Below are positions 1 to 64,000 of a stretch of DNA of 64,000 nucleotides, in pieces. The stretch is from an uncultured Nitrospiraceae bacterium (lineage in GTDB: Bacteria; Nitrospirota; Thermodesulfovibrionia; Thermodesulfovibrionales; Dissulfurispiraceae). The stretch lies in assembly GCA_963727805.1 (NCBI GenBank), contig CAVSHF010000003.1, positions 2,208,001 through 2,272,000 of the forward strand, read 5' to 3'. The notes under the pieces are model-generated. The model did no database searches. It saw only the letters and a program-made list of their open reading frames with translations, and was not told where the DNA came from. Positions within the stretch are counted from its first letter, which is position 1; the number at the start of each line of letters is the position of its first letter. The position numbers were made by a program, and so were the translations under genes.

Positions 1-548
1 GGCTGTTTGAGCCTCTCTTCTATGTCTTCCTTCGACCCCGCCAGTTCGCTTATCAGATCAGTTTCGGGTATTTGGTCGCATCTCGGGTGGCTCTTCGTAT
101 GAGAGTGGAAGTCGACATGATCGCTCCTGGCCATTTCTCTGATTAGTTTCCATCTGAGCATGACCTTGTGGGCTTCATTGCTGGCTATCAATTTCTTAGA
201 TTCCGCATGTTTCGGGACCGATCCCGGCACTGGGAATGTTGTTTCAGATGCCTTCTCCACCCAATCGGTAACAATAAAGATCGTCGCATTGATTCCATAT
301 TTTTTCAATATCGGATATGCAAATAGATAGTTGTCAAGCCATCCGTCATCGAAAGTCACGGCCACCGCCTTTTCCTTTATCACCGATTTGCCTTCAAGGA
401 GATTTAGCATTTCCCCGATCTTCAGCGTCCTGTAGCCCGCATGGGCTAAGTGCCTCATCTGGCCTTCGAACACATCAGGTGTTACGGTCACCATATCACC
501 TTTATGAGAATTAATATGGTGATACATGAGCACAGGGATCGGTCTCAT
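1..548 (-). CDS. Polysaccharide deacetylase family protein (runs off the window edge)
   Basis: Manual translation MRPIPVLMYHHI...AVAVTFDDGWLDNYLFAYP has the NodB-type TFDDG motif; ATG overlaps the upstream stop (ATGA). Not in the ORF track. Confidence 0.85.
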   Translation of the reverse strand, partial: MRPIPVLMYHHINSHKGDMVTVTPDVFEGQMRHLAHAGYRTLKIGEMLNLLEGKSVIKEKAVAVTFDDGWLDNYLFAYPILKKYGINATIFIVTDWVEKASETTFPVPGSVPKHAESKKLIASNEAHKVMLRWKLIREMARSDHVDFHSHTKSHPRCDQIPETDLISELAGSKEDIEERLKQ

Positions 549-1639
549 CTTCGCTTATCCATGCAAAGTGACGCATAAATATCGAACATCTTTTTGGACA
601 TAGCCTCTACGGTAAAGCTCCGGTCAACTATTTTCCTGCCCTCTTTGCCCATTGCTTTCGCCTTTTCCTTGTCCTGCAAAATCTTGATTATCGCATCCGC
701 GAGCGAAGACGGATCGCCGGGTCTCACGAGATAACCGTTGATTCCATCTTGGACAGCCTCTCCCACACCGCCCACATTGCTTCCGATGACGGGCTTTTCC
801 ATTGCCATGGCCTGCAGAAGCGACTGAGGCAATGATTCCTGGAGAGTCGGTAGTACGCAAAGATCTATTGCTTTCAGAATCTCTGGGATATCATGCCTGA
901 GGCCAAGCATGCGGACCTTTTCAGACAATTCCATCGCCTTTATCTTTTCATGGATATTCTTCTCCTGAGGACCGTCTCCTATGATCAGGAAAAGCATTTC
1001 CGGCACTTCCTTCAACACTGCAGGGATGGAGTCGAGCAGTATATGGTGTCCTTTTTTGAACCTTAAAATAGCAATCGTCGCCACGAGGGAAACCTCGCCG
1101 CCTACCTTCAGTTCTGTGCGCAGATCGCTCTTAACCACGGCGGGATCGAATGTCCCTATGTCTATGCCTGACGGCACTGCAACGACTCTGTCAGCCGGTA
1201 TACCCTCGCCGATCAGATACTGTCTCACATATTCGCTAGTAGTAACAACCATGTGTGGGAGGATCGAGTAAGACACTCTAGAGGTCATGGGCAGGGCGAT
1301 ATGCCGCGTCCTTACGATGCGCGGTCTTCGCGACGAAAGCCTTCCCGCCAGTCCCACTAGGAAACTGTCCCTTCCACTGTGGGTGCTTACTATATCGACG
1401 CCATCAGACTTTATAACCTTCATTATGTGCATTATAGCGGGCAGGTCATAGCTCTTCCTCATCCTACAGGTCCTTACCTCGATTCCTGCTTCGGCAGCCT
1501 TCACTGCAAGATTGCTGTCAGGCTGGCAAAGTATGATGACTGCCGCCCCAAGCTTTTTCAAGCCAAGGGATTCCTTGAGTATCCGGTGCTCCTGGCCTCC
1601 CCAGCCCATTGAAGATTCGGTATGGAGCAGGGTAAACAT
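545..1639 (-). CDS. Glycosyltransferase family 4
   Basis: GWGGQE N-terminal motif; C-terminal ESLPQSLLQAMAMEKPVIGSNVGG GT-B motif. Confidence 0.9.
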   Translation of the reverse strand: MFTLLHTESSMGWGGQEHRILKESLGLKKLGAAVIILCQPDSNLAVKAAEAGIEVRTCRMRKSYDLPAIMHIMKVIKSDGVDIVSTHSGRDSFLVGLAGRLSSRRPRIVRTRHIALPMTSRVSYSILPHMVVTTSEYVRQYLIGEGIPADRVVAVPSGIDIGTFDPAVVKSDLRTELKVGGEVSLVATIAILRFKKGHHILLDSIPAVLKEVPEMLFLIIGDGPQEKNIHEKIKAMELSEKVRMLGLRHDIPEILKAIDLCVLPTLQESLPQSLLQAMAMEKPVIGSNVGGVGEAVQDGINGYLVRPGDPSSLADAIIKILQDKEKAKAMGKEGRKIVDRSFTVEAMSKKMFDIYASLCMDKRR

Positions 1640-2848
1640 CTATTCCCCTCCCCCCAATTTCTCTTCTATGACAGCCATGATCTCGCCGGGGCGTATGTCA
1701 TCAAGACACCTGCTCTTTTTAGTCCCATTGCAGCCGTCCTTACCGCAGGGGATACAATCCCAGTCCCTCTGGATGACCGTATTGACGCCGAAAGACTGCA
1801 TCCCGTTTCGTCGACTATACGGAGTCCCCGATTCGAGCATCTTCGTTTTGTGCTTGGCAATCCTGTTGTCCCACGGCCCCCAATGAAAAGCGCCGCTCGG
1901 CCCAAACAAAGCAATGACAGGCGTGCCCACTGCGGCGGCAATATGCATAGGAGCGGAATCGACACCGAAAAAGAGTTTTGATGCCTCGGACAACGCTCCG
2001 AGCTGCTGTATGGATGTCCTACCGCGTAGGTCGAACAACCCATCGCGTCGCCCGATCAGATCTAATACCGTTCCGGCCTTTTCAATCTCCTTTTTATCCG
2101 GAGATGACGTAACCGTTACCATGATTCCTTTATCGAGTATCCACCGAACAACCTCAGCCATGCATTCGTCTTTTCCACACTTAAAGAGCCATCTCGAGGT
2201 TGGATGTACGTGGACCATCGCAGCGTCTCCCTTGACTCCACGTTCTTCGAGCACAGTCTTTATATAATCTCTGTCTTCATCGCGTGGATGAAAGTCGACC
2301 GAAAGGTCTTCTGTATCTATTCCAAACCGGCTCACCACGTGGAGGTTTTGGAGCACTGTGTGACTCTTGCCATCGTGCTCGGCCAGATGGGTATAAATGC
2401 TCTTTTTCCCCCAGAAGCCTTTTACAGGGCTCGGCCCTATCCTGTATCTAGCACCTGAAGTGAGTGAAAGCACTGCCGCCCTGTCTCCTCCGGTAAGATC
2501 GATGGTCATGTCAAACCCCTTTTTCGAAATCGACCTAAGAAAGGAGAGTTCCCTCGATAAGCGCGCTATGGCTGAAAGTGACTTCAATTTCCTATCCATC
2601 ACAATGATTTCATCCACTAGAGGATTGTTTTTCAGAACATCCTCTGTGCCAGCGTTCACGAGGGCATTCAGGCGTGCATCCGGAAATTTTTCTTTTAAGG
2701 CCCTAAATACGGGGACCGTCAGGAGCACATCGCCGATGTGTCGCAGTTTGATGACTAGGATAGATTCAATATTTGAAAACGTCATGGACATATCATGGAC
2801 ATATAAAGAATATCTGTTTATTTTACAGGGATTTTCAGAAAAAGTCAT
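1640..2848 (-). CDS. LPS heptosyltransferase (GT9, RfaQ/WaaQ-like); true start may be 2785
   Basis: ILVIKLRHIGDVLL, HPTSRWLFKC and GVDSAPMHIAAAVGTPVIALFGP motifs. Confidence 0.88.
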   Translation of the reverse strand: MTFSENPCKINRYSLYVHDMSMTFSNIESILVIKLRHIGDVLLTVPVFRALKEKFPDARLNALVNAGTEDVLKNNPLVDEIIVMDRKLKSLSAIARLSRELSFLRSISKKGFDMTIDLTGGDRAAVLSLTSGARYRIGPSPVKGFWGKKSIYTHLAEHDGKSHTVLQNLHVVSRFGIDTEDLSVDFHPRDEDRDYIKTVLEERGVKGDAAMVHVHPTSRWLFKCGKDECMAEVVRWILDKGIMVTVTSSPDKKEIEKAGTVLDLIGRRDGLFDLRGRTSIQQLGALSEASKLFFGVDSAPMHIAAAVGTPVIALFGPSGAFHWGPWDNRIAKHKTKMLESGTPYSRRNGMQSFGVNTVIQRDWDCIPCGKDGCNGTKKSRCLDDIRPGEIMAVIEEKLGGGE

Positions 2849-3969
2849 CCACAGACCCGGCGGATGATATCGATAAATACAGATGCCGCCTTGTAGATGG
2901 AGAATTGCTCAGCCTTTACTCTTGCTCTCATCCCCATGACTTCGGCATCGGACAGGGCTGGGATAATCTTTCCCGCCAGCTCCGAGGTATCGTTTATGGA
3001 TGCCATAACAAAGCCTTCCTTTCCCTCTTCGATGATTTCAGCAGCACCGTTGTTCCAAGTCGTGATAACCGGCAGGCCAGATGCCATCGCTTCAAGACAC
3101 GCGTTGCTAAAAGGATCGTAGAGCGTGGGCAAGACAAATGCATCAGCTGATGAATAAAACCTTTCAATCCCGGACTGTGGGCCGAGAAACAAAATATGGT
3201 CTTCAACACCTAGCCGCCTTGCCATCTGCAGGTAATCCGAACAGTCACCTTTGCCAATGACGAGTGTGACAAGTCTTTCACCCTGGAGTGCTTTTATCGC
3301 CTCCGGCAGTGATTGGATTAGTGTTTCGAGCCCCTTGCGCCTGAAGCCTGATCCGACGAAGAGAATTACCTTGTCCCGTTTCCCGATGCCAAGGCTATGC
3401 CGAGTCTCGGCGCGCCATGTTGATCGGTTGCCCGGTGAATATTTGTTCAGGTCGACGCCATTGTACGCCACAGCGATCTTGCTTTCAGGGGTGCCATAAT
3501 ATCTTCGAATCTGTTCTTTGACCATAACCGAATTGACGACAATAAGGGGCGTAGTGTCAAAGATCTTTTTTTCAAGCGAGAGGGTATAGCGGTGCAGAGG
3601 GTTAATCCTGAACGATAGTTTCCTTAGATAAGGCTCTATCTCCTCCCTGATGCCAAGCCATGCCCTGTGGCAACCGTCACCAGCCCGATAAATGTCCTGG
3701 TACTCAGTCCGCTCAAAGCTGATGATGCAGTCGAACCGCTCCTTTCTCAGTACCTTCGATGAATTTTTGCTAAAGGAGAGGACCGAGAGAAATGAACTGA
3801 GCGACAAGATGCGAACCTTGTGGTAGGCGAGCCCTGCTTCATCCGTCCATTGGTTAGCAAAGACATGGAGCTCGTGACCCTCTTTCTTAAGTTCACCGAG
3901 GAGGGTTCTCAGATATTGCTCAGCACCGCCGTGGAGGGAAAAACGCTTCTTTACAAAGGCAAGTCTCAT
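2845..3969 (-). CDS. LPS core glycosyltransferase GT4 (WaaG-like)
   Basis: GGAEQY, FVGSGFRRKG, LPTLYDPFSNACLEAMASGLPV; start taken at MRLAFV. Confidence 0.88.
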   Translation of the reverse strand: MRLAFVKKRFSLHGGAEQYLRTLLGELKKEGHELHVFANQWTDEAGLAYHKVRILSLSSFLSVLSFSKNSSKVLRKERFDCIISFERTEYQDIYRAGDGCHRAWLGIREEIEPYLRKLSFRINPLHRYTLSLEKKIFDTTPLIVVNSVMVKEQIRRYYGTPESKIAVAYNGVDLNKYSPGNRSTWRAETRHSLGIGKRDKVILFVGSGFRRKGLETLIQSLPEAIKALQGERLVTLVIGKGDCSDYLQMARRLGVEDHILFLGPQSGIERFYSSADAFVLPTLYDPFSNACLEAMASGLPVITTWNNGAAEIIEEGKEGFVMASINDTSELAGKIIPALSDAEVMGMRARVKAEQFSIYKAASVFIDIIRRVCG

Positions 3970-4254
3970 GGTAGCTCGACGAATAGGAATACAGAGTTCA
4001 GACAAGAAGACAGGAGTGAGGAGCCAGTAGATAGCAGACCCCACACTTTTCCACGCTTCTCGCTTCTATTTCCGATTTCACTACTTCTAACTCCTTGTTG
4101 TGTTCTGCGAACTGCTTGTATGATGCCTTCCTAACCTTATGTTTTGCAATGCCTATTTGCTCGGTATTGAAAGTGCACAATAGCGCTTGAACGCACTATT
4201 AACGCTTTCCACTCATATAAACCATACTATTATTACTGCAATTACAACCTAATA

Positions 4255-4899
4255 TTAGTCATTCCAGCCATGCTCACCGATGAGTGGCACAAAGGCGCAT
4301 GGGGTGTGGTATTCTTCTACAAGTTGGTCCTTTACTTTGCGTCCCTTGAGGAGGTTTTGCGAGAAGCGCTCGCCCACAGGAGCAACGATGATGCCTCCTT
4401 CCTTCAGTTGACTTATGAGAGGCGGCGGGAGCGTCGGTGCCGCGGCAGTGATGATAATACGGTCAAAGGGGGCCGTATTTCGAAGACCTATTGTGCCATC
4501 ACCGATGACTACATGGATATTTTCATAACCTAGCGCCTTGAGCTTTTCACTCGCCCTATCGGCAAGGGCCGGTATCCTTTCTATCGTATAAACCTCAGCT
4601 GCGAGTTCCGCAAGGATTGCCGCCTGATATCCAGAACCCGTTCCAATTTCGAGAACCTTTTCAGCGCCTGTCATCTCCAGAAGTTCAGTCATAATAGCGA
4701 CCATATATGGCTGCGATATGGTCTGCCCCTCTCCAATCGACATAGCCATGTCTTCATAGGCGCTATATCTTACTGACTCGGGCATAAAGATATGGCGTGG
4801 CACCTTCCTCATCGCCCGCAGGACCCTCTCGTCTTTAATCCCGCGCGGAATGAGCTGCGTGGCAACCATCAGATCTCTCAAACTCTGGTATTCTTCCAC
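4255..4899 (-). CDS. pcm: Protein-L-isoaspartate O-methyltransferase
   Basis: GQTISQPYMVA, VLEIGTGSGYQAA, APFDRI; follows surE. Confidence 0.95.
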   Translation of the reverse strand: MEEYQSLRDLMVATQLIPRGIKDERVLRAMRKVPRHIFMPESVRYSAYEDMAMSIGEGQTISQPYMVAIMTELLEMTGAEKVLEIGTGSGYQAAILAELAAEVYTIERIPALADRASEKLKALGYENIHVVIGDGTIGLRNTAPFDRIIITAAAPTLPPPLISQLKEGGIIVAPVGERFSQNLLKGRKVKDQLVEEYHTPCAFVPLIGEHGWND

Positions 4900-5636
4900 G
4901 TCTGTCTGAGGGCCTCAAGGGCCGAATAATTGGTCATATCGAGGTGGACGGGCGTAACCGAAACATATCCATCCACAACCGACTGCATATCCAAGTCCTC
5001 TCCATGTTCCCAATAAGGCTTACCGCCGCCGATCCAATAGTGCTTTTCACCCCAGGGAGAATAGATCTCCTGTATGGCATTGTCATAAATCCTCTTGCCT
5101 TGTTTTGTGATCCTGATACCCTTTAATTCTTGCTTCGGCAGGTTTGGCACGTTGACGTTGAGAAGGGTATCGTAGGGGAGTTGTTTATCGAGAATATACC
5201 GGGCAACCTCGATCGCAAAAGGGACGGCAGATTCATAAAGAAACGGTCGGTCACCGGCTAATGATATGGCAAAAGAAGGGATGCCGAGGATGGTCCCTTC
5301 CATAGCGGCTGATACGGTCCCGGAATAGGTCACATCATCACCAAGATTGGCACCCCTGTTGATTCCAGAGGCGACGAGATCCGGATTTTTCGGAAGGATT
5401 TTGTGTACCGCCAGGGCAACACAGTCGGTCGGTGTGCCGTTTATGCTGTATACATACTTCTTCAATTCCTCAGCTTTTAGGGGCCTATGCAGCGTAAGAG
5501 CATGACTGACTGCGCTCCGCTCCCGGTCAGGTGCAACGACATAAACGTCTCCAAGCACCATCATCGCCTTGTGGAGGGCACTGAGTCCTGGTGAGTAGAC
5601 GCCGTCATCGTTGGTCACAAGTATCAGTGGCCTCAT
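4878..5636 (-). CDS. surE: 5'/3'-nucleotidase SurE
   Basis: ILVTNDDG, GTPTDCV, SGINRGANLG, YSGTVSAAMEG. Confidence 0.96.
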   Translation of the reverse strand: MRPLILVTNDDGVYSPGLSALHKAMMVLGDVYVVAPDRERSAVSHALTLHRPLKAEELKKYVYSINGTPTDCVALAVHKILPKNPDLVASGINRGANLGDDVTYSGTVSAAMEGTILGIPSFAISLAGDRPFLYESAVPFAIEVARYILDKQLPYDTLLNVNVPNLPKQELKGIRITKQGKRIYDNAIQEIYSPWGEKHYWIGGGKPYWEHGEDLDMQSVVDGYVSVTPVHLDMTNYSALEALRQTWKNTRV

Positions 5637-6610
5637 ATCCTCTCCCCTCTAAATTCCCATTCCACTTCACGATACAACTCATCGATGCAATGACGATACC
5701 GAGGTGAAATATGCATAGTCCCGATATTCCCTACCCGGGCCTCACGCGCGATCCTACCGGCAATGGCAGCGGTCAGATGGTGGCGGTCCCTAGCCCTGTC
5801 AAAATCACGAGCGAGGAAGTATGATTCACAGAAAAGCATATCCGAACCTGCTACAAAGGGGATAATCTTCGAGATATTTTCCTCGTTCGGAGAGACATCC
5901 ATGATATATGCGATTTTTTGTCCCCGTGTGAGCGTTGCTATCGACATCAATTCATCCAGTCTGTGCAGCTTCCCGTCCACTTCAAAAGAAGTATCTGGCG
6001 GAGCGGCTTGTCTAATCGCCATCTTGAAGTCTGAAAGCCAGTGGCCGACCGACAGTCCCCGTTCCTGCAGCATAGCCTTGTTTATATTTATATGATACTC
6101 CTCTTCTAGCGAATAGGCGAGGACCGGGATATCATGCGAAAGCGGTAATGCCTTCACGGTGAAGAGCGGGTCATCAAGGACAAGATCCTGGAATTCCTTG
6201 CCAGAATGGTCTATGCGGCAAAAAGAGTTCTCCGCATAGAAACCTGCTTGGCTGATGCCGTCCTTCCGCACCTCGAAGACTTCGATCCTAATTGGGTATT
6301 CCTTTATCAGGTTCCATGTATACCCCTTTAGCTTGCCCTCGATGCAGGCGATTATATTTTCAGGCCCGAAGATCCGTAAAGGAATTTCTCGCTTCAGCAC
6401 CGCCCGAAGGACCGTGTCAATGCCTATGAAGTGGTCGATATGGGTATGGGTAATAAAAATATCGCTGATCTTGAGGATATTGCCGATGTCAAGGTCCCTG
6501 AGATCGCCTGCGTCGAAAAGCAGCGCCCTTCGTTCTCTTAGTATGCGCACGTATAAACAGGGGTCGTCAAAAGGGCCGTTTACCGGACTCGCATGAAAAA
6601 CGTGGTTCAT
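5633..6610 (-). CDS. Ribonuclease Z-like metallo-beta-lactamase
   Basis: THTHIDH metal motif, LLFDAG, HHLTA and HISPRY. Confidence 0.8.
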   Translation of the reverse strand: MNHVFHASPVNGPFDDPCLYVRILRERRALLFDAGDLRDLDIGNILKISDIFITHTHIDHFIGIDTVLRAVLKREIPLRIFGPENIIACIEGKLKGYTWNLIKEYPIRIEVFEVRKDGISQAGFYAENSFCRIDHSGKEFQDLVLDDPLFTVKALPLSHDIPVLAYSLEEEYHININKAMLQERGLSVGHWLSDFKMAIRQAAPPDTSFEVDGKLHRLDELMSIATLTRGQKIAYIMDVSPNEENISKIIPFVAGSDMLFCESYFLARDFDRARDRHHLTAAIAGRIAREARVGNIGTMHISPRYRHCIDELYREVEWEFRGERI

Positions 6611-6682
6611 AGTGCTATAATTATAGCTTAAAATATATATACTATCAGCAAGTTTCTTCATCCCGGATTGAGAGGAGGATAT

Positions 6683-7681
6683 ATGCCCGAGTTGAGAAAA
6701 GATCCCATATCGGGGCGATGGGTAATCATATCAGTGGAACGTGGCAAACGACCGACGGATTTTGTTTCACCTTCTCAGAAACGCAAGGCAGGCGGCTTCT
6801 GTCCTTTTTGCCCCGGTAACGAACATACGACAACTCCTGAGATTATCGCCTTCAGGCCCGCTAGCACAGCTCCCAATTCGCCGGGCTGGACCCTTAGAGC
6901 CGTCCCGAACAAATTCCCTGCCCTTCAGATCCACGGAGACCTACATAAGATGGGAGAGGGGGTTTTCGACAAGATGAACGGCATCGGTGCCCATGAGGTC
7001 ATTATTGAAACCCCCGAGCACCAACTCTCTCTGGCGACCATGCCCCAGAGGGCGGTCGAGGACGTACTCTGGGCTTATTATTTTAGACTAATGGATCTCA
7101 AGAAGGACTTCCGCTTCAAGTATGTCCTCATATTCAAGAACGAGGGTGAGGTTGCAGGCTCGTCTCTTGAACATAGCCACAGCCAGCTCATCGCACTGCC
7201 GATCATCCCGAAGAGCGTCAAGGAAGAGATGGACACATCTAAGCAATATTATGACAGCAAAGAGCGCTGTCTCCTCTGCGATATTGTCAGTCAGGAACTC
7301 GATTCAGGAAGAAGGGTCGTCTACGAAAACGATAAATACGCTGCTCTTGCACCTTTTGCACCTCGGGAGCCGTTCGAAACTTGGATATTGCCAAAGCAGC
7401 ATGAATCCAGCTTTGGCCCGCCCGATAAAAGTTTTTCGGGTCTTGCCGATATACTGCAAAAGGTCCTCAAGCAACTCGACAAGGTTCTCGATACCCCTCC
7501 TTACAATTTCATCCTCCACACCTCGGCCTTCAAAGATGAGGTCAACGACTATTACCACTGGCACATCGAGATTGTTCCGAAGCTGACAAAAACAGCGGGC
7601 TTCGAGTGGGGATCAGGGTTTTATATCAATCCGACACCACCTGAAGAAGCTGCCAAATTTATGAGAGAAGCAAAGATCTAA
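6683..7681 (+). CDS. galT: Galactose-1-phosphate uridylyltransferase-family nucleotidyltransferase
   Basis: MPELRKDP, CPFCPGNE, GAHEVIIE and HSHSQ motif; RBS GAGGAGG; upstream of glgA. Confidence 0.88.
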   Translation: MPELRKDPISGRWVIISVERGKRPTDFVSPSQKRKAGGFCPFCPGNEHTTTPEIIAFRPASTAPNSPGWTLRAVPNKFPALQIHGDLHKMGEGVFDKMNGIGAHEVIIETPEHQLSLATMPQRAVEDVLWAYYFRLMDLKKDFRFKYVLIFKNEGEVAGSSLEHSHSQLIALPIIPKSVKEEMDTSKQYYDSKERCLLCDIVSQELDSGRRVVYENDKYAALAPFAPREPFETWILPKQHESSFGPPDKSFSGLADILQKVLKQLDKVLDTPPYNFILHTSAFKDEVNDYYHWHIEIVPKLTKTAGFEWGSGFYINPTPPEEAAKFMREAKI

Positions 7682-7685
7682 ACTC

Positions 7686-9182
7686 ATGAGAATTGCCCTC
7701 ATATCATCAGAGGCAGTGCCATTCTCAAAAACAGGAGGGCTGGCTGATGTTGCCGGAACTCTTTTCAGGGAATACAACAGAATGGGCATCGATGCCTCTC
7801 TCTTTCTTCCTCTTTACAAAGTGACCTCTGAGCATTTTCGTGGTTCTCTCGTCGATACGGGCACGGAGATCGATATCCCTGTCGGGAAGATTGCAAAGAA
7901 ATGCCGAGTCTATACTGCAGGGGAACAACGGCGGGGTAATCAAGGACGCGGCACTGTTTATTTCGTCTCGAATGACGAATATTTTGGCAGAGACGAAATG
8001 TATTGCGACGCCATGGGAGATTATCCAGATAATGACTCCCGTTTCGTCTTTTTCTGTAAAAGCGTTCTTGAAATATGCCGGAAATTCAATCTGGTATTCG
8101 ATGTCCTCCACTGCAATGACTGGCAGACAGCCCTTATCCCCCTTTATCTCAGAACACTTTACTGGAGCGGAACGTTATTTAAAAAAACCAGGACCGTCCT
8201 CACTATCCACAATCTCGGCTTTCAGGGGTTATTCCCCGCCTCCACTCTTGAACTAACAGGGCTCGGCTGGGATATCTTCAATCCCGAAGGTATCGAATTT
8301 TACGGGAAGGTAAATTTTCTCAAGGCAGGCATCATCTCAGCCGATATCCTTACCACGGTCAGCCCCACTTATGCAAAGGAGATACTCACTCCAGAAAAAG
8401 GCTTCGGTCTTGATGGCATGCTCCGCAAAAGGGTGGATTCCCTCTTCGGGGTGCTTAACGGTATCGATTACACCGAGTGGGATCCCGCCGATGATGACTT
8501 AATTCCCGCAACTTATTCTAAAACCAACCTTTCGGGGAAAGAGAAATGCAAAAAAGAATTGATGTCGCGGTGTGCCTTTAAAGGATCTCAGGAGACACCA
8601 CTGCTTTGTTTTGTAGGTAGGCTCTCTGCCCAGAAAGGGATTGACCTCATCACCAATTCCGCAGATCAATTAATGAAAAGCAGTGTGAACCTCTTTGTTC
8701 TTGGAAAAGGTGACAGTCGTTATGAAGCGATCCTCAAGGATTATGGCCGTAGATACCCGGGCCGCGTATATATCGGGATCGAATTCGATGAGTCCCTAGC
8801 ACACCTTGCCTACGCCGGGTCCGATATCTTCCTCATGCCCTCGGTTTATGAGCCCTGCGGATTGGGCCAGATGATCGCTATGCGTTACGGGACGGTGCCG
8901 GTAGCATATGATACCGGAGGCCTTACTGATACGATCGTCAGTCCGGGGGGGCATACTGAAAAATTCTTCTGCGAGAAGGTGTACGGTACAATAAAAGAGA
9001 CGGGGTTCCTTTTCGGTAGACACTCACCAGAGTTCTTCCTTGGGGAAATCAGAAAGGCCTTGTGTATTTATTACAATACGAATATCTGGCGAAAACTCAT
9101 CAAAAACGCCATGGGAAGAGACTTCTCCTGGAAAAAGTCCGCTGCAATGTATCTTCAATTGTATAACAAGTTGCATGATTGA
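7686..9182 (+). CDS. glgA: Glycogen synthase
   Basis: KTGGLADV, HCNDWQT, TIHNL, EPCGLGQMIAMRYGT. Confidence 0.95.
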   Translation: MRIALISSEAVPFSKTGGLADVAGTLFREYNRMGIDASLFLPLYKVTSEHFRGSLVDTGTEIDIPVGKIAKKCRVYTAGEQRRGNQGRGTVYFVSNDEYFGRDEMYCDAMGDYPDNDSRFVFFCKSVLEICRKFNLVFDVLHCNDWQTALIPLYLRTLYWSGTLFKKTRTVLTIHNLGFQGLFPASTLELTGLGWDIFNPEGIEFYGKVNFLKAGIISADILTTVSPTYAKEILTPEKGFGLDGMLRKRVDSLFGVLNGIDYTEWDPADDDLIPATYSKTNLSGKEKCKKELMSRCAFKGSQETPLLCFVGRLSAQKGIDLITNSADQLMKSSVNLFVLGKGDSRYEAILKDYGRRYPGRVYIGIEFDESLAHLAYAGSDIFLMPSVYEPCGLGQMIAMRYGTVPVAYDTGGLTDTIVSPGGHTEKFFCEKVYGTIKETGFLFGRHSPEFFLGEIRKALCIYYNTNIWRKLIKNAMGRDFSWKKSAAMYLQLYNKLHD

Positions 9183-11880
9183 AATTATGACCGAACAGGA
9201 TCAGAGCCAAGACGAAAATGTAGGATTCAATAGCGAGCCATCAGACAGTGCGACCCATCGCAGCACCGATGCCGAACAACTTCGACGGCTAAGAGTTCTC
9301 AATGCGCTCACCGCGTCGATTATCTCGACAACGGACTTCCCGGATCTCCTGGGCAAAATCTCGATGGAATCCGTTAAGTTCTTTAATGCTTGCGGCAGTA
9401 TCCTGCGACTCCTTGAAAATGGCAGGTTGAAGGTGGAGGCTTGTTCGGGGCTCTGCGAAGATATTAAGCCAGAGCTTGAGATCGGCGAGGGCATGTGCGG
9501 TCGGGCTGCGCTTGAGGGGAAAACAATTTTCTTTAACCGGCCCGAAAATACCGATGTTCATGCCGTTATGAAAAGTATCGAAGTGGGAATCTGCACACCA
9601 CTGAAAATAGGCGATACACTTATCGGCACTTTCGGCCTTTATGACAAGATGACCGTTGAAGGAACTATCATTCCCTTCAGCGAAGACGACCGGGGTACCC
9701 TTGAAGGCTTTGCATCGGTCGCTGCGATCGTCCTCGAAAAATCGATCCTTTATGAGAAAGCGTTGAAACAGGAGCGTGAGGCGGTCAATGCAAAAAAGGA
9801 GAGCGAGGAACTGAAGGACTACCTCGAAGGCCTAATCGCGAATTCTCTCGATGCCATCGTCACCACAGATTTGAATGGCATCGTGACATCGTGGAACGAT
9901 GCCTCTGAGAAAATGTTCGGATATTCCAGTGAGGAAGCCATTGGACGGTTCCTTCCAAACGTGCCCCATTTCCTTGTCGATACCGAAAAAAGTTACATGG
10001 AACAGATTAAAAGAGGTGAGACGATAAAAGATCTCGAAACGGTCAGGAAGACACAAGACGGCAGGATCATCGATGTCAACATCAATATGGCCCCAATCAA
10101 GAACTCGGCGGGAGACGTCATCGGGATCAGCAGGATCGGCAGGGATGTCACTGAACGAAAGATGATCGAAAAGGACCTTTTACGCAAGAATAACGAACTG
10201 TCCCGACTGCTTTTCATCAGCTCTACCATGCGGGGGACCCTCGAACTGGACAGGCTGCTCAGAATGGTCCTAACGGCAGTTACGATGGGCGACGGCCTTG
10301 GCTTCAACCGCGCGATGCTCTTTCTCATCAATGAAGAGGCTGATACCCTCAAGGGCGCCATGGGAGTCGGTCCGGCAAACCATGACGAAGCCTGGGAAAT
10401 TTGGTCACGTCTATCGATGGAAAACAAAGACATTCATACGATAATGCAGGAGATTGAACTTGGTCAACTGAGCAAGGATTCGCTCATCGACAAGCTCTGC
10501 CACGGTATCACAGTGTCCCTCGAAGCCGATACGGTACTCACTCGGGTCGTCAAGCAAATGCGGCCTTTAAACGTAACGGATGTGCGCACCGCGCCATTTT
10601 CAGACCCTGTTCTTATTCAGCAGCTCGGTACGATGGCCTATGCTGTGCTTCCCCTCATGTCGAGAAACAGGGTCATCGGAGTCTTATGGGTCGATAACCT
10701 CTATTCACGAAAACCCATAACCGATCACGACATGAATATTCTGAAGGGTTTCACGGATCAGATCGCATCGGCCATCGAGAGTGTACGCCTTTTCGAACAT
10801 GTGGCCCGTGCAGAACAGGAACTGAACAATATCTTTGAGTCCATTTCGGATCTTATGTATATTAACAGCAGCGACTACACCATCAAAAAGATTAATCGTG
10901 CCGTAGCTGAGAAGATCGGCAAACCCCAGGAAGAAATTATCGGCAAGAAGTGTTACGAAATCTTTCATGGTATGGATAGCCCATGGGAACTCTGCCCCCA
11001 TCATAAAACCATCGCGACGAATAAACCTTTCGTCGGAGAGGTCGATGACCCGAACCTTGGAGGCACTTTTCTCATTTCAAGTTCCCCCCTGTTCGACAAG
11101 CACGGGACACTTACAGGGACCGTGCATATCGCTCGGGACGTCTCCGAGATCAAAAAGCTTAAGGAAAAAATTGTCTCTATCGAGCGCATGGCTGCCCTCG
11201 GAGAAATGGCCGCCAAAGTCGCCCACGAGATCAGAAATCCTCTTCTCTCCATCGGTGGCTTTGCGAGAAGACTCGAAAGGAGACTCGACACGGACCTCAG
11301 GGAACATGCGAAAATAATCGTTGACGAAGTGAGGCGACTCGAAGGTATACTGAACAATACCCTCAGTTTCGTGAAGAGCACCATCACCGAGCGCAAAGAA
11401 GTTACGGCTGCCGATCTTATAAATGACATCATTACGCTCCTCGAGCCGGCGGTCAACGAGCGCGGAAACGTTCTAAAAAAAGAGGTCGATCATACCGTGC
11501 AGTTGATGATCAACTATGACCGCTTCAAGGAGGCCATTCTCAATCTCATTAGCAACGCTAACCATGCGACTGAAAACGGTACAATATCCATAAGAGTCTA
11601 TCAGGAGTCGATTTTTTCAGTGCCCGACCTCCTGGGACAGCGGGCCGAAGAAAAAGAGGCAGTTATTGAGATACAGGACACCGGCTACGGAATAAGGGAA
11701 GAGGACCTGGGTAGGATCTTCGATCCTTTCTTCACCACCCGACCGACAGGCACGGGCCTCGGGCTTTCGATAACCAAGCGGATTATCGAGGAGCACGGCG
11801 GCAGGATAGATGTTGAAAGCAAAGTAGGAAATGGCACAATTTTTAAAATTTATCTACCCCTTAAAGGAGGACCGGAATGA
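9175..11880 (+). CDS. GAF/PAS sensor histidine kinase
   Basis: GAF and PAS segments, H-box VAHEIRNPL, N-box NLISNA, DTGYG and GTGLGL; start at 9175 or 9187. Confidence 0.92.
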   Translation: MIEIMTEQDQSQDENVGFNSEPSDSATHRSTDAEQLRRLRVLNALTASIISTTDFPDLLGKISMESVKFFNACGSILRLLENGRLKVEACSGLCEDIKPELEIGEGMCGRAALEGKTIFFNRPENTDVHAVMKSIEVGICTPLKIGDTLIGTFGLYDKMTVEGTIIPFSEDDRGTLEGFASVAAIVLEKSILYEKALKQEREAVNAKKESEELKDYLEGLIANSLDAIVTTDLNGIVTSWNDASEKMFGYSSEEAIGRFLPNVPHFLVDTEKSYMEQIKRGETIKDLETVRKTQDGRIIDVNINMAPIKNSAGDVIGISRIGRDVTERKMIEKDLLRKNNELSRLLFISSTMRGTLELDRLLRMVLTAVTMGDGLGFNRAMLFLINEEADTLKGAMGVGPANHDEAWEIWSRLSMENKDIHTIMQEIELGQLSKDSLIDKLCHGITVSLEADTVLTRVVKQMRPLNVTDVRTAPFSDPVLIQQLGTMAYAVLPLMSRNRVIGVLWVDNLYSRKPITDHDMNILKGFTDQIASAIESVRLFEHVARAEQELNNIFESISDLMYINSSDYTIKKINRAVAEKIGKPQEEIIGKKCYEIFHGMDSPWELCPHHKTIATNKPFVGEVDDPNLGGTFLISSSPLFDKHGTLTGTVHIARDVSEIKKLKEKIVSIERMAALGEMAAKVAHEIRNPLLSIGGFARRLERRLDTDLREHAKIIVDEVRRLEGILNNTLSFVKSTITERKEVTAADLINDIITLLEPAVNERGNVLKKEVDHTVQLMINYDRFKEAILNLISNANHATENGTISIRVYQESIFSVPDLLGQRAEEKEAVIEIQDTGYGIREEDLGRIFDPFFTTRPTGTGLGLSITKRIIEEHGGRIDVESKVGNGTIFKIYLPLKGGPE

Positions 11881-12227
11881 AAATACTGGTCGTAGATGAT
11901 GAAAAGAACATCCTGAAACTCTACAAGGCTGAACTCGAGGATGAAGGGTATAATGTTGTTACGGCAAACTCGGGCAAGGAAGCGCTCGATGTGTTCCGGC
12001 AGGAGAACCCGGACCTCGTGACACTTGACATCATGATGCCCGATATCGACGGCATCCAGGTCTTGAGACAACTGAAACAGGAAAATCCGCAGATACCGGT
12101 GATCATGCTCACCGCTTACGATTATCGGGACGATTTTTCAGTCTGGGTCTCCGATGCATACGTGGTGAAGTCTTCTGATCTTGCAAATCTGAAAGCAACG
12201 ATAAAGCAGATAATTGAAAAAAAATGA
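11877..12227 (+). CDS. Single-domain response regulator
   Basis: ILVVDDE, LDIMMP, MLTA, VVK; ATGA overlap with the kinase. Confidence 0.93.
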   Translation: MKILVVDDEKNILKLYKAELEDEGYNVVTANSGKEALDVFRQENPDLVTLDIMMPDIDGIQVLRQLKQENPQIPVIMLTAYDYRDDFSVWVSDAYVVKSSDLANLKATIKQIIEKK

Positions 12228-13476
12228 CGCCATAATCACCGTTAAGGCCGACCTCCCTGCATACGGCGGCTTTTCACTCGCGAGAAGGAATGGCTCGATC
12301 CTACTCATCAGGAATGCTATCCCCGGCGAGACCGTTGAAGCTAAGATTGAAGAGCAAAAGAAGGATTTTGCCTTTGCCAACGCCGTAAGAATCCTTGCGG
12401 CTTCTCCTGACAGAATCGAGCCGTCATGCCCTGTCTTTGGTGAATGTGGCGGCTGCCAGCTCCAGTATATTGCCTACCCCCGTCAGGTCTTGCTAAAAGA
12501 GGAAATTCTCCTCGACTGCATGTGTAGAATAGCAAAAAAAGAGGCTGATCTTGCCACACCGTTCATCGGCCACAGTCCCTGGCACTACCGATACAGGGGA
12601 CAGTTCAAGATGGGCAAGGGAGCCCTTGGCTTTTTCCGGGAAAAGTCGAGAGAAATTGTCGACATTGACAGCTGCCCGCTCATGAAGGAAGAGGTTAATG
12701 ACCTTTATGCGAAAGCGCGGGGAATATACAAAGCGTCTCCAGCCCTGTTTGATAGCATTTCGGACCTCCATATATCATACGGCAGTGAAGGGATGGCCCT
12801 CCTGAAATCCTCATCAAAGATATCGATGGCGCGGTGGAACCAAATCGGGATGCTCCTTCTTGATGCCGGATTTGAAGGGGTGTGCGGGATGTCTGACAAG
12901 GGCAGAACAGTCAGCTTCGGCAACGAGCACATCACCCTTGATCTCGACGGGCTCACATACACCATTTCACCGCAGAGCTTCTTTCAGGGTCACTGGGACC
13001 TTAACCGTACAGTCGTGAGCTTTCTCAGAAAGGCTTTACAGCCGCTGAAAGGCAAGCGAGTCATCGATCTCTATGCGGGAGGGGGCAACTTTTCGCTGCC
13101 CATCGCCTTTGACGGCGCCGATGTTTACGCTGTTGAGGAGAACCCCACTGCAATAGAGGATGGAAAGAGAAATGCGGCAGCTAACGGCATCAGGAATTGC
13201 CGGTTTATCGAATGTTCCGCCGAACGTCTGAAGGTATGCGACACCGTCGACATACTTGTCGTTGATCCGCCGAGGCCAGGTCTTACCAACACTGCCCTCG
13301 ACAAGATTATATACGTCGAACCGGAGCGAATCGCCTACCTGTCCTGCAATCCATCTACCCTTGCAAGGGATATTAAAAAACTTCTCGGCCAATACGAAAT
13401 CGAAGCGATGCGTATCATCGATTTCTTCCCCCAGACATACCACATTGAATCTCTAACTGTCTTAAGGCTCCGTTAA
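12214..13476 (+). CDS. rlmD: 23S rRNA (uracil-5)-methyltransferase, RlmD/TrmA family
   Basis: TRAM-like N-terminus, CPVFGECGGCQLQ Fe-S motif, DLYAGGG, VDPPRPG, YLSCNP, DFFPQTYHIE. Confidence 0.85.
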   Translation: MKKNDAIITVKADLPAYGGFSLARRNGSILLIRNAIPGETVEAKIEEQKKDFAFANAVRILAASPDRIEPSCPVFGECGGCQLQYIAYPRQVLLKEEILLDCMCRIAKKEADLATPFIGHSPWHYRYRGQFKMGKGALGFFREKSREIVDIDSCPLMKEEVNDLYAKARGIYKASPALFDSISDLHISYGSEGMALLKSSSKISMARWNQIGMLLLDAGFEGVCGMSDKGRTVSFGNEHITLDLDGLTYTISPQSFFQGHWDLNRTVVSFLRKALQPLKGKRVIDLYAGGGNFSLPIAFDGADVYAVEENPTAIEDGKRNAAANGIRNCRFIECSAERLKVCDTVDILVVDPPRPGLTNTALDKIIYVEPERIAYLSCNPSTLARDIKKLLGQYEIEAMRIIDFFPQTYHIESLTVLRLR

Positions 13477-14315
13477 TGTCTTTTTCGGAAGTGTCAACCC
13501 GAGAAGAATCCAAAACAAGAAGACTTCTTGAAACCGCGGTAGAAGCAGCGCAGCAGGCCGGCAAATTCATTTGTGCCAATCGGGGGACCCTCTCCGCCAG
13601 CGACATCAGCCTCAAGCAAGCCTTTGATTTCGCCACTCGCGTTGATACTGAATCGGAGCAGATTATCATCAACATTATCAGGGAACATTTCCCGAGCCAC
13701 CATTTTCTTGCCGAGGAATCCCTTCATGAGATCGAGACCGAGGACTACCGGTGGATCATCGATCCCCTTGATGGCACTACGAATTACATCCACGGATTTC
13801 CCTTCTCTGCCGTCTCCATCGCACTTCAATACAAAAGAGAAATCATAGTCGGCGTTGTCTTCGACCCCTTCAGAAACGAACTCTTTACGGCAGTCAAAGG
13901 AGAGGGGGCCTTCCTGAACGGAAATAAAATTGCGGTATCCAATGCGTCGGGGATGGAAAACTCGCTAATCGCCACTGGATTTCCTTTTAAGAATAAGGCG
14001 CTGATTGACCAATATCTGATGCTCTTCAAAAATATCTTCCTTAAAGTAAGCGATATACGCAGAGCCGGTTCGGCAGCCCTCGACCTGGCGTATATTGCCT
14101 GCGGCAGGTTCGACGGGTTCTTCGAAATCGGATTAGCCCCGTGGGATTGCGCCGCGGGAAGCCTAATGATAGAAGAAGCCGGTGGCATCAGCACCAACTT
14201 CGGTGGCGGAGAGGACTTTCTGTCAACAGGAAATGTCGTAGCTGGTAACCACTACACACATGCGCTGGTTCTGGAAAAAGTCAAAGAAGTTTTCGCTGGA
14301 GTACTCGATAAATAA
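13476..14315 (+). CDS. suhB: Inositol monophosphatase family
   Basis: WIIDPLDGTTNY, RRAGSAALDLAY, WDCAAG. Confidence 0.9.
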   Translation: MSFSEVSTREESKTRRLLETAVEAAQQAGKFICANRGTLSASDISLKQAFDFATRVDTESEQIIINIIREHFPSHHFLAEESLHEIETEDYRWIIDPLDGTTNYIHGFPFSAVSIALQYKREIIVGVVFDPFRNELFTAVKGEGAFLNGNKIAVSNASGMENSLIATGFPFKNKALIDQYLMLFKNIFLKVSDIRRAGSAALDLAYIACGRFDGFFEIGLAPWDCAAGSLMIEEAGGISTNFGGGEDFLSTGNVVAGNHYTHALVLEKVKEVFAGVLDK

Positions 14316-15142
14316 TATTTGCAAGGTTTTGTAAGGCGAAAAAAGTCGCTATATCCTATAGCTCTGCCATGTGCTTTTTCAAATACCTCCACACGGCCTA
14401 GTAAGTCATACGCGTACATAGGCTGAATTGGACACTCGTTCTCTTGTGATGTGGGGAGAATAAATAATACCGATTGCTTCTTTTATCCTTGTATTTTCCT
14501 TTTAGAGGGCTACGTCTGAATTATCGCTGGCTTGTCCAACAGCAAAACACGTTTAATTCCTGACAGTTTCCACGTGCAGACAGCCCTACGACGAGACGCT
14601 CTCCCTGAATACATCTGGTTTATCGAGCCTTGATTTGGCAAGCATTGGCGATATATCCAATATCCCGTGATCGAATCCTGCAAAAACTTCATCGCTGCTA
14701 ATATCTATAAAGGTTGCCTCACCACTGCCAGGTGAGGGTAATGAGGATAGACAAAATATACACTGCCGGGCTGGTTATTGAGCTTACAATTAGTACATCC
14801 CTGTGAACTCGATATGGAATATATTCCGCTGGAGTGATCCCTGATACACAGACGATCATGAAAATGTATTGACTGTTCAAAGCAGTCATTTGTTAATAAA
14901 ATCATCAAGGATAAGGTGACGATGCAGAAGGACAATGGCAACTTGATTGAATAGAATGGTAGTCCCTGTATATTAAATCTAACGCTCGTTGATGCGCACG
15001 CAGTCAATAAAACAGCCACACAAGATAGACCTATAAGAATTGTAATCTTCTTTATATAAAGTCTCCTTTCACTCTGAGAGTTCTTTGATATTTTTCGATG
15101 AATAAATGCGCACCCCATCCTAATCTTATGCTAAAATGAATC

Positions 15143-15682
15143 ATGCTCTCTGCTCTCTCACCGGAGAAAATTGCCGATCTCACCGAGGTCGTTATATGCG
15201 ACAGCGAGGCTGCCATGGATGCCCACAAGGACCTTTTCCGATTCAGTCAGAATGCCTATCTTCCCGCTTATGAAACAAATGATAATTCAGTAGGGAATTT
15301 TTGTGATGCCTTCCCTACAGTGACGAGACTCATAGATACCTGCAACCTAGCGCCGTTATGTCCTTCACGAATACATCTCGTAGCTAGATGGGAGAATATA
15401 CTGAAGGTCGCTGCATGGAAGGCGGAGCTTACTTCCGTCCGGGATGCATTAATATTCTTAAAAAATGCAGGGATAGCGGAAGCTGATCTGGCACCTTTTG
15501 CCGGTTCTCCGGTAGCCGATCTGTTCCCTTATCTTTATTATGGAAAACGATTCAATGTTATAAAAAAGATTTGCATGATGGCGAGAAAGCAGATCGAATC
15601 TCATCTCAAGAAAGGTGGCGTGCGAGCCGACTGCCATATGATCGCAGAAGACGCGCCCCGAATCTTCGCCAGCAGCCTCTGA
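15143..15682 (+). CDS. Hypothetical protein
   Basis: 179-aa ORF filling the gap before the convergent hemG; no motif recognised with confidence. Confidence 0.6.
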   Translation: MLSALSPEKIADLTEVVICDSEAAMDAHKDLFRFSQNAYLPAYETNDNSVGNFCDAFPTVTRLIDTCNLAPLCPSRIHLVARWENILKVAAWKAELTSVRDALIFLKNAGIAEADLAPFAGSPVADLFPYLYYGKRFNVIKKICMMARKQIESHLKKGGVRADCHMIAEDAPRIFASSL

Positions 15683-15713
15683 AGGGCCTGCTAGGCCTCC
15701 GTGCGGGGCAAAC

Positions 15714-17075
15714 TTAAAGGCTTAATCTCGCTATTCCATCCGCCAACTTGATACTGTTGGCGATACAATCATTTACAGCTACGCCTCGGTATGCGTTCCC
15801 TGCAAGATAGAACCCCTTATGTTTCGCTGATGCTTCGTCAAGCGCTTCAAGTTTTCGGTGGTGCCCCAGCAAGTATTGAGGTATCGCCTTTTCCCATCTG
15901 AACACCCTCACAAAATCAGGCTCTGCCCTGAGACCCATTATTTCGGCAAGTTCAGTCCTCACGGTGCTGATGAGCTTTTCATCGTCGAGAAGGGCCAGAT
16001 CCTGCGCTCTTGCGCCACCCACCATATTCCTCAATAAGACGTATCCTTCCGGTGCACGGTTCTCGAAAATACTCGAATCGAAAAGCGTCCCCAGTATCTT
16101 ACGCTTTTCACTACCCGGAATAAGATAACCGAACAGATTAATGTCCCTTCTGATCTTTGCTCGCTTGAATCCGAAGGAAACCACCGAGAGCGCAGGGTAA
16201 GGGATTGTCGTCAAGATGTCGTAAATAGTCTTGTCGAAGTCCCGCACTATTTCAGCTGAATTATGGGCTGGTGATGCGAGAACAACGCAATCGGCCTCGC
16301 ATGTTGATCCATCCTTAAAATGCAGCATGTATCCGCCAGTAGTCTTATCAATGCCCTTTGCCGCCTTGCCTGTCTGAACCCTGTCTCCGAGCAGACTACT
16401 CAGTGCCTCGACAAAGCTGTACATCCCTTCCCTGAATGAAGTGAGGGTCCCACCCGGCCCTGCCTCGACCTTTTTCCCTGACTTCTTTGCCTCCTTGCCG
16501 GCTGCCATGAAGCCCTTGATAAGACCACCATACTTCTGCTCAAGGTCATACACTTTAGCAAAACAGCTCCTGATGCTCATCTTCGAGGGATCACCCGCAT
16601 ACACGCCCGATGCCATGGGGTCAAGGAGCTTCTCGTAAAATTCCCTGCCGACCCTTCTTACCGCGAAGGATTCTAGAGTCTCGTCGTCTTTCATCGCCCG
16701 CGGAACGAAATATTCACCGATCATTCTCAGCCTGCCGGGGAGGCTCAGAAAATTGGACATGAAGAACTTTACTGCAGAATCGGGGATCTCTCGAAGTTCC
16801 CCGCCCGTATAGATGAATCTCTTCCGGGCATTGTCACTGCTCTTCATGGGAGACAGGTTGATCTTTGCTGCCAGTTCGAGAGTGCTCGGCTTATTGTCAA
16901 GGAACCCATTCACTCCCGCTTCGCACAGATATCCGTCGACTTTCTCGGTATATATCTTGCCGCCGGGACGGCTTTCCGACTCAAATACCTTTATGTCAGA
17001 TCCCTGCCCTCTTTCTAACAACGCATAGGCAAGTGATAGACCGGATATTCCACCACCAACAATAGCAATTCTCAT
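15714..17075 (-). CDS. hemG: Protoporphyrinogen/coproporphyrinogen oxidase (HemY-type)
   Basis: MRIAIVGGGISGL FAD motif, SGVYAGDP, AIPQY, GVAVNDCI; RBS GGAGG; adjacent to hemH. Confidence 0.9.
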   Translation of the reverse strand: MRIAIVGGGISGLSLAYALLERGQGSDIKVFESESRPGGKIYTEKVDGYLCEAGVNGFLDNKPSTLELAAKINLSPMKSSDNARKRFIYTGGELREIPDSAVKFFMSNFLSLPGRLRMIGEYFVPRAMKDDETLESFAVRRVGREFYEKLLDPMASGVYAGDPSKMSIRSCFAKVYDLEQKYGGLIKGFMAAGKEAKKSGKKVEAGPGGTLTSFREGMYSFVEALSSLLGDRVQTGKAAKGIDKTTGGYMLHFKDGSTCEADCVVLASPAHNSAEIVRDFDKTIYDILTTIPYPALSVVSFGFKRAKIRRDINLFGYLIPGSEKRKILGTLFDSSIFENRAPEGYVLLRNMVGGARAQDLALLDDEKLISTVRTELAEIMGLRAEPDFVRVFRWEKAIPQYLLGHHRKLEALDEASAKHKGFYLAGNAYRGVAVNDCIANSIKLADGIARLSL

Positions 17076-17325
17076 AGAGCCTCCAAGACGTTTACTTTTA
17101 AGATTATAACTTAAAGCGATATCATAAGCTATAAGGTGATTGGCCGCAATGCAAGAGAAATGCCTGCGTGCCAGGGCATGCCCGTTTGATGCGAAGGAGC
17201 CTGGCACATCCGCTTCGCTGCTTTCTCAAAAGGATAAAATGCCTTGGTTAATACCAAGCTTTCGAGCAGGGGCTTGAGGACTATTCTGTTTCGCGTCAAA
17301 ACGTGATGCACCATGCACTACTAAG

Positions 17326-18336
17326 TTATGACTTAATTACGATCTCCGCAAGGGCCTTGATAAACGTGGGCGATGTGTTGAGCGATTCCGCTCGCTGCAG
17401 ATTGATGCCGAGTGAATGAGCCATGTCTTTGTAAAGAATATCAATTTCATAAAGCGTCTCGATGTGGTCAGAGACGAAGCTGATCGGGACAACGAGCAAG
17501 TCCTTGACACCGCGTCGCGCGAGCTCCTCGATCATCTGCTCTGTCGATGGTTCTAGCCACTTCACCGGGCCGCTCTTGCTCTGAAACGAGAGATGCCATC
17601 TCATAGCAATCTTCTTTGTGACTGCGGTGATCGTCCCCTCTATCTCTTTTAGGTATGGGTCACCGTCATCGATGAACTTTTGAGGAAGGCTGTGGGCGCT
17701 GAACAGCACCTCAGGCTGCTCTTTAAACAAAGCAAAGCCCCTTGCTATACATTCATCGATGGCTTCGATGTAAAGAGGATGGTTGTACCACGATGTGATG
17801 CAGCGGAGTGTGAAGTGCGGACAGCGAATTATATAAGACGAATTCTCGCACGTTTCCCGACATTGGTTACGCTCCGTCCGATAAGTCTCCATAGCAGCTT
17901 TTTCCAACTTAATGATCGACGACCCTGTAGTGGCTATCGAATAGTGGGGATAGAGGGTGAGAGCAACGATATCGCTTATTCCATCTCGATGCATACGCTC
18001 TACTGACTCTTCGATGAATGGATGCCAGTACCTCATGCCTACATAAACACGATAAGTTCTGTTTCCCATCGCTAGATAATTTAAGTTTAATGCATCTTCG
18101 AGTGCCGCGGCCTGTGCCGTTGTGATGTCCCTAAGAGGGGATTTTCCGCCGATCAAACGGTACATGCCTTGAGTCTTTTTTGCACGCAACGTCGCAATGA
18201 ATGCGGCCAGAGGTTTCTGAAAAAACGCCGGACCGAGTTTTATTATGTCCCTATCCGAAAAAAGGTTGTAGAGAAAGGGTCTGACGGCATCGAGTGAATC
18301 AGGCCCGCCGAGGTTCAATAAAAGTATGCCGGTCAT
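17326..18336 (-). CDS. hemH: Ferrochelatase
   Basis: LLNLGGP, GMRYWHP, FSAHSLP, WLEP, FVSDHIETL. Confidence 0.95.
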   Translation of the reverse strand: MTGILLLNLGGPDSLDAVRPFLYNLFSDRDIIKLGPAFFQKPLAAFIATLRAKKTQGMYRLIGGKSPLRDITTAQAAALEDALNLNYLAMGNRTYRVYVGMRYWHPFIEESVERMHRDGISDIVALTLYPHYSIATTGSSIIKLEKAAMETYRTERNQCRETCENSSYIIRCPHFTLRCITSWYNHPLYIEAIDECIARGFALFKEQPEVLFSAHSLPQKFIDDGDPYLKEIEGTITAVTKKIAMRWHLSFQSKSGPVKWLEPSTEQMIEELARRGVKDLLVVPISFVSDHIETLYEIDILYKDMAHSLGINLQRAESLNTSPTFIKALAEIVIKS

Positions 18337-18407
18337 GAATTAAGGATACAGGATGAGGAAACGAGGTTGCAATGACTCCCACAGAATAGATTACTGAACG
18401 CCGCGGC

Positions 18408-18665
18408 TTATTTTGCGACAGCGTTCTGTTCCCTAATCTTTTTCATAAGCCTTTCGTACTTCTCGTGGCCCACACATTCCCGTGCCGCAGGGCACCATTC
18501 GATGCATGACATTACCATGTCCCTTGTGATGGTCTTGCCGCATCCCTTACACGTCATGTCGGGTTCATCCGACCAGATCTCGTTCCGGTGATGGCAGAAG
18601 ACACAGACGAGGTCGTCCGGAGAAGGACTCGTTATCTCTTTGCTTCCTGGGCAGCTCTCTTTCAT
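18408..18665 (-). CDS. Small Cys-rich putative metal-binding protein
   Basis: CPG, CxxC, EIWSDE, CxxC, SCIEWC...C; 8 Cys in 85 aa. Confidence 0.75.
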   Translation of the reverse strand: MKESCPGSKEITSPSPDDLVCVFCHHRNEIWSDEPDMTCKGCGKTITRDMVMSCIEWCPAARECVGHEKYERLMKKIREQNAVAK

Positions 18666-18723
18666 AATTTTAGTTTACCACTGTCAGACCGGACTTACTA
18701 TGATTTGGATCATATTTGCGGGG

Positions 18724-19308
18724 TTAGCCCGACTTCCATCTTCTGAAGAGTTCGTGCTCGATACCGAAGCTGTCGAGTATCTTGCCTACAATGAAATCGA
18801 TGACCCCTTCGAAGTCCTTCGGCCCGTGATAAAAGGCAGGCACCGGAGGGGCGATGCGGACGCCGAGTCTCGCAAGCTTGAGCATATTCTCGAGGTGAAT
18901 TGCACTGAAGGGCATCTCGCGCGGGGAGAGAAGGAGCGGCCTTCCTTCCTTTAGGGTCACATCAGCGGCTCTTTCGATAAGGTTGTTAGCATAGCCGTGT
19001 GCAATCCCCGAAAGTGTCTTCATGGTACACGGCACCACCAGCATCCCGTTTGTCATGAAGGAGCCGCTCGCAACAGGCGCTTCCATTTTTTTATCCTCAT
19101 GGAAAAAAAGCCTGTCGGTCGCAAAGTGATTTCTGATGGCTGTTTCCGTATCTTCAGCCCAATCAATTCCAGTCTCTTCCAGAATGATGGGGAAGGTATT
19201 TTTGGATATAACAAGATGGACTTCTGCTGTTTTGATCAACTCAGCGAGAACACGGATGCCGAAGATCGGACCGCTTGCCCCGGTAATAGCCAAGACATAT
19301 CGTTTCAT
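18724..19308 (-). CDS. ubiX: Flavin prenyltransferase
   Basis: AITGASG, ASGS, PCTMKTL, RAADVTLKEGR, PREMP, PAFY. Confidence 0.93.
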   Translation of the reverse strand: MKRYVLAITGASGPIFGIRVLAELIKTAEVHLVISKNTFPIILEETGIDWAEDTETAIRNHFATDRLFFHEDKKMEAPVASGSFMTNGMLVVPCTMKTLSGIAHGYANNLIERAADVTLKEGRPLLLSPREMPFSAIHLENMLKLARLGVRIAPPVPAFYHGPKDFEGVIDFIVGKILDSFGIEHELFRRWKSG

Positions 19309-19369
19309 ATTTCTATTATAGCCGAATTCTTCGATACTACGGCTACTCCCCAGCATCGGCTCGTTGATG

Positions 19370-20641
19370 TTATTGATACATTTTCGACCCGATCTTTGAC
19401 GTCAAATCCCCGAGCATGTTCGTATAGCTCCCGAGTTCGTTGTCATACCACCCGTAAACAACCGCCTGCGTGATCGGAATTTTCACGATGGGGCCCACTC
19501 CTTCGGGCGCTGTTCCCTTTGCATAATGCCTGCCGATATCGAGAGACACGACCGCCGTCCTCGTATGGGTCTCATTGCCCTCGATTATCACCGCAGGGCC
19601 GAAGCAGCCGATGATATCCGAGGAGACATTCTGCTCTTCCGTATATTTGATATATCCCTTTATTTCCCTCTCTGCGGCGTCAAGGTATATCTTGTTGATA
19701 AGGGCGCGGTTGATGAGCGGATTGTCCTCTTCGTCATACATGGCGATAACCAATATTATCAACGATCCGGTCGCTATCGGCACCCTGACCGACTGGGCGA
19801 TAAAGCCAATCCTGTTCATCTCGGGCAGAACAAGTGCAAGGGTTTTAGCGGCGCCGGTGCTCGTGAGGATGATATTGTTCATGATGCTTCTGTTTTTTCT
19901 GAGGTCTTTCGCTCCTTCCTTTGGGAGCCGGTCAAGGACTTGCTGTGATCCGGTAGAGGCGTGGACCGTAGCCATAGAGAGGCTCAAAATTTTGCCTGGA
20001 CCGAAATAATCGAGGAGTGGCTTCACGATATAGGCAAGGCAGGTAGTAGTGCATGAGGCTGCTGAGATGATATGATGCCGTCCGTGATCATAGTCATTGT
20101 CGTTGATGCCTGCGATGAGCGTCACGGCATCGTCGGGAAACGGAACACCTTTCTCTCTGATCTTAAACGGGGCCGAGACGATCACCTTTTCAGCGCCTGC
20201 CTCAAGATGGCCGCGGGCCGAGCCGCTCCGAGCGTCGGGCGTTGCCGTGGGGTCGGTGTATTTCCCCGTTGCATCAACAACAAGTTTGACGCCATGCTTC
20301 CTCCACGGTATCTCTTTGGGATTGCGCGTCTCCCTCAAAATAGTCACTCGTACGCCATCGATCACCATCGTCCCCTTTTCTTCATCGAGATGCGTGATCA
20401 GCCGTTCTGCACGATAACCATACAGATAGGTATGGAGCATTCCATAGGAGGAATCCTTCTCAATATACAAAGCAATGTCTTCGAGCTTCGTCCCGACCTT
20501 GCGTCCTATATTCACAACGATCTCTGAAAATTGTTTCCGCCCTATGTGATGCCAAAGCGTGAGCTTGCCGATTCTTCCAAGACCATTGATACCGAGGACG
20601 GGCTTTTTCTCAAAAAGCATCGTCACAACTTTCTCCGCCAT
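19370..20641 (-). CDS. Atypical long glyceraldehyde-3-phosphate dehydrogenase-family protein
   Basis: GINGLGRIG, AASCTTTCL (catalytic Cys), TVH, STGAAK, WYDNE; 423 aa with insertions. Confidence 0.85.
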   Translation of the reverse strand: MAEKVVTMLFEKKPVLGINGLGRIGKLTLWHHIGRKQFSEIVVNIGRKVGTKLEDIALYIEKDSSYGMLHTYLYGYRAERLITHLDEEKGTMVIDGVRVTILRETRNPKEIPWRKHGVKLVVDATGKYTDPTATPDARSGSARGHLEAGAEKVIVSAPFKIREKGVPFPDDAVTLIAGINDNDYDHGRHHIISAASCTTTCLAYIVKPLLDYFGPGKILSLSMATVHASTGSQQVLDRLPKEGAKDLRKNRSIMNNIILTSTGAAKTLALVLPEMNRIGFIAQSVRVPIATGSLIILVIAMYDEEDNPLINRALINKIYLDAAEREIKGYIKYTEEQNVSSDIIGCFGPAVIIEGNETHTRTAVVSLDIGRHYAKGTAPEGVGPIVKIPITQAVVYGWYDNELGSYTNMLGDLTSKIGSKMYQ

Positions 20642-20693
20642 ATTATCCCCCCACTATGTTAATTGGTATTTATCGGTTTATTCAAAAACCAGT

Positions 20694-23600
20694 TCACGTC
20701 AACGGCATGACCTCTTTTGCCTTGTGCATCCCAAGGTAGACTGACCCATTCCTTCCGTCGATGCTGAGGAAATCACCCGCCTTTATCGTCTTGCGGTCCA
20801 GCCTGCATTTCTTCTCGTGCTCAAGAACGACAAGCTTGTTACATCCTACAACGCAGGTCTTTCCGAGCCTGTTGGCGATGATGGCGGCATGCGAGGTCGA
20901 GCCTCCACGCGCAGTGAGCAGCCCATCGGCAGCCGATATTTGCCTTATGTCATCAGGCACCGTATCGGATCGAAGGAGAATCACCGGTGTTGACGGGTCC
21001 TTTCCCTTGAATGTACGTATATCCTCAAGGTCGAAGGCAACCTTTCCACTTAATGCTCCGCCCCCCACCCCTATTCCGTTCGAAAGATATCCGGCCGAAA
21101 GTTCCGGTGAAGGGATGAATGCCATGAACGCCTCTCCACGCGTAATGGCCATGTCACGGGCCTGAAGAATATGAAGATTTTCTGGGTCCCCCCCTTCGAA
21201 GGTGAATTCAATTTCCTGAGCACCCCAGCCCTGCTCGTAAATGAGATCTTTCATTATCCTAAGGAGGTGATAATGGATGGCCGGAAACAGGTCTTCCAGT
21301 GAATAATCATTAGCCCTCTCCTCCATGCGTTTCTGCTCGTTGGATATGGGCAGTGTCTTCACCAGACCAGCTACGATATCTTCTCCTTGCGCACCCGTCA
21401 TAAAGTCACCCCACAACATGACCCTGTCACCGGGCTCACGGGGATTCCGCGTAAAGAGTACCCCCGTGCCTGCCCCAGTGTCAAGATTGCCGTAAATCAT
21501 TTCCTGTACGATAACGGCGGTCCCCCAGTTTTCGGACAGACTGAGTATGTCACGATAGTCCTTTGCCTTCGCTGACATCCAAGAACTGAAGACCAGATCA
21601 ATTGCCCCGTGAAGCTGCTTTATAGGGTCATCCGAGACCTCTATGCCCGCATCTGCCACTATTTTTTTATAGGCGAGAGCAACTCCTTTCATCTGGTCGG
21701 GACTAAACTCAATCTTAAGTCCGACCCGGTATTTCTTTTTGTATGAATCGATGACAGCGTCGAAGGCATCTCGCTCCATACCAAAAGACATACCCCAGCT
21801 CTGGAGAAAACGACGGTAGCAGTCCCAGGCGAACCAGCCCTTCCTCTTTTGCCTGATCAGCCCCTCGACAATGCTCTCATTTATCCCGACATTGAGCAGG
21901 GAATCCATCATCCCCGGCATCGAGATCGCACCGCCGCTCCTCACCGAAACAAGAAGAGGGTTATCGGGATTGCCGAAGAGTTTACCACTCCTCTCCTCAA
22001 GATGGCGCAGTTCTGCTTCAATACACTTGTTGAGATGTTCCGCTGCATAGCTGAAGCGACCGATAGCCTCGCGACAGCGAAATACCTCGGTAGTGATGAT
22101 GAAACCTGGTGGGACCTTAACCCCAAGGGCGGCGAGCTTAGCAAGATTGTATCCCTTATTGCCAAGATGTATCCGGTCGCTTGTAGCACTGTTAGGACTG
22201 TGGATATCCGACAGTGCTCTTTTCTGATCATAGCTCATGAGCAGGTCGAGGTTACTCATATCGAGTCCGCCCCCCTGCTCGAAAAGGGTCTTCAGGATCC
22301 TACTGATAAAGACATCGAGCTGCTGAAGACTTAAAGAAGAAGCAACGGTTTCTCGCAGGAACTGTTCTGCGATTTTATTGATGAATTCGAACTCGCTATG
22401 TCCCTGTGCAGCCTCGCCGTACCTGGACAGCATATTGCTAACTCCTATCTGGGGAATGATGACCTTCAGGGTGCCTTTGTGAATACCGCTGCAATAGGTG
22501 TTGACGATATCCTGCACCGCATCAGCAAACCCCCGGAATATATCAATGTACTGCGAGAAGGAAAATCTTTTTACCTCAAGTGAGCCCGACAAGAGTTCGA
22601 GGGTGTTTTCGAGTCGGTTCGATGAGATTCCGTCGAGTCTGAGGGCTCTGAAGAAAAGGTTCGCATACTTTTCGATCTCGACAAGAGTCGCCCGTGTTAT
22701 ATAAGTCAGGTTGATCGAATTGATCAACTCCTCGAAATAGATATTAGCGAGATTTTCTAGCCTATAGGTCATCGAGAGGGCATTGAATTTCTTTTCAATA
22801 TACCTGCCGTACATAGAAGGGATACCTGCGGCGATATGCCGTTTGCGAGCGATGTCCTCGATTGCCTCAAACTTCTCCGGCGCGAGAATGATGTCCTTGA
22901 GTTGCTCAAGGTAGTCAAGGACAGCCGAAATCCTCTGCTGAGGCCCTCCCTGTTCGAGAACGGCGATGAGCGCCTCAGCGGATGGAAGCCCCATACCGGC
23001 GGATTGTTTCAATTGCTCCCCTATGTCCTGCGAAGTGAGCCTGTATTTCGCATAGAGCATCTGGTAAAACCTGATAGCAAGCCAGGCGCGTCTCTTTTCA
23101 TTTGGGCTAACATCCAAATCTTTAATCGATGCGATAATTTCGGCTTCTGAGTAGCCGAGAAGGTCGGTAACACCGGTGATTGCTTTCCAGTTGACAAAGG
23201 TTGTGAAAATCAGATGGAGGTCGTCGACAAAGGGTCCCGATTCGCTTATCCGGCCATGGATATCTTCGGGCAGAAAATGGGCGAGCGGCCTTTTATCCTT
23301 TGTGAGCCAGAACCTCATAACCTCCTCGGCAAAGTCGACGATAACCGAACTGCTTTCTATGTGACTATGTTTACGGAGAAAACGGATGAGCGGGTCGGCT
23401 GTGCGGGTTGCATCATCGAGGGCAGTTGAAACCTCACGCAGTTCGCCCTCCGCATTGATGACGTTAAAATAGGCTGGAAACACCTTGGCGAGCTGTTTGA
23501 TGATATGGTAGACAGGCTTGATGTCGCTGTTCAAGAGTTTCGTGATGTCCTTCTGAAAGAGGTCGGTGTCGACTATGTTCACTCCTGCCAGCGTAAGGTT

Positions 23601-24875
23601 GATCATAAGTGCCGATATGAGCACTTTCGACCACTTGGGATTCATAGCGATTAGATCGAGCCAGACACGGATATTTTTCAGATGTGCCTTGTTTGATACC
23701 AATTGCCATTCATCGGTAATCCCTTTGACGTTTGGATACTGGAACCCGAAAAAGATGATCTGACGGCCGAACCATTCGACGAAAGCGCTCTCTCCCGAAT
23801 TATATATTTCACATCCTATGAGCTGAATACTGTGCAGAGTTATAGCCGGATATGCCCTAAAGGCTTCTTTAAGAGCTTTTATCGGCGTAGCCAGAATCGC
23901 CTCCATCCGTGGCATCTGTGGCCGCCCGACGGATCTGATAAAAGCTGCGAGGGTTCGGCCCATCTCTCGAATTGAAGACTCATGAATATCTATAAGTCCT
24001 TCTGCTTTCAAGATGTCCATAAGATAAGTGGTTTTGAGCCTGAAGTCTTTCAGATCGTCTCCCGTACCGGGTAGCATGCCGATAACATCTTCATAATAAG
24101 TAGTTATCTGCGTGAAAGAAGGCAGCTTAAGCATTTCCTCAAGCGCTGAGTAACTGTCTTCTACTCCTGAACCACCGATCCCCTCAAGATGCTTTTTCAA
24201 TCCTGTCAGGTTTCCATGTGCGACGGGAAAGAACAACTCATTGAGTTTATTTCTCTCTTTTACAGTTAAAGAAACGTCTGTGACGTCCTTTAAGCAGTCC
24301 GCGGGGTCTTCCTGTTTTAACCAGTAAGCGTAAGTTTCCGAAAGATATCTGAAATAGAGAGAGTTGAATGGACGAGCATCGAATCCCTCGGATCGCCTGT
24401 CGAGTATAAGCCGGCCTGCCTTTTTCAGCTGATGGGGATTTGAAATCACAGGGAAAAACATCTCTTGCGGCAGTTGCCTCAAAGCATCGCTACATTTCCG
24501 CACAGCAGGATCATATTCTTCGAGCTTCTGCTTGCCGTCCATGATGATCTTTTCGAAATAAACGAGGAGACCGTCAAGGGCGGCTGATGCCGTCTTTTGC
24601 CCAGAGGCTTTAACGGCTTCGAGGAAAATATCGATGATGGTCTGAATCGCCTCGATTCCCCGTTCATGGTGGTCGTGGAGCGAAAAGTTCTTCAGGGCAT
24701 ATGCGCGGAGTTCCTTCAGCAGAATAGGCCAGTTCCTAGTCTCTTGTTGCAGTTCATGAAACAGGGGAGTGGTGCTGCCCAGAACCCCTGGATACTCGCT
24801 CACAACCTCCTGCAAGATTGAGTAATCTGGTGCGGGCGGTACTTTGATTCCTGAGTCTATTTTTGGCGGATTCAT
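20694..24875 (-). CDS. PPDK-like dikinase: long unknown N-terminus + ATP-grasp + phospho-His swivel domain, no C-terminal pyruvate barrel
   Basis: LGNKG, VPPGFIITT, SVRSGG..SMPGMM, GTGVLFTR, QGED, EIEFTFE, LQAR, GGSTSHAA; ends soon after SIDGRNG. Confidence 0.85.
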   Translation of the reverse strand: MNPPKIDSGIKVPPAPDYSILQEVVSEYPGVLGSTTPLFHELQQETRNWPILLKELRAYALKNFSLHDHHERGIEAIQTIIDIFLEAVKASGQKTASAALDGLLVYFEKIIMDGKQKLEEYDPAVRKCSDALRQLPQEMFFPVISNPHQLKKAGRLILDRRSEGFDARPFNSLYFRYLSETYAYWLKQEDPADCLKDVTDVSLTVKERNKLNELFFPVAHGNLTGLKKHLEGIGGSGVEDSYSALEEMLKLPSFTQITTYYEDVIGMLPGTGDDLKDFRLKTTYLMDILKAEGLIDIHESSIREMGRTLAAFIRSVGRPQMPRMEAILATPIKALKEAFRAYPAITLHSIQLIGCEIYNSGESAFVEWFGRQIIFFGFQYPNVKGITDEWQLVSNKAHLKNIRVWLDLIAMNPKWSKVLISALMINLTLAGVNIVDTDLFQKDITKLLNSDIKPVYHIIKQLAKVFPAYFNVINAEGELREVSTALDDATRTADPLIRFLRKHSHIESSSVIVDFAEEVMRFWLTKDKRPLAHFLPEDIHGRISESGPFVDDLHLIFTTFVNWKAITGVTDLLGYSEAEIIASIKDLDVSPNEKRRAWLAIRFYQMLYAKYRLTSQDIGEQLKQSAGMGLPSAEALIAVLEQGGPQQRISAVLDYLEQLKDIILAPEKFEAIEDIARKRHIAAGIPSMYGRYIEKKFNALSMTYRLENLANIYFEELINSINLTYITRATLVEIEKYANLFFRALRLDGISSNRLENTLELLSGSLEVKRFSFSQYIDIFRGFADAVQDIVNTYCSGIHKGTLKVIIPQIGVSNMLSRYGEAAQGHSEFEFINKIAEQFLRETVASSLSLQQLDVFISRILKTLFEQGGGLDMSNLDLLMSYDQKRALSDIHSPNSATSDRIHLGNKGYNLAKLAALGVKVPPGFIITTEVFRCREAIGRFSYAAEHLNKCIEAELRHLEERSGKLFGNPDNPLLVSVRSGGAISMPGMMDSLLNVGINESIVEGLIRQKRKGWFAWDCYRRFLQSWGMSFGMERDAFDAVIDSYKKKYRVGLKIEFSPDQMKGVALAYKKIVADAGIEVSDDPIKQLHGAIDLVFSSWMSAKAKDYRDILSLSENWGTAVIVQEMIYGNLDTGAGTGVLFTRNPREPGDRVMLWGDFMTGAQGEDIVAGLVKTLPISNEQKRMEERANDYSLEDLFPAIHYHLLRIMKDLIYEQGWGAQEIEFTFEGGDPENLHILQARDMAITRGEAFMAFIPSPELSAGYLSNGIGVGGGALSGKVAFDLEDIRTFKGKDPSTPVILLRSDTVPDDIRQISAADGLLTARGGSTSHAAIIANRLGKTCVVGCNKLVVLEHEKKCRLDRKTIKAGDFLSIDGRNGSVYLGMHKAKEVMPLT

Positions 24876-25484
24876 TTCCCTTCTCCGTCAGAGAAAAAGT
24901 TGGATTAATACAATTATATAACGGAACTGTCAGATTCCACATTTATTCTCCGCTATTTTTTACATCAAGGATCATAAATCATGATCTCGTTTTTCAACTC
25001 TATATGCAAGCCAGTTTGAAATATCACGACTCTTAAGCGATAAGTACGTCCGAAAATTCACCCTTATCTTGACCATTGTGTTCTGTATATTGTCTGCATG
25101 CTGGCTTCTAGGACACTACACGGATATCGCTGCACTCGACCCGAAGAAGGCGAAGATAGCCTTGATCGTTGAGACTGACTCCCGAGGCGAGGGTCATCAT
25201 ATCTACCCCGAGATAGGAATACATAGTCAAACGTTATTGATTCGTATTCCCATCCTACGGAACATGATAACCTCATATCTTAACCGCAGGGGGGCAGAGG
25301 AAGGTGGGAAAAGAGAATTTCTCACTGCACCGGGTCGAATGGACAATATGGGTTAATTTCCTATTCATAGTCGGATCGATTATCTACGACTGTAGCACCA
25401 AAGATAGTAAAAAGCAGACAGTGGCGGAAGAGGGGCGTCACTGTCTGCCTGCTTATCTCTCTGCAAAGTGTATGCGATCAATAC

Positions 25485-25691
25485 TTAAGAAGCCAACTTC
25501 TGGAAATCCTTGCATGCTCTCCAAGGTGAAAGGAATAATTCATGAAGGCTGCAGACCCCGGATTCAGCCCACACTGACCCGTAGGCGGAACTGAGGGAAT
25601 TAAGCCCGGGGAAGGTGCTCTCAATCATTGCGGACCGATTATCAAAATATTTGCAATTTACGCATTTATCTTTCATATGATCCTTCTGCAT
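25485..25691 (-). CDS. Small four-Cys protein downstream of the YeiH transporter
   Basis: CVNCKYF...GVC...RACKDF; same strand as, and 43 nt after, the transporter. Confidence 0.65.
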   Translation of the reverse strand: MQKDHMKDKCVNCKYFDNRSAMIESTFPGLNSLSSAYGSVWAESGVCSLHELFLSPWRACKDFQKLAS

Positions 25692-25734
25692 TCATGTCCT
25701 TACCAAGCTCTAATGCGCCTCTCCGGCAGGCATG

Positions 25735-27165
25735 CTACTTGCCCAGTTGAGACCAATAGTCCCCGAATACATAAACGGACAGTATAAAACCGAGCGTCAC
25801 ATTTACCAGGACACCTATCGTGAAGGAGATGAAAGGCTTCCATCCGGCTGACTTGAGTTCTTTGAATCGCGTCGTAAGCCCGATGCTCATGAAGCAGAAA
25901 ATAAAGGCCCATGTGCGAAGCCCTGCGATGGGTCCAAAGACCCCTGGTTTAAAAACCTTATTGAAGTCCGTTGCCGAATAGCCAGTTGCTATAATGGTCA
26001 TAACGAGCGACGCCAAGAAAAATCCTAACACAAACTTCGGGAACCTCCACCATATCTCCATGGCGCTCGGCCTTACCCCGCACTCCTCTTTCTCCCATTT
26101 GAGGCAGGCGATCAACGCAAAGACAAATGACCAGATACCTATCCAGATGTCCCTACCAATGACCTTCATTAATGTAAATCCCTGAATGGCCGCGTCCTCA
26201 TTGCCTGCCATTTTCCCGTAAGCACTGGCAGCGGCAAAACCGGCGGCATCTGCAAACTCTGATGTCCCCACCCATGCTCCAGCTATTCCGGGATTAAGAT
26301 TAAGCGTCTTTGAAACAAATGGGATAAAGAATACCATGACTATAGCCCAGACAACTACGAGGGTAACCGAGGTATATAAATGCTCCTTTTTCGCGCCAAC
26401 CGCGCTTGCGATGGCCATGGAGCCAGAAACGCCGCATACGGCGCCTCCTGTGCCGATTACTGCTGCAAGCCGCTTATCGAGCCCGAACAACTTCGTTGCT
26501 GCAAAGTAAATTGTCAGGCAAGTCGTAAGCGATATTAGCGTTGCCTGAAAGAGAGCAATCGGTCCCGCTGACGCTACAAGGTTTAGGGGGAATGTTGCGC
26601 CGAGAAGGACAATGCCCGTTTTAATATAGTATTCCACTCTGAAGCCGGAATCCATCCATTTAGGAAAGGGAAAAACGTTTGCTATGATAAGCCCTACTAA
26701 AAGCGCCGCAATCGGTGGCTCCAGCATCCACCTGCCCGCGTCCTGCCATCCGCCAATCAAAAAAGCTAATATTGATAAGAAATAGAGAATGACGAATGCC
26801 GGAATAAACTCCGACGTCTTTATACGCATTATCTTGGTGGTAATGCTGAATATAACCAGCCAGAACAGAAATTGTATGCCGTATAGACCTATATTATTTG
26901 AGAAGTGCTCAACTACCTTACCGAAAGAGTTGGACGTCCATTTCAATCCCCCTGGATTGATTGCAAGCGATTTTGCAAATGTCGAACCGTTCAAAAAAGC
27001 GAGAAGGCAAAGCAGCGCAATGCCAAAGCCTACATAGATAGCCCACCAATCCTCCTTTAAATATAACTCCTTCCAGCCCATTTCCTTGGACTTTGGCGAT
27101 TCCTCAGCAGCACACTTCTTTGTTTCGCAGTAGTCTGTTGTGGGTCTTAATGGATCATCAGACAT
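25735..27165 (-). CDS. YeiH/putative sulfate exporter family membrane protein
   Basis: Polytopic; EDWWA, EYYIKTGIVLLGA, GGAVCGVS, RFPKFVLGF, SIGLTTRF. Confidence 0.85.
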   Translation of the reverse strand: MSDDPLRPTTDYCETKKCAAEESPKSKEMGWKELYLKEDWWAIYVGFGIALLCLLAFLNGSTFAKSLAINPGGLKWTSNSFGKVVEHFSNNIGLYGIQFLFWLVIFSITTKIMRIKTSEFIPAFVILYFLSILAFLIGGWQDAGRWMLEPPIAALLVGLIIANVFPFPKWMDSGFRVEYYIKTGIVLLGATFPLNLVASAGPIALFQATLISLTTCLTIYFAATKLFGLDKRLAAVIGTGGAVCGVSGSMAIASAVGAKKEHLYTSVTLVVVWAIVMVFFIPFVSKTLNLNPGIAGAWVGTSEFADAAGFAAASAYGKMAGNEDAAIQGFTLMKVIGRDIWIGIWSFVFALIACLKWEKEECGVRPSAMEIWWRFPKFVLGFFLASLVMTIIATGYSATDFNKVFKPGVFGPIAGLRTWAFIFCFMSIGLTTRFKELKSAGWKPFISFTIGVLVNVTLGFILSVYVFGDYWSQLGK

Positions 27166-27218
27166 AGTTTTTCTCCTTTTTCTTGAATTAAATAAATATC
27201 ATACAAAATCATACAAAA

Positions 27219-27235
27219 AAGCAATAGCCGGTCCA
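27219..27235 (-). promoter_or_regulatory. Candidate sigma-54 (-24/-12) promoter for the YeiH gene
   Basis: Minus strand TGGACCGGCTATTGCTT = GG-N10-GC with TTGCT, about 55 nt upstream of the ATG. Confidence 0.5.
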
Positions 27236-27371
27236 CAGATGTTTAAACAGGTGCTCTAATGTTTTACTGAGATATTATAGAATTCGGCAATAGTGTTGAC
27301 CTTTCAGGATTTCAAGAAATACTGATTGTCTCAGATTTAAAGTAATAAAATCACAACGAATTGTCAATAAG

Positions 27372-28200
27372 TCACTTACCAGGAGTTCCCAAAAAATTCC
27401 ATGCGCTGGACGGAAATCGCGTGGCTTGTCCCGTGTCCCGTGGCTGCGGTCTTAAGATTCGTCCTGGATATCGCCTGAAAATGCTCGTTAACCCATCAGC
27501 AATGCTGTAATAGTCAAACTCCCGGATCCCGAATACTCGTTTCGATTCCTTAAATACATAACCAGCCATTACTTAAGGTTCGATGCCGTATCCAACGACA
27601 CTGCAACAAAATATGCTGCAGCGCACCAGCGGCATCATATTCTGAGGGCTCTGATAGTTCACACCCTGACATCTTCGAGTTCGTAATTCTGATTTATGTA
27701 GCGTATCGTCTCCTATAGAGCCCATCTGAGAATGCACACCACAATACCTTCCGACTCCTCCTCAGAGGCTCCGCCGTCAGCAGCAGCATCGGCTCATGCC
27801 CAAATCCTCGCACCACTAACAATCCGAGATTCTCCTCCCTACCCGGAAATCTCATGCTCCGATATCCAAATTCAATATAGTACACCTTCTTTTTTCGGTC
27901 ATCCACTTTCAATACTGTCTCGGCGTACAAGGGCGGACAGGCTTCACCAAATCTGCATAATGGTGGATAGATTCATAAAGAGGAGCGAACTTTCATCAAT
28001 AACCCTCAAAGAAATATTGAGGCATCTACGATTTCTTGCTTGTTTTTGCGAAAAAACCTGTTATTTTTCTTTCAACATGATCACTTCCACAGTGTGGACA
28101 TACGATCTTTGGAACAGCTTCATATTCTTTGAGTGAAAGAAAAATGACAAACTCCTTTAAACAATCCTTACAAGCATAGTCATATGCAGGCATTTGTCCT
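27372..28200 (-). pseudogene. Degraded DDE transposase (IS4/ISH3-like) remnant
   Basis: Fragments LLVVRGFGHEPMLLLT and RVFGIREFDYYSIADG broken by stops and frameshifts; boundaries approximate. Confidence 0.6.
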
Positions 28201-28378
28201 CCCTTCAGTCCTGTAATGAATCTTTTTCGAACACTACAAATTTATACCTCAGGATGTAACTAGGCACTCAGGGGTAACGCTTGCCAACATTTTTACGAGG
28301 CTTGTTGCCAACGTGACCACAGGAAAGAACCCGCCAACCCTGTCCTTATTATTATTTGTCGTTTGAACTGCCCGGATA

Positions 28379-28738
28379 TTAAAAGAACTTCTCTTCAATA
28401 ACGACATTGACGTCTCTCAGTCTTTTGTAATCCTCTTTAAGCCTTGCATTTGCTATACTGGTGTCGACTTTTGCCTCGTCTGTGGACGCACCAACCGAAC
28501 TTAACATATAAACCTTTGCTACCTTTCGATCGTCACTCCCAACTTTAAAGGTAAAAAGGGCCGAAAGAAGAACCATATCCAATTCATCTTTGCCCTCCTC
28601 ACTATGCCCTGGATGAGCCTTCTGCGCAACAAACTGTTTTTGAAGGTCAACGGATGCATTAAATTTTGCACCCGATTTTGCGAATACAATAAAATCCTCC
28701 AGTCTTCCAAATCCAGTAAGTTCCGACGGTGTTGCCAT
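28379..28738 (-). CDS. Hypothetical protein
   Basis: RBS AAGGAGG before MATPSEL; 119 aa. Confidence 0.7.
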   Translation of the reverse strand: MATPSELTGFGRLEDFIVFAKSGAKFNASVDLQKQFVAQKAHPGHSEEGKDELDMVLLSALFTFKVGSDDRKVAKVYMLSSVGASTDEAKVDTSIANARLKEDYKRLRDVNVVIEEKFF

Positions 28739-29114
28739 ATTGACCTCCTTATATGAGTCCTGCATTTTAATATGGTCTTCCTTTTTGAAATATACACATT
28801 TTTGTCACACTTGCAAACTTACTGGTGATATATCATACTTGTGTTACGCAGCAGTTTTTTACGCGAACATGGCAAATAATCATGAAAAGCTTAGGGCAAC
28901 AAGCTTCAAGCACTGGGGAAAAGATGATCATACTACTCCCTATCACATCTGCTGGCATAAGCAATACTCTCCCGTAGCTGCCATGACCAACGATATACCG
29001 ACTTGCATATATTATCTTTTTTGTTCCCGATCTGCAGTCTCCTTTTTCTGGAATCAGTAGTGAAGAAAATTACTTCTTGTCGTAAAAGAATACGATGGTC
29101 AATTTCACTGAAAC

Positions 29115-29783
29115 ATGTGTATTATTGAAGTAATGAAATACAATGTCGACATTCATGTCCACTCATGGGCAAGTGGAGACTCCGAAGCAGACCCTGAAGA
29201 ATCGATTCTCCAGGCGATAAAGATTCGACTTCATGGAATCGCTTTCACTGAACATTACTCATATGAGTCTTCGGAGCCAGTTGAGATGTTGCGTGAAAGG
29301 TACAAGAATGAAATACTGGTATTCCGTGGTGTTGAGTTTTCAGCCGCTGAAGGGCATTGTCTTATATTTGGAGTGAATACGGACAAATTTCTTTCAAAGC
29401 ATATGTCCATCACAGAAATTCTATCGGTCGTGAATCAGTACGGAGGCGTTGTCATCCCCTCTCATCCTTTTCGAGGGATTAACAGCCTTGGTGACACCAT
29501 AAGAGGAATAAATGGCATATGCGCCATCGAAGGCCACAATGGCTATAATCTTCATTCTTTTAATATGAAGGCTGTTCAAGCCGCGACAGCATTACGACTT
29601 CCTTTTACGGGAGGATCGGATGCGCATGACTCCCATGATGTGGGGTTGTGTTATACGGAATTCTCTGATCGAATGACTCAGGACAATTTTATCGACCTCC
29701 TGAAAGCGGGGAATTACCGTGGAGTGGATGCGAGAATTATAAGTAAAGTGTCATTCCTCAATCTGAAGGATAGCAGACATTAA
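29115..29783 (+). CDS. PHP-domain metallophosphoesterase
   Basis: DIHVHS, FTEH, GVEFS..GH, SHPFR, GGSDAH. Confidence 0.88.
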   Translation: MCIIEVMKYNVDIHVHSWASGDSEADPEESILQAIKIRLHGIAFTEHYSYESSEPVEMLRERYKNEILVFRGVEFSAAEGHCLIFGVNTDKFLSKHMSITEILSVVNQYGGVVIPSHPFRGINSLGDTIRGINGICAIEGHNGYNLHSFNMKAVQAATALRLPFTGGSDAHDSHDVGLCYTEFSDRMTQDNFIDLLKAGNYRGVDARIISKVSFLNLKDSRH

Positions 29784-29839
29784 GCTTTGACATTTTGTTT
29801 GGCAACATTGATCACTAATACCACAGTAAGGAGAAAGCT

Positions 29840-30415
29840 ATGTTCAGGAAAATCATCATTACCATGACCATCTGCCTGCTTCTCGGCGGAATAGCAAGTG
29901 CCTCAGGGGAAACACAAAAAAATCCGGTGGTGCTCATGAAAACGTCTCTCGGGAACATCAAAATCGAACTCTTCCAGAAAAAGGCTCCGATCACTGTGCA
30001 AAACTTTCTTTTTTATGTTAAGGATGGTTTTTATCGCGACACCATCTTTCACCGGGTAATCTCCGGCTTCATGATCCAGGGGGGCGGCTTTACAGCCGAT
30101 TTAAAAATAAAACGCACTAGCCCGCCGATCAAAAATGAGTCGTCTAATGGCCTAAAGAACGACCGGGGGACCATCGCTATGGCCCGCACCGCCAACCCCG
30201 ACAGTGCAACCTCCCAGTTCTTCATCAATGTGGCGAATAATGATAGTCTCAACCGGCCGCTCCCCGATGGTTACGGCTATGCGGTGTTCGGCAGGGTAAT
30301 TGAGGGGATGGATGTCGTGAGCAAGATAGCGGCGGTCAAGACGGGGATGCGGATGGACTTCCAGGATGTGCCTCAGACGTCTGTTGTTATCAAGTCTATA
30401 GATATCGTCGAGTAA
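29840..30415 (+). CDS. ppiA: Periplasmic cyclophilin-type peptidyl-prolyl isomerase
   Basis: Signal peptide; [38 protein letters not shown]. Confidence 0.9.
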
Positions 30416-30424
30416 TCACCTTTC

Positions 30425-31036
30425 TTGGTAATCCTCGCACCTGATATACTTACTCGGTGGTTGGATTTCAATTGGGTAGAAATGATGCAAATAGTGCAAC
30501 CTATGATACCCGTCGCGCTCGTGTTGCTTTCTTTTCTACTTGCCTCCGTAGGTTGGGGAGGTGCTCTGCTGGCCATAGCCACCTTTTTTTGGCCTTCCAG
30601 CGTGGCAAATATCAATGAAGACCAACATGCTGTCTCAGGCATCGCAGATAGATTCTATGTTTTTTTTGAACCTGTATTTGCACTATTGATGGCGACGGGA
30701 CTTTATAATGCGTGAGTTGAAGTTGGGGACTTCACTCCCCTCTGGATGACATCATATAGAAGGATCCTTTCGATCAAGCTTGTGCTCGTCGCAGTGCTCA
30801 CCATGCGATACATAACTCCCCCGCAGCATGGAAAAGATGACGCGGGATTTGCCATGAAATTTCTCCAGCGCACAAGGATTGAGGCATTAGTAGTCCTGGG
30901 CATACTACTCTGCGTTGCCCTGTTCTCCCATGAAATTCCCGGACGCCATGCTTCTCATGCGATGCACAACACTGGGCAAACCGCGGAACCGGACCATGCC
31001 ATGGGACACCAGATGCCCTACGGGCAAGGCATGTGA
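30425..31036 (+). pseudogene. CopD-like copper-resistance membrane protein fragment with in-frame stop
   Basis: Two ORFs in the same frame joined by TGA 30713-30715: TGLYNA*VEVG...SYRRILSIKL...IEAL; His-rich tail. Confidence 0.55.
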
Positions 31037-31056
31037 AAGGGCCGAATAAGCGACTA

Positions 31057-31986
31057 CTATTGAACCTCGATCATGAAATGCGTCACAATTACTTTGCCTC
31101 GGTGCTTCACTTCGCTGAAAATCTCATACACTCCCCTAGCCGGGAAACTCGTTTGGACTTTTATTTCAGGTCCAAATGAGGAGGGAACAGACATGTCGTG
31201 CATCATGTGATGTGCATGCATCCCGGCAGCCGACATTCCTGGCACTGAGCCATGTTCATGTATGAAGTTATTCAAGTCGGTCGAAATGATCGCGACATGC
31301 ATCGTTGCTGAGACATACGGTTCAAGATCTGTAACCGGCTGCCCTTTCTCTTTAACTAGGTACGTTAGTTCTACTTCTTTCTCTGGATGAATGATCTCGG
31401 GTATAGTATTTAATGTGACATCATAATCCCCAGATTTCTTCTGTCGCGAAAAGTCTTTGGTCAGCGCTGCCATTTTCGGGTCACCGGCAACATCGATCAC
31501 GAATCGTTTCGAAAATATTTGCCCTTTGACTGCGAAATCCACGCCGATAAGATACCGGCCGGCTTTTGGAAACGTATACCGCAACGGGAATTGCGCCGCC
31601 TTCTTCATTTCCGGTGTGATAGACCCAAAATCTTCCGGGTGAATGTGCGAAAAAATAGTGAAGTCTTCGCTCACGACTATAACATGAAGAATCCGGTCAT
31701 GAGTCGGTGTAATTTCCACTGCCGGATTCCCGTCAGTATCTTGAATGGAAACTGTCATAGTCGCCATGCTCCCTGCACTGATGCTCACCGGCTCCGTTCT
31801 TAGAGCTGCGACCACACCTTCTGCTTTCACCGTGGGTACCTGTAAATCCTGAGCATGGTGGGCGTAGATCTGATTGTGTCCCATTTCGCCTACTTCAGCA
31901 ACAGCCCAGTCTTGAGTCACAAATAGAATAAACGTCCCGACAAGAATTACTGCAAATTGAAGAGCAAGTAACTTTTCCTTGGGCAT
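31057..31986 (-). CDS. Secreted His/Met-rich protein (putative heavy-metal binding)
   Basis: N-terminal hydrophobic segment; two repeats (HVIVVSEDF..FSHIHP and HVAIISTDL..FIHEH); MHAHHMMH. Confidence 0.7.
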   Translation of the reverse strand: MPKEKLLALQFAVILVGTFILFVTQDWAVAEVGEMGHNQIYAHHAQDLQVPTVKAEGVVAALRTEPVSISAGSMATMTVSIQDTDGNPAVEITPTHDRILHVIVVSEDFTIFSHIHPEDFGSITPEMKKAAQFPLRYTFPKAGRYLIGVDFAVKGQIFSKRFVIDVAGDPKMAALTKDFSRQKKSGDYDVTLNTIPEIIHPEKEVELTYLVKEKGQPVTDLEPYVSATMHVAIISTDLNNFIHEHGSVPGMSAAGMHAHHMMHDMSVPSSFGPEIKVQTSFPARGVYEIFSEVKHRGKVIVTHFMIEVQ

Positions 31987-32167
31987 GTGAGATTCTCCCC
32001 GAGAGATGCAGAATTGGCGCTTCTTCCTTATCACGCTTCTTTAATAGTATAACGCTCCCATTTGCTTTTCCGAATTCATATTCGTATTCAATGAGTTAGT
32101 GATGGATATACAGACCGAATCTTTTTTGCGCAAAACAGCCTTCTAGTGGACTGCAGAATTGTTCGTC

Positions 32168-32800
32168 TTACTGGACCAACTTATGCTGAACGGCGTAGTG
32201 GGTCAGTTCGGCGTTTGACTTCATCTCCATTTTATCGAGGAGGCTTGCCCGGTGGGTGCCGATCGTTTTTATGCTCAGCGAAAGTTCAGCGGCAATTTCC
32301 TTGGTATTTTTCCCCTTGGCGATGAGGCACAGCAGGTGGTACTCTCGGTCGGAAAGCTTATCATGTGGAGCTTTGTCGGCCCTCGGTTTAAGTTCATCAG
32401 CAAGCCTCTCGGCTAGTGCCGGTGTGATATATTTTTTCCCCTGAGCTACCCTGCGGATAGCCTCGATGAGCTCACTCTTGTCGCTCTCTTTGGTAAGATA
32501 TCCCGCCGCCCCCGCCTTCAAGACACGCACGGCATACTGATCTTCAGGATACATGCTCAAAATTAGGACCGGCAGTTTCGGTTGTTGGCTTTTTATCTGC
32601 TTCAGGATTTCAAGTCCATTTCTGCCTGGCAGAGAGATGTCCAGTATTACTACATCGAAGTTGTTCGCCCATATCTTTTCGAGCGCTTCTTGACCGGTGC
32701 TTGCCTCGCCCGCTACCTCGATATCGGGAGTTCTTGAAAGTATCTGCTTCATTCCCTTTCGGACAATACCATGATCGTCAGCAATAAACACCCTAATCAT
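32168..32800 (-). CDS. NarL/UvrY-family response regulator
   Basis: IADDH, LDISLP, GYLTK and LuxR HTH LSDRE...IAAELSLSIKT. Confidence 0.93.
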   Translation of the reverse strand: MIRVFIADDHGIVRKGMKQILSRTPDIEVAGEASTGQEALEKIWANNFDVVILDISLPGRNGLEILKQIKSQQPKLPVLILSMYPEDQYAVRVLKAGAAGYLTKESDKSELIEAIRRVAQGKKYITPALAERLADELKPRADKAPHDKLSDREYHLLCLIAKGKNTKEIAAELSLSIKTIGTHRASLLDKMEMKSNAELTHYAVQHKLVQ

Positions 32801-33081
32801 GCAAACCCCTTAACCAAACAAACTCATATAATAATTCCGGTGACTACGAAGGGACCTCTTGATAAAAGCGGCCCATCCCTATAGTACGAATCATGCGCTT
32901 TCCCCATAAGTCGAAGACACCCGTCCCCTATGCACTTACAAGTATATGTTTCCGATCTTAGGTAGTATACTCTTTTTCTTCCCTGCTTTTAAACCAACCT
33001 TTAATTGCTTATTCTAGGTTTGATAATACTCTTTCTGGTAGTGGATCCCAGGGGGCGTTGAAAGGAGCGATGCTTTAATCA

Positions 33082-34137
33082 TCAGACAATGCTTGCTAGC
33101 AGTCCGTCCAAATCAAACTCCCTGTCGACCAGCTCTTTTGCTCGTAATACCTTTCCCTTTTCCCTTATGCTGATCCTCTTCAGTGCTGATTCGATCTTGT
33201 CGACCGTGGTGAATGTGTCTTCTGTAACCGAGATGATGGGTATCCCCCTCGAAATCGCCTGGCCGAGAATCATGTCGCTCGTCCTTAGACCGCCAGTGAG
33301 GATAATACACTTCGTCGACGTCTCGAGGGCGGCAAGCTGAATGTCTGTCCGGTGCGCCCCTGTGATTACTGCCTTATTGGGAATCCTGTTGAAATGTTTA
33401 ATGGCGCTGTCGGCATCCATCGCCCCGATAAGGAAGTTTTCGACGAACTCTTCAAGCCCCCGCTCGCAGCAGAGGATTTCGCCATTCAAAACCTCCAGAA
33501 GATTGCCGACTGTTATTGATTCGAGGAGCTTATCCTTTGGGAATACACCAAACACCTTGACCCCCTTCGTTTCGAGAAAGGGTTTAATCGTCTCTTTCAC
33601 ATACTGGAGAAGAGATTCGGGGACCTTGTTGATAATCCCGCCGAGGCACCTTGTGCCAAGCAGCCTCGCGGTGCCTAACAGGGTATCCATGGTGACCATT
33701 CCCCTCCATTGATCAACAATCAGGGCCTTTGCGTTCATTTCGTCGAGGAGATCGAGGATTCCGATATCGCTAGTCGTGCCATCGAAGATGTCGATGCCGC
33801 CCCCTAATAAAATGAAATCCTTATTCATAAGAGTCTGATAGGCAGTGAGTATCCGTTTCCTCGCATCCACCGGTCTGCCTCCGAGAAGGGCATTCCAAGT
33901 CCTAGTGTTGAAAACGAACGGAGATACGATTTCATGGGGCTCTTTCAGGTCGACAACATCGTTTATGAAAATAGAGTCATCATCGTATAAGTCGTTGTCC
34001 TTGCTTTCCGGAAGCCTCCCGGAAGGTTTCAGATAACCTACTGTATACCCCTTTTCCTTGAGCTTGAGCGCGAGTCCCAGGGTGATCACGGTCTTGCCCG
34101 AAGAGGGTGCATTCGAAGCCAAATAAAACGATGTCAT
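33082..34137 (-). CDS. Phosphotransacetylase N-terminal-like protein (AAA_26 + DRTGG)
   Basis: SGKT, GYLKP, IGAM, ITGAHRTDIQLAALE, LTGG. Confidence 0.82.
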   Translation of the reverse strand: MTSFYLASNAPSSGKTVITLGLALKLKEKGYTVGYLKPSGRLPESKDNDLYDDDSIFINDVVDLKEPHEIVSPFVFNTRTWNALLGGRPVDARKRILTAYQTLMNKDFILLGGGIDIFDGTTSDIGILDLLDEMNAKALIVDQWRGMVTMDTLLGTARLLGTRCLGGIINKVPESLLQYVKETIKPFLETKGVKVFGVFPKDKLLESITVGNLLEVLNGEILCCERGLEEFVENFLIGAMDADSAIKHFNRIPNKAVITGAHRTDIQLAALETSTKCIILTGGLRTSDMILGQAISRGIPIISVTEDTFTTVDKIESALKRISIREKGKVLRAKELVDREFDLDGLLASIV

Positions 34138-34256
34138 TGGGACCCCCTTATTATGCTGTCAGTATAGTCCGGCCAAAAAAAAGACTCACCGTAAAGGCTC
34201 TTCTTCTGTTCCCCTTATGGCTGCCCTTTCTTGGCCTGGACATTTTCTAGGCCCGA

Positions 34257-35027
34257 TTAATCCACTTGATTGATCGCGTAGACTACGGGGTCTTTTATGC
34301 CAGCCTCCTCAAACCCCTTTTCCCTGAATAAACAACTATCACATCTACCGCAAGCGACATAAGTACTGACTTGAGTGCTTCCGGCTTCCCGATCTTCCGA
34401 TGTAGATATCTGCGGATCATAACAGCTCCAAGTTAAGGAATAATCGAGCCCCAGAACCCTTCCTTTCTCTATTATCTGCGACTTAGTCAGAGAGAGCAAG
34501 GGGGCGTGGATTGAAAATTTTATTTTGCCTTCGACCGAAACCTTAGTAGCCAGGTTCGCCATTGTCTCGAAGGCCTTCAGATATTCGGGCCGGCAGTCAG
34601 GATAGCCACTATAATCAATAGCATTAGCCCCGATGAAAATATCGGGTGCTTCGAGCACCTCCGCCCAAGCGAGGGCAAAAGACAGGAATATCGTATTTCG
34701 AGCAGGGACGTACGTGACCGGAATAATATCCGGGCTTTTGGATACTGACGGTTGTCTCTTTGCATTTAACTCCCAGGTTTTATTTTTAGGCACCTCAATT
34801 TCATCGGTAAGTGCAGAACCGCCGATGTCCCTCATATTAAACCGCGTCACTAGATGTTTCCTAGCGCCAAGGGCCTTTGCAACCTTCACAGCAGAATTGA
34901 GCTCGATGGCATGTCGTTGCCCGTAGTCGAAGCTGAGCGCATAAACCTCGTATCCGTCAGCCCTAGCGATAGCGTGCGTTGTGGAAGAATCCACGCCTCC
35001 GCTCAAAAGAACCACCGCCCTCTTCAT
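34257..35027 (-). CDS. queC: 7-cyano-7-deazaguanine synthase
   Basis: [34 protein letters not shown]. Confidence 0.96.
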
Positions 35028-35668
35028 CGCCTTTTCCTCGTAAACTTGCTCTCAGATCCGGTGATGAGCCGTTGAATATTGGCCCGATGACTTATGAAAA
35101 TTAAAATGGCGATGATGCAGGCAACAACAATCTTTTCGGCTGAATTATCGATCATTGAGATGCAAAACGGGAATGCTCCAAAGGCAACGAGGGCGCTCAA
35201 CGAGGAATACCCTGAATATCTGAAGGTCAAAAGCCAAATGGTCGCTGCTAGAAGTGCTGCGTGAGGTGAAAGGGCAAGCGCGACCCCGAGACTTGTCGCA
35301 ACACCTTTGCCGCCTTTGAACTTGAGAAATATCGAAAAGTCGTGCCCTAGAATAGCGGCCAATCCGATGGCCCCTTCAAAAGCAGTGTGTGTATTAGAAA
35401 TCTGAAAGGGCATCGAGGCCAGCGCGCTAAACTGGATGCCGGTGTCGGGGAAAAAGTATCGTGCCGCAAGGACCGGCATGAAGCCCTTTGCCATATCACC
35501 TACAAGCGTCATTAAAGCCGCCTCTTTCCCCATCGCCCTCAATACATTTGTGGCGCCGATGTTGCCGCTTCCGACCTTTCTCAGGTCAATACCTTTTGTC
35601 GCTGCGAGCACGAGTCCAGTAGGGATAGATCCAATGATAAAAGCCCCTATAAGAAGCACGAAGATCAT
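35024..35668 (-). CDS. plsY: Glycerol-3-phosphate acyltransferase
   Basis: [33 protein letters not shown]. Confidence 0.95.
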
Positions 35669-36201
35669 CGAAAATGTCTCCAGAATGCGATCGTATATTT
35701 GACTCCCGATACAATGGCGAGAACCAGCGCCACATACATAAGTACTAGTCCGATGTCATACAAATCGATAAACCCGAGACTGAAAGGCAGGAGAAGCAGA
35801 ACGATAGAGGTCATCTGCGCTGCAGTCTTCCACTTCCCCCCTGCTTCAGAAGGGATGATGATGTCCATCGAAAGGGCCACAACCCTGAGTGCTGTTACCA
35901 TGAACTCCCTTACGATGATGATGATAGCGATCCATGCCGAGATCCTGACCATATCGACAAGCAAGATGAGGGCTGAAATAACAAGTATTTTGTCTGCGAT
36001 AGGATCGAGAATGATGCCGAACTTCGTTATCTGGCCGGACCTCCTCGCTAGATATCCATCGAGAAAATCAGTCAGCGACGCAACAAGAAAGATCGTCACG
36101 CCGAGAATCGGGCTCGTGGGAGTAATGAGCACGAAGAATGGTATGAGTATGATCCGGCTGAAGGTAAGGATCGTGGGAAGGTTAAGCCTTATGGTACTCA
36201 T
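35665..36201 (-). CDS. pgsA: CDP-diacylglycerol--glycerol-3-phosphate 3-phosphatidyltransferase
   Basis: NLP.ILTFSRI, TDFLDGYLAR...FGIILDPIADK, GKWKT. Confidence 0.93.
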   Translation of the reverse strand: MSTIRLNLPTILTFSRIILIPFFVLITPTSPILGVTIFLVASLTDFLDGYLARRSGQITKFGIILDPIADKILVISALILLVDMVRISAWIAIIIIVREFMVTALRVVALSMDIIIPSEAGGKWKTAAQMTSIVLLLLPFSLGFIDLYDIGLVLMYVALVLAIVSGVKYTIAFWRHFR

Positions 36202-36727
36202 CGATAAACTCTTCCCATCTGACTGCCACCTTCAGCAGCAAATCCGTCACTTCTCTGACTGCCCCTCTGCCACCGCGATTTACCGTGATCATAAGGGCAT
36301 ATTTCTTCGCCTCTTCAGCGGCATCGGCAACAACAACCGCAAGGCCGACCCTCTTCAAAAGCGGGATATCGACAACATCATCACCGACGTATGCCACTTC
36401 GTTGTCCGACAGATCGAATTTTTCGAGCAGCTGCTCATAGGCGACCGATTTGGCGTGGCAGCGCTGAAAAACATCTTTAATCCCGAGTTCGAGTGCCCGC
36501 CTGTCAACAATCCTAGAGAAGCGACCTGTGATGATGGCGATGTGGAACCCGGCCTTGCCCAGCATCCTGATCCCATGACCGTCCCTTACATGGAAGGCTT
36601 TGAATTCATTGCCCTCGTTGTCGAGGATAATGCTCCCATCGGTAAGTACTCCATCGACATCGAGAATAAGCAGCTTAATCTTTTTTGCAGCGGCGACTAT
36701 CTTCCGCCGATTACATTGCTTTTCCAT
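36182..36727 (-). CDS. kdsC: KDO-8-phosphate phosphatase
   Basis: DVDGVLTDG, FHVRDG, ITGR, YVGDD, GGRGAVRE. Confidence 0.93.
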   Translation of the reverse strand: MEKQCNRRKIVAAAKKIKLLILDVDGVLTDGSIILDNEGNEFKAFHVRDGHGIRMLGKAGFHIAIITGRFSRIVDRRALELGIKDVFQRCHAKSVAYEQLLEKFDLSDNEVAYVGDDVVDIPLLKRVGLAVVVADAAEEAKKYALMITVNRGGRGAVREVTDLLLKVAVRWEEFIDEYHKA

Positions 36728-36736
36728 TCCTCGTGT

Positions 36737-37723
36737 TTAAACGATCCCTTCCTTCAATATATCGTGCAAATGTATGATTCCAACAGCCTTGCCCTCGTGA
36801 TCGGGGACCACAAGTGACGTAATAGAATAAGTTTCCATCACAGAGAGCGCCTTCGCGGCAAGCTCGTCCTGGGATATGGCTTTTGGATTCGTGGTCATCA
36901 CCTCTTCAGCCTTCATATCAAAGAAGTCCTTTCCCCATTTCTGAATACCGCGCCGGACATCTCCGTCTGTCACGATACCGAGCAATTTTCTGTCATCACC
37001 CGCGACGATAGCAATGCCGAGCCTTTTTGACGAAATCTCCATTACCGCATTCATAACCGGCGTCGACGGGTCAATCACTGGCAACGCATCTCCCTTGTGC
37101 ATGAGGTCCCTAACCCTGATAAACAGCTTTTTGCCGAGACTGCCGGATGGATGGAAAGAGGCGAAGTCTTCCTGCCTGAATCCCCTTTTGACGAGCAAGG
37201 CAACGGCTATGGCGTCTCCCATCGCAAGAGTCGCTGTTGTGGATGCCGTCGGTGTAATCCCCATGGGGCAAGCCTCCTCCTTGACAGAAATATCAAGGCT
37301 GACATCAGCAGCACGGGCAAGGGTCGAATTCGGATTGCCGGTCATAGAAATAACAGTGACATTGAACCTCTTGAGAAAGGGGATCAGATCTGTGATTTCA
37401 TCCGTCTCCCCACTGTTTGATATTGCAAGGATAACGTCTCGGGTGGTGACCATGCCGAGGTCTCCGTGGCTCGCCTCGGCGGGATGGAGGAAGAAGGCAG
37501 GGGTCCCTGTCGACGCGAGAGTCGCGGCGATTTTCTTTCCAACTAGTCCCGACTTCCCCATTCCAGTTACAACTAACCGGCCCCTGGCTTCGTAGATAAT
37601 GTCAATAGCTTTTTCGAAACTGCCGTCTAGCTTGTCGATAAGAGCACGGACCGCGTCGGCCTCAGTCTGAAGCACTCTTTTAGCAATACTGAGAGCATCC
37701 ATTTTGCAATCGTCCATAGTCAT
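36737..37723 (-). CDS. kdsD: Arabinose-5-phosphate isomerase (SIS + CBS)
   Basis: GMGKSG, HPAEASHGDLG, SNSGET, FHPSGSLGK, CBS pair. Confidence 0.93.
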   Translation of the reverse strand: MTMDDCKMDALSIAKRVLQTEADAVRALIDKLDGSFEKAIDIIYEARGRLVVTGMGKSGLVGKKIAATLASTGTPAFFLHPAEASHGDLGMVTTRDVILAISNSGETDEITDLIPFLKRFNVTVISMTGNPNSTLARAADVSLDISVKEEACPMGITPTASTTATLAMGDAIAVALLVKRGFRQEDFASFHPSGSLGKKLFIRVRDLMHKGDALPVIDPSTPVMNAVMEISSKRLGIAIVAGDDRKLLGIVTDGDVRRGIQKWGKDFFDMKAEEVMTTNPKAISQDELAAKALSVMETYSITSLVVPDHEGKAVGIIHLHDILKEGIV

Positions 37724-37802
37724 AAGGAGCCATTTACATTATTTGTGTTAGGTGATTAATTGTATCATAATCTGATATTTTCGGTGGGGCTTCGAAATGT
37801 CC

Positions 37803-37832
37803 TTGCCTGAAGAAGATACTGTTTGATATAAT
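37803..37832 (+). promoter_or_regulatory. Sigma-70 promoter of tRNA-Met
   Basis: TTGCCT-N18-TATAAT with extended TG. Confidence 0.55.
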
Positions 37833-37848
37833 GTTAATTCGCCTATAA

Positions 37849-37924
37849 GGCGGCGTAGCTCAGTTGGTAGAGCATGCGACTCATATTCGCAGAGTCCGGG
37901 GTTCGAATCCCTGCGCCGCCACCA
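37849..37924 (+). tRNA. tRNA-Met (CAT), elongator type
   Basis: 76 nt; acceptor GGCGGCG/CGCCGCC, anticodon stem TGCGA/TCGCA with loop CTCATAT, GTTCGAATC T-arm, encoded CCA; G1-C72 and no GGG/CCC initiator stem. Confidence 0.93.
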
Positions 37925-37970
37925 TTTTTGTTGTAACTCCTACTCCTACACATCAAATATGGTATAACCA

Positions 37971-38140
37971 GAGTATGGACGGTTGTTAACCGTTCATAAG
38001 GGGCAGGAGGACGTGGTTTCCTACAGGGTCAAGAATCCTTTACTAAGTCAGTCCCCTGTCTCCCAAAGCCATGATAAGTTGATAGGGCTACGAGCTCTTG
38101 TAAAGATGGAGATATGGTTGGGAGGCATTCCTGCCTAAGG
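37971..38140 (+). ncRNA. Putative bridge RNA of the IS110 element
   Basis: 5' hairpin ATGGACGGTT/AACCGTTCAT, closing stem GGCAGGA/TCCTGCC, two internal loops with TCCTAC/TAAGT (target) and AGTTGA/GGAG (donor). Confidence 0.65.
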
Positions 38141-38163
38141 TCCTATGCGGGAGGTGGTTGGAA

Positions 38164-39360
38164 ATGAGCAAAGCATTCGTTGGCATCGATGTGTCAAAAG
38201 AGCACTCGACTGCCCAAAGCATCGACAGTGACGAAAAGAAGCTTTTTTATTTAAGGTTCTCAATGGACTCAGCGGGGTTCGCAGAGCTTCGGACTGCTAT
38301 TAAAGGATGCGGGGTGAACCCGGAGGATATTGCAGTGGCGATGGAGTCCACCGGCTGTTATCATATCAATCTCTTTTCCTTTCTATGTGCGGAGGGACTT
38401 CGTTGTGCGGTAGTAAATCCGCTTCTGATATCCAAATTTGTTCAGGGATCATTGAGAAAGACCAAGACAGATAAGAAGGATGCGATGACCATAGCGCAGT
38501 TTCTTCTGAACAATGAGAAGAAGCTGTGCGTGGTAACGTCATCCCAAGATGCGCAGGATCTGAGGGATCTGGCCAGGGAACGAGAGTCTCAGTCATGGAT
38601 GATTGCATCACTTAAGAATGACCTCAAACGGCTGCTGCAGAGCACCTTCCCCGAGCTTGAGACACTCCGCAAGAATATTTACACTGAGACGATGCTGAAC
38701 TTTGTTCGACAGTATCCATCGGCCAGATTAATCCGGGAGGCAAAGAGGAAAGATATCGACAAAGCACTCATCTGCCCCGGGGAGAAGCGCAAAAGAGTCC
38801 AGATTAGCGCCGACGATCTTATTGAGGCGGCAAAGCGTTCGGTGGGCTCAGCTGGTACAGCGAAGGAGCTTATCGTCTCTGAGAAGGCAACCACGATCCT
38901 GTATCTTCAGGAAAAGTGTGAGAAGATTACCGAGGCATTGGTGGATGCGTGTGAGGCAACACGGATCGAAGATCTTGAGATAATGAAGACGCTCGACGGG
39001 GTGAAAAACATCCTTGGCAGCAGCTTTCTAGCGGAGATGGGAGAGTTGTCCAACTTTAAATCATATAAGAGCTTGATAGCATACATGGGGTTCGATCCAT
39101 CGACTCATCAATCGGGGAAGCATGTGGGGCCAAGCAAAATATCCAAACGAGGGAATCGTCATATGAGGCGCATCACCCATATAATGACACTCGGTTCAAT
39201 AAAATCTGACAATATATTCAGAGAATATTATCTCAGAAGGATAGCCGAAGGATTGCCTAAGATGAAGGCATTAATGGCGACTTCTCACAAGCTAATAAGA
39301 GTGATCTTCTCTATGCTTACACATAGGATGCCGTTTAAAAAGGAGGTGGCTGCTGTATAG
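38164..39360 (+). CDS. IS110-family transposase (DEDD recombinase)
   Basis: GIDVSK, AMESTG, KTDKKDA, GFDPSTHQSG, SKRGN. Confidence 0.95.
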   Translation: MSKAFVGIDVSKEHSTAQSIDSDEKKLFYLRFSMDSAGFAELRTAIKGCGVNPEDIAVAMESTGCYHINLFSFLCAEGLRCAVVNPLLISKFVQGSLRKTKTDKKDAMTIAQFLLNNEKKLCVVTSSQDAQDLRDLARERESQSWMIASLKNDLKRLLQSTFPELETLRKNIYTETMLNFVRQYPSARLIREAKRKDIDKALICPGEKRKRVQISADDLIEAAKRSVGSAGTAKELIVSEKATTILYLQEKCEKITEALVDACEATRIEDLEIMKTLDGVKNILGSSFLAEMGELSNFKSYKSLIAYMGFDPSTHQSGKHVGPSKISKRGNRHMRRITHIMTLGSIKSDNIFREYYLRRIAEGLPKMKALMATSHKLIRVIFSMLTHRMPFKKEVAAV

Positions 39361-39405
39361 TTGACTTATTATCAACACCGCAGAGGCACGGCTTATTATT
39401 CAAGG

Positions 39406-40043
39406 GTCGAGTAGGCCGGTGGAATCGCACCACCAGCCCCTCACAGATTCCGTACGTGAACCTCTCGATTCATACGGCTCGTGTCAATCATCAAGTTGAG
39501 TCTTTGCAGTCTCAACCATACACATTGAGCGATAGTTCCTCCTGGTCACCCAGTTGACTGGTACTCTTTGTGGATTGACCCATCCCCTTCCCTCCACGGC
39601 TTATTATCACCGCTTCATCGGTACTATTGGACGGTCCGACCCCTTCACCTGCATCGATACTTTCCCCCTTCGTTTGCACTTATAGGGTTTTCTCTTAGCA
39701 TCAGATGAAGAGTTCCCGCGTTCCACACAGGAGCCTAGATCAGCTTCATGCCGCCTCTATGCCGGACGCCGTTCAGGCAGTAAACAGGTATCTCCTGAAC
39801 TAATCCTGATGCAAAGTAAGAACATCAGTTTTGACGTCGTCCTTTTCCTTTCGACACCTCATCAGCGGTTCGCTTACGCTCATCTCTCTGATCCATCCCT
39901 GACACGATCTAGTCGTGCCTTTTCCTTTAACGCTCACCACCGGAGCCTTTCGACTACAGCAGCTTAAGGTGGGTTGAAGCCTGCTCCTGCAAGCCGGCTT
40001 CGAGGGGCCAACCCTCATCTTCCTGTGCAGCCTCGTGGCGCAC
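39406..40043 (-). ncRNA. ORF-less group II intron (IIB-like), 638 nt
   Basis: 5' GTGCG at 40043; domain V GAGCCGTATGAATCGAGAGGTTCACGTACGGAATC (39446-39480); DVI ending AC at 39406; EBS1 UUACUUU complementary to the 5' exon end AAAGUAA. Confidence 0.88.
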
Positions 40044-40100
40044 TTACTTTCGGAAGTCTAGACTGACGCTTTTCTCCGGGAATCTTGTCTGCACCTGATA

Positions 40101-40709
40101 ACATCCATTGAGAGCGACCGTGTCAAGAGAAAAAAGTATGCCGACAGTCTTTTATTCCTAAGACCGTATATCATTAGAAGTCCTTTGACATGAATAATCT
40201 GTCTCGTCTTTCTGAAAACGATGCAGAACCATTATCTGCATCAAACATCCATACGGGCTCTGTGGGATTACTCCCTTGCAGGGCAATGAAGCTTGCTCTG
40301 CGGCACCAGAAAGTTATCGGTTCCTGACCAGCCTCATTCAGCAAATGCAGTCGATGTCTGCACAGGGCAGCATCAGTTATCGTGGAGCTACCGGCCAGGG
40401 CAGACATCCATTGAGAGCGACCGTGTCAAGAGAAAAAAGTATGCCGACAGTCTTTTATTCCTAAGACCGTATATCATTAGAAGTCCTTTGACATGAATAA
40501 TCTGTCTCGTCTTTCTGAAAACGATGCAGAACCATTATCTGCATCAAACATCCATACGGGCTCTGTGGGATTACTCCCTTGCAGGGCAATGAAGCTTGCT
40601 CTGCGGCACCAGAAAGTTATCGGTTCCTGACCAGCCTCATTCAGCAAATGCAGTCGATGTCTGCACAGGGCAGCATCAGTTATCGTGGAGCTACCGGCCA
40701 GGGCAGACA
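40101..40709. repeat. Direct tandem duplication, period 303 bp
   Basis: 40101-40406 repeats as 40404-40709 with no differences noticed by eye; ACA microhomology at the junctions. Confidence 0.95.
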
Positions 40710-41905
40710 ATGTCAAAACACCTCCATTTTTTTAAAGACAGATGGCGGCTACCAATCAAACACTCGGGCTTATGAGCCCACTTATCAGGCGGGTATTACC
40801 GCCACCCATCAGCCGAAAAGCTTTGCCTCGTCAAAAGGGACCCCTTCCTTCAACATATGAAACGTAGCGTTGGCTATTTTGTGAGCCAGAATGCAGTTGG
40901 CCACCATCGTAGCCGCACTGCCCTTCCTTCTGTTGGCATGTTTGTCCCTGAACTTTCTGAGCTTCGGATAATACCTGACCGCAATATTGGCGGCTTGGGT
41001 AAATGCAAACTTCAAATAATGATTCCCCTGCTTCTTTCCCTTCCCTCTCTTTACTGTGTCGGAGGACTGAGATACACCCGGCACCAAACGACAATAGGAT
41101 GCAAACTGCCTGACATCTCTGAATCTGCTGATGTCTCCTATCTCGTAATAGATCGTCAATCCAAGCACGTACATTACGCCGGGCAACGTTAACAGAAGCT
41201 TGAATCTGGGATCTTCTAACGTGATGTCTTTTAACCCAGTATCGAGCTTGTCAATCTGGTTGGATAGCAGGTCGATTCTCTCCAGTATCATGACGCAGTA
41301 ATCCTTCACTTGCTGAGGGATCGGCATAATATGAAGATCTGCAGGTAAGAGCTTCTTCAACTCGCTACCGCTCATGGTGTTCAGGTTATACTTTATGAAC
41401 TGTACCCTCAAGCTCGAATAGCATTCGGCACGCTCATGAACAAGGCCTGCCCTTCTCCTTAAGAGGTCTCTCAATGGTCTTTTCTCCTTGGGATAAATAT
41501 ACGCCTCCGGGAGTTCACCCATCCTGAGAAGTTTTGCCAACTTAAATGCGTCTCTTCTGTCAGTCTTTACCTTCGCCCCTGTTATCATGTACAGACCCAA
41601 TGTATGTGCAAGCCTTACGTCATAGCCCTTGTCCTTAAGTCCATCCACAATCCAATACCAATTTATGGTGCATTCAATCGCAATATGTACATCCCTACCG
41701 AAGGGTTCTAGAAATTCAAAAATGACCGAAAGATCATTGTTGAGATTACCCTCCTTTACCTTTTTCCCGTCCTTGTCAATAATACAGAGTTGGGATTTCT
41801 TGGTATGCAAATCGATTCCACAGTAAAATGTCATAGCGGCCTCCTTCCAGTTTTTGAATGCAATACAATTATCACATCCAACGGAGGTCGCTCTCAATAA
41901 TTATC
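40103..41905 (-). mobile_element. IS1111-group IS110 element with 3' non-coding end
   Basis: 13-bp subterminal IRs ATTGAGAGCGACC (40107-40119) / GGTCGCTCTCAAT (41886-41898), GAT core at both ends, guides matching the flanks. Confidence 0.8.
40809..41834 (-). CDS. IS110-family transposase
   Basis: CGIDLH, AIEC, KTDRRDA, RLVPGVSQSS, KQGNHYLK; RBS AAGGAGG. Confidence 0.95.
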   Translation of the reverse strand: MTFYCGIDLHTKKSQLCIIDKDGKKVKEGNLNNDLSVIFEFLEPFGRDVHIAIECTINWYWIVDGLKDKGYDVRLAHTLGLYMITGAKVKTDRRDAFKLAKLLRMGELPEAYIYPKEKRPLRDLLRRRAGLVHERAECYSSLRVQFIKYNLNTMSGSELKKLLPADLHIMPIPQQVKDYCVMILERIDLLSNQIDKLDTGLKDITLEDPRFKLLLTLPGVMYVLGLTIYYEIGDISRFRDVRQFASYCRLVPGVSQSSDTVKRGKGKKQGNHYLKFAFTQAANIAVRYYPKLRKFRDKHANRRKGSAATMVANCILAHKIANATFHMLKEGVPFDEAKLFG

Positions 41906-42032
41906 AAACACCGCGGCCATCTCTCCGAGTGTGTTTATTTCCAGTTGTCACCTCGTGTCAACACTTGCTTCGATATGGTTTTATAGTGGTAGTATTTAAG
42001 TCGAAGGTCTTCAATCTTAATACGTTGTCGTT

Positions 42033-42794
42033 TCAACGAACCAAGAAAATCACGGCGACTATTAACCCGATCGCTACAACAATACGGCGCAGTACCACCG
42101 GATTAATCCAGCTTGCCAATCGACCGCCCAATGCTCCTCCTGCAAGAGCACCCACAGCCATAATGAGTGCAGCGGACCAAACCACCTGACCCGAAAACAA
42201 AAAAAAGATTGCGGCCGCAGTGTTAATGGCGAACGAAATAACTTGTTTCAGAGCATTGAGTCGCGTAAATGAGTCTTCCAGCACAAGTCCAAGTACCGCA
42301 AGTACGATTACGCTCACAGCAGCCCCGAAGTAACCTCCGTAAATTGCTGCGGGGACCATCGGAAGTATTGACCATGCCTCATGCAATGTAACTGCTTCGG
42401 AATGACCGGGACGGCGTGTGACCCATGCACGCAATTTGTCCTGAGCAGCCAGCAGCACCACAGACAAAAGAATCAGGAATGGCACAAGTTTTCCAAATGA
42501 CTGATCACTCGTATTCAGTAATACTATTCCGCCTGCGATACCGCCCAGCACTCCGACAGGCAGTAGGAGCCATAGACGAAGCGCCTGACCTCGCAGGTCC
42601 TTCATCTGCGCAAAGGTTGCGCCAAGGTAGCCGGGGCAAAGCGCCACGGTATTTGTTATGTTGGCAGCAACAACTGGAATACCAACAGCAGTGAGCATGG
42701 GAAATGTGATGAGAGTTCCTCCGCCGGCTAGTGCATTTACCGCTCCTCCTACAATGGCCGCTGCGCCCACTGCTAACAAATCCAAACCGTTCAT
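42033..42794 (-). CDS. Sulfite exporter TauE/SafE family protein
   Basis: [34 protein letters not shown]. Confidence 0.88.
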
Positions 42795-43273
42795 TATCGA
42801 CTTTTCCTCCTCATATTTACGTCGCAGACTATGCACGATATGCTTGTTGTATGCGGGGATGTGTGTGGCAGCATGGCGTTCATCATTTCTTTAGTGAAGG
42901 TCGCGATCGCGTCCTTGAGCGAGGGTGCATGATAGCCGAACTCCATCGCAAAGTGGCTGGTGGGTTTCGATGCAACAAGTTTGGGCAAATGCCTTGAAAA
43001 ATCGTCTTGTGACCTCCGCTTCTTACGACAATGCTGATCTCATATACCCACATCCGGCAGCAGTCCGCAAAACAGCTAATAGAACAATTATAGGAAGTGC
43101 ATAGTCAAAGTTATCCGCACATTCTATGTCTTAATTATACATATTGCATAATGCGATTTGTATAATGCGTCAAAAAAAGAACTTTACCTATTGGTCATAG
43201 TCAGAGGTGGACCCCAGAAATCGGACAGTCGTATAAGGTGTAAAATATACGATTGACTGGAGGTCGCACTGAG

Positions 43274-43561
43274 ATGAGCAAAACAAAGAGGAACCGATAT
43301 TCAGGGGAGTTCAAAGCAAAGGTAGCGCGTGAAGCAATGAGGGAGGGATCGACGATTGTAGAGATCGCATCACGGTACAATATTCACCCCAATCAGGTTA
43401 GCGAGTGGAAGAAGCAGGCTATTGAAGGGCTTGCAGATGTATTTACAGGGAAGCACGGTCGTAACGAAAACGCTCACGAGGCTCAAATCACGGAACTGCA
43501 TGCCAAGATTGGGCAGTTGACAGTGGAGCGGGATTTTTTAGCGAAAGCCTTCAATCGATGA
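43274..43561 (+). CDS. IS3 OrfA (HTH)
   Basis: YSGEFKAKVA, IHPNQVSEWKKQ, LHAKIGQL.VERDFL. Confidence 0.92.
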   Translation: MSKTKRNRYSGEFKAKVAREAMREGSTIVEIASRYNIHPNQVSEWKKQAIEGLADVFTGKHGRNENAHEAQITELHAKIGQLTVERDFLAKAFNR

Positions 43562-44424
43562 GCCGCGATCGAAGGAAAGAGATAATTGAACCGGAACACC
43601 CGAGGCTCAGCATTACGAGACAGTGCAACCTACTTCAAATCAGCCGCTCGTCGTGGTATTACGAAGCAATGGGAGAATCGGCACAGAATCTGGAGTTGAT
43701 GCGCCTAATTGACGAGCAATTTCTGAAGACCCCGGAATATGGAGCCCGTCAGATGGCCCGTTATTTACGGCGGCAGGGATATTGGGTAAACAGGAAGCGG
43801 GTAAGTCGATTGATGCAGAAGATGGGGCTAATGGCGATGTACCAGAAACCCAACACGAGCAAACCGCATCCTGAGCACAAGGTCTATCCCTATCTGCTTA
43901 GAGGCTTGAACATTACGGAGCCAAACCAGGTGTGGTGCGCCGATATCAGCTTCATCCCGATGCGACGGGGATTTCTATATTTGGTGGCGATTATGGACTG
44001 GGCGAGCCGAAAGGTTTTAAGCTGGCGGCTCAGCAACACTATGGAAGCTGCTTTCTGTGTGACAGCCCTCAAAGAGGCCTTGGCCAGATACGGCAAACCA
44101 GGGATCTTCAATACCGATCAAGGCAGCCAGTTCACCAGTATTGAGTTCACACAGACGCTCCTGGATTCCGGTGTAAAGATATCAATGGACGGAAAAGGCC
44201 GCTGGGTGGATAACGTGATGGTTGAACGGCTATGGCGATCACTGAAGTATGATTGCGTTTATAGATACGCATTTGAGACCGGCAATGAAGCAAGAAATGG
44301 CATCGGCGAGTGGATCAAGCAGTATAACGAGGAGCGTCCTCATTCTTCTCTGGACGACAGGACGCCTCATGAAGCATACTGGAATCTGCCAAAGGCAGGT
44401 TGCCCGGGAAAACTGGCGGCATGA
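43558..44424 (+). CDS. IS3 OrfB (DDE integrase core)
   Basis: WCADIS, NTDQGSQF, DNVMVERLWRSLK, YNEERPHSSL. Confidence 0.94.
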   Translation: MSRDRRKEIIEPEHPRLSITRQCNLLQISRSSWYYEAMGESAQNLELMRLIDEQFLKTPEYGARQMARYLRRQGYWVNRKRVSRLMQKMGLMAMYQKPNTSKPHPEHKVYPYLLRGLNITEPNQVWCADISFIPMRRGFLYLVAIMDWASRKVLSWRLSNTMEAAFCVTALKEALARYGKPGIFNTDQGSQFTSIEFTQTLLDSGVKISMDGKGRWVDNVMVERLWRSLKYDCVYRYAFETGNEARNGIGEWIKQYNEERPHSSLDDRTPHEAYWNLPKAGCPGKLAA

Positions 44425-45383
44425 TGACCGGTGGCTTCCACCTTAAATCAGCCCCAAAGCTGTCCAACCAATGGGGGCCACCTCTGTCAGAGTGCGTATC
44501 AACTTACTTCTACTCTTAAAGTCATCATCGTGGCGACACTGTTCAATATGCAAGATTTCTTCCGGAAATAATGGCCACAGATGCATTCTCAGTTTCTAGC
44601 CAGAAACAATGTTGTAGCATTTGCACCAGAAAAACCGAAAGGAGTTGGAGTCTCCGATCGGCTTCTGGTTAAGATGCGAGGATTAGGGCGGCGTGTCTGA
44701 TGTCGAGGCCTTGGAGTTCTTTGTAAAGATTGCTCCGAGATGCCGGAATCTGGCAGGTGTGGCAGCCTGTACGGTTGTGATTCACCGACTCGGAGCATTT
44801 CGAGCAATGCTTGGCAATTGTACTCAATTTTTGATAGATGGCTCCTGCAGTGACTTTGTACATCTTTTTGTTCTCCTCTTTTCTTTGGGGTATATCCCCT
44901 TTCCTTTCTTATAGCTATATTCTAATAATACTGCTAATGATATAAAATATATATCGGACCACTCCTTTATTTTTTGTAGGATGAGTGATTGGCGGGATGT
45001 ACTTGTCTGTCCTACTATCAAAGTAATTCTTGACCAGGGGTTCGGAGGCAGTGTTCATTTACAGGCATAAAACATCATTTCGACCTTGCGAATTTCCACT
45101 TATAATATCGACCGACGATCTTGCTCTGGAAACATTTCAGCATCTAAATATGAACTGATGCTTGGTTTGTATTTGAAGAAATCATCGACAGTAAATAATC
45201 GCCCGGACTGAATATTGGTGAAATTGTCATCGGGGACTAGACCTGACAGCGTGTTCACAAGTCATCTGTTTTATGAACACGCCCAATCTTGGCTATTTCT
45301 TAGTAACGTTTTTTGCGACTCAAGGAATGACAAATTGGCGCTCCTGCAATTTGTAGCGGATTGCAGGAAGAGGGGAACCTAAA

Positions 45384-45407
45384 GTTGGCAGTTACTGCCA
45401 ACAAAAA
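45384..45407. terminator. Hairpin/terminator-like
   Basis: GTTGGCAGT-T-ACTGCCAAC inverted repeat flanked by A runs. Confidence 0.45.
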
Positions 45408-45907
45408 GGCCCAGTAACAAACATGCTACTGCGCCTATTAATTGGAACACCGTGGATCTCAAATATGGTACAGAATCTGACAAAAAACAGCTTCCGGCAG
45501 TGAATTGTTGTAGTCATTTAGAACACAAAAATGGTACTGAGTCAAAATAGAACAAGACGGTGGCGTTGAGTCACAGCAGATAAGTTGTGCCTCAAAATAA
45601 CTTTCATGGCTGCTTTGTCAAGTGTCTCCTTGGTTAAAGCATCAGTACATTAGTACGCTGAATCGGAAGGAAGTTCCCGAATGATTTCACTTCAGGAGCA
45701 CCTTCTTGGGCTGCATAAAGCAACCCATTTCTCTTGTTTGCCCGCTCTTCAAGATATTTAGCAACAAAGAGTCGACGTGACTGCTGAGAAACGCTATGTT
45801 CAAGAACGCAAATGCAAGACATCTTCCGACAAGAAAATTGGCATGTTGTCCTACAAAAAATTCAGGTTAATCCTGATAACAAATTCATAGATAATCCTTT
45901 AAGCTAA

Positions 45908-45945
45908 TAATAGTGATATTTTGGAAGAATAAAATATCACTATTA
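45908..45945. promoter_or_regulatory. Perfect 15-bp inverted repeat upstream of the receiver-domain gene
   Basis: TAATAGTGATATTTT-N8-AAAATATCACTATTA. Confidence 0.5.
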
Positions 45946-45988
45946 CAACACGACAATAAAGACTTATTACTAGGCAAGGGAGGTTTGC

Positions 45989-46432
45989 ATGTTTGGTATA
46001 AGCGCAAAAGAGAGCCAATCAGTTGATCAACCGGTCAATGTCTTTAATCAGAAGCTGGGAATAAGCATATCTAGAAACACTCACAGTATTCTTATTGTAG
46101 ATGAAGACGGTGATGTTCTAGATCAGCTTTTGAAGAGTTTCACCATTTGCGCAAAGCAATATAACATTTACATAGCCAAAAATCACAGGGACGCCTTAAA
46201 GGTTCTAAAAACCTCTTCAGTGAACATTTTGCTAACTGCCCTCAACATGCCCGTCATGCAAGACTTTGATCTTATAGACTACACAAAAATATATTATCCA
46301 AACACTCGGATATTCGTCATGTCGGAAGAAGATCCATGTACAATAAAAACCAGATTGGATGATTTGAGAATTTACGGATACATAAGAAAACCGTTACGGA
46401 TTGAAATGGTCTATAGCATATTGCGTGTTTAA
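45989..46432 (+). CDS. Atypical receiver-domain protein
   Basis: ILIVDED, LLTALNMP (Ala at the phospho-Asp position), YIRKP; RBS GGGAGG. Confidence 0.75.
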   Translation: MFGISAKESQSVDQPVNVFNQKLGISISRNTHSILIVDEDGDVLDQLLKSFTICAKQYNIYIAKNHRDALKVLKTSSVNILLTALNMPVMQDFDLIDYTKIYYPNTRIFVMSEEDPCTIKTRLDDLRIYGYIRKPLRIEMVYSILRV

Positions 46433-46647
46433 TAGTGTCGATGAGCGAGGCAGAGAAGAACAAAGCTAGTAACGGCTCTGGATTATATGCTATTAAATCA
46501 TAATATCAACGTATCTTAAGGGGACGGATTTAATGATCTGCCAGATGCCGACATTTCTTTTTCAAAGTATCTTCCCCTAATTGCAGTCTTCGCGAAAATG
46601 CCAATGATTGCAAATTCTTGGTAACCCTTTTATTTTCAACATAGGTC

Positions 46648-46663
46648 TTGGCACAGCCTATGC
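46648..46663 (+). promoter_or_regulatory. Candidate sigma-54 promoter
   Basis: TTGGCACAGCCTATGC = GG-N10-GC; near-IHF site at 46622-46634. Confidence 0.55.
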
Positions 46664-46746
46664 CTTAAATATAGGAAATATAGGCTAAACATTCAGAGAA
46701 TGAAGAAAAGATCCAGCCAGCATCAGTAACAACGGAGGGACAACTA

Positions 46747-46995
46747 ATGCAACGGATAATTAAATTTATGATTAAGATGATAGGGCGTAATGTTTTTATA
46801 TTGTCGGCAATAATAGTAGGGTATATCGTTGGAATTACCCACGGCTTTGACAAGGGTTATGCCTTTTATGGTAGACAACTGACTTCCGATGTCCGTGAGT
46901 TCATCGCTGATCCACAGGGAGGGGTCTGGATAGGTCAGATACGTATTGAGATGGTGAATAAAGATAAGAGCTATTTCAAGGTGGCGGTGCGTTAG
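46747..46995 (+). CDS. Small membrane-anchored hypothetical protein
   Basis: RBS GGAGG; one hydrophobic segment. Confidence 0.6.
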   Translation: MQRIIKFMIKMIGRNVFILSAIIVGYIVGITHGFDKGYAFYGRQLTSDVREFIADPQGGVWIGQIRIEMVNKDKSYFKVAVR

Positions 46996-47459
46996 CCGTC
47001 ATTTTTTGCAAGATGGAGAACCAGACCGAAACCTGCAAGTTGTGTGCTGACACCACATATTAATTGCATATTAGCACTAGTGTACCTGTAAGCGCCATAA
47101 CTAAGTGCAACGCTTCAGATTGAAGCATCCCATACCCAAAAAAAGAACCTATTTATAAAGAGTTATCCGTTTCCTGCGAAGTGAGGGATAATTATGTGCC
47201 AGGATAAGCTAAAATTTTTGGTTTTGTGCAAAAACATGCGTTCAATAAGGTGCGCCCTAAGGCCATATTTGTGCAAAATATGGTTGAAATCAGCGCAAAA
47301 CCATGCTTCGCTTCACATATGATCGGTCAAATCTCCACGCTGAGGAACAGCCTTCAGGAAAGGGGCGGCCTGTCATGACTCCTCTAGCGATGAAGGCAGT
47401 TGTGATAAACGATTCTAGGCCCAACCCATTTTGGAGCCAATCTTTGGATCCTCGACCCA

Positions 47460-47620
47460 TAATATTACCCAGACACCTATGCGGCCGCTCCTTGTTGTAT
47501 TGAAGGCGCCATTTCTCGATTACCTTTGGGGCATGTTCCATGATCATAAATCAGTTCTGATTTAAACACTCATCACGTAATCTGCCGTTGAAGCTCTCCA
47601 TATAAGCATTATCGACCGGG
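47460..47620 (-). pseudogene. IS3-family (IS407-like) transposase C-terminal remnant
   Basis: PVDNAYMESFNGRLRDECLNQN*F...WRLQYNKERPH. Confidence 0.8.
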
Positions 47621-47937
47621 TTGAAGGTGACAGAGCTGAAGCTCGATTCTACGCTCATATACCCAATGACATGGCGAACACTGCGTTTCTCAAAGATGCA
47701 GATCAAGTCGCGTTATAAGGATGCAATCGACAGCACGGTCATGATAGGTTATTTTGGAAGGTAATCACCAAATTCCTAGTACTGGTAAAATCGATGTAGG
47801 AGGTGCAGGCAAGATTTCCAGGAGAAGTGCGTCAGTCTAGACATAATGTATTAAACCTGTCCAACCTTAAAGGACGTGGGTTAAGCTTTAAGGTAACGAA
47901 ACCAAAGGCTCAGAGCCACAATTAAGGAGGACAGGTT

Positions 47938-48095
47938 ATGAAGAATTTTAGCACATTTATCGGCATGGACGTACACATGGAAAAGATAGCAGTAGCAACG
48001 GCAGGGAAGCATGGAGTGCCCCGATACTATGGGGAGATTGCCAATACAGCCGAGGCTATAACGAAGCTGGTAAAAAAGGTAGTGCCATCTGGAAG
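47938..48095 (+). pseudogene. IS110 transposase N-terminal part (disrupted)
   Basis: RBS AAGGAGG; MKNFSTFIGMDVHMEKIAVA...; joins 51613 in frame. Confidence 0.88.
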
Positions 48096-48173
48096 CTAGC
48101 CTGTTCACAAAGGTGTTGACATTTGCTCCGCAAGAACATATATATCCCTTATCAGCAATGATAGGGGATATAT

Positions 48174-49954
48174 ATGTTGGATGAAGACGCATTAGCCGAT
48201 AAGCTTCGTATTCCACTTCCCGTTGGGGATGTGCAGGTCAATTTCTGTAAGAATCCTGCATGCCCTAATTTTGGGATTCCTGCCAGCCAGCGGAAACAAC
48301 CTCGTGGAAGATATTCCGGTGATAAAGAGAGAGACGCCTATGTTATAAGTAGCGGCGATAAGCCGCAAACTGTTCTCCTAAGATGCACCCTATGTGGCGA
48401 ATACCCGACAATTAAAAGCAACCTTGCAATCAGTGAGGAGATTGATCGCCTGTCACAGTACCTCGGACCAGAGAAAGAGATAATCTCATGCCCCAATCTG
48501 GGATGTCCAAACCGCACAGTTCCCCTATCAACGCCGAAAAGCTACGTATCTTTTGGAAAGACTAAATCCGGATCTCAAAGGTATCGCTGTAGGCTATGCG
48601 GAAAGGTATTCTCTGTCGGTACCCCGACGACCCGGCAAAAGAAGCCACATAAGAATGCCATGATATTCAAACTGCTTATGAACAAAGTGCAATCATCCGT
48701 ATTTGCGAGGTGGCCGGGCTCGGATCGATGAATGCGCTTTACTGGAAGATCGATTTCATCAACAAGCAGTGTCTTGCTTTCGCCGCCGCTAAGGAACGTA
48801 AACTGCTTGAGGGCTTCCCTATTAAGAGACTCTATATTGGCACGGACAGGCAGGATTACATGGTCAACTGGTCCGATTCTGCCGATAAGCGTAATGTAAT
48901 GCTCCACGCCGCAGGCAGTGCTGACAATAGTAGCGGATATGTATTTGGTCTGCACCTTAACTTTGACCCCAGTCTTGATCCTTTCTTGATTGTCCAGGAT
49001 GCTGAAGCGTCGGGAGACCTTGAAATGAAGGTCCCTTTCAGAAAGCACGCTCGTGTCTGGCTGCCAAAGGATTACCAAGAATCTGCCAATACAAGCTTAA
49101 GAAGACAAAAGGTAGAGACATACGGCACTCTCCCGGAAGATATTGAACAATCCTATGCCGAGGCCCAGGAGCGGGAAGATATAGAGGTGTTCGAGCAAAA
49201 AGATTATAACACTCGGTTGCCTGCAAAGGGCTTGCAGGTGCATGCCGAATACACTCTTTATGGACACTTCTTCCTTCTCAGGCAGCTCTTTGGCGGGGTT
49301 GAGAAGGTCAGGTTTTTCTTGGATCAGGATTCTGGTATGCGAGCAGCGTGCTTAAGCGCCTTTGTCAACCAGATCAAAGAGAAAAGGTGCGATGCATTTT
49401 ATGTCCGCATTAACAAGAATCTGACTATTGGCGAGAAGCGACAAGCAATGGTTGCCGTCCGCAAAGAATGGGAAGAAACAAAAAAAGAATATCCGGGACT
49501 CGGCGACTCCAAACTTCGACTTCTGATTATTAAGGAACGGATTAGGCAGGCTGTGAATATGGGGAAATGGTCGGACAAGTGGATTCTGCATCCATTCCCG
49601 AATATGAGCGAGCCCGAAAAGGCAGTGTGTTACCTCACCGATATTCAGGGGTATGATGAAGACCACCTTGCCTGGCTCTACAACAAGGCAAGCCTTCATG
49701 CCATAGACCGATTTTTTATGCAGGTTCGCAGGAGATTGTCTTTGTTAGAAAGGCCTATCGCAACGCCGAGCAGTGCCGGGCGGAAGTGGTTCGGCTATAG
49801 CGCTTATAATCCTGCCATTATCATCAAGATTTTAGATATCTTCCGTGTTTTCTACAATTACATAGAGGTCGGGAAGGATGGGTTGACGCCAGCGATGAGG
49901 GTGGGATTGGCAAAGGGCAGAATAGAGATCCAGGACGTTATTCATCATATTTAG
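48174..49954 (+). pseudogene. Putative transposase (Zn ribbons + IS1/IS1595-like core), 1-nt frameshift near 48690
   Basis: CKNPAC, CTLC, CPNLGC, GKTKSGSQRYRCRLC; IGTD, FFLDQD, HAIDRFF..VRRRL, FYNY...TPAMRVGL. Confidence 0.75.
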
Positions 49955-50016
49955 TCATCTGGACTGTATATGCGTCAGGTAATATGTATTACTAGATATT
50001 AAAAAGGAGATTATAT

Positions 50017-50205
50017 ATGCAAGATAAAACGAAAAAAATGTTTGGCATCACCGTATTTCTATTAATTATTGCGGTGGCATGTCTTACGGGTCTTAGCTTA
50101 TTAGGATTTAAAATAGATATTATAGGGTCGGTGATATTGTGCGTGATTTTGATGCCATTGATTCTATATGCTATCTATTTAGATTTAGGGAGGAAGCGTA
50201 AATAA
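50017..50205 (+). CDS. Small two-helix membrane protein (passenger)
   Basis: RBS AAGGAG; two hydrophobic segments. Confidence 0.6.
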   Translation: MQDKTKKMFGITVFLLIIAVACLTGLSLLGFKIDIIGSVILCVILMPLILYAIYLDLGRKRK

Positions 50206-50351
50206 TAAGGGGGGTGTATTATTCGGCTGATTTTGGACAGCCGATCCACAATTGCATTGCACCATAGCGTATGTGTTAGTGGGATTAAGGAGTGCATGCG
50301 CGTCATTAAAGATTATGATAAGATTAAGGTGAAACTACTTGGAGACAAAAC

Positions 50352-50837
50352 ATGAAAGAATCAATATATCTTGAAACCACGATTGTCAGTTATTACACAT
50401 CAAAACCCAGCCGAGACATAATCGTACTCGCACATCAGGAGATAACGCGAGAGTGGTGGGACAAGGCATTGAAGCGATACGAGGTTTTTATTTCTGCCAT
50501 GGTGGTTGAGGAGGCTAGGGCGGGTGATCCTGAAGCTGCGAAAAAGCGATTGGGCATATTAAAGAGATTCCCCTATCTTGATCTGAACCCTTCGGTAGAA
50601 AAGATGGCTCAGGTGTATGTCGAAAAGCTAAAAATCCCCCCTAAGGCTCTCCGTGATGCTGTCCATCTTGCTGTTGCGTCTGTTCATAGGGTCGATTATT
50701 TGCTGACTTGGAATTGTTCTCATATTGCAAACGGAGAAGTTATAAGAAAACTGATGCAGATAAATATGTCATATGGTATTAAGACTCCGATAATATGTAC
50801 TCCGGAAGAATTGATGCCAAGGATAAAAGGAGAATAA
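50352..50837 (+). CDS. PIN-domain (VapC-like) toxin
   Basis: IYLETT, EE, DAVHLA, YLLTWNCSHIAN, ICTPEEL. Confidence 0.85.
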   Translation: MKESIYLETTIVSYYTSKPSRDIIVLAHQEITREWWDKALKRYEVFISAMVVEEARAGDPEAAKKRLGILKRFPYLDLNPSVEKMAQVYVEKLKIPPKALRDAVHLAVASVHRVDYLLTWNCSHIANGEVIRKLMQINMSYGIKTPIICTPEELMPRIKGE

Positions 50838-50841
50838 GATA

Positions 50842-51009
50842 ATGTGGAAAGACCCTATAGTTCAGGAAGTCCGCAAGGCTGGCGAAGAACTTGCGAAGAA
50901 TTCAAACTACAGTCTGCAGGGTCTGTTTAAGATCCTGCGGAATAATGAAAAAAAGAGCAAAGCCAAGGTTCAGACAAGGCTGAGTGGGAATCTTAGAAAA
51001 GCGTGTTAA
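50842..51009 (+). CDS. 55-aa putative antitoxin partner of the PIN protein
   Basis: RBS AAGGAG; MWKDPIVQEVRKAGEELAK...; 4 nt after the PIN stop; below the ORF-track cutoff. Confidence 0.65.
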   Translation: MWKDPIVQEVRKAGEELAKNSNYSLQGLFKILRNNEKKSKAKVQTRLSGNLRKAC

Positions 51010-51115
51010 TTGGGCAGTCGGTTACATTGCCGCACTTGGCAACCTCTCGATGGGATAGATGTCCGCCAGACCGGAACGGGAGGCTGGATTTGCTTAAATC
51101 TCGCTTTTATGTTAT

Positions 51116-51493
51116 CTAAGCACTATGTTTTATACGATACCATGCAAACATACCGGTTCCAATAGGGAGCCCGATTCTCACAATAAGCAAGAATCTGTGC
51201 AGTAGTGAAAAATCAGGCTGATGTTGAGCTATTTCACCAATAACATTCCACAAGCACAGTGACACAATGAATGCTATCGCAGCAAGCACTTCGAATAGGC
51301 CTATTCCCATGTGAACTTTCAGTGCCATGTAAGCTATAACAGATAAAATTAGAATTAGAACAACAGTGCCAGCAATAGTAGATGTGGATACTCCGAGTGC
51401 ATCTGCTAATCGAGATGAAAAGACAAGCAGCAGAATGAATCCTAGTAGAACTATCCCGACACTTATGGCAAAAAAAACATCAGATAATTTCAT
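51116..51493 (-). CDS. Four-helix membrane protein (passenger)
   Basis: RBS GGAGAG; four hydrophobic segments. Confidence 0.65.
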   Translation of the reverse strand: MKLSDVFFAISVGIVLLGFILLLVFSSRLADALGVSTSTIAGTVVLILILSVIAYMALKVHMGIGLFEVLAAIAFIVSLCLWNVIGEIAQHQPDFSLLHRFLLIVRIGLPIGTGMFAWYRIKHSA

Positions 51494-51524
51494 TTAAGCT
51501 CTCCGTAAGATTATTTCAAGAAGT

Positions 51525-51558
51525 AAAGCCTCTAACCTATTACAAGTTAGAGGCTTTT
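51525..51558. terminator. Terminator-like hairpin inside the right TIR end
   Basis: AAAGCCTCTAAC-N9-GTTAGAGGCTTT. Confidence 0.6.
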
Positions 51559-51612
51559 GGAATTTTTACTACCTGCCATCAACACCTTTGTGAACAGGCT
51601 AGCATCTGGAAG

Positions 51613-52582
51613 TCGGGCTGTTTTTTGTTATGAGGCTGGGCCGTGCGGATACGGAGTATATCGGCAAATAACGGACATGGGGCATCGATGCGATGTTATA
51701 GCCCCTTCATTAATACCGAAGAAAGCCGGAGATCGAGTGAAGACAGATCGGCGCGATGCTGTGACACTGGTGCGTTTACTTAGAGCAAATGAACTGACAG
51801 CGGTGTGGGTTCCTGATCAGCAACAAGAGGCGATTAGAGACCTCACACGAATTCGTGAAGATATGAAGAGCATGGAACGGCGTGCCCGGCAACGATTGAA
51901 CGGCTTTTTGTTGCGAAATAAGAGAATCTACTCCGGCGAAAATAAATGGACACAAGCACATTTCCGCTGGCTTGAAAAGATCAGCTTTGAAAGTCCTATC
52001 CAGCAGATCGTCTTTCAAGAGTATATAGATGCAGTTAAACACCTTCAGGGACGCGTGGTATCGCTGGAAGAACAGATGATCAAAGCGCTTGCGGGATGGT
52101 CGTTGGGAGCTGTGGTGGAAGCATTGATGGCATTACGGGGAGTTAAGCTTGTAACGGCGATGCCGATTGTATCAGAGATTGGAGATATAAGCCGTTTTGA
52201 AAGTCCTCGACAATTAATGGCTTATCTTGGATTAGTACCGAGCGAGGATTCAAGCGGTAATCGTCAAAAAAGAGGAGGCATTACCAAAACAGGCAATGGA
52301 CATGTTCGCAGGTTACTTGTAGAGGCTTCTTGGAGCTATCGTTTTGCTGCTAGGAAAACAGCTCATCTTCAACGGAGGGCCGAAAAGGCAAGTGAGGCGG
52401 TACAGGCAATTGCGTGGAAAGTGCAAAAACGTTTGTGCGGCCGATACTGGCATCTGACACAAAAGGGAAAACTAAAGGTGCAGGCATGCACTGCAGTGGC
52501 AAGGGAGTTGGCAGGGTTTATTTGGGCTATTGGTCGCGAGGTTATGGGAAAGAACAATAGTGCTGCGGTGAAAGTTGCATAA
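51613..52582 (+). pseudogene. IS110 transposase C-terminal part (disrupted)
   Basis: CYEAGPCG, KTDRRDA, GLVPSEDSSG, TKTGN, AVAREL. Confidence 0.92.
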
Positions 52583-52689
52583 CATGCAAACATGCACAGT
52601 AGAAGAAAGTTGTTGCCCCTAGTGGCTTCGTAATCATAAATGTGTTCTTCTAAACTTAGACAACTGTGGACATTGATTCGACGGGTGTG

Positions 52690-52870
52690 CATTTTGGCCA
52701 GGATAGCAGCCGGTTGGGAGAACCCTCGGGAAATCTAAGAGGCGCCTTCTTAAAGGCTGACCCTCGACTCTAGACACAGGCAGCTCCACGACGAAGACAA
52801 GTCATGCGGTATCCAACCCGCGCATATCAGAGTGATCTACCGTCGTTTATCGCTGCTGTCCTGACCCAAA
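52690..52870 (+). ncRNA. Putative seek/bridge RNA of the IS1111-group element
   Basis: Contains GGAAATCT (complement of the right flank), TCTAGA (left flank + core) and CATATCAGA (donor end); limits approximate. Confidence 0.65.
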
Positions 52871-53076
52871 TGTATGATCCAAAAAGGAGGTTATAACAAA
52901 AAAACAAAGACGCTGATCATCAGCACTTGACAGGTTTAATACATATCAGATTTCCGGTAGTAATGCCCCATCGGACAGGATTGATCACGAAAATGAACTG
53001 GTACCAAGTAAAAAAAATGGTATACTGTAAAATTCATGGTAGAGAACCTAATAATATCAATGAGGAGGAATGATTC

Positions 53077-53409
53077 ATGGCGTTAATACGCAAGAAACGT
53101 ATCTGGTGGGCACAAGCTGAGGGAGCTGCAGAATATGTGGTTTACTGCAGTAAGGATGCTGCCGATTTAGAATCTCATAATTTCAAGTGGGAGTCGACAC
53201 CCGGCTTAGTGAACAAAGTTGTCCGCGGGAAGACTGAACTGATACTACCGGATGAGTGGAAAGAGTTCCCTTCTGACCCTGGCGAGTATCACCTTGCCAT
53301 TACAGCTCGAGACGAGGCAGGTAACGAAAGTGACCCTTTTTTGTGCCAGGGGTTCTTCAAGTTTACTGCACCACTTGCACCCACAAGGGCAGGGATAGAG
53401 AGTCATTGA
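53077..53409 (+). CDS. Small fibronectin-III-like protein
   Basis: RBS GAGGAGG; W..AEGA..YVVY and YHLAITARDEAGNES motifs. Confidence 0.65.
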   Translation: MALIRKKRIWWAQAEGAAEYVVYCSKDAADLESHNFKWESTPGLVNKVVRGKTELILPDEWKEFPSDPGEYHLAITARDEAGNESDPFLCQGFFKFTAPLAPTRAGIESH

Positions 53410-53423
53410 CTGACTGGGTCTTG

Positions 53424-54101
53424 ATGACGGATTCAATCCGCCTCACAAGAGAGTCGCTCGGCCGGATTCTTAAGCTAATTCCTGTGTCTCGGGATAGATT
53501 TAACAATGCGTCTTTTAGAGAAGTATTCCTAGATGACCTCTCTCAGCAAGTCGTCTTGATTGATCGCCTGACGGAAAGTCTTGAGAAATATATCGCTAGC
53601 AAAGAGTGGGACGAGGGTACAGGTAAGATTAACCTTTTTGTCAAGGAAATCCTTAAGAATCACCAGATGGAATTTGCTGGCAAGAATATCCAAGTTCATC
53701 TATCTCTCCAGAAAGACATCCCTAATGTCACTCTTCCGGATGAACATTTGAAGCATGTTATAAAAGTCGTCCTTCAATACGCAATATCCTCTCCATCCAG
53801 AGACGACCATTTAAAAATCACAATGAAACATGTTGAAGTACAAGAAGGAACCGTAGATGTCGAAGATAGGAACCGAACAGACTGCATCGAACTCGATGTA
53901 GATTTTAGTGGATATCCCTGGCAAATCGACTCATCTGAAGATGATTTCGGCATGACGCTCTCCAATAAAGAGAAGGTGTTGAAGCTTGAACTCAGCTTTG
54001 CTAAGAATATAGTCGAAATACATGGGGGGCAACTCAGGTTGCTACATCGTAGCAGTGACTCTACAACAACAATAAATTTAACGCTTCCAATTCGAAAATG
54101 A
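53424..54101 (+). CDS. Degenerate histidine-kinase-like ATPase domain protein
   Basis: LSFAKNIVEIHGGQL and TINLTLP retained; N-box and G-boxes degenerate; start uncertain. Confidence 0.6.
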   Translation: MTDSIRLTRESLGRILKLIPVSRDRFNNASFREVFLDDLSQQVVLIDRLTESLEKYIASKEWDEGTGKINLFVKEILKNHQMEFAGKNIQVHLSLQKDIPNVTLPDEHLKHVIKVVLQYAISSPSRDDHLKITMKHVEVQEGTVDVEDRNRTDCIELDVDFSGYPWQIDSSEDDFGMTLSNKEKVLKLELSFAKNIVEIHGGQLRLLHRSSDSTTTINLTLPIRK

Positions 54102-55484
54102 AGACCACATCCCGCATACCGGGTAGATATGTGAATGCTATGTTATTATGTTTGAGATCTTCAGGCCTTTCTGGACACTTCTTTCATAAACGCTGGTGTA
54201 CACTGTGTTCTCCGCACAGATCGATAAAAATCTTAATGAGCATTTTGTTAATCTGCAGGCGATGACGGTTTCTTTCTAAATTCATGCATGAGCATTCGGA
54301 CTCTCACAGACTACTTGACACGGAAGAACATCTCGACTAAAACGTCTGCCTGAAAATAACAGCTACTTCGGAAATCGACAACTTTGGTGAAAGCCTGCAG
54401 CGTCAGTTCTCAAGTAGACTTTGAATAGCTCAGCTGGTGGATACGACGAGGGAGGTGTAACGAAGCCGCGAGAGGATTGTTAAATTACTTCCTATAAAAT
54501 CAGCCACTTAGCTCTTATCTATATATTACTATTCATAAAATTTCACTTTGAATAATACCAACACATTGCAAGCCTTTTATTCGAAAGTAAAAAGGGCGTA
54601 GTGAGGAGTTTAGAAAGCCGAAATCAAGCACGATATTTTTCGAGCGCTTTTCCCTTATTTGCCTTCCCATATTTTTTCAAAAGTGAGTTAGTCTATTCTG
54701 CGCTAGCAAAGCACAAGCGTTATGTCTTTGTTTTATATGCTTTTTACTTGCATTATCATGTGTATTTATTTTATAGTAAAAATATGATTTATACTTTTGG
54801 TTATATGATTTGGAGTGTCACAACTTCAAGTGTGCATGAAGGAGAATAGGAGAGATCAGTTGGTTGACGTGCAGTCACACCCCTACTCCCTTCCACCAGA
54901 GAAGTTCGATTTTAACCTGAACAGGCTTCATACTTATTTTGTGGAGTGCCACATTTGGGAAGGTGCAATTTTGGGTGGCAAGAAAGGACCAGTTTACGAG
55001 AACGGGATCGAATGACTGATAAATGAATGCTACTCCAAAAGCGTTCTCCTTTTTTTGCGTAGAGGCTGACCCTTGTTCATGTCACAGATTCTACGACATT
55101 GCTAGACGCCTCTTGTTCAAGGGTGTGGAGTGTATTCATGTTATGCAGTCGGGAGAAGAATTTACGACATCAGAATTAATCGACAGGTGCCCTTAGGCGG
55201 TCGCGTATTGGCCCAATCCAAATGGATGAATAGCAGATATATACTCTTCAGAAAAAAGAAGGCATGGCGCAGAGCTAGATCAAATTGCATAACGATCTTT
55301 ATAAAATTGAATCTCTTGTTCGAGTGGCTCATAGTTTCGTAGACGAGAACACTTGAGGAGATCCCCGTTTTGTGGATATCGGCACAATAACAGAGTTTAC
55401 CCTGGGAAGAATAAACTTACTCAAAGCCGATATTTTCAGTTTGTCTGAGGGATAAAAGAGGATACAAAGTAGAGAGTATAGACG

Positions 55485-55694
55485 ATGAAACATATCTGTA
55501 ATGAATGCAGGTCAGAGTTTGCCAAACGCCCGGCAATGGAATGCCCTGCGTGCGGACATGACGAACTAAGCGCAGTCGATGATAAGGCCTCTAAGTGCTT
55601 CTCAAGAACTCAGAATGGGGCCATCGATAAGGCCGTCGCGAGACTGAAGAAAGAGCCCCTGAAGATCCGATATGGAGGCATCGAGGACCTCTGA
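55485..55694 (+). CDS. Small zinc-ribbon protein
   Basis: CNEC...CPACG. Confidence 0.6.
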   Translation: MKHICNECRSEFAKRPAMECPACGHDELSAVDDKASKCFSRTQNGAIDKAVARLKKEPLKIRYGGIEDL

Positions 55695-56396
55695 TAATCT
55701 CCCTATTTATCTTCTTCGGAAGTTTTGGTGCATTATGGTAGGATTTTCAAGGAACCGTAAAAATTCTCTGATTAATGGACATAAAAATATGCTATACATG
55801 GCGTCATAAATCAATAACAATTCAGCAACACACGCTGCGTCTTCTTCCGACAGCCTTGCAGGACTTGAACATCCAAAGAAACAACCAGTTATGACGCCTT
55901 GCTTAGAAGAGGAAGCACATCTCAGTGCATGTTTCAAACGACCGCCTGAAAACCTCAAAGAAGATTGCATAATTTGCCCTGTAATAAACAGCATCTTTTT
56001 GCGAAGTGCACCTACAATTTCACAAGCAGCTCGAGGAGAAAACAACGATTTCCAGTAATACTAACCGTATTTCTTGAACAGGTGGGTTGGCCATAGAAGA
56101 AGTCCTCGCTGAGCTTGGCTTTCGGAAATATACTTCTTTTTGATAATTCGCAGCAAGCTTTTGATTGATAATACTCAACTTCACCCTCAAAGAAACGAAC
56201 AGGTTCAGATGGGAACGTGAATAGTCGCTAAAAAGACACAACGGCAGAACTGCAGCGTTGAGCAAGGAGACGTCGATAATTAGCTTGGTGATTTGTAGAC
56301 AACAGACGATAAAGAATCAACTTTAATCGCCTCCGGGCATATAAACACCAGAATGAGTCCCCTCATCAAACTTATGAATTATATAGGTTAGACAAG

Positions 56397-57347
56397 CTAT
56401 CTTTGTGATTTTTCTATGCTCACCAGTTCGACTGGATAGCCGTGCCCGCGCCAGGCGTGAAAACCTCCGGCCAGCGGCCGAACACGCGTAATTCCGCGCT
56501 GCCGCAATCGTATCGCCACCCGGGCGCTAGACGCTTCGTTGGGTCACGTGCAATACACAACCACCTCGCGATCTTTCGGAACTTCCTGATAACTCTCTAA
56601 CTGTTCTGAAGGAATGCGCAGAGCGCCAGGGATTATATAGGGATCAGCGTCAAAATCAAGAGAGTGACGAACATCAACAATCATAATATCTTCGCCGGCG
56701 TCTAATTTCTGTTTTAATTCTTCTGGTGTGACGCGTGCTACGAAAAGCTGCCGTAAAAAACGACGCCGCATGGAATATTTACGAAGAATATAAATTGACA
56801 GCCCTCCGGCAACGAGAAGGAAGAGCGTGTTACCCATACTTGCGGCGTAAGCCAATACGCGATCAAGCTGTTCGCTGAATAGATAACCGAACGCCGCAAA
56901 AGAGCCGACCCACAAGATCACTCCCATACTGTCGAAAAATAAAAAAAGTGGCAGTCGCATGCGGATGATGCCAGCCAATGGCGTCGACACAGCGCTTAGC
57001 CCTGGTAAAAATTTAGTTATCAAGAGGGATCGGGAACCATACCGCAAAAAGAGTTTTTCCGTTCGATGGACACAGGAGTCAGGTTCGAGAGAAATACGGC
57101 AGAGTAATGATAACAACCGATCGCCACTCCGTCTGCCAATATAGTACCAGAATATGTCGCCCAACAGCGCAGCGCAGACTCCTAGACCGATGCATGGAAA
57201 TAACTTCATCTGCCCGACACCAGCCAGGGCTCCTACAGTAATTAACAAAGGAGCGCTGGGGATAGGAAGTCCCATAGTTTCCGCAAGAACCCAGATAAAC
57301 AGCACAGTATAGCCATGCTGTATCAAGAATGGTATTATATCATGCAC
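56397..57347 (-). CDS. DedA + rhodanese fusion, probable selenoprotein (316 aa with UGA=Sec at 56544-56546)
   Basis: DedA motifs (GLPIP, GD..WY.IGR, KFLPG); the frame continues VVVYCT-U-PNEASSARVA...LAGGF.AW to TAG at 56397. Confidence 0.85.
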
Positions 57348-57416
57348 TTATTCCATTCCTTTAGCTTTCAAGGCGTGCGTTAAGAACAGGATATTCGTTA
57401 AGCTTACGCCCATTTT

Positions 57417-57470
57417 TTAGCCACTGGAAACCACAATTTCATGATCATCAGCGATCAGTATTCGAAGCAT
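57417..57470 (-). pseudogene. N-terminal stub of a NarL-type response regulator
   Basis: RBS GGAGG; MLRILIADDHEIVV then an early stop. Confidence 0.55.
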
Positions 57471-57757
57471 TTCGCCTCCGTCAATCAAACGTTGTTAATA
57501 TAGTTTATGCAGATGTGAAGGACAAATACAGTCAGGGTTCTCTGTTTCTTCCCAGGTTGTAACACACAACATATTAACAGGAATCGAAACGCTTAATTCA
57601 GAAAGTTCATCTCGGTGCATATTTCACCTCGAAGACTAACTCCCACACCAAGAGTGGTATGTCTGCGATTGAACAGACGGCAACTCTGCAACTAGGCGGT
57701 GACAGAAATGGATCGAATGCTCAAATAAACCCGTATGGAAGTTCGCAATATTATTGT

Positions 57758-59455
57758 TTAAAGCCGTCCTGAGCGGATGATCGAAATGATCAACCAGAGG
57801 CCGAGGAAAAAGGCTACGACAAATGTGATCAGCCCCAGGAATGAAAGGCCGAAGATGGTAGGCAGGACACCGGCTGCGTGCATAATCGCTGAACTCAGGA
57901 TCATGGTGCTCACGATCATCGCAAAGGCGATCCTGTTGGTAGCACGGTCCATGTCCTTAATAAATTCCGGCAGGTTCACATGATACATCTTTATCTGAAG
58001 GTCGTCTTTCACAGCCTTCTTGATAAGCTTCTTCATCTGTTTGGGGAATATCTGAGCGAAATCTGCTATCTCCTTTACATTCTGCACGGCCTTCTCGTAT
58101 ATCCTAGCCGGGTTCATACGTTTGAGACCTAGTTTCGATGCGAAAGGTTCAGCTGCAGCGATAACATCGATCTCGGAATCCAATTGTCTGCAAAGATTTT
58201 CGAGCATCATCAGGGTTTTGTCGATAAGAAGCAATTCGGAGGGTATCCTCAGATTATGTTTTATCGCCAGACGCGTAATGGTGTCCAGGAATTGGGTGAA
58301 CTGTATTTCCTGAAGTTTAAGTCCGTAAAGAGGTTCGAGTAAGTCGGCCAAGTCGGACTTGAATTCCCGTTTAAATGAGTCCGTATCTATATCTTCGGGA
58401 ACGATGCCAAGGTCGATATAGTGATCGACCAGACTCTCGAAATCTTTGCTGATCAATGACATGAAAGTCCCGGCGATAATTTCCTTAACTTCATCCGAGA
58501 CCCTTCCAACGATCCCGAAATCGAGAAAAGCGATTTCTCCGCCAGGTTTGATCAGGATATTACCCGGATGCGGATCGGCATGGAAAAAGCCGTCTTCGAG
58601 TATCTGCTTGAAATAGACGTTAAGTCCGTGTCGGGCAAGCCTCTTCTTGTCCACTCCCATCGCATCTATCGCGGCGATGTTGTCTATCCTAACCCCTTCG
58701 ATCATTTCGAGAACAAGCACCCTCTCCTTGCTCAAATCCTCATAGACCTTTGGGATATGAACTCCGGGATAACCCTCGAAATTTTTCCTTAAACGCGCGC
58801 AGTTCCTCGCCTCTTCTACGAAATTAAGCTCCTTCTTCACCGTTCTGGTGAACTCCTCGACTATCCCAGATGGATTGAAGAACCTGCTCTCCGGTACATT
58901 CTTCTCCAGGAGCCTCGCGACAAAAGACATTATCGTTATGTCGGATTCTATATCTTCGCGGATATGCGGCCTCTGGACCTTGACGACAACATCGTCACCG
59001 TTGCGTAGCCTGGCGCGATGGACCTGAGCGATAGAAGCAGCTGCGATGGGCGTATCATCGAAACCGAGGAAGAAAGATTCGAGCGACATTCGGAGATCCT
59101 CCTCGATGATATTCCTGACTTCTTGCACAGAGAATGGAGGAACCTCATCCTGGAGTTTCTTGAACTCGTTTGCGAACTGTTCGGATATAAGATCAGGCCT
59201 CGACGAAAGAAGTTGAGCGAGTTTGATAAAGGAAGGACCAAGTTCGGCGAATGCCTTCCTCAATCTTTCAGCTGCCGAAGGCCCTTTGACGGCAGGCCAT
59301 GCGCCGAAAGACCTGAGCCTCTTCTTGAAAGGGACATATACCCCGAGATGGACCTGGTCGACAATCTGGCCAAAGCCGTATTTCAGGAAGACATTGATGA
59401 TCTGCTGCAGTCTTCTGGCGGACCTATATTTTCGTGCAAGGCCAGGAATATCCAC
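57758..59455 (-). CDS. AarF/UbiB (ABC1) family kinase-like protein
   Basis: ELGPSFIKLAQ, AAASIAQVH, VVKVQRP, FFHADPHPGN, LDFG. Confidence 0.92.
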   Translation of the reverse strand: MDIPGLARKYRSARRLQQIINVFLKYGFGQIVDQVHLGVYVPFKKRLRSFGAWPAVKGPSAAERLRKAFAELGPSFIKLAQLLSSRPDLISEQFANEFKKLQDEVPPFSVQEVRNIIEEDLRMSLESFFLGFDDTPIAAASIAQVHRARLRNGDDVVVKVQRPHIREDIESDITIMSFVARLLEKNVPESRFFNPSGIVEEFTRTVKKELNFVEEARNCARLRKNFEGYPGVHIPKVYEDLSKERVLVLEMIEGVRIDNIAAIDAMGVDKKRLARHGLNVYFKQILEDGFFHADPHPGNILIKPGGEIAFLDFGIVGRVSDEVKEIIAGTFMSLISKDFESLVDHYIDLGIVPEDIDTDSFKREFKSDLADLLEPLYGLKLQEIQFTQFLDTITRLAIKHNLRIPSELLLIDKTLMMLENLCRQLDSEIDVIAAAEPFASKLGLKRMNPARIYEKAVQNVKEIADFAQIFPKQMKKLIKKAVKDDLQIKMYHVNLPEFIKDMDRATNRIAFAMIVSTMILSSAIMHAAGVLPTIFGLSFLGLITFVVAFFLGLWLIISIIRSGRL

Positions 59456-59464
59456 AGGCTGATG

Positions 59465-59788
59465 CTAGGCTTCTTTGCCGGGGGCCCGCAGCTGTTCCAT
59501 GGTACTGATTCTTTCTTGAAGCTTTTGAATCTGCTCATTGAGTAACTCAATGTCCTGTTTAGTAGGGATACTCATCTTTTCGAGAGTCCTGGGTACGATG
59601 CCGGCAACAATTTCAATTAGCTCAGAGCTAGTCTTCTCTGCCTTCTCGGACCATTCCTTGACGAGTTTTGCGCCCTGCGATTCGCTTAATTCCCCTCGTT
59701 TCACAAGGTCCTCGACAAATTCCTTCACCTTCTCTTGTACGCCAAAACCCGCCAATATCGCATTCCTCACGAGATCCAAGCCTGTCAT
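59465..59788 (-). CDS. Phasin-family protein
   Basis: AILAGFG, LVKRGELS..QG, IPTKQDI; upstream of the ubiB-like gene. Confidence 0.78.
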   Translation of the reverse strand: MTGLDLVRNAILAGFGVQEKVKEFVEDLVKRGELSESQGAKLVKEWSEKAEKTSSELIEIVAGIVPRTLEKMSIPTKQDIELLNEQIQKLQERISTMEQLRAPGKEA

Positions 59789-59863
59789 GTGTCCCTCCGT
59801 TATCCAGAGTAGCAATTGCGTATCGACAGACACCGCTACAGAAGTCTGATTTTTGACTTCCGG

Positions 59864-60040
59864 CTACTTCTTTTTTACTAAAGAATACACAGATTCCAGG
59901 GCACTGTCCAGCTTGTTGAGTTCCCTTGTCCATCCCTGGGCCATTTCTGGCTTTCCTCCGCCTCTGCCTCTTGCGAGAGCCACGCCAGTCTTCAGTATCT
60001 CGCAGTCACCGAATTGTTTTGTGAGGCCCTTGGTCCCCAT
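59864..60040 (-). pseudogene. Degenerate C-terminal (DHHA1) fragment of alanyl-tRNA synthetase
   Basis: ...EILKTGVALARGRGGGKPEMAQGWTRELNKLDSALESVYSLVKKK*. Confidence 0.7.
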
Positions 60041-60088
60041 GGACCTGGTCGTCTTTGGCTGAGGCTATTACTTCTCGTTGTATATTTT

Positions 60089-60367
60089 TCATAGACGGTT
60101 GGAATAGTCGGTATTTATATCGGTTTCTTTTGATGCCGGCTCTCCGGATTGTTTGTTGTGGTGTATAAAGACCGAAAACTCATCTGAAATAAAGGGGACG
60201 TCCACCGTGAATGTCGTTGGAAAAAATCTGTTACCTGCGATACCATGGGCTTGTGATGAAACTGGAAATATTATGACAATCATCAAGGAGAGGAAAATTA
60301 GCGGGACAAGTAACTCTTCAATTCTTCGTATAGCTGTGGGGGAATAAATCTCCCTATAAATCATCAT
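60089..60367 (-). pseudogene. Truncated secreted/outer-membrane protein N-terminus
   Basis: Signal-like segment ending SQA, then HGIAGNRFFPTTF, then an early stop. Confidence 0.45.
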
Positions 60368-60897
60368 TCCCTCCGAAATGCTATTTCTTTAATTCTAGCA
60401 TCGCATCAGAGACTGTAAAGCAGAAAACCCCGATATGCGGATCGCTGGACGCTCGCCTCTAGGCATCACGCTATTAATCGCAAATAATCAAATAGTGATA
60501 CCGATGCTTATTATAATATTCATATGGAAACCGTATTGCGTGATAACGATGGCCGTCCTCGATTAAAGGCATCAAGTTTGAGGCAGCTTTCGTTTCCCGA
60601 ATATCTCGATTAACAGGGCGTTATCCGAAAGCTCACGAGTGTTCTGCTATTTTCCATGTGACTGGGGTTTACCGACATCCTAATTAGTAACTAAAAGCTG
60701 TTTTTATCGGGTTGCAACACATAACATATGAACGGGAATCAAAACGTTTAATTCAGGAAGTTAATGAGATATTTTATTCACCAGTCCTGCATCCCAGCTT
60801 TTTCTGGGACTCCGCACATCTGATCTATCCCAACATCCTTACCGGTCGTTATTACCTTCCTCGTCATAGACTTACTATAAAGATGTTACGTTCCCCT

Positions 60898-61854
60898 TTA
60901 ATCCTCAGTGTCAAGCAGGATTTTAACATGATTACGTAACAGTTCAGGCAGCCGATTCACACAGTAGCCGCCCTCGAGAACCGAGATGATACGTCCCCCC
61001 GCATATTTTTCAGACATCGTAACAAGCCGTTTCATGATCCACGTGAATCCCTCCGTCGACAAATTTATATCGGACATATCATCATCGACATGGGCATCGA
61101 AGCCTGCTGACACAAGAATGACTTCTGGTTTGAATTGCTCGAATGCAGGCAACAGATCCCTCTTCAATAATTCTTTATATGCTTCATCGCCTTGTTCTGG
61201 CAATACAGTCGTATTGAGCGTAAACCCTAACCCCGGCCCTGCCCCCTTTTCAAATTCCCTGCCTGTGCCGGGATATGAAAATGAAGGATGCTCATGTATC
61301 GAGTAAAAGAAGACCGAGGGATCGTCCTCAAAAATACTCTGCGTGCCGTTTCCGTGATGGACATCGAAATCCACTATGCCAATCCGCTTGACTCCCCACT
61401 TGTTCTGAAGATATCTTGCCGCAATGGCGATATTGTTAAAAAAACAGAAACCCATAACCCTGTTGGCCTCGGCATGATGTCCGGGCGGTCTGACAGCGCA
61501 GAAGGCATTGTCTATCTCGCCCTTCATTACCCGTTCCACGGTGTCTATAACGCCGCCTGCCGCCAGCATGGCGGTCTCGAAGGTATCCCGACAAAGCCTG
61601 TTGTCCGGAGTGTCAAGCACGTCCAATCCCCGAAGGCTCGCCTCTTCAAAACGCAGAATGAGTTGCAAGCTATGCACAGCCTCGATCCACTCCTGTTTCG
61701 CACGACTGGCCTTAATTTGTGTCAAGTACGGCAGCAAGCCCCCCTCTTCCACCCCACGGCAAATCGCAGACAGCCGTTCCGGTGATTCTGGATGCTCCAG
61801 CCCGGTAAGGTGGAGCATGAAACGCTCGTCGTAAAGAAAGCCAGTCCTCCTCAT
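60898..61854 (-). CDS. Histone deacetylase-family (AcuC/AphA-like) protein
   Basis: HPESPERL, RPPGHHA, GFCFFNN, DFDVHHGNGTQ, SAGFDAH, LEGGY. Confidence 0.93.
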   Translation of the reverse strand: MRRTGFLYDERFMLHLTGLEHPESPERLSAICRGVEEGGLLPYLTQIKASRAKQEWIEAVHSLQLILRFEEASLRGLDVLDTPDNRLCRDTFETAMLAAGGVIDTVERVMKGEIDNAFCAVRPPGHHAEANRVMGFCFFNNIAIAARYLQNKWGVKRIGIVDFDVHHGNGTQSIFEDDPSVFFYSIHEHPSFSYPGTGREFEKGAGPGLGFTLNTTVLPEQGDEAYKELLKRDLLPAFEQFKPEVILVSAGFDAHVDDDMSDINLSTEGFTWIMKRLVTMSEKYAGGRIISVLEGGYCVNRLPELLRNHVKILLDTED

Positions 61855-62341
61855 ATAATTCTGATGCATCATAATAAATAATAAAATATTCTTCATCCAA
61901 AATAACACTGCAAGTGCCGGCTTTAATATTCTCATACTCTGATATGGTGATAGCCGTCACCGAATCTCCCGGTGCTTAGCTGTACTGTTAAATCAGGGAG
62001 GTGGATTTCGATGGGGATAAGAAAACTGTCTCTCTGCGTGGTCGCGACGTCAGTGATCTGGGTGATCGCTTTAGCCTTCTTTGAGTTTGCTTTGTTGGTT
62101 GCGCTTGTGGCTTCGGTCAGAAATGGGGATATTGCGTTGAATGTCGTGTTTGCATCATGCTCGGCGCTTTTCGTGGGCGCCAACTACGTTTTTATCAGGT
62201 TTCTGGTGTGCGAAGCAGCCGATTATAAAAGAAACGGAACCCCTGGGCAGAATAGGCATAGAAACTCTTCAGTCCTGTCCGATCAGAGAATTCTATCTCA
62301 GGATTAATGGAAAACCGTACTTCATCGAAAGGAGAAGTAAA

Positions 62342-62539
62342 ATGATTATAGCTTTAAAAGATGTCTGGGCAAAGTTTGAAAAATACGCTCAGGATAAAGG
62401 GTATACCAAGCGAATACTTACGGCATACGTGCTTTGCAATCAGCAGGGCAATCGGATCAAGTTGATTTCGATCCGGTCAGGCCAACACAAGATGGTCGTT
62501 TGGGAAGATAACATGGATTATTACGAAATGGACATATAA
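62342..62539 (+). CDS. Small hypothetical protein
   Basis: RBS AAGGAG before MIIALKDVW. Confidence 0.45.
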   Translation: MIIALKDVWAKFEKYAQDKGYTKRILTAYVLCNQQGNRIKLISIRSGQHKMVVWEDNMDYYEMDI

Positions 62540-63055
62540 TAGCTAATATTATGAGAGCACGATGAAATATTCCGAATATTGTCCGAAACAATCACCCGTG
62601 TTGAGTCAGGACTGACTCTTAATCATTCATCAAAGATGCACTCAGCAAGTTTGCAGAAGCCGATTTAAACATATCAGTCGGAGCGAACTTTAGTGCGGCA
62701 AGTTTATAAACAAAGATTTTCTATCGCTTTGCGTGAGCATCGACTATCAGCGTTTCCTACAGCTATTCATTTCCTATGGTGTGCCCCTGAAAAAACTAAT
62801 ACAATTGTGATTATTGTAACTGGCAATCCATGACGTAAATGCTTGACTGCATAACAAAAGGGGTCCTGAGCATACCCGAATGAGACATCAAAATACTCGG
62901 AAAGATACGTTCAAAAAAAAATATCGCATATTTTTGCGTTATCATTGTTATGACGATGGCGTGTTTTTAAACAGACTGAAAAGACCTTTCCCTTTCCCCC
63001 GCAGAGGCATGACCGGATATTTCTACTTTGCTTTGCCGTGATTTCGCAGTTCGAT

Positions 63056-63084
63056 TTGACAGAATTTGGCAAAAATGATATTCT
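63056..63084 (+). promoter_or_regulatory. Candidate sigma-70 promoter of acs
   Basis: TTGACA-N17-TATTCT with extended TG. Confidence 0.55.
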
Positions 63085-63220
63085 GCACAAATTGTTTATA
63101 CGCTAGCCTAAAGCTGTCAAAGTACTGTTGTCACACATTTAAAACCAGGCTATGCTGTATGATGAATTCCGGAATGCCCATTTTGGGCTGTAATGAAACT
63201 GATAAGAGGAGGAAGTTGGG

Positions 63221-64000
63221 ATGTCGAAAGACAGTATCAAGGTAATGTCAACCGAAAACAGAACTTTTCCACCATCACCTGAATTCAGCAAAAAAGCCCA
63301 TATCAAAAGCATTGATGAGTACGAGAGAATCTACAAGAGGTCGGTGGAAGACCCTGAAGGCTTCTGGGGTGAAATGGCGGAGAAGCAGCTCACATGGTAC
63401 AAAAAATGGGACAAAGTGCTCGATTGGACCTTTGAGGGTAAGCCTGAGATAAAGTGGTTCGCCGGAGGCAAATTGAACGTGTCGTACAATTGCCTAGACC
63501 GTTTTGTCAACACCCCAACCCGGAACAAGGCCGCGTTGATATGGGAGTCTGATGGCGGAAACTACAAGACCTTTACATATCAGCAACTCTATGCTGAGGT
63601 CAACAGGTTCGCCAATGTCATGAAGAAAAACGGCTTGAAAAAGGGTGACCGGGTCACAATTTATCTTCCCATGATCCCAGAGCTGGCCATATCGATGCTC
63701 GCCTGCTCAAGGCTCGGTCTAATTCACAGCATAGTATTCGGCGGGTTCAGCGCCCAAGCATTGAAAGACAGGATACAGGACGCGGGGTCCAAGATGGTCA
63801 TAACCTGCGACAAAAGCGTCAGGGGAGGCAAGTTCATACCGCTTAAGGCCAATGCAGACACCGCTGTCAAGGATTGCCCATCTGTCGAAAAGATGATTGT
63901 AGTAAAGAGAGCCGACGGTGCCGTTGACATGCATGCCGGCAGGGACATCTGGTGGCATGACGAAATGAAGGCCGACGACGTAAGGGGCTATTGCAAGCCC
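63221..64000 (+). CDS. acs: Acetyl-CoA synthetase (5' part, runs off the window)
   Basis: RBS GAGGAGG; SVEDPEGFW, WFAGGKLNVSYNCLDR, IYLPMIPEL, HSIVFGGFS. Not in the ORF track. Confidence 0.93.
   Translation, partial: MSKDSIKVMSTENRTFPPSPEFSKKAHIKSIDEYERIYKRSVEDPEGFWGEMAEKQLTWYKKWDKVLDWTFEGKPEIKWFAGGKLNVSYNCLDRFVNTPTRNKAALIWESDGGNYKTFTYQQLYAEVNRFANVMKKNGLKKGDRVTIYLPMIPELAISMLACSRLGLIHSIVFGGFSAQALKDRIQDAGSKMVITCDKSVRGGKFIPLKANADTAVKDCPSVEKMIVVKRADGAVDMHAGRDIWWHDEMKADDVRGYCKP

Follow-up and report, generated by a model that had tools for sequence, protein, structure and literature searches.

Features of the element and its insertion site

The window, a 64-kb stretch of DNA analysed here as a whole, contains a 3,507-bp element (48096-51602) that splits an IS110-family transposase gene (Table 1). 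The element is bounded by perfect 24-bp terminal inverted repeats (TIRs), and these two were the only matches in the window at up to 3 mismatches (shuffles reaching two matches: 0/100). The direct repeat CATCTGGAAG flanks it on both sides. When the element and one repeat were removed, a stop-free 375-aa open reading frame (ORF) was restored, the 3' part of which matches Transposase_20 and DEDD_Tnp_IS110. An uninterrupted IS110 paralog was found on contig C5 of the same genome; of 1,640 bases compared with the joined allele 13 differ, none of them in the target. An earlier note on this DNA had described the perfect TIRs, at the same coordinates, together with the IS110 insertion and an inner gene of about 593 codons followed by four passengers, and all three were recovered here. 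The empty-site joint was also present in a short-read contig (X1); this joint may be the C5 paralog and was hence left out as evidence of excision.

Table 1. Features of the element and of the gene that it interrupts, with positions in the window.
Feature	Position	Strand	Remarks
Interrupted IS110-family transposase gene, 5' part	47938..48095	+	Ends in first duplication copy; intact paralog on C5
A6 tract, target feature	48072..48077	+	Ends 8 bp outside left duplication; family A-tract peak 17-23 bp outside element ends
Target-site duplication, left copy, 10 bp	48086..48095	+	
Left TIR, 24 bp	48096..48119	+	Family consensus
Left subterminal hairpin, 20-bp arms	48135..48178	+	Covers likely ribosome-binding site and transposase start codon; putative function
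Transposase gene, 593 codons, 1,781 nt	48174..49954	+	One-base deletion near 48689/48690
Passenger, 62-aa hydrophobic protein	50017..50205	+	No family
Passenger, 161-aa PIN-domain protein	50352..50837	+	PF01850, 26.3 bits (cut-off 23.6)
Passenger, 55-aa protein directly behind PIN gene	50842..51009	+	No Pfam match
Passenger, 125-aa membrane-type protein	51116..51493	-	No family
Right subterminal hairpin, 12-bp arms	51525..51557		Counterpart in 26/55 elements
Right TIR, 24 bp	51579..51602	-	Identical to left
Target-site duplication, right copy, 10 bp	51603..51612	+	
Interrupted IS110-family transposase gene, 3' part	51613..52582	+	
T6 tract	51621..51626	+	Mirrors left A6; starts 8 bp outside right duplication

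The large inner gene encodes three Cys clusters, a helix-turn-helix (HTH), a putative D-D-D/N core with two large insertions, and an IS1-like C-terminus. Compared with two intact relatives it is one base short, and therefore the window's copy appears to have inserted recently but is probably dead. Because of this frameshift, the earlier picture of a transposon caught in the act was overstated. The frameshift may be a sequencing error, against which contig X1 crosses the position without a gap, although its shorter side covers just some 30 letters and the contig may derive from the source sample. A programmed frameshift was ruled out: the gene is a single ORF in the relatives, and the gap coincides with a Pro codon that is invariant in 61/61 close homologs.

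Among the passengers, the PIN-domain protein would be a VapC-like toxin of a toxin-antitoxin (TA) pair, and its small neighbour is, to judge only by position, the probable antitoxin. A left-end hairpin scoring at least 9 was found in 34/55 elements of the family, mostly centred near base 57-60, compared with 0/272 mid-gene windows. Rfam gave no matches within 47600-53100, and a promoter and terminator scan returned 12 and 5 hits, the level of shuffled sequence. Neither the left end nor the TTGACA at 48116-48121 was listed as a promoter in the sigma-70 scan.

Three further elements sharing these ends were found in the same genome. Contig C5 carries an intact copy encoding 599 aa, flanked by C and T and by a 9-bp duplication. 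It was also noted that the genome holds two defective TA-carrying elements.

The protein as transposase of a cargo-carrying family

We surveyed related loci and found the TIR pattern upstream of the gene in 68 of 79, against 135/2,240 random windows, with both ends located at 52/79. Six of the 11 loci missing the upstream pattern have less than 100 nt upstream; the pattern was also missed at three (L005, L009 and L012, the last with a shortened variant) that offer long stretches of upstream DNA and a nearly complete gene. The TIRs are conserved, 23-27 bp long, and surround one gene about 590 codons long, intact homologs being single ORFs of 570-600 aa. The 52 ends begin with CAAG (29), CTAG (12), CGAG (9) or other letters (2). 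Most family members are plain, cargo-free insertion sequences, and many copies carry additional genes downstream of the transposase gene, restriction-modification and TA genes being frequent among them.

A duplication of 9 or 10 bp was present at 35 of 53 assessable sites with one mismatch allowed, and over 46 distinct sites its length was 9 bp in 38 and 10 bp in 8. It was absent at 18/53 sites (0/12 at Tn7491-type sites), which is compatible with intramolecular events and also with assembly chimeras. The earlier interpretation of a transposase whose family of elements has TIRs, duplicates its targets and varies in cargo was borne out by the loci with both ends, whereas its IS1595-like option of a 25-bp TIR starting with G plus an 8-bp duplication, and activity of the window's copy, were not. 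The flanks and 9-bp duplication of the intact C5 copy contradict that option, 98% of the 52 family ends begin with C, and no perfect 8-bp duplication occurred among the family and Tn7491-type insertions examined.

The product of this gene is almost certainly the transposase. It is barely credible that the ORF is cargo and the element is moved by another enzyme: the genome does hold a 1,059-bp element that shares its ends and lacks a transposase, and a shorter Vibrio relative has no TIRs, but 32/55 delimited elements measure 1.9-2.04 kb and have room for this gene alone, the HTH and C-terminus of its product are homologous to those of IS1-type proteins, and related TIRs accompany the gene even at 24% identity. 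The family is large, with 663 clusters (50% identity) reaching E 1e-30 or better and no Pfam family on the closest 120 matches, which exposes a large annotation gap. Strong scores were obtained in only 3/301 genomes of the host's phylum, and the family is therefore patchy.

Relation to IS1 and other insertion sequence groups

The order of zinc ribbon, HTH, acidic core and C-terminal YN..TPAM motif is shared with the IS1 family. NF033558 matched partially at residues 125-254 (E 1e-8 to 1e-10), its cut-off of 100 being missed at 32.9-41.7 bits in 4/4 intact homologs, and PF03400 gave no match on either fragment of the window's transposase. Profile comparison with PF03400-type IS1 transposases matched the HTH with a probability of 79-92% and the C-terminus with one of 94% (E 1e-7; reversed-sequence control below 1%), and the family HMM matched 120/120 IS1-type proteins. 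Neither the core strands flanking the first two putative catalytic Asp residues nor the two inserts matched IS1, and the core was therefore assigned from the order of motifs and from their conservation. D224 was conserved in 139/139 proteins and D383 in 134/139; the third putative position is Asp in 123/139 and Asn in 12/139, it is likewise Asn in the evidently mobile Tn7491 protein, and E525 and E479 are conserved too. The protein is a putative RNase H-type transposase. A PDB sequence search returned only C2H2 zinc-finger matches (residues 114-160). In the ESM Atlas the nearest named entries were DDE_Tnp_IS1 (0.87) and DDE_Tnp_IS240 (0.86), both below 0.9 and therefore leads only, and the best 30 clusters have no Pfam family in common.

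IS1 elements have ends starting with GG, TIRs of about 23 bp and duplications of about 8-9 bp, and transpose replicatively through cointegrates. The family resembles IS1 (PF03400; NF033558; single-ORF members) in its duplication of about 9 bp and TIR of about 23 bp, the IS1 values being general background. It differs in length (about 590 aa against about 300), in carrying two additional Cys clusters at its N-terminus and two insertions of some 80-120 aa, in Asp or Asn at the putative position where IS1 has Glu, in ends that are not GG, in having no programmed frameshift, and in a strong hairpin preference. IS1595 elements have 8-bp duplications and an N-terminal zinc ribbon, and some carry passengers. 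A zinc ribbon (NF050000 match below cut-off), a single ORF and passengers are common to both, whereas the family's duplications are 9-10 bp, and the IS1595 catalytic-domain profile was unlisted at E up to 1 in Pfam and NCBIfam.

No Pfam or NCBIfam model classified the transposase at cut-off. We consider it improbable that the family is an already curated group missing from the profile libraries, for instance an ISNCY group such as IS892 or a long IS1 member of the ISMhu11 group. IS892 has CTAG ends and two short ORFs; 12/52 family ends begin with CTAG, and RefSeq calls some Tn7491-type proteins 'insertion element protein'. Against this, all models fell below cut-off, no IS name appeared among the 85 plasmid matches listed (40/132 and 45/134 records, overlapping), CAAG accounts for most ends, and the family has one long ORF where IS892 has two short ones. 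None of the papers listed by a literature search contained the name IS892. The claim that the element falls into no named group stood as far as curated models go, and overlooked that the family already includes a named transposon, Tn7491.

Tn7491 is a 3.3-kb dfrG transposon first seen inside Tn6198, and a second copy of Tn7491 is reported between convergent genes (PMC10763498, available text). The word 'transposase' does not occur in the available main text of that paper (PMC10763498), and the two ORFs were termed hypothetical in PMC8544886. We found that the large ORF is a distant full-length homolog (E 1e-30; 23.7% identity with 96% of the query aligned) scoring 276 bits with the family HMM, and Tn7491 belongs to the same family as the window's element. 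Both have the homologous ORF beside a passenger gene, related but non-identical TIRs and terminator-like or tract-flanked targets; the left subterminal hairpin of Tn7491 lies at base 59, and 12/12 distinct 3,276-bp Tn7491-type insertions carry the duplication, which is 9 bp in Tn7491. Tn7491 differs in ends starting TAAG rather than C-N-AG, in the Asn at its third putative catalytic position, in its Firmicutes hosts, and in an extra 98-aa ORF upstream of the large gene. The window's element has only 78 bp from left end to start codon and no small upstream ORF; such an ORF is present in L084 and L085, with an 80-aa ORF at the same place in L087.

Target preference for terminator-like stems and A/T tracts

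The insertion site coincided with the centre of a stem at 23/46 sites, compared with 1-2% of controls. Stems of at least 6/7 pairs were found at 17/33 proteobacterial-type sites and at 6/13 sites of the second set (flanking positions 1.4% and 2.4%). Pairing of a site's own arms just outside the duplication averaged 5.09/7 against 2.91 when cross-paired (33 sites; 0/20,000 permutations), and 4.15 against 2.99 in the second set (p 0.00085), these p values overstating independence because the sites are survivors, several from related hosts or one genome. AAAA occurred 13-23 bp outside the end in 47/103 and 39/53 flanks, against 3.5% and 9.9%. A strong stem was absent at half of the sites, and 11/33 proteobacterial-type sites had neither tract nor stem. 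Some alphaproteobacterial copies (L076, L078, L082, L083) lay within a repeated REP-like palindrome.

Near-random insertion with an A/T bias is characteristic of IS1, and it is very unlikely that the same holds here, with purging elsewhere leaving terminator sites dominant. Every site is a survivor, and about a quarter (11/46, by a crude ORF caller), the window's included, lie in ORFs. However, purging could not centre the duplication on the stem, where symmetry peaked at offset 0; stem centres make up only 0.45-1.06% of intergenic-only control positions (narrower offset); and it is not evident that disrupting a terminator would be more neutral than inserting at some other intergenic position.

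A structure-only rule was given somewhat more weight and remains, in our judgement, unlikely. The enzyme would capture an extruded hairpin or cruciform, or else a hairpin formed by single-stranded DNA at a replication fork or terminating RNA polymerase, and would cut across its tip, the A/T tracts being a mere by-product of terminator anatomy. The symmetry is specific to each site, without a common consensus; a stem was present at 13/17 sites that have both tracts, compared with 2-6% for control positions at which both occur; and one site (L068) has a 22-pair stem and no A4 or T4 run. Yet tract enrichment persisted at stem-less sites (5/16 and 6/7, against 7% and 23%), and the window's site has exact mirror tracts with almost no DNA stem (1/7 pairs, -2.4 kcal/mol; C5 site -14.1), hinting at direct tract read-out.

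Some IS4-group elements prefer terminators. The IS3, IS4, IS5, IS110 and IS256 families include insertion sequences that target REP palindromes (PMC1525189, available text), and 'terminator' does not occur in the examined text of PMC2266710. Insertion into extragenic palindromes is common to these REP-targeting elements and the present family, whereas the transposases belong to other families and the targets here are mostly unrelated terminator-like stems and A/T tracts, not one repeat. Among Creative Commons PMC papers and bioRxiv, no paper was found that names the family or its target rule.

Proposed mechanism and implications

We regard it as likely that the element is a transporter insertion sequence, now frameshifted, from a large IS1-related family that is unclassified and targets tracts and palindromes. 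In the mechanism we propose, the zinc ribbons and HTH would bind the TIRs, and the transposase would join the element ends to the target strands at points separated by 9-10 bp. The complex would be symmetric and would read both the A/T tracts, some 13-18 bp from the target centre on each side, and a palindromic core that can be deformed. The best fit would come from intrinsic terminators, bidirectional ones in particular, and most insertions would therefore stay out of genes; the window's site, with tracts and no stem, would be a second-choice target in a redundant IS110 gene that could tolerate insertion. The left internal hairpin probably masks the ribosome-binding site in transcripts entering through the broken terminator. 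The dead window copy and the two defective TA-carrying elements could be mobilised in trans by the intact C5 copy.

A more specific form is tentative, and we hold it possible though short of even odds: a distinct unclassified family, including the dfrG transposon and spanning Nitrospirota, Proteobacteria and Firmicutes, with a non-canonical D-D-D/N active site and inserts acting as a terminator reader. The two large inserts would measure the paired A/T tracts and engage the hairpin or cruciform tip between them. If so, this would be a one-protein safe-site transposon ferrying defence genes, with the stem-less site of the window as a natural control separating tract from hairpin read-out. IS1-like single-protein terminator targeting could become a compact tool for intergenic insertion.

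The family is large, mostly unnamed and bacterial; it tends toward gene-end hairpins and often carries anti-virus or TA genes. It provides an added route for the movement of restriction-modification and TA genes, and one of its members, Tn7491, spreads dfrG, a common gene for trimethoprim resistance, in staphylococci and enterococci.

Insertion and related copies in the genome

The element in the window (44% GC; contig, about 47.6%) ends in the perfect 24-bp inverted repeats described in an earlier note; these were found nowhere else in the window, and no shuffle reached two matches. A 10-bp direct repeat lies on both sides. Deletion of the element and one repeat in silico gave a stop-free ORF of 375 aa with IS110 domains. 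The empty-site allele that the note had proposed looking for was found as an uninterrupted IS110 paralog on C5, another contig of this genome, which shows 13 differences in 1,640 bases, none of them in the target and just 5 lying away from the ends. The insertion point is therefore exact, and the few differences suggest that the insertion into the IS110 gene is a fairly recent event. The note's "caught in the act" goes too far, since the inner gene lacks one base near 48689/48690 in comparison with two intact relatives. The deletion affects the codon of a Pro that is conserved in all 61 close homologs, so the copy is probably inactive. The closest named relatives, among the best 80 of 182 genome hits, were from Nitrospiraceae and Dissulfurispiraceae assemblies, so the host is probably a member of Nitrospirota. 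Among the element's passenger genes is a PIN gene with a 55-aa ORF behind it.

Perfect 16-bp inverted repeats lie subterminally in the host IS110 element (window 47846-47861 and 52929-52944), an IS1111-like trait. It has two more copies on C5 (identities of 99.2% and 83.3%), and both A/T tracts at the target are shorter in the 83% copy. The surrounding region seems to hold many IS remnants, and an ORF 3.5 kb upstream (43558-44424) is presumably an IS3-like transposase by its motifs.

Three further elements sharing these ends were found in the same genome. The copy with the intact gene has a 9-bp duplication and is flanked by C and T, which fixes the ends at CTAG and rules out the note's alternative reading of a 25-bp TIR with an 8-bp TSD. 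What we assume from a motif to be the start of another IS110-type gene (locus L001:1100-1432, near 651,300 on contig C3) lies just upstream of the non-autonomous element.

Elements sharing the same ends in the genome
Position	Length	Transposase gene	Duplication	Site	Gene pair
Window 48096-51602	3,507 bp				
C5:1227814-1230445		intact, 599 aa	9 bp	perfect hairpin between two convergent genes	
C5:1066534-1069040		truncated	10 bp	in hairpin	RES / Xre-MbcA
C3:651719-652777		none	none		DUF433 / DUF5615 (PIN-like)

Family size, ends and cargo

The inner protein is almost certainly the transposase of a large family. Its C-terminal fragment matched 1,937 proteins among 5,241 candidates, with no Pfam domains on the 120 matches listed, and the profile search returned 2,529 clusters at E 0.001 and 663 at 1e-30. 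From the best 80 of 182 confirmed genome hits, 79 loci were obtained. An inverted-repeat search without a prior pattern gave back the same TIR family, and a pattern-anchored pass located the left TIR in 68/79 loci and both ends in 52/79 (pattern background, 135/2,240 random windows); six of the 11 loci without a left TIR have <100 nt upstream. The 55 distinct delimited elements comprised 32 of 1.9-2.04 kb, 22 of 2.3-9.6 kb and one of 1.06 kb. Duplications were counted at 53 sites (52 loci and the four own elements, less three with short flanks). With one mismatch allowed, 35 had a duplication, of 9 bp in 28 and 10 bp in seven, and 18 had none. The TIRs and 10-bp duplications that the note had proposed looking for at homologous loci were present, but 9 bp is the predominant length. 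Among the 17 loci >2.2 kb, cargo comprised DNA methyltransferase or restriction domains in nine and Gp49-type TA toxins in two, with no Pfam match in six; mer genes were also present in one locus and a nested IS21 in one, and the right-hand boundary is less certain in L006 and L036. Both ends at most homologous loci and varied cargo at the larger ones agree with the proposal of a cargo-carrying family.

Where a duplication is lacking (loci L011, L020, L048, L055, L074 and L080), the element is often bordered by terminator arms that are still complementary, and the two flanks of L080 are reverse complements. Such elements give the impression of a join between two separate terminators, through intramolecular transposition or as assembly chimeras. 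In the closest locus among the best 80 of 182 hits (L005:8001-9749, 84% identity), the left end and the first codons have been lost.

Enzyme type

NCBIfam returned a partial IS1 match, far under cut-off. In profile comparisons, the HTH region matched alignments of 120 and six IS1-type sequences at 79% and 92%, and the C-terminus matched the former at 94% (reversed-sequence controls, <1%), whereas the core strands and both inserts had no match against the 120 proteins. The motif order is that of IS1: LYxxxD, FFLD, then IDRFFMQxRRR in place of VERxNLTMR. D224 (in LYxxxD) is kept in 139/139 homologs and D383 (in FFLD) in 134/139, while the third position is Asp in 123/139 and Asn in 12/139; E525 (126/139) and E479 (136/139) are other candidates for the third residue. 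The RNase H fold and the catalytic triad are putative. The protein probably works like an IS1-type transposase, but by the membership tests it does not qualify as a member of IS1 or IS1595.

A C-terminal RNase_T (DEDDh) exonuclease is fused to the transposase in 7/12 long homologs scanned (P0124, P0144, P0150, P0165, P0167, P0189 and P0226). A 489-aa Vibrio relative (L161:4989-6458, NZ_CP046163.1) lies behind a purine nucleoside phosphorylase-like gene; no TIRs were found there, and the conserved Asp residues are absent by eye. It is possibly a domesticated, mis-annotated derivative. Vibrio, Photobacterium and Salinivibrio all have relatives, some of them annotated "lactate dehydrogenase".

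Link to Tn7491

A tblastn search of plasmids with an intact homolog returned 132 records (90 Enterococcus, 10 Staphylococcus); the Enterococcus and Staphylococcus matches listed shared 23.7% identity across 96% of the query. In two annotated plasmid records the match is a 650-aa ORF adjoining dfrG. The 3.3-kb unit was named Tn7491 in PMC10763498, where its TIR, 9-bp duplication and a second copy between convergent genes are given; the main text of that paper does not contain the word "transposase". Its ORFs are termed hypothetical in PMC8544886 and PMC4432960. Against the family HMM the large ORF scored 276 bits, and it retains both Asp residues and the C-terminal motifs. When metagenome and viral contigs (47 and 4 stretches) and the two plasmids were scanned for the TIR, 12 distinct 3,276-bp insertions emerged, all of them flanked by a duplication of 9 or 10 bp, together with a 3,225-bp relative in Pontibacillus; dfrG was verified just in the two annotated plasmids. 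The homologous ORF beside dfrG, TIR, 9-bp duplication and left internal palindrome resemble those of this family, to which Tn7491 and the window element both belong. The family that the note could not place in a named IS group already has a named member in Tn7491. Tn7491-type ORFs were also encountered in two Staphylococcus prophage records (OP328421.1, OP328422.1), the sole matches among 50,697 phage records.

Target preference and internal hairpins

We found that the family has a marked preference for terminator-like sites. The statistics cover 46 distinct sites with a duplication, 33 of proteobacterial and 13 of Tn7491 type; these are survivors, several from related hosts. In both clades, a site's own two 7-bp arms, just outside the duplication, paired far better with each other than with the arms of other sites (5.09 vs 2.91, 0/20,000 permutations; 4.15 vs 2.99, p 0.00085), and symmetry was highest at offset 0. 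At least 6/7 pairs were recorded within offsets <=3 at 17/33 and 6/13 sites (flanking positions, 1.4% and 2.4%), and within offsets <=1 at 17/33 and 4/13 (intergenic positions, 0.45-1.06%). The frequency of A was maximal 17-23 bp outside the ends in both clades. With ORFs called crudely, 12 of the 46 sites fall between convergent genes, 22 are <=100 bp from a gene's 3' end, and 11 are inside ORFs.

Against this target rule, half of the sites are without a strong stem and 11/33 have neither stem nor tract. Tracts were kept at 5/16 and 6/7 stem-less sites (controls 7% and 23%); with the stem enrichment, this indicates that both features seem to count in target choice. The window site (A6-N8-duplication-N8-T6, inner pairs 1/7) is an informative exception, a tract-only target. 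Palindrome targeting, which this preference resembles, is known for IS3, IS4, IS5, IS110 and IS256 members (PMC1525189).

Nine mostly deltaproteobacterial loci (L011, L016, L017, L018, L021, L022, L023, L027, L074) have stems with a common AAAGGCA/G...CTGCC/CCGCC-type outer arm, which suggests a repeated terminator family or a clade-specific sequence preference. L078 and L082, from one alphaproteobacterial assembly, have the same REP-like empty site, and the element is oppositely oriented in the two.

Strong palindromes were also found just inside the left end of 34/55 elements, mostly centred at base 57-60 and present in Tn7491 too, and inside the right end of 26/55, against 0/272 mid-gene windows. 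The left hairpin of the window element spans GGGGA and the transposase start codon. IS10 is protected against read-in transcripts, and the left hairpin may serve likewise.

Novelty and significance

Passenger-carrying IS are a known class (PMC9330008). In the full text of Creative Commons PMC papers and bioRxiv, no paper naming the family was found, and none that links Tn7491 with terminators or assigns it to a transposase class. The window element is a real, recently inserted copy, probably dead, of an unclassified IS1-related transporter element. This locus contributes an exact empty allele, a tract-only target and a genome with four members of the family, of which three carry TA-type cargo.
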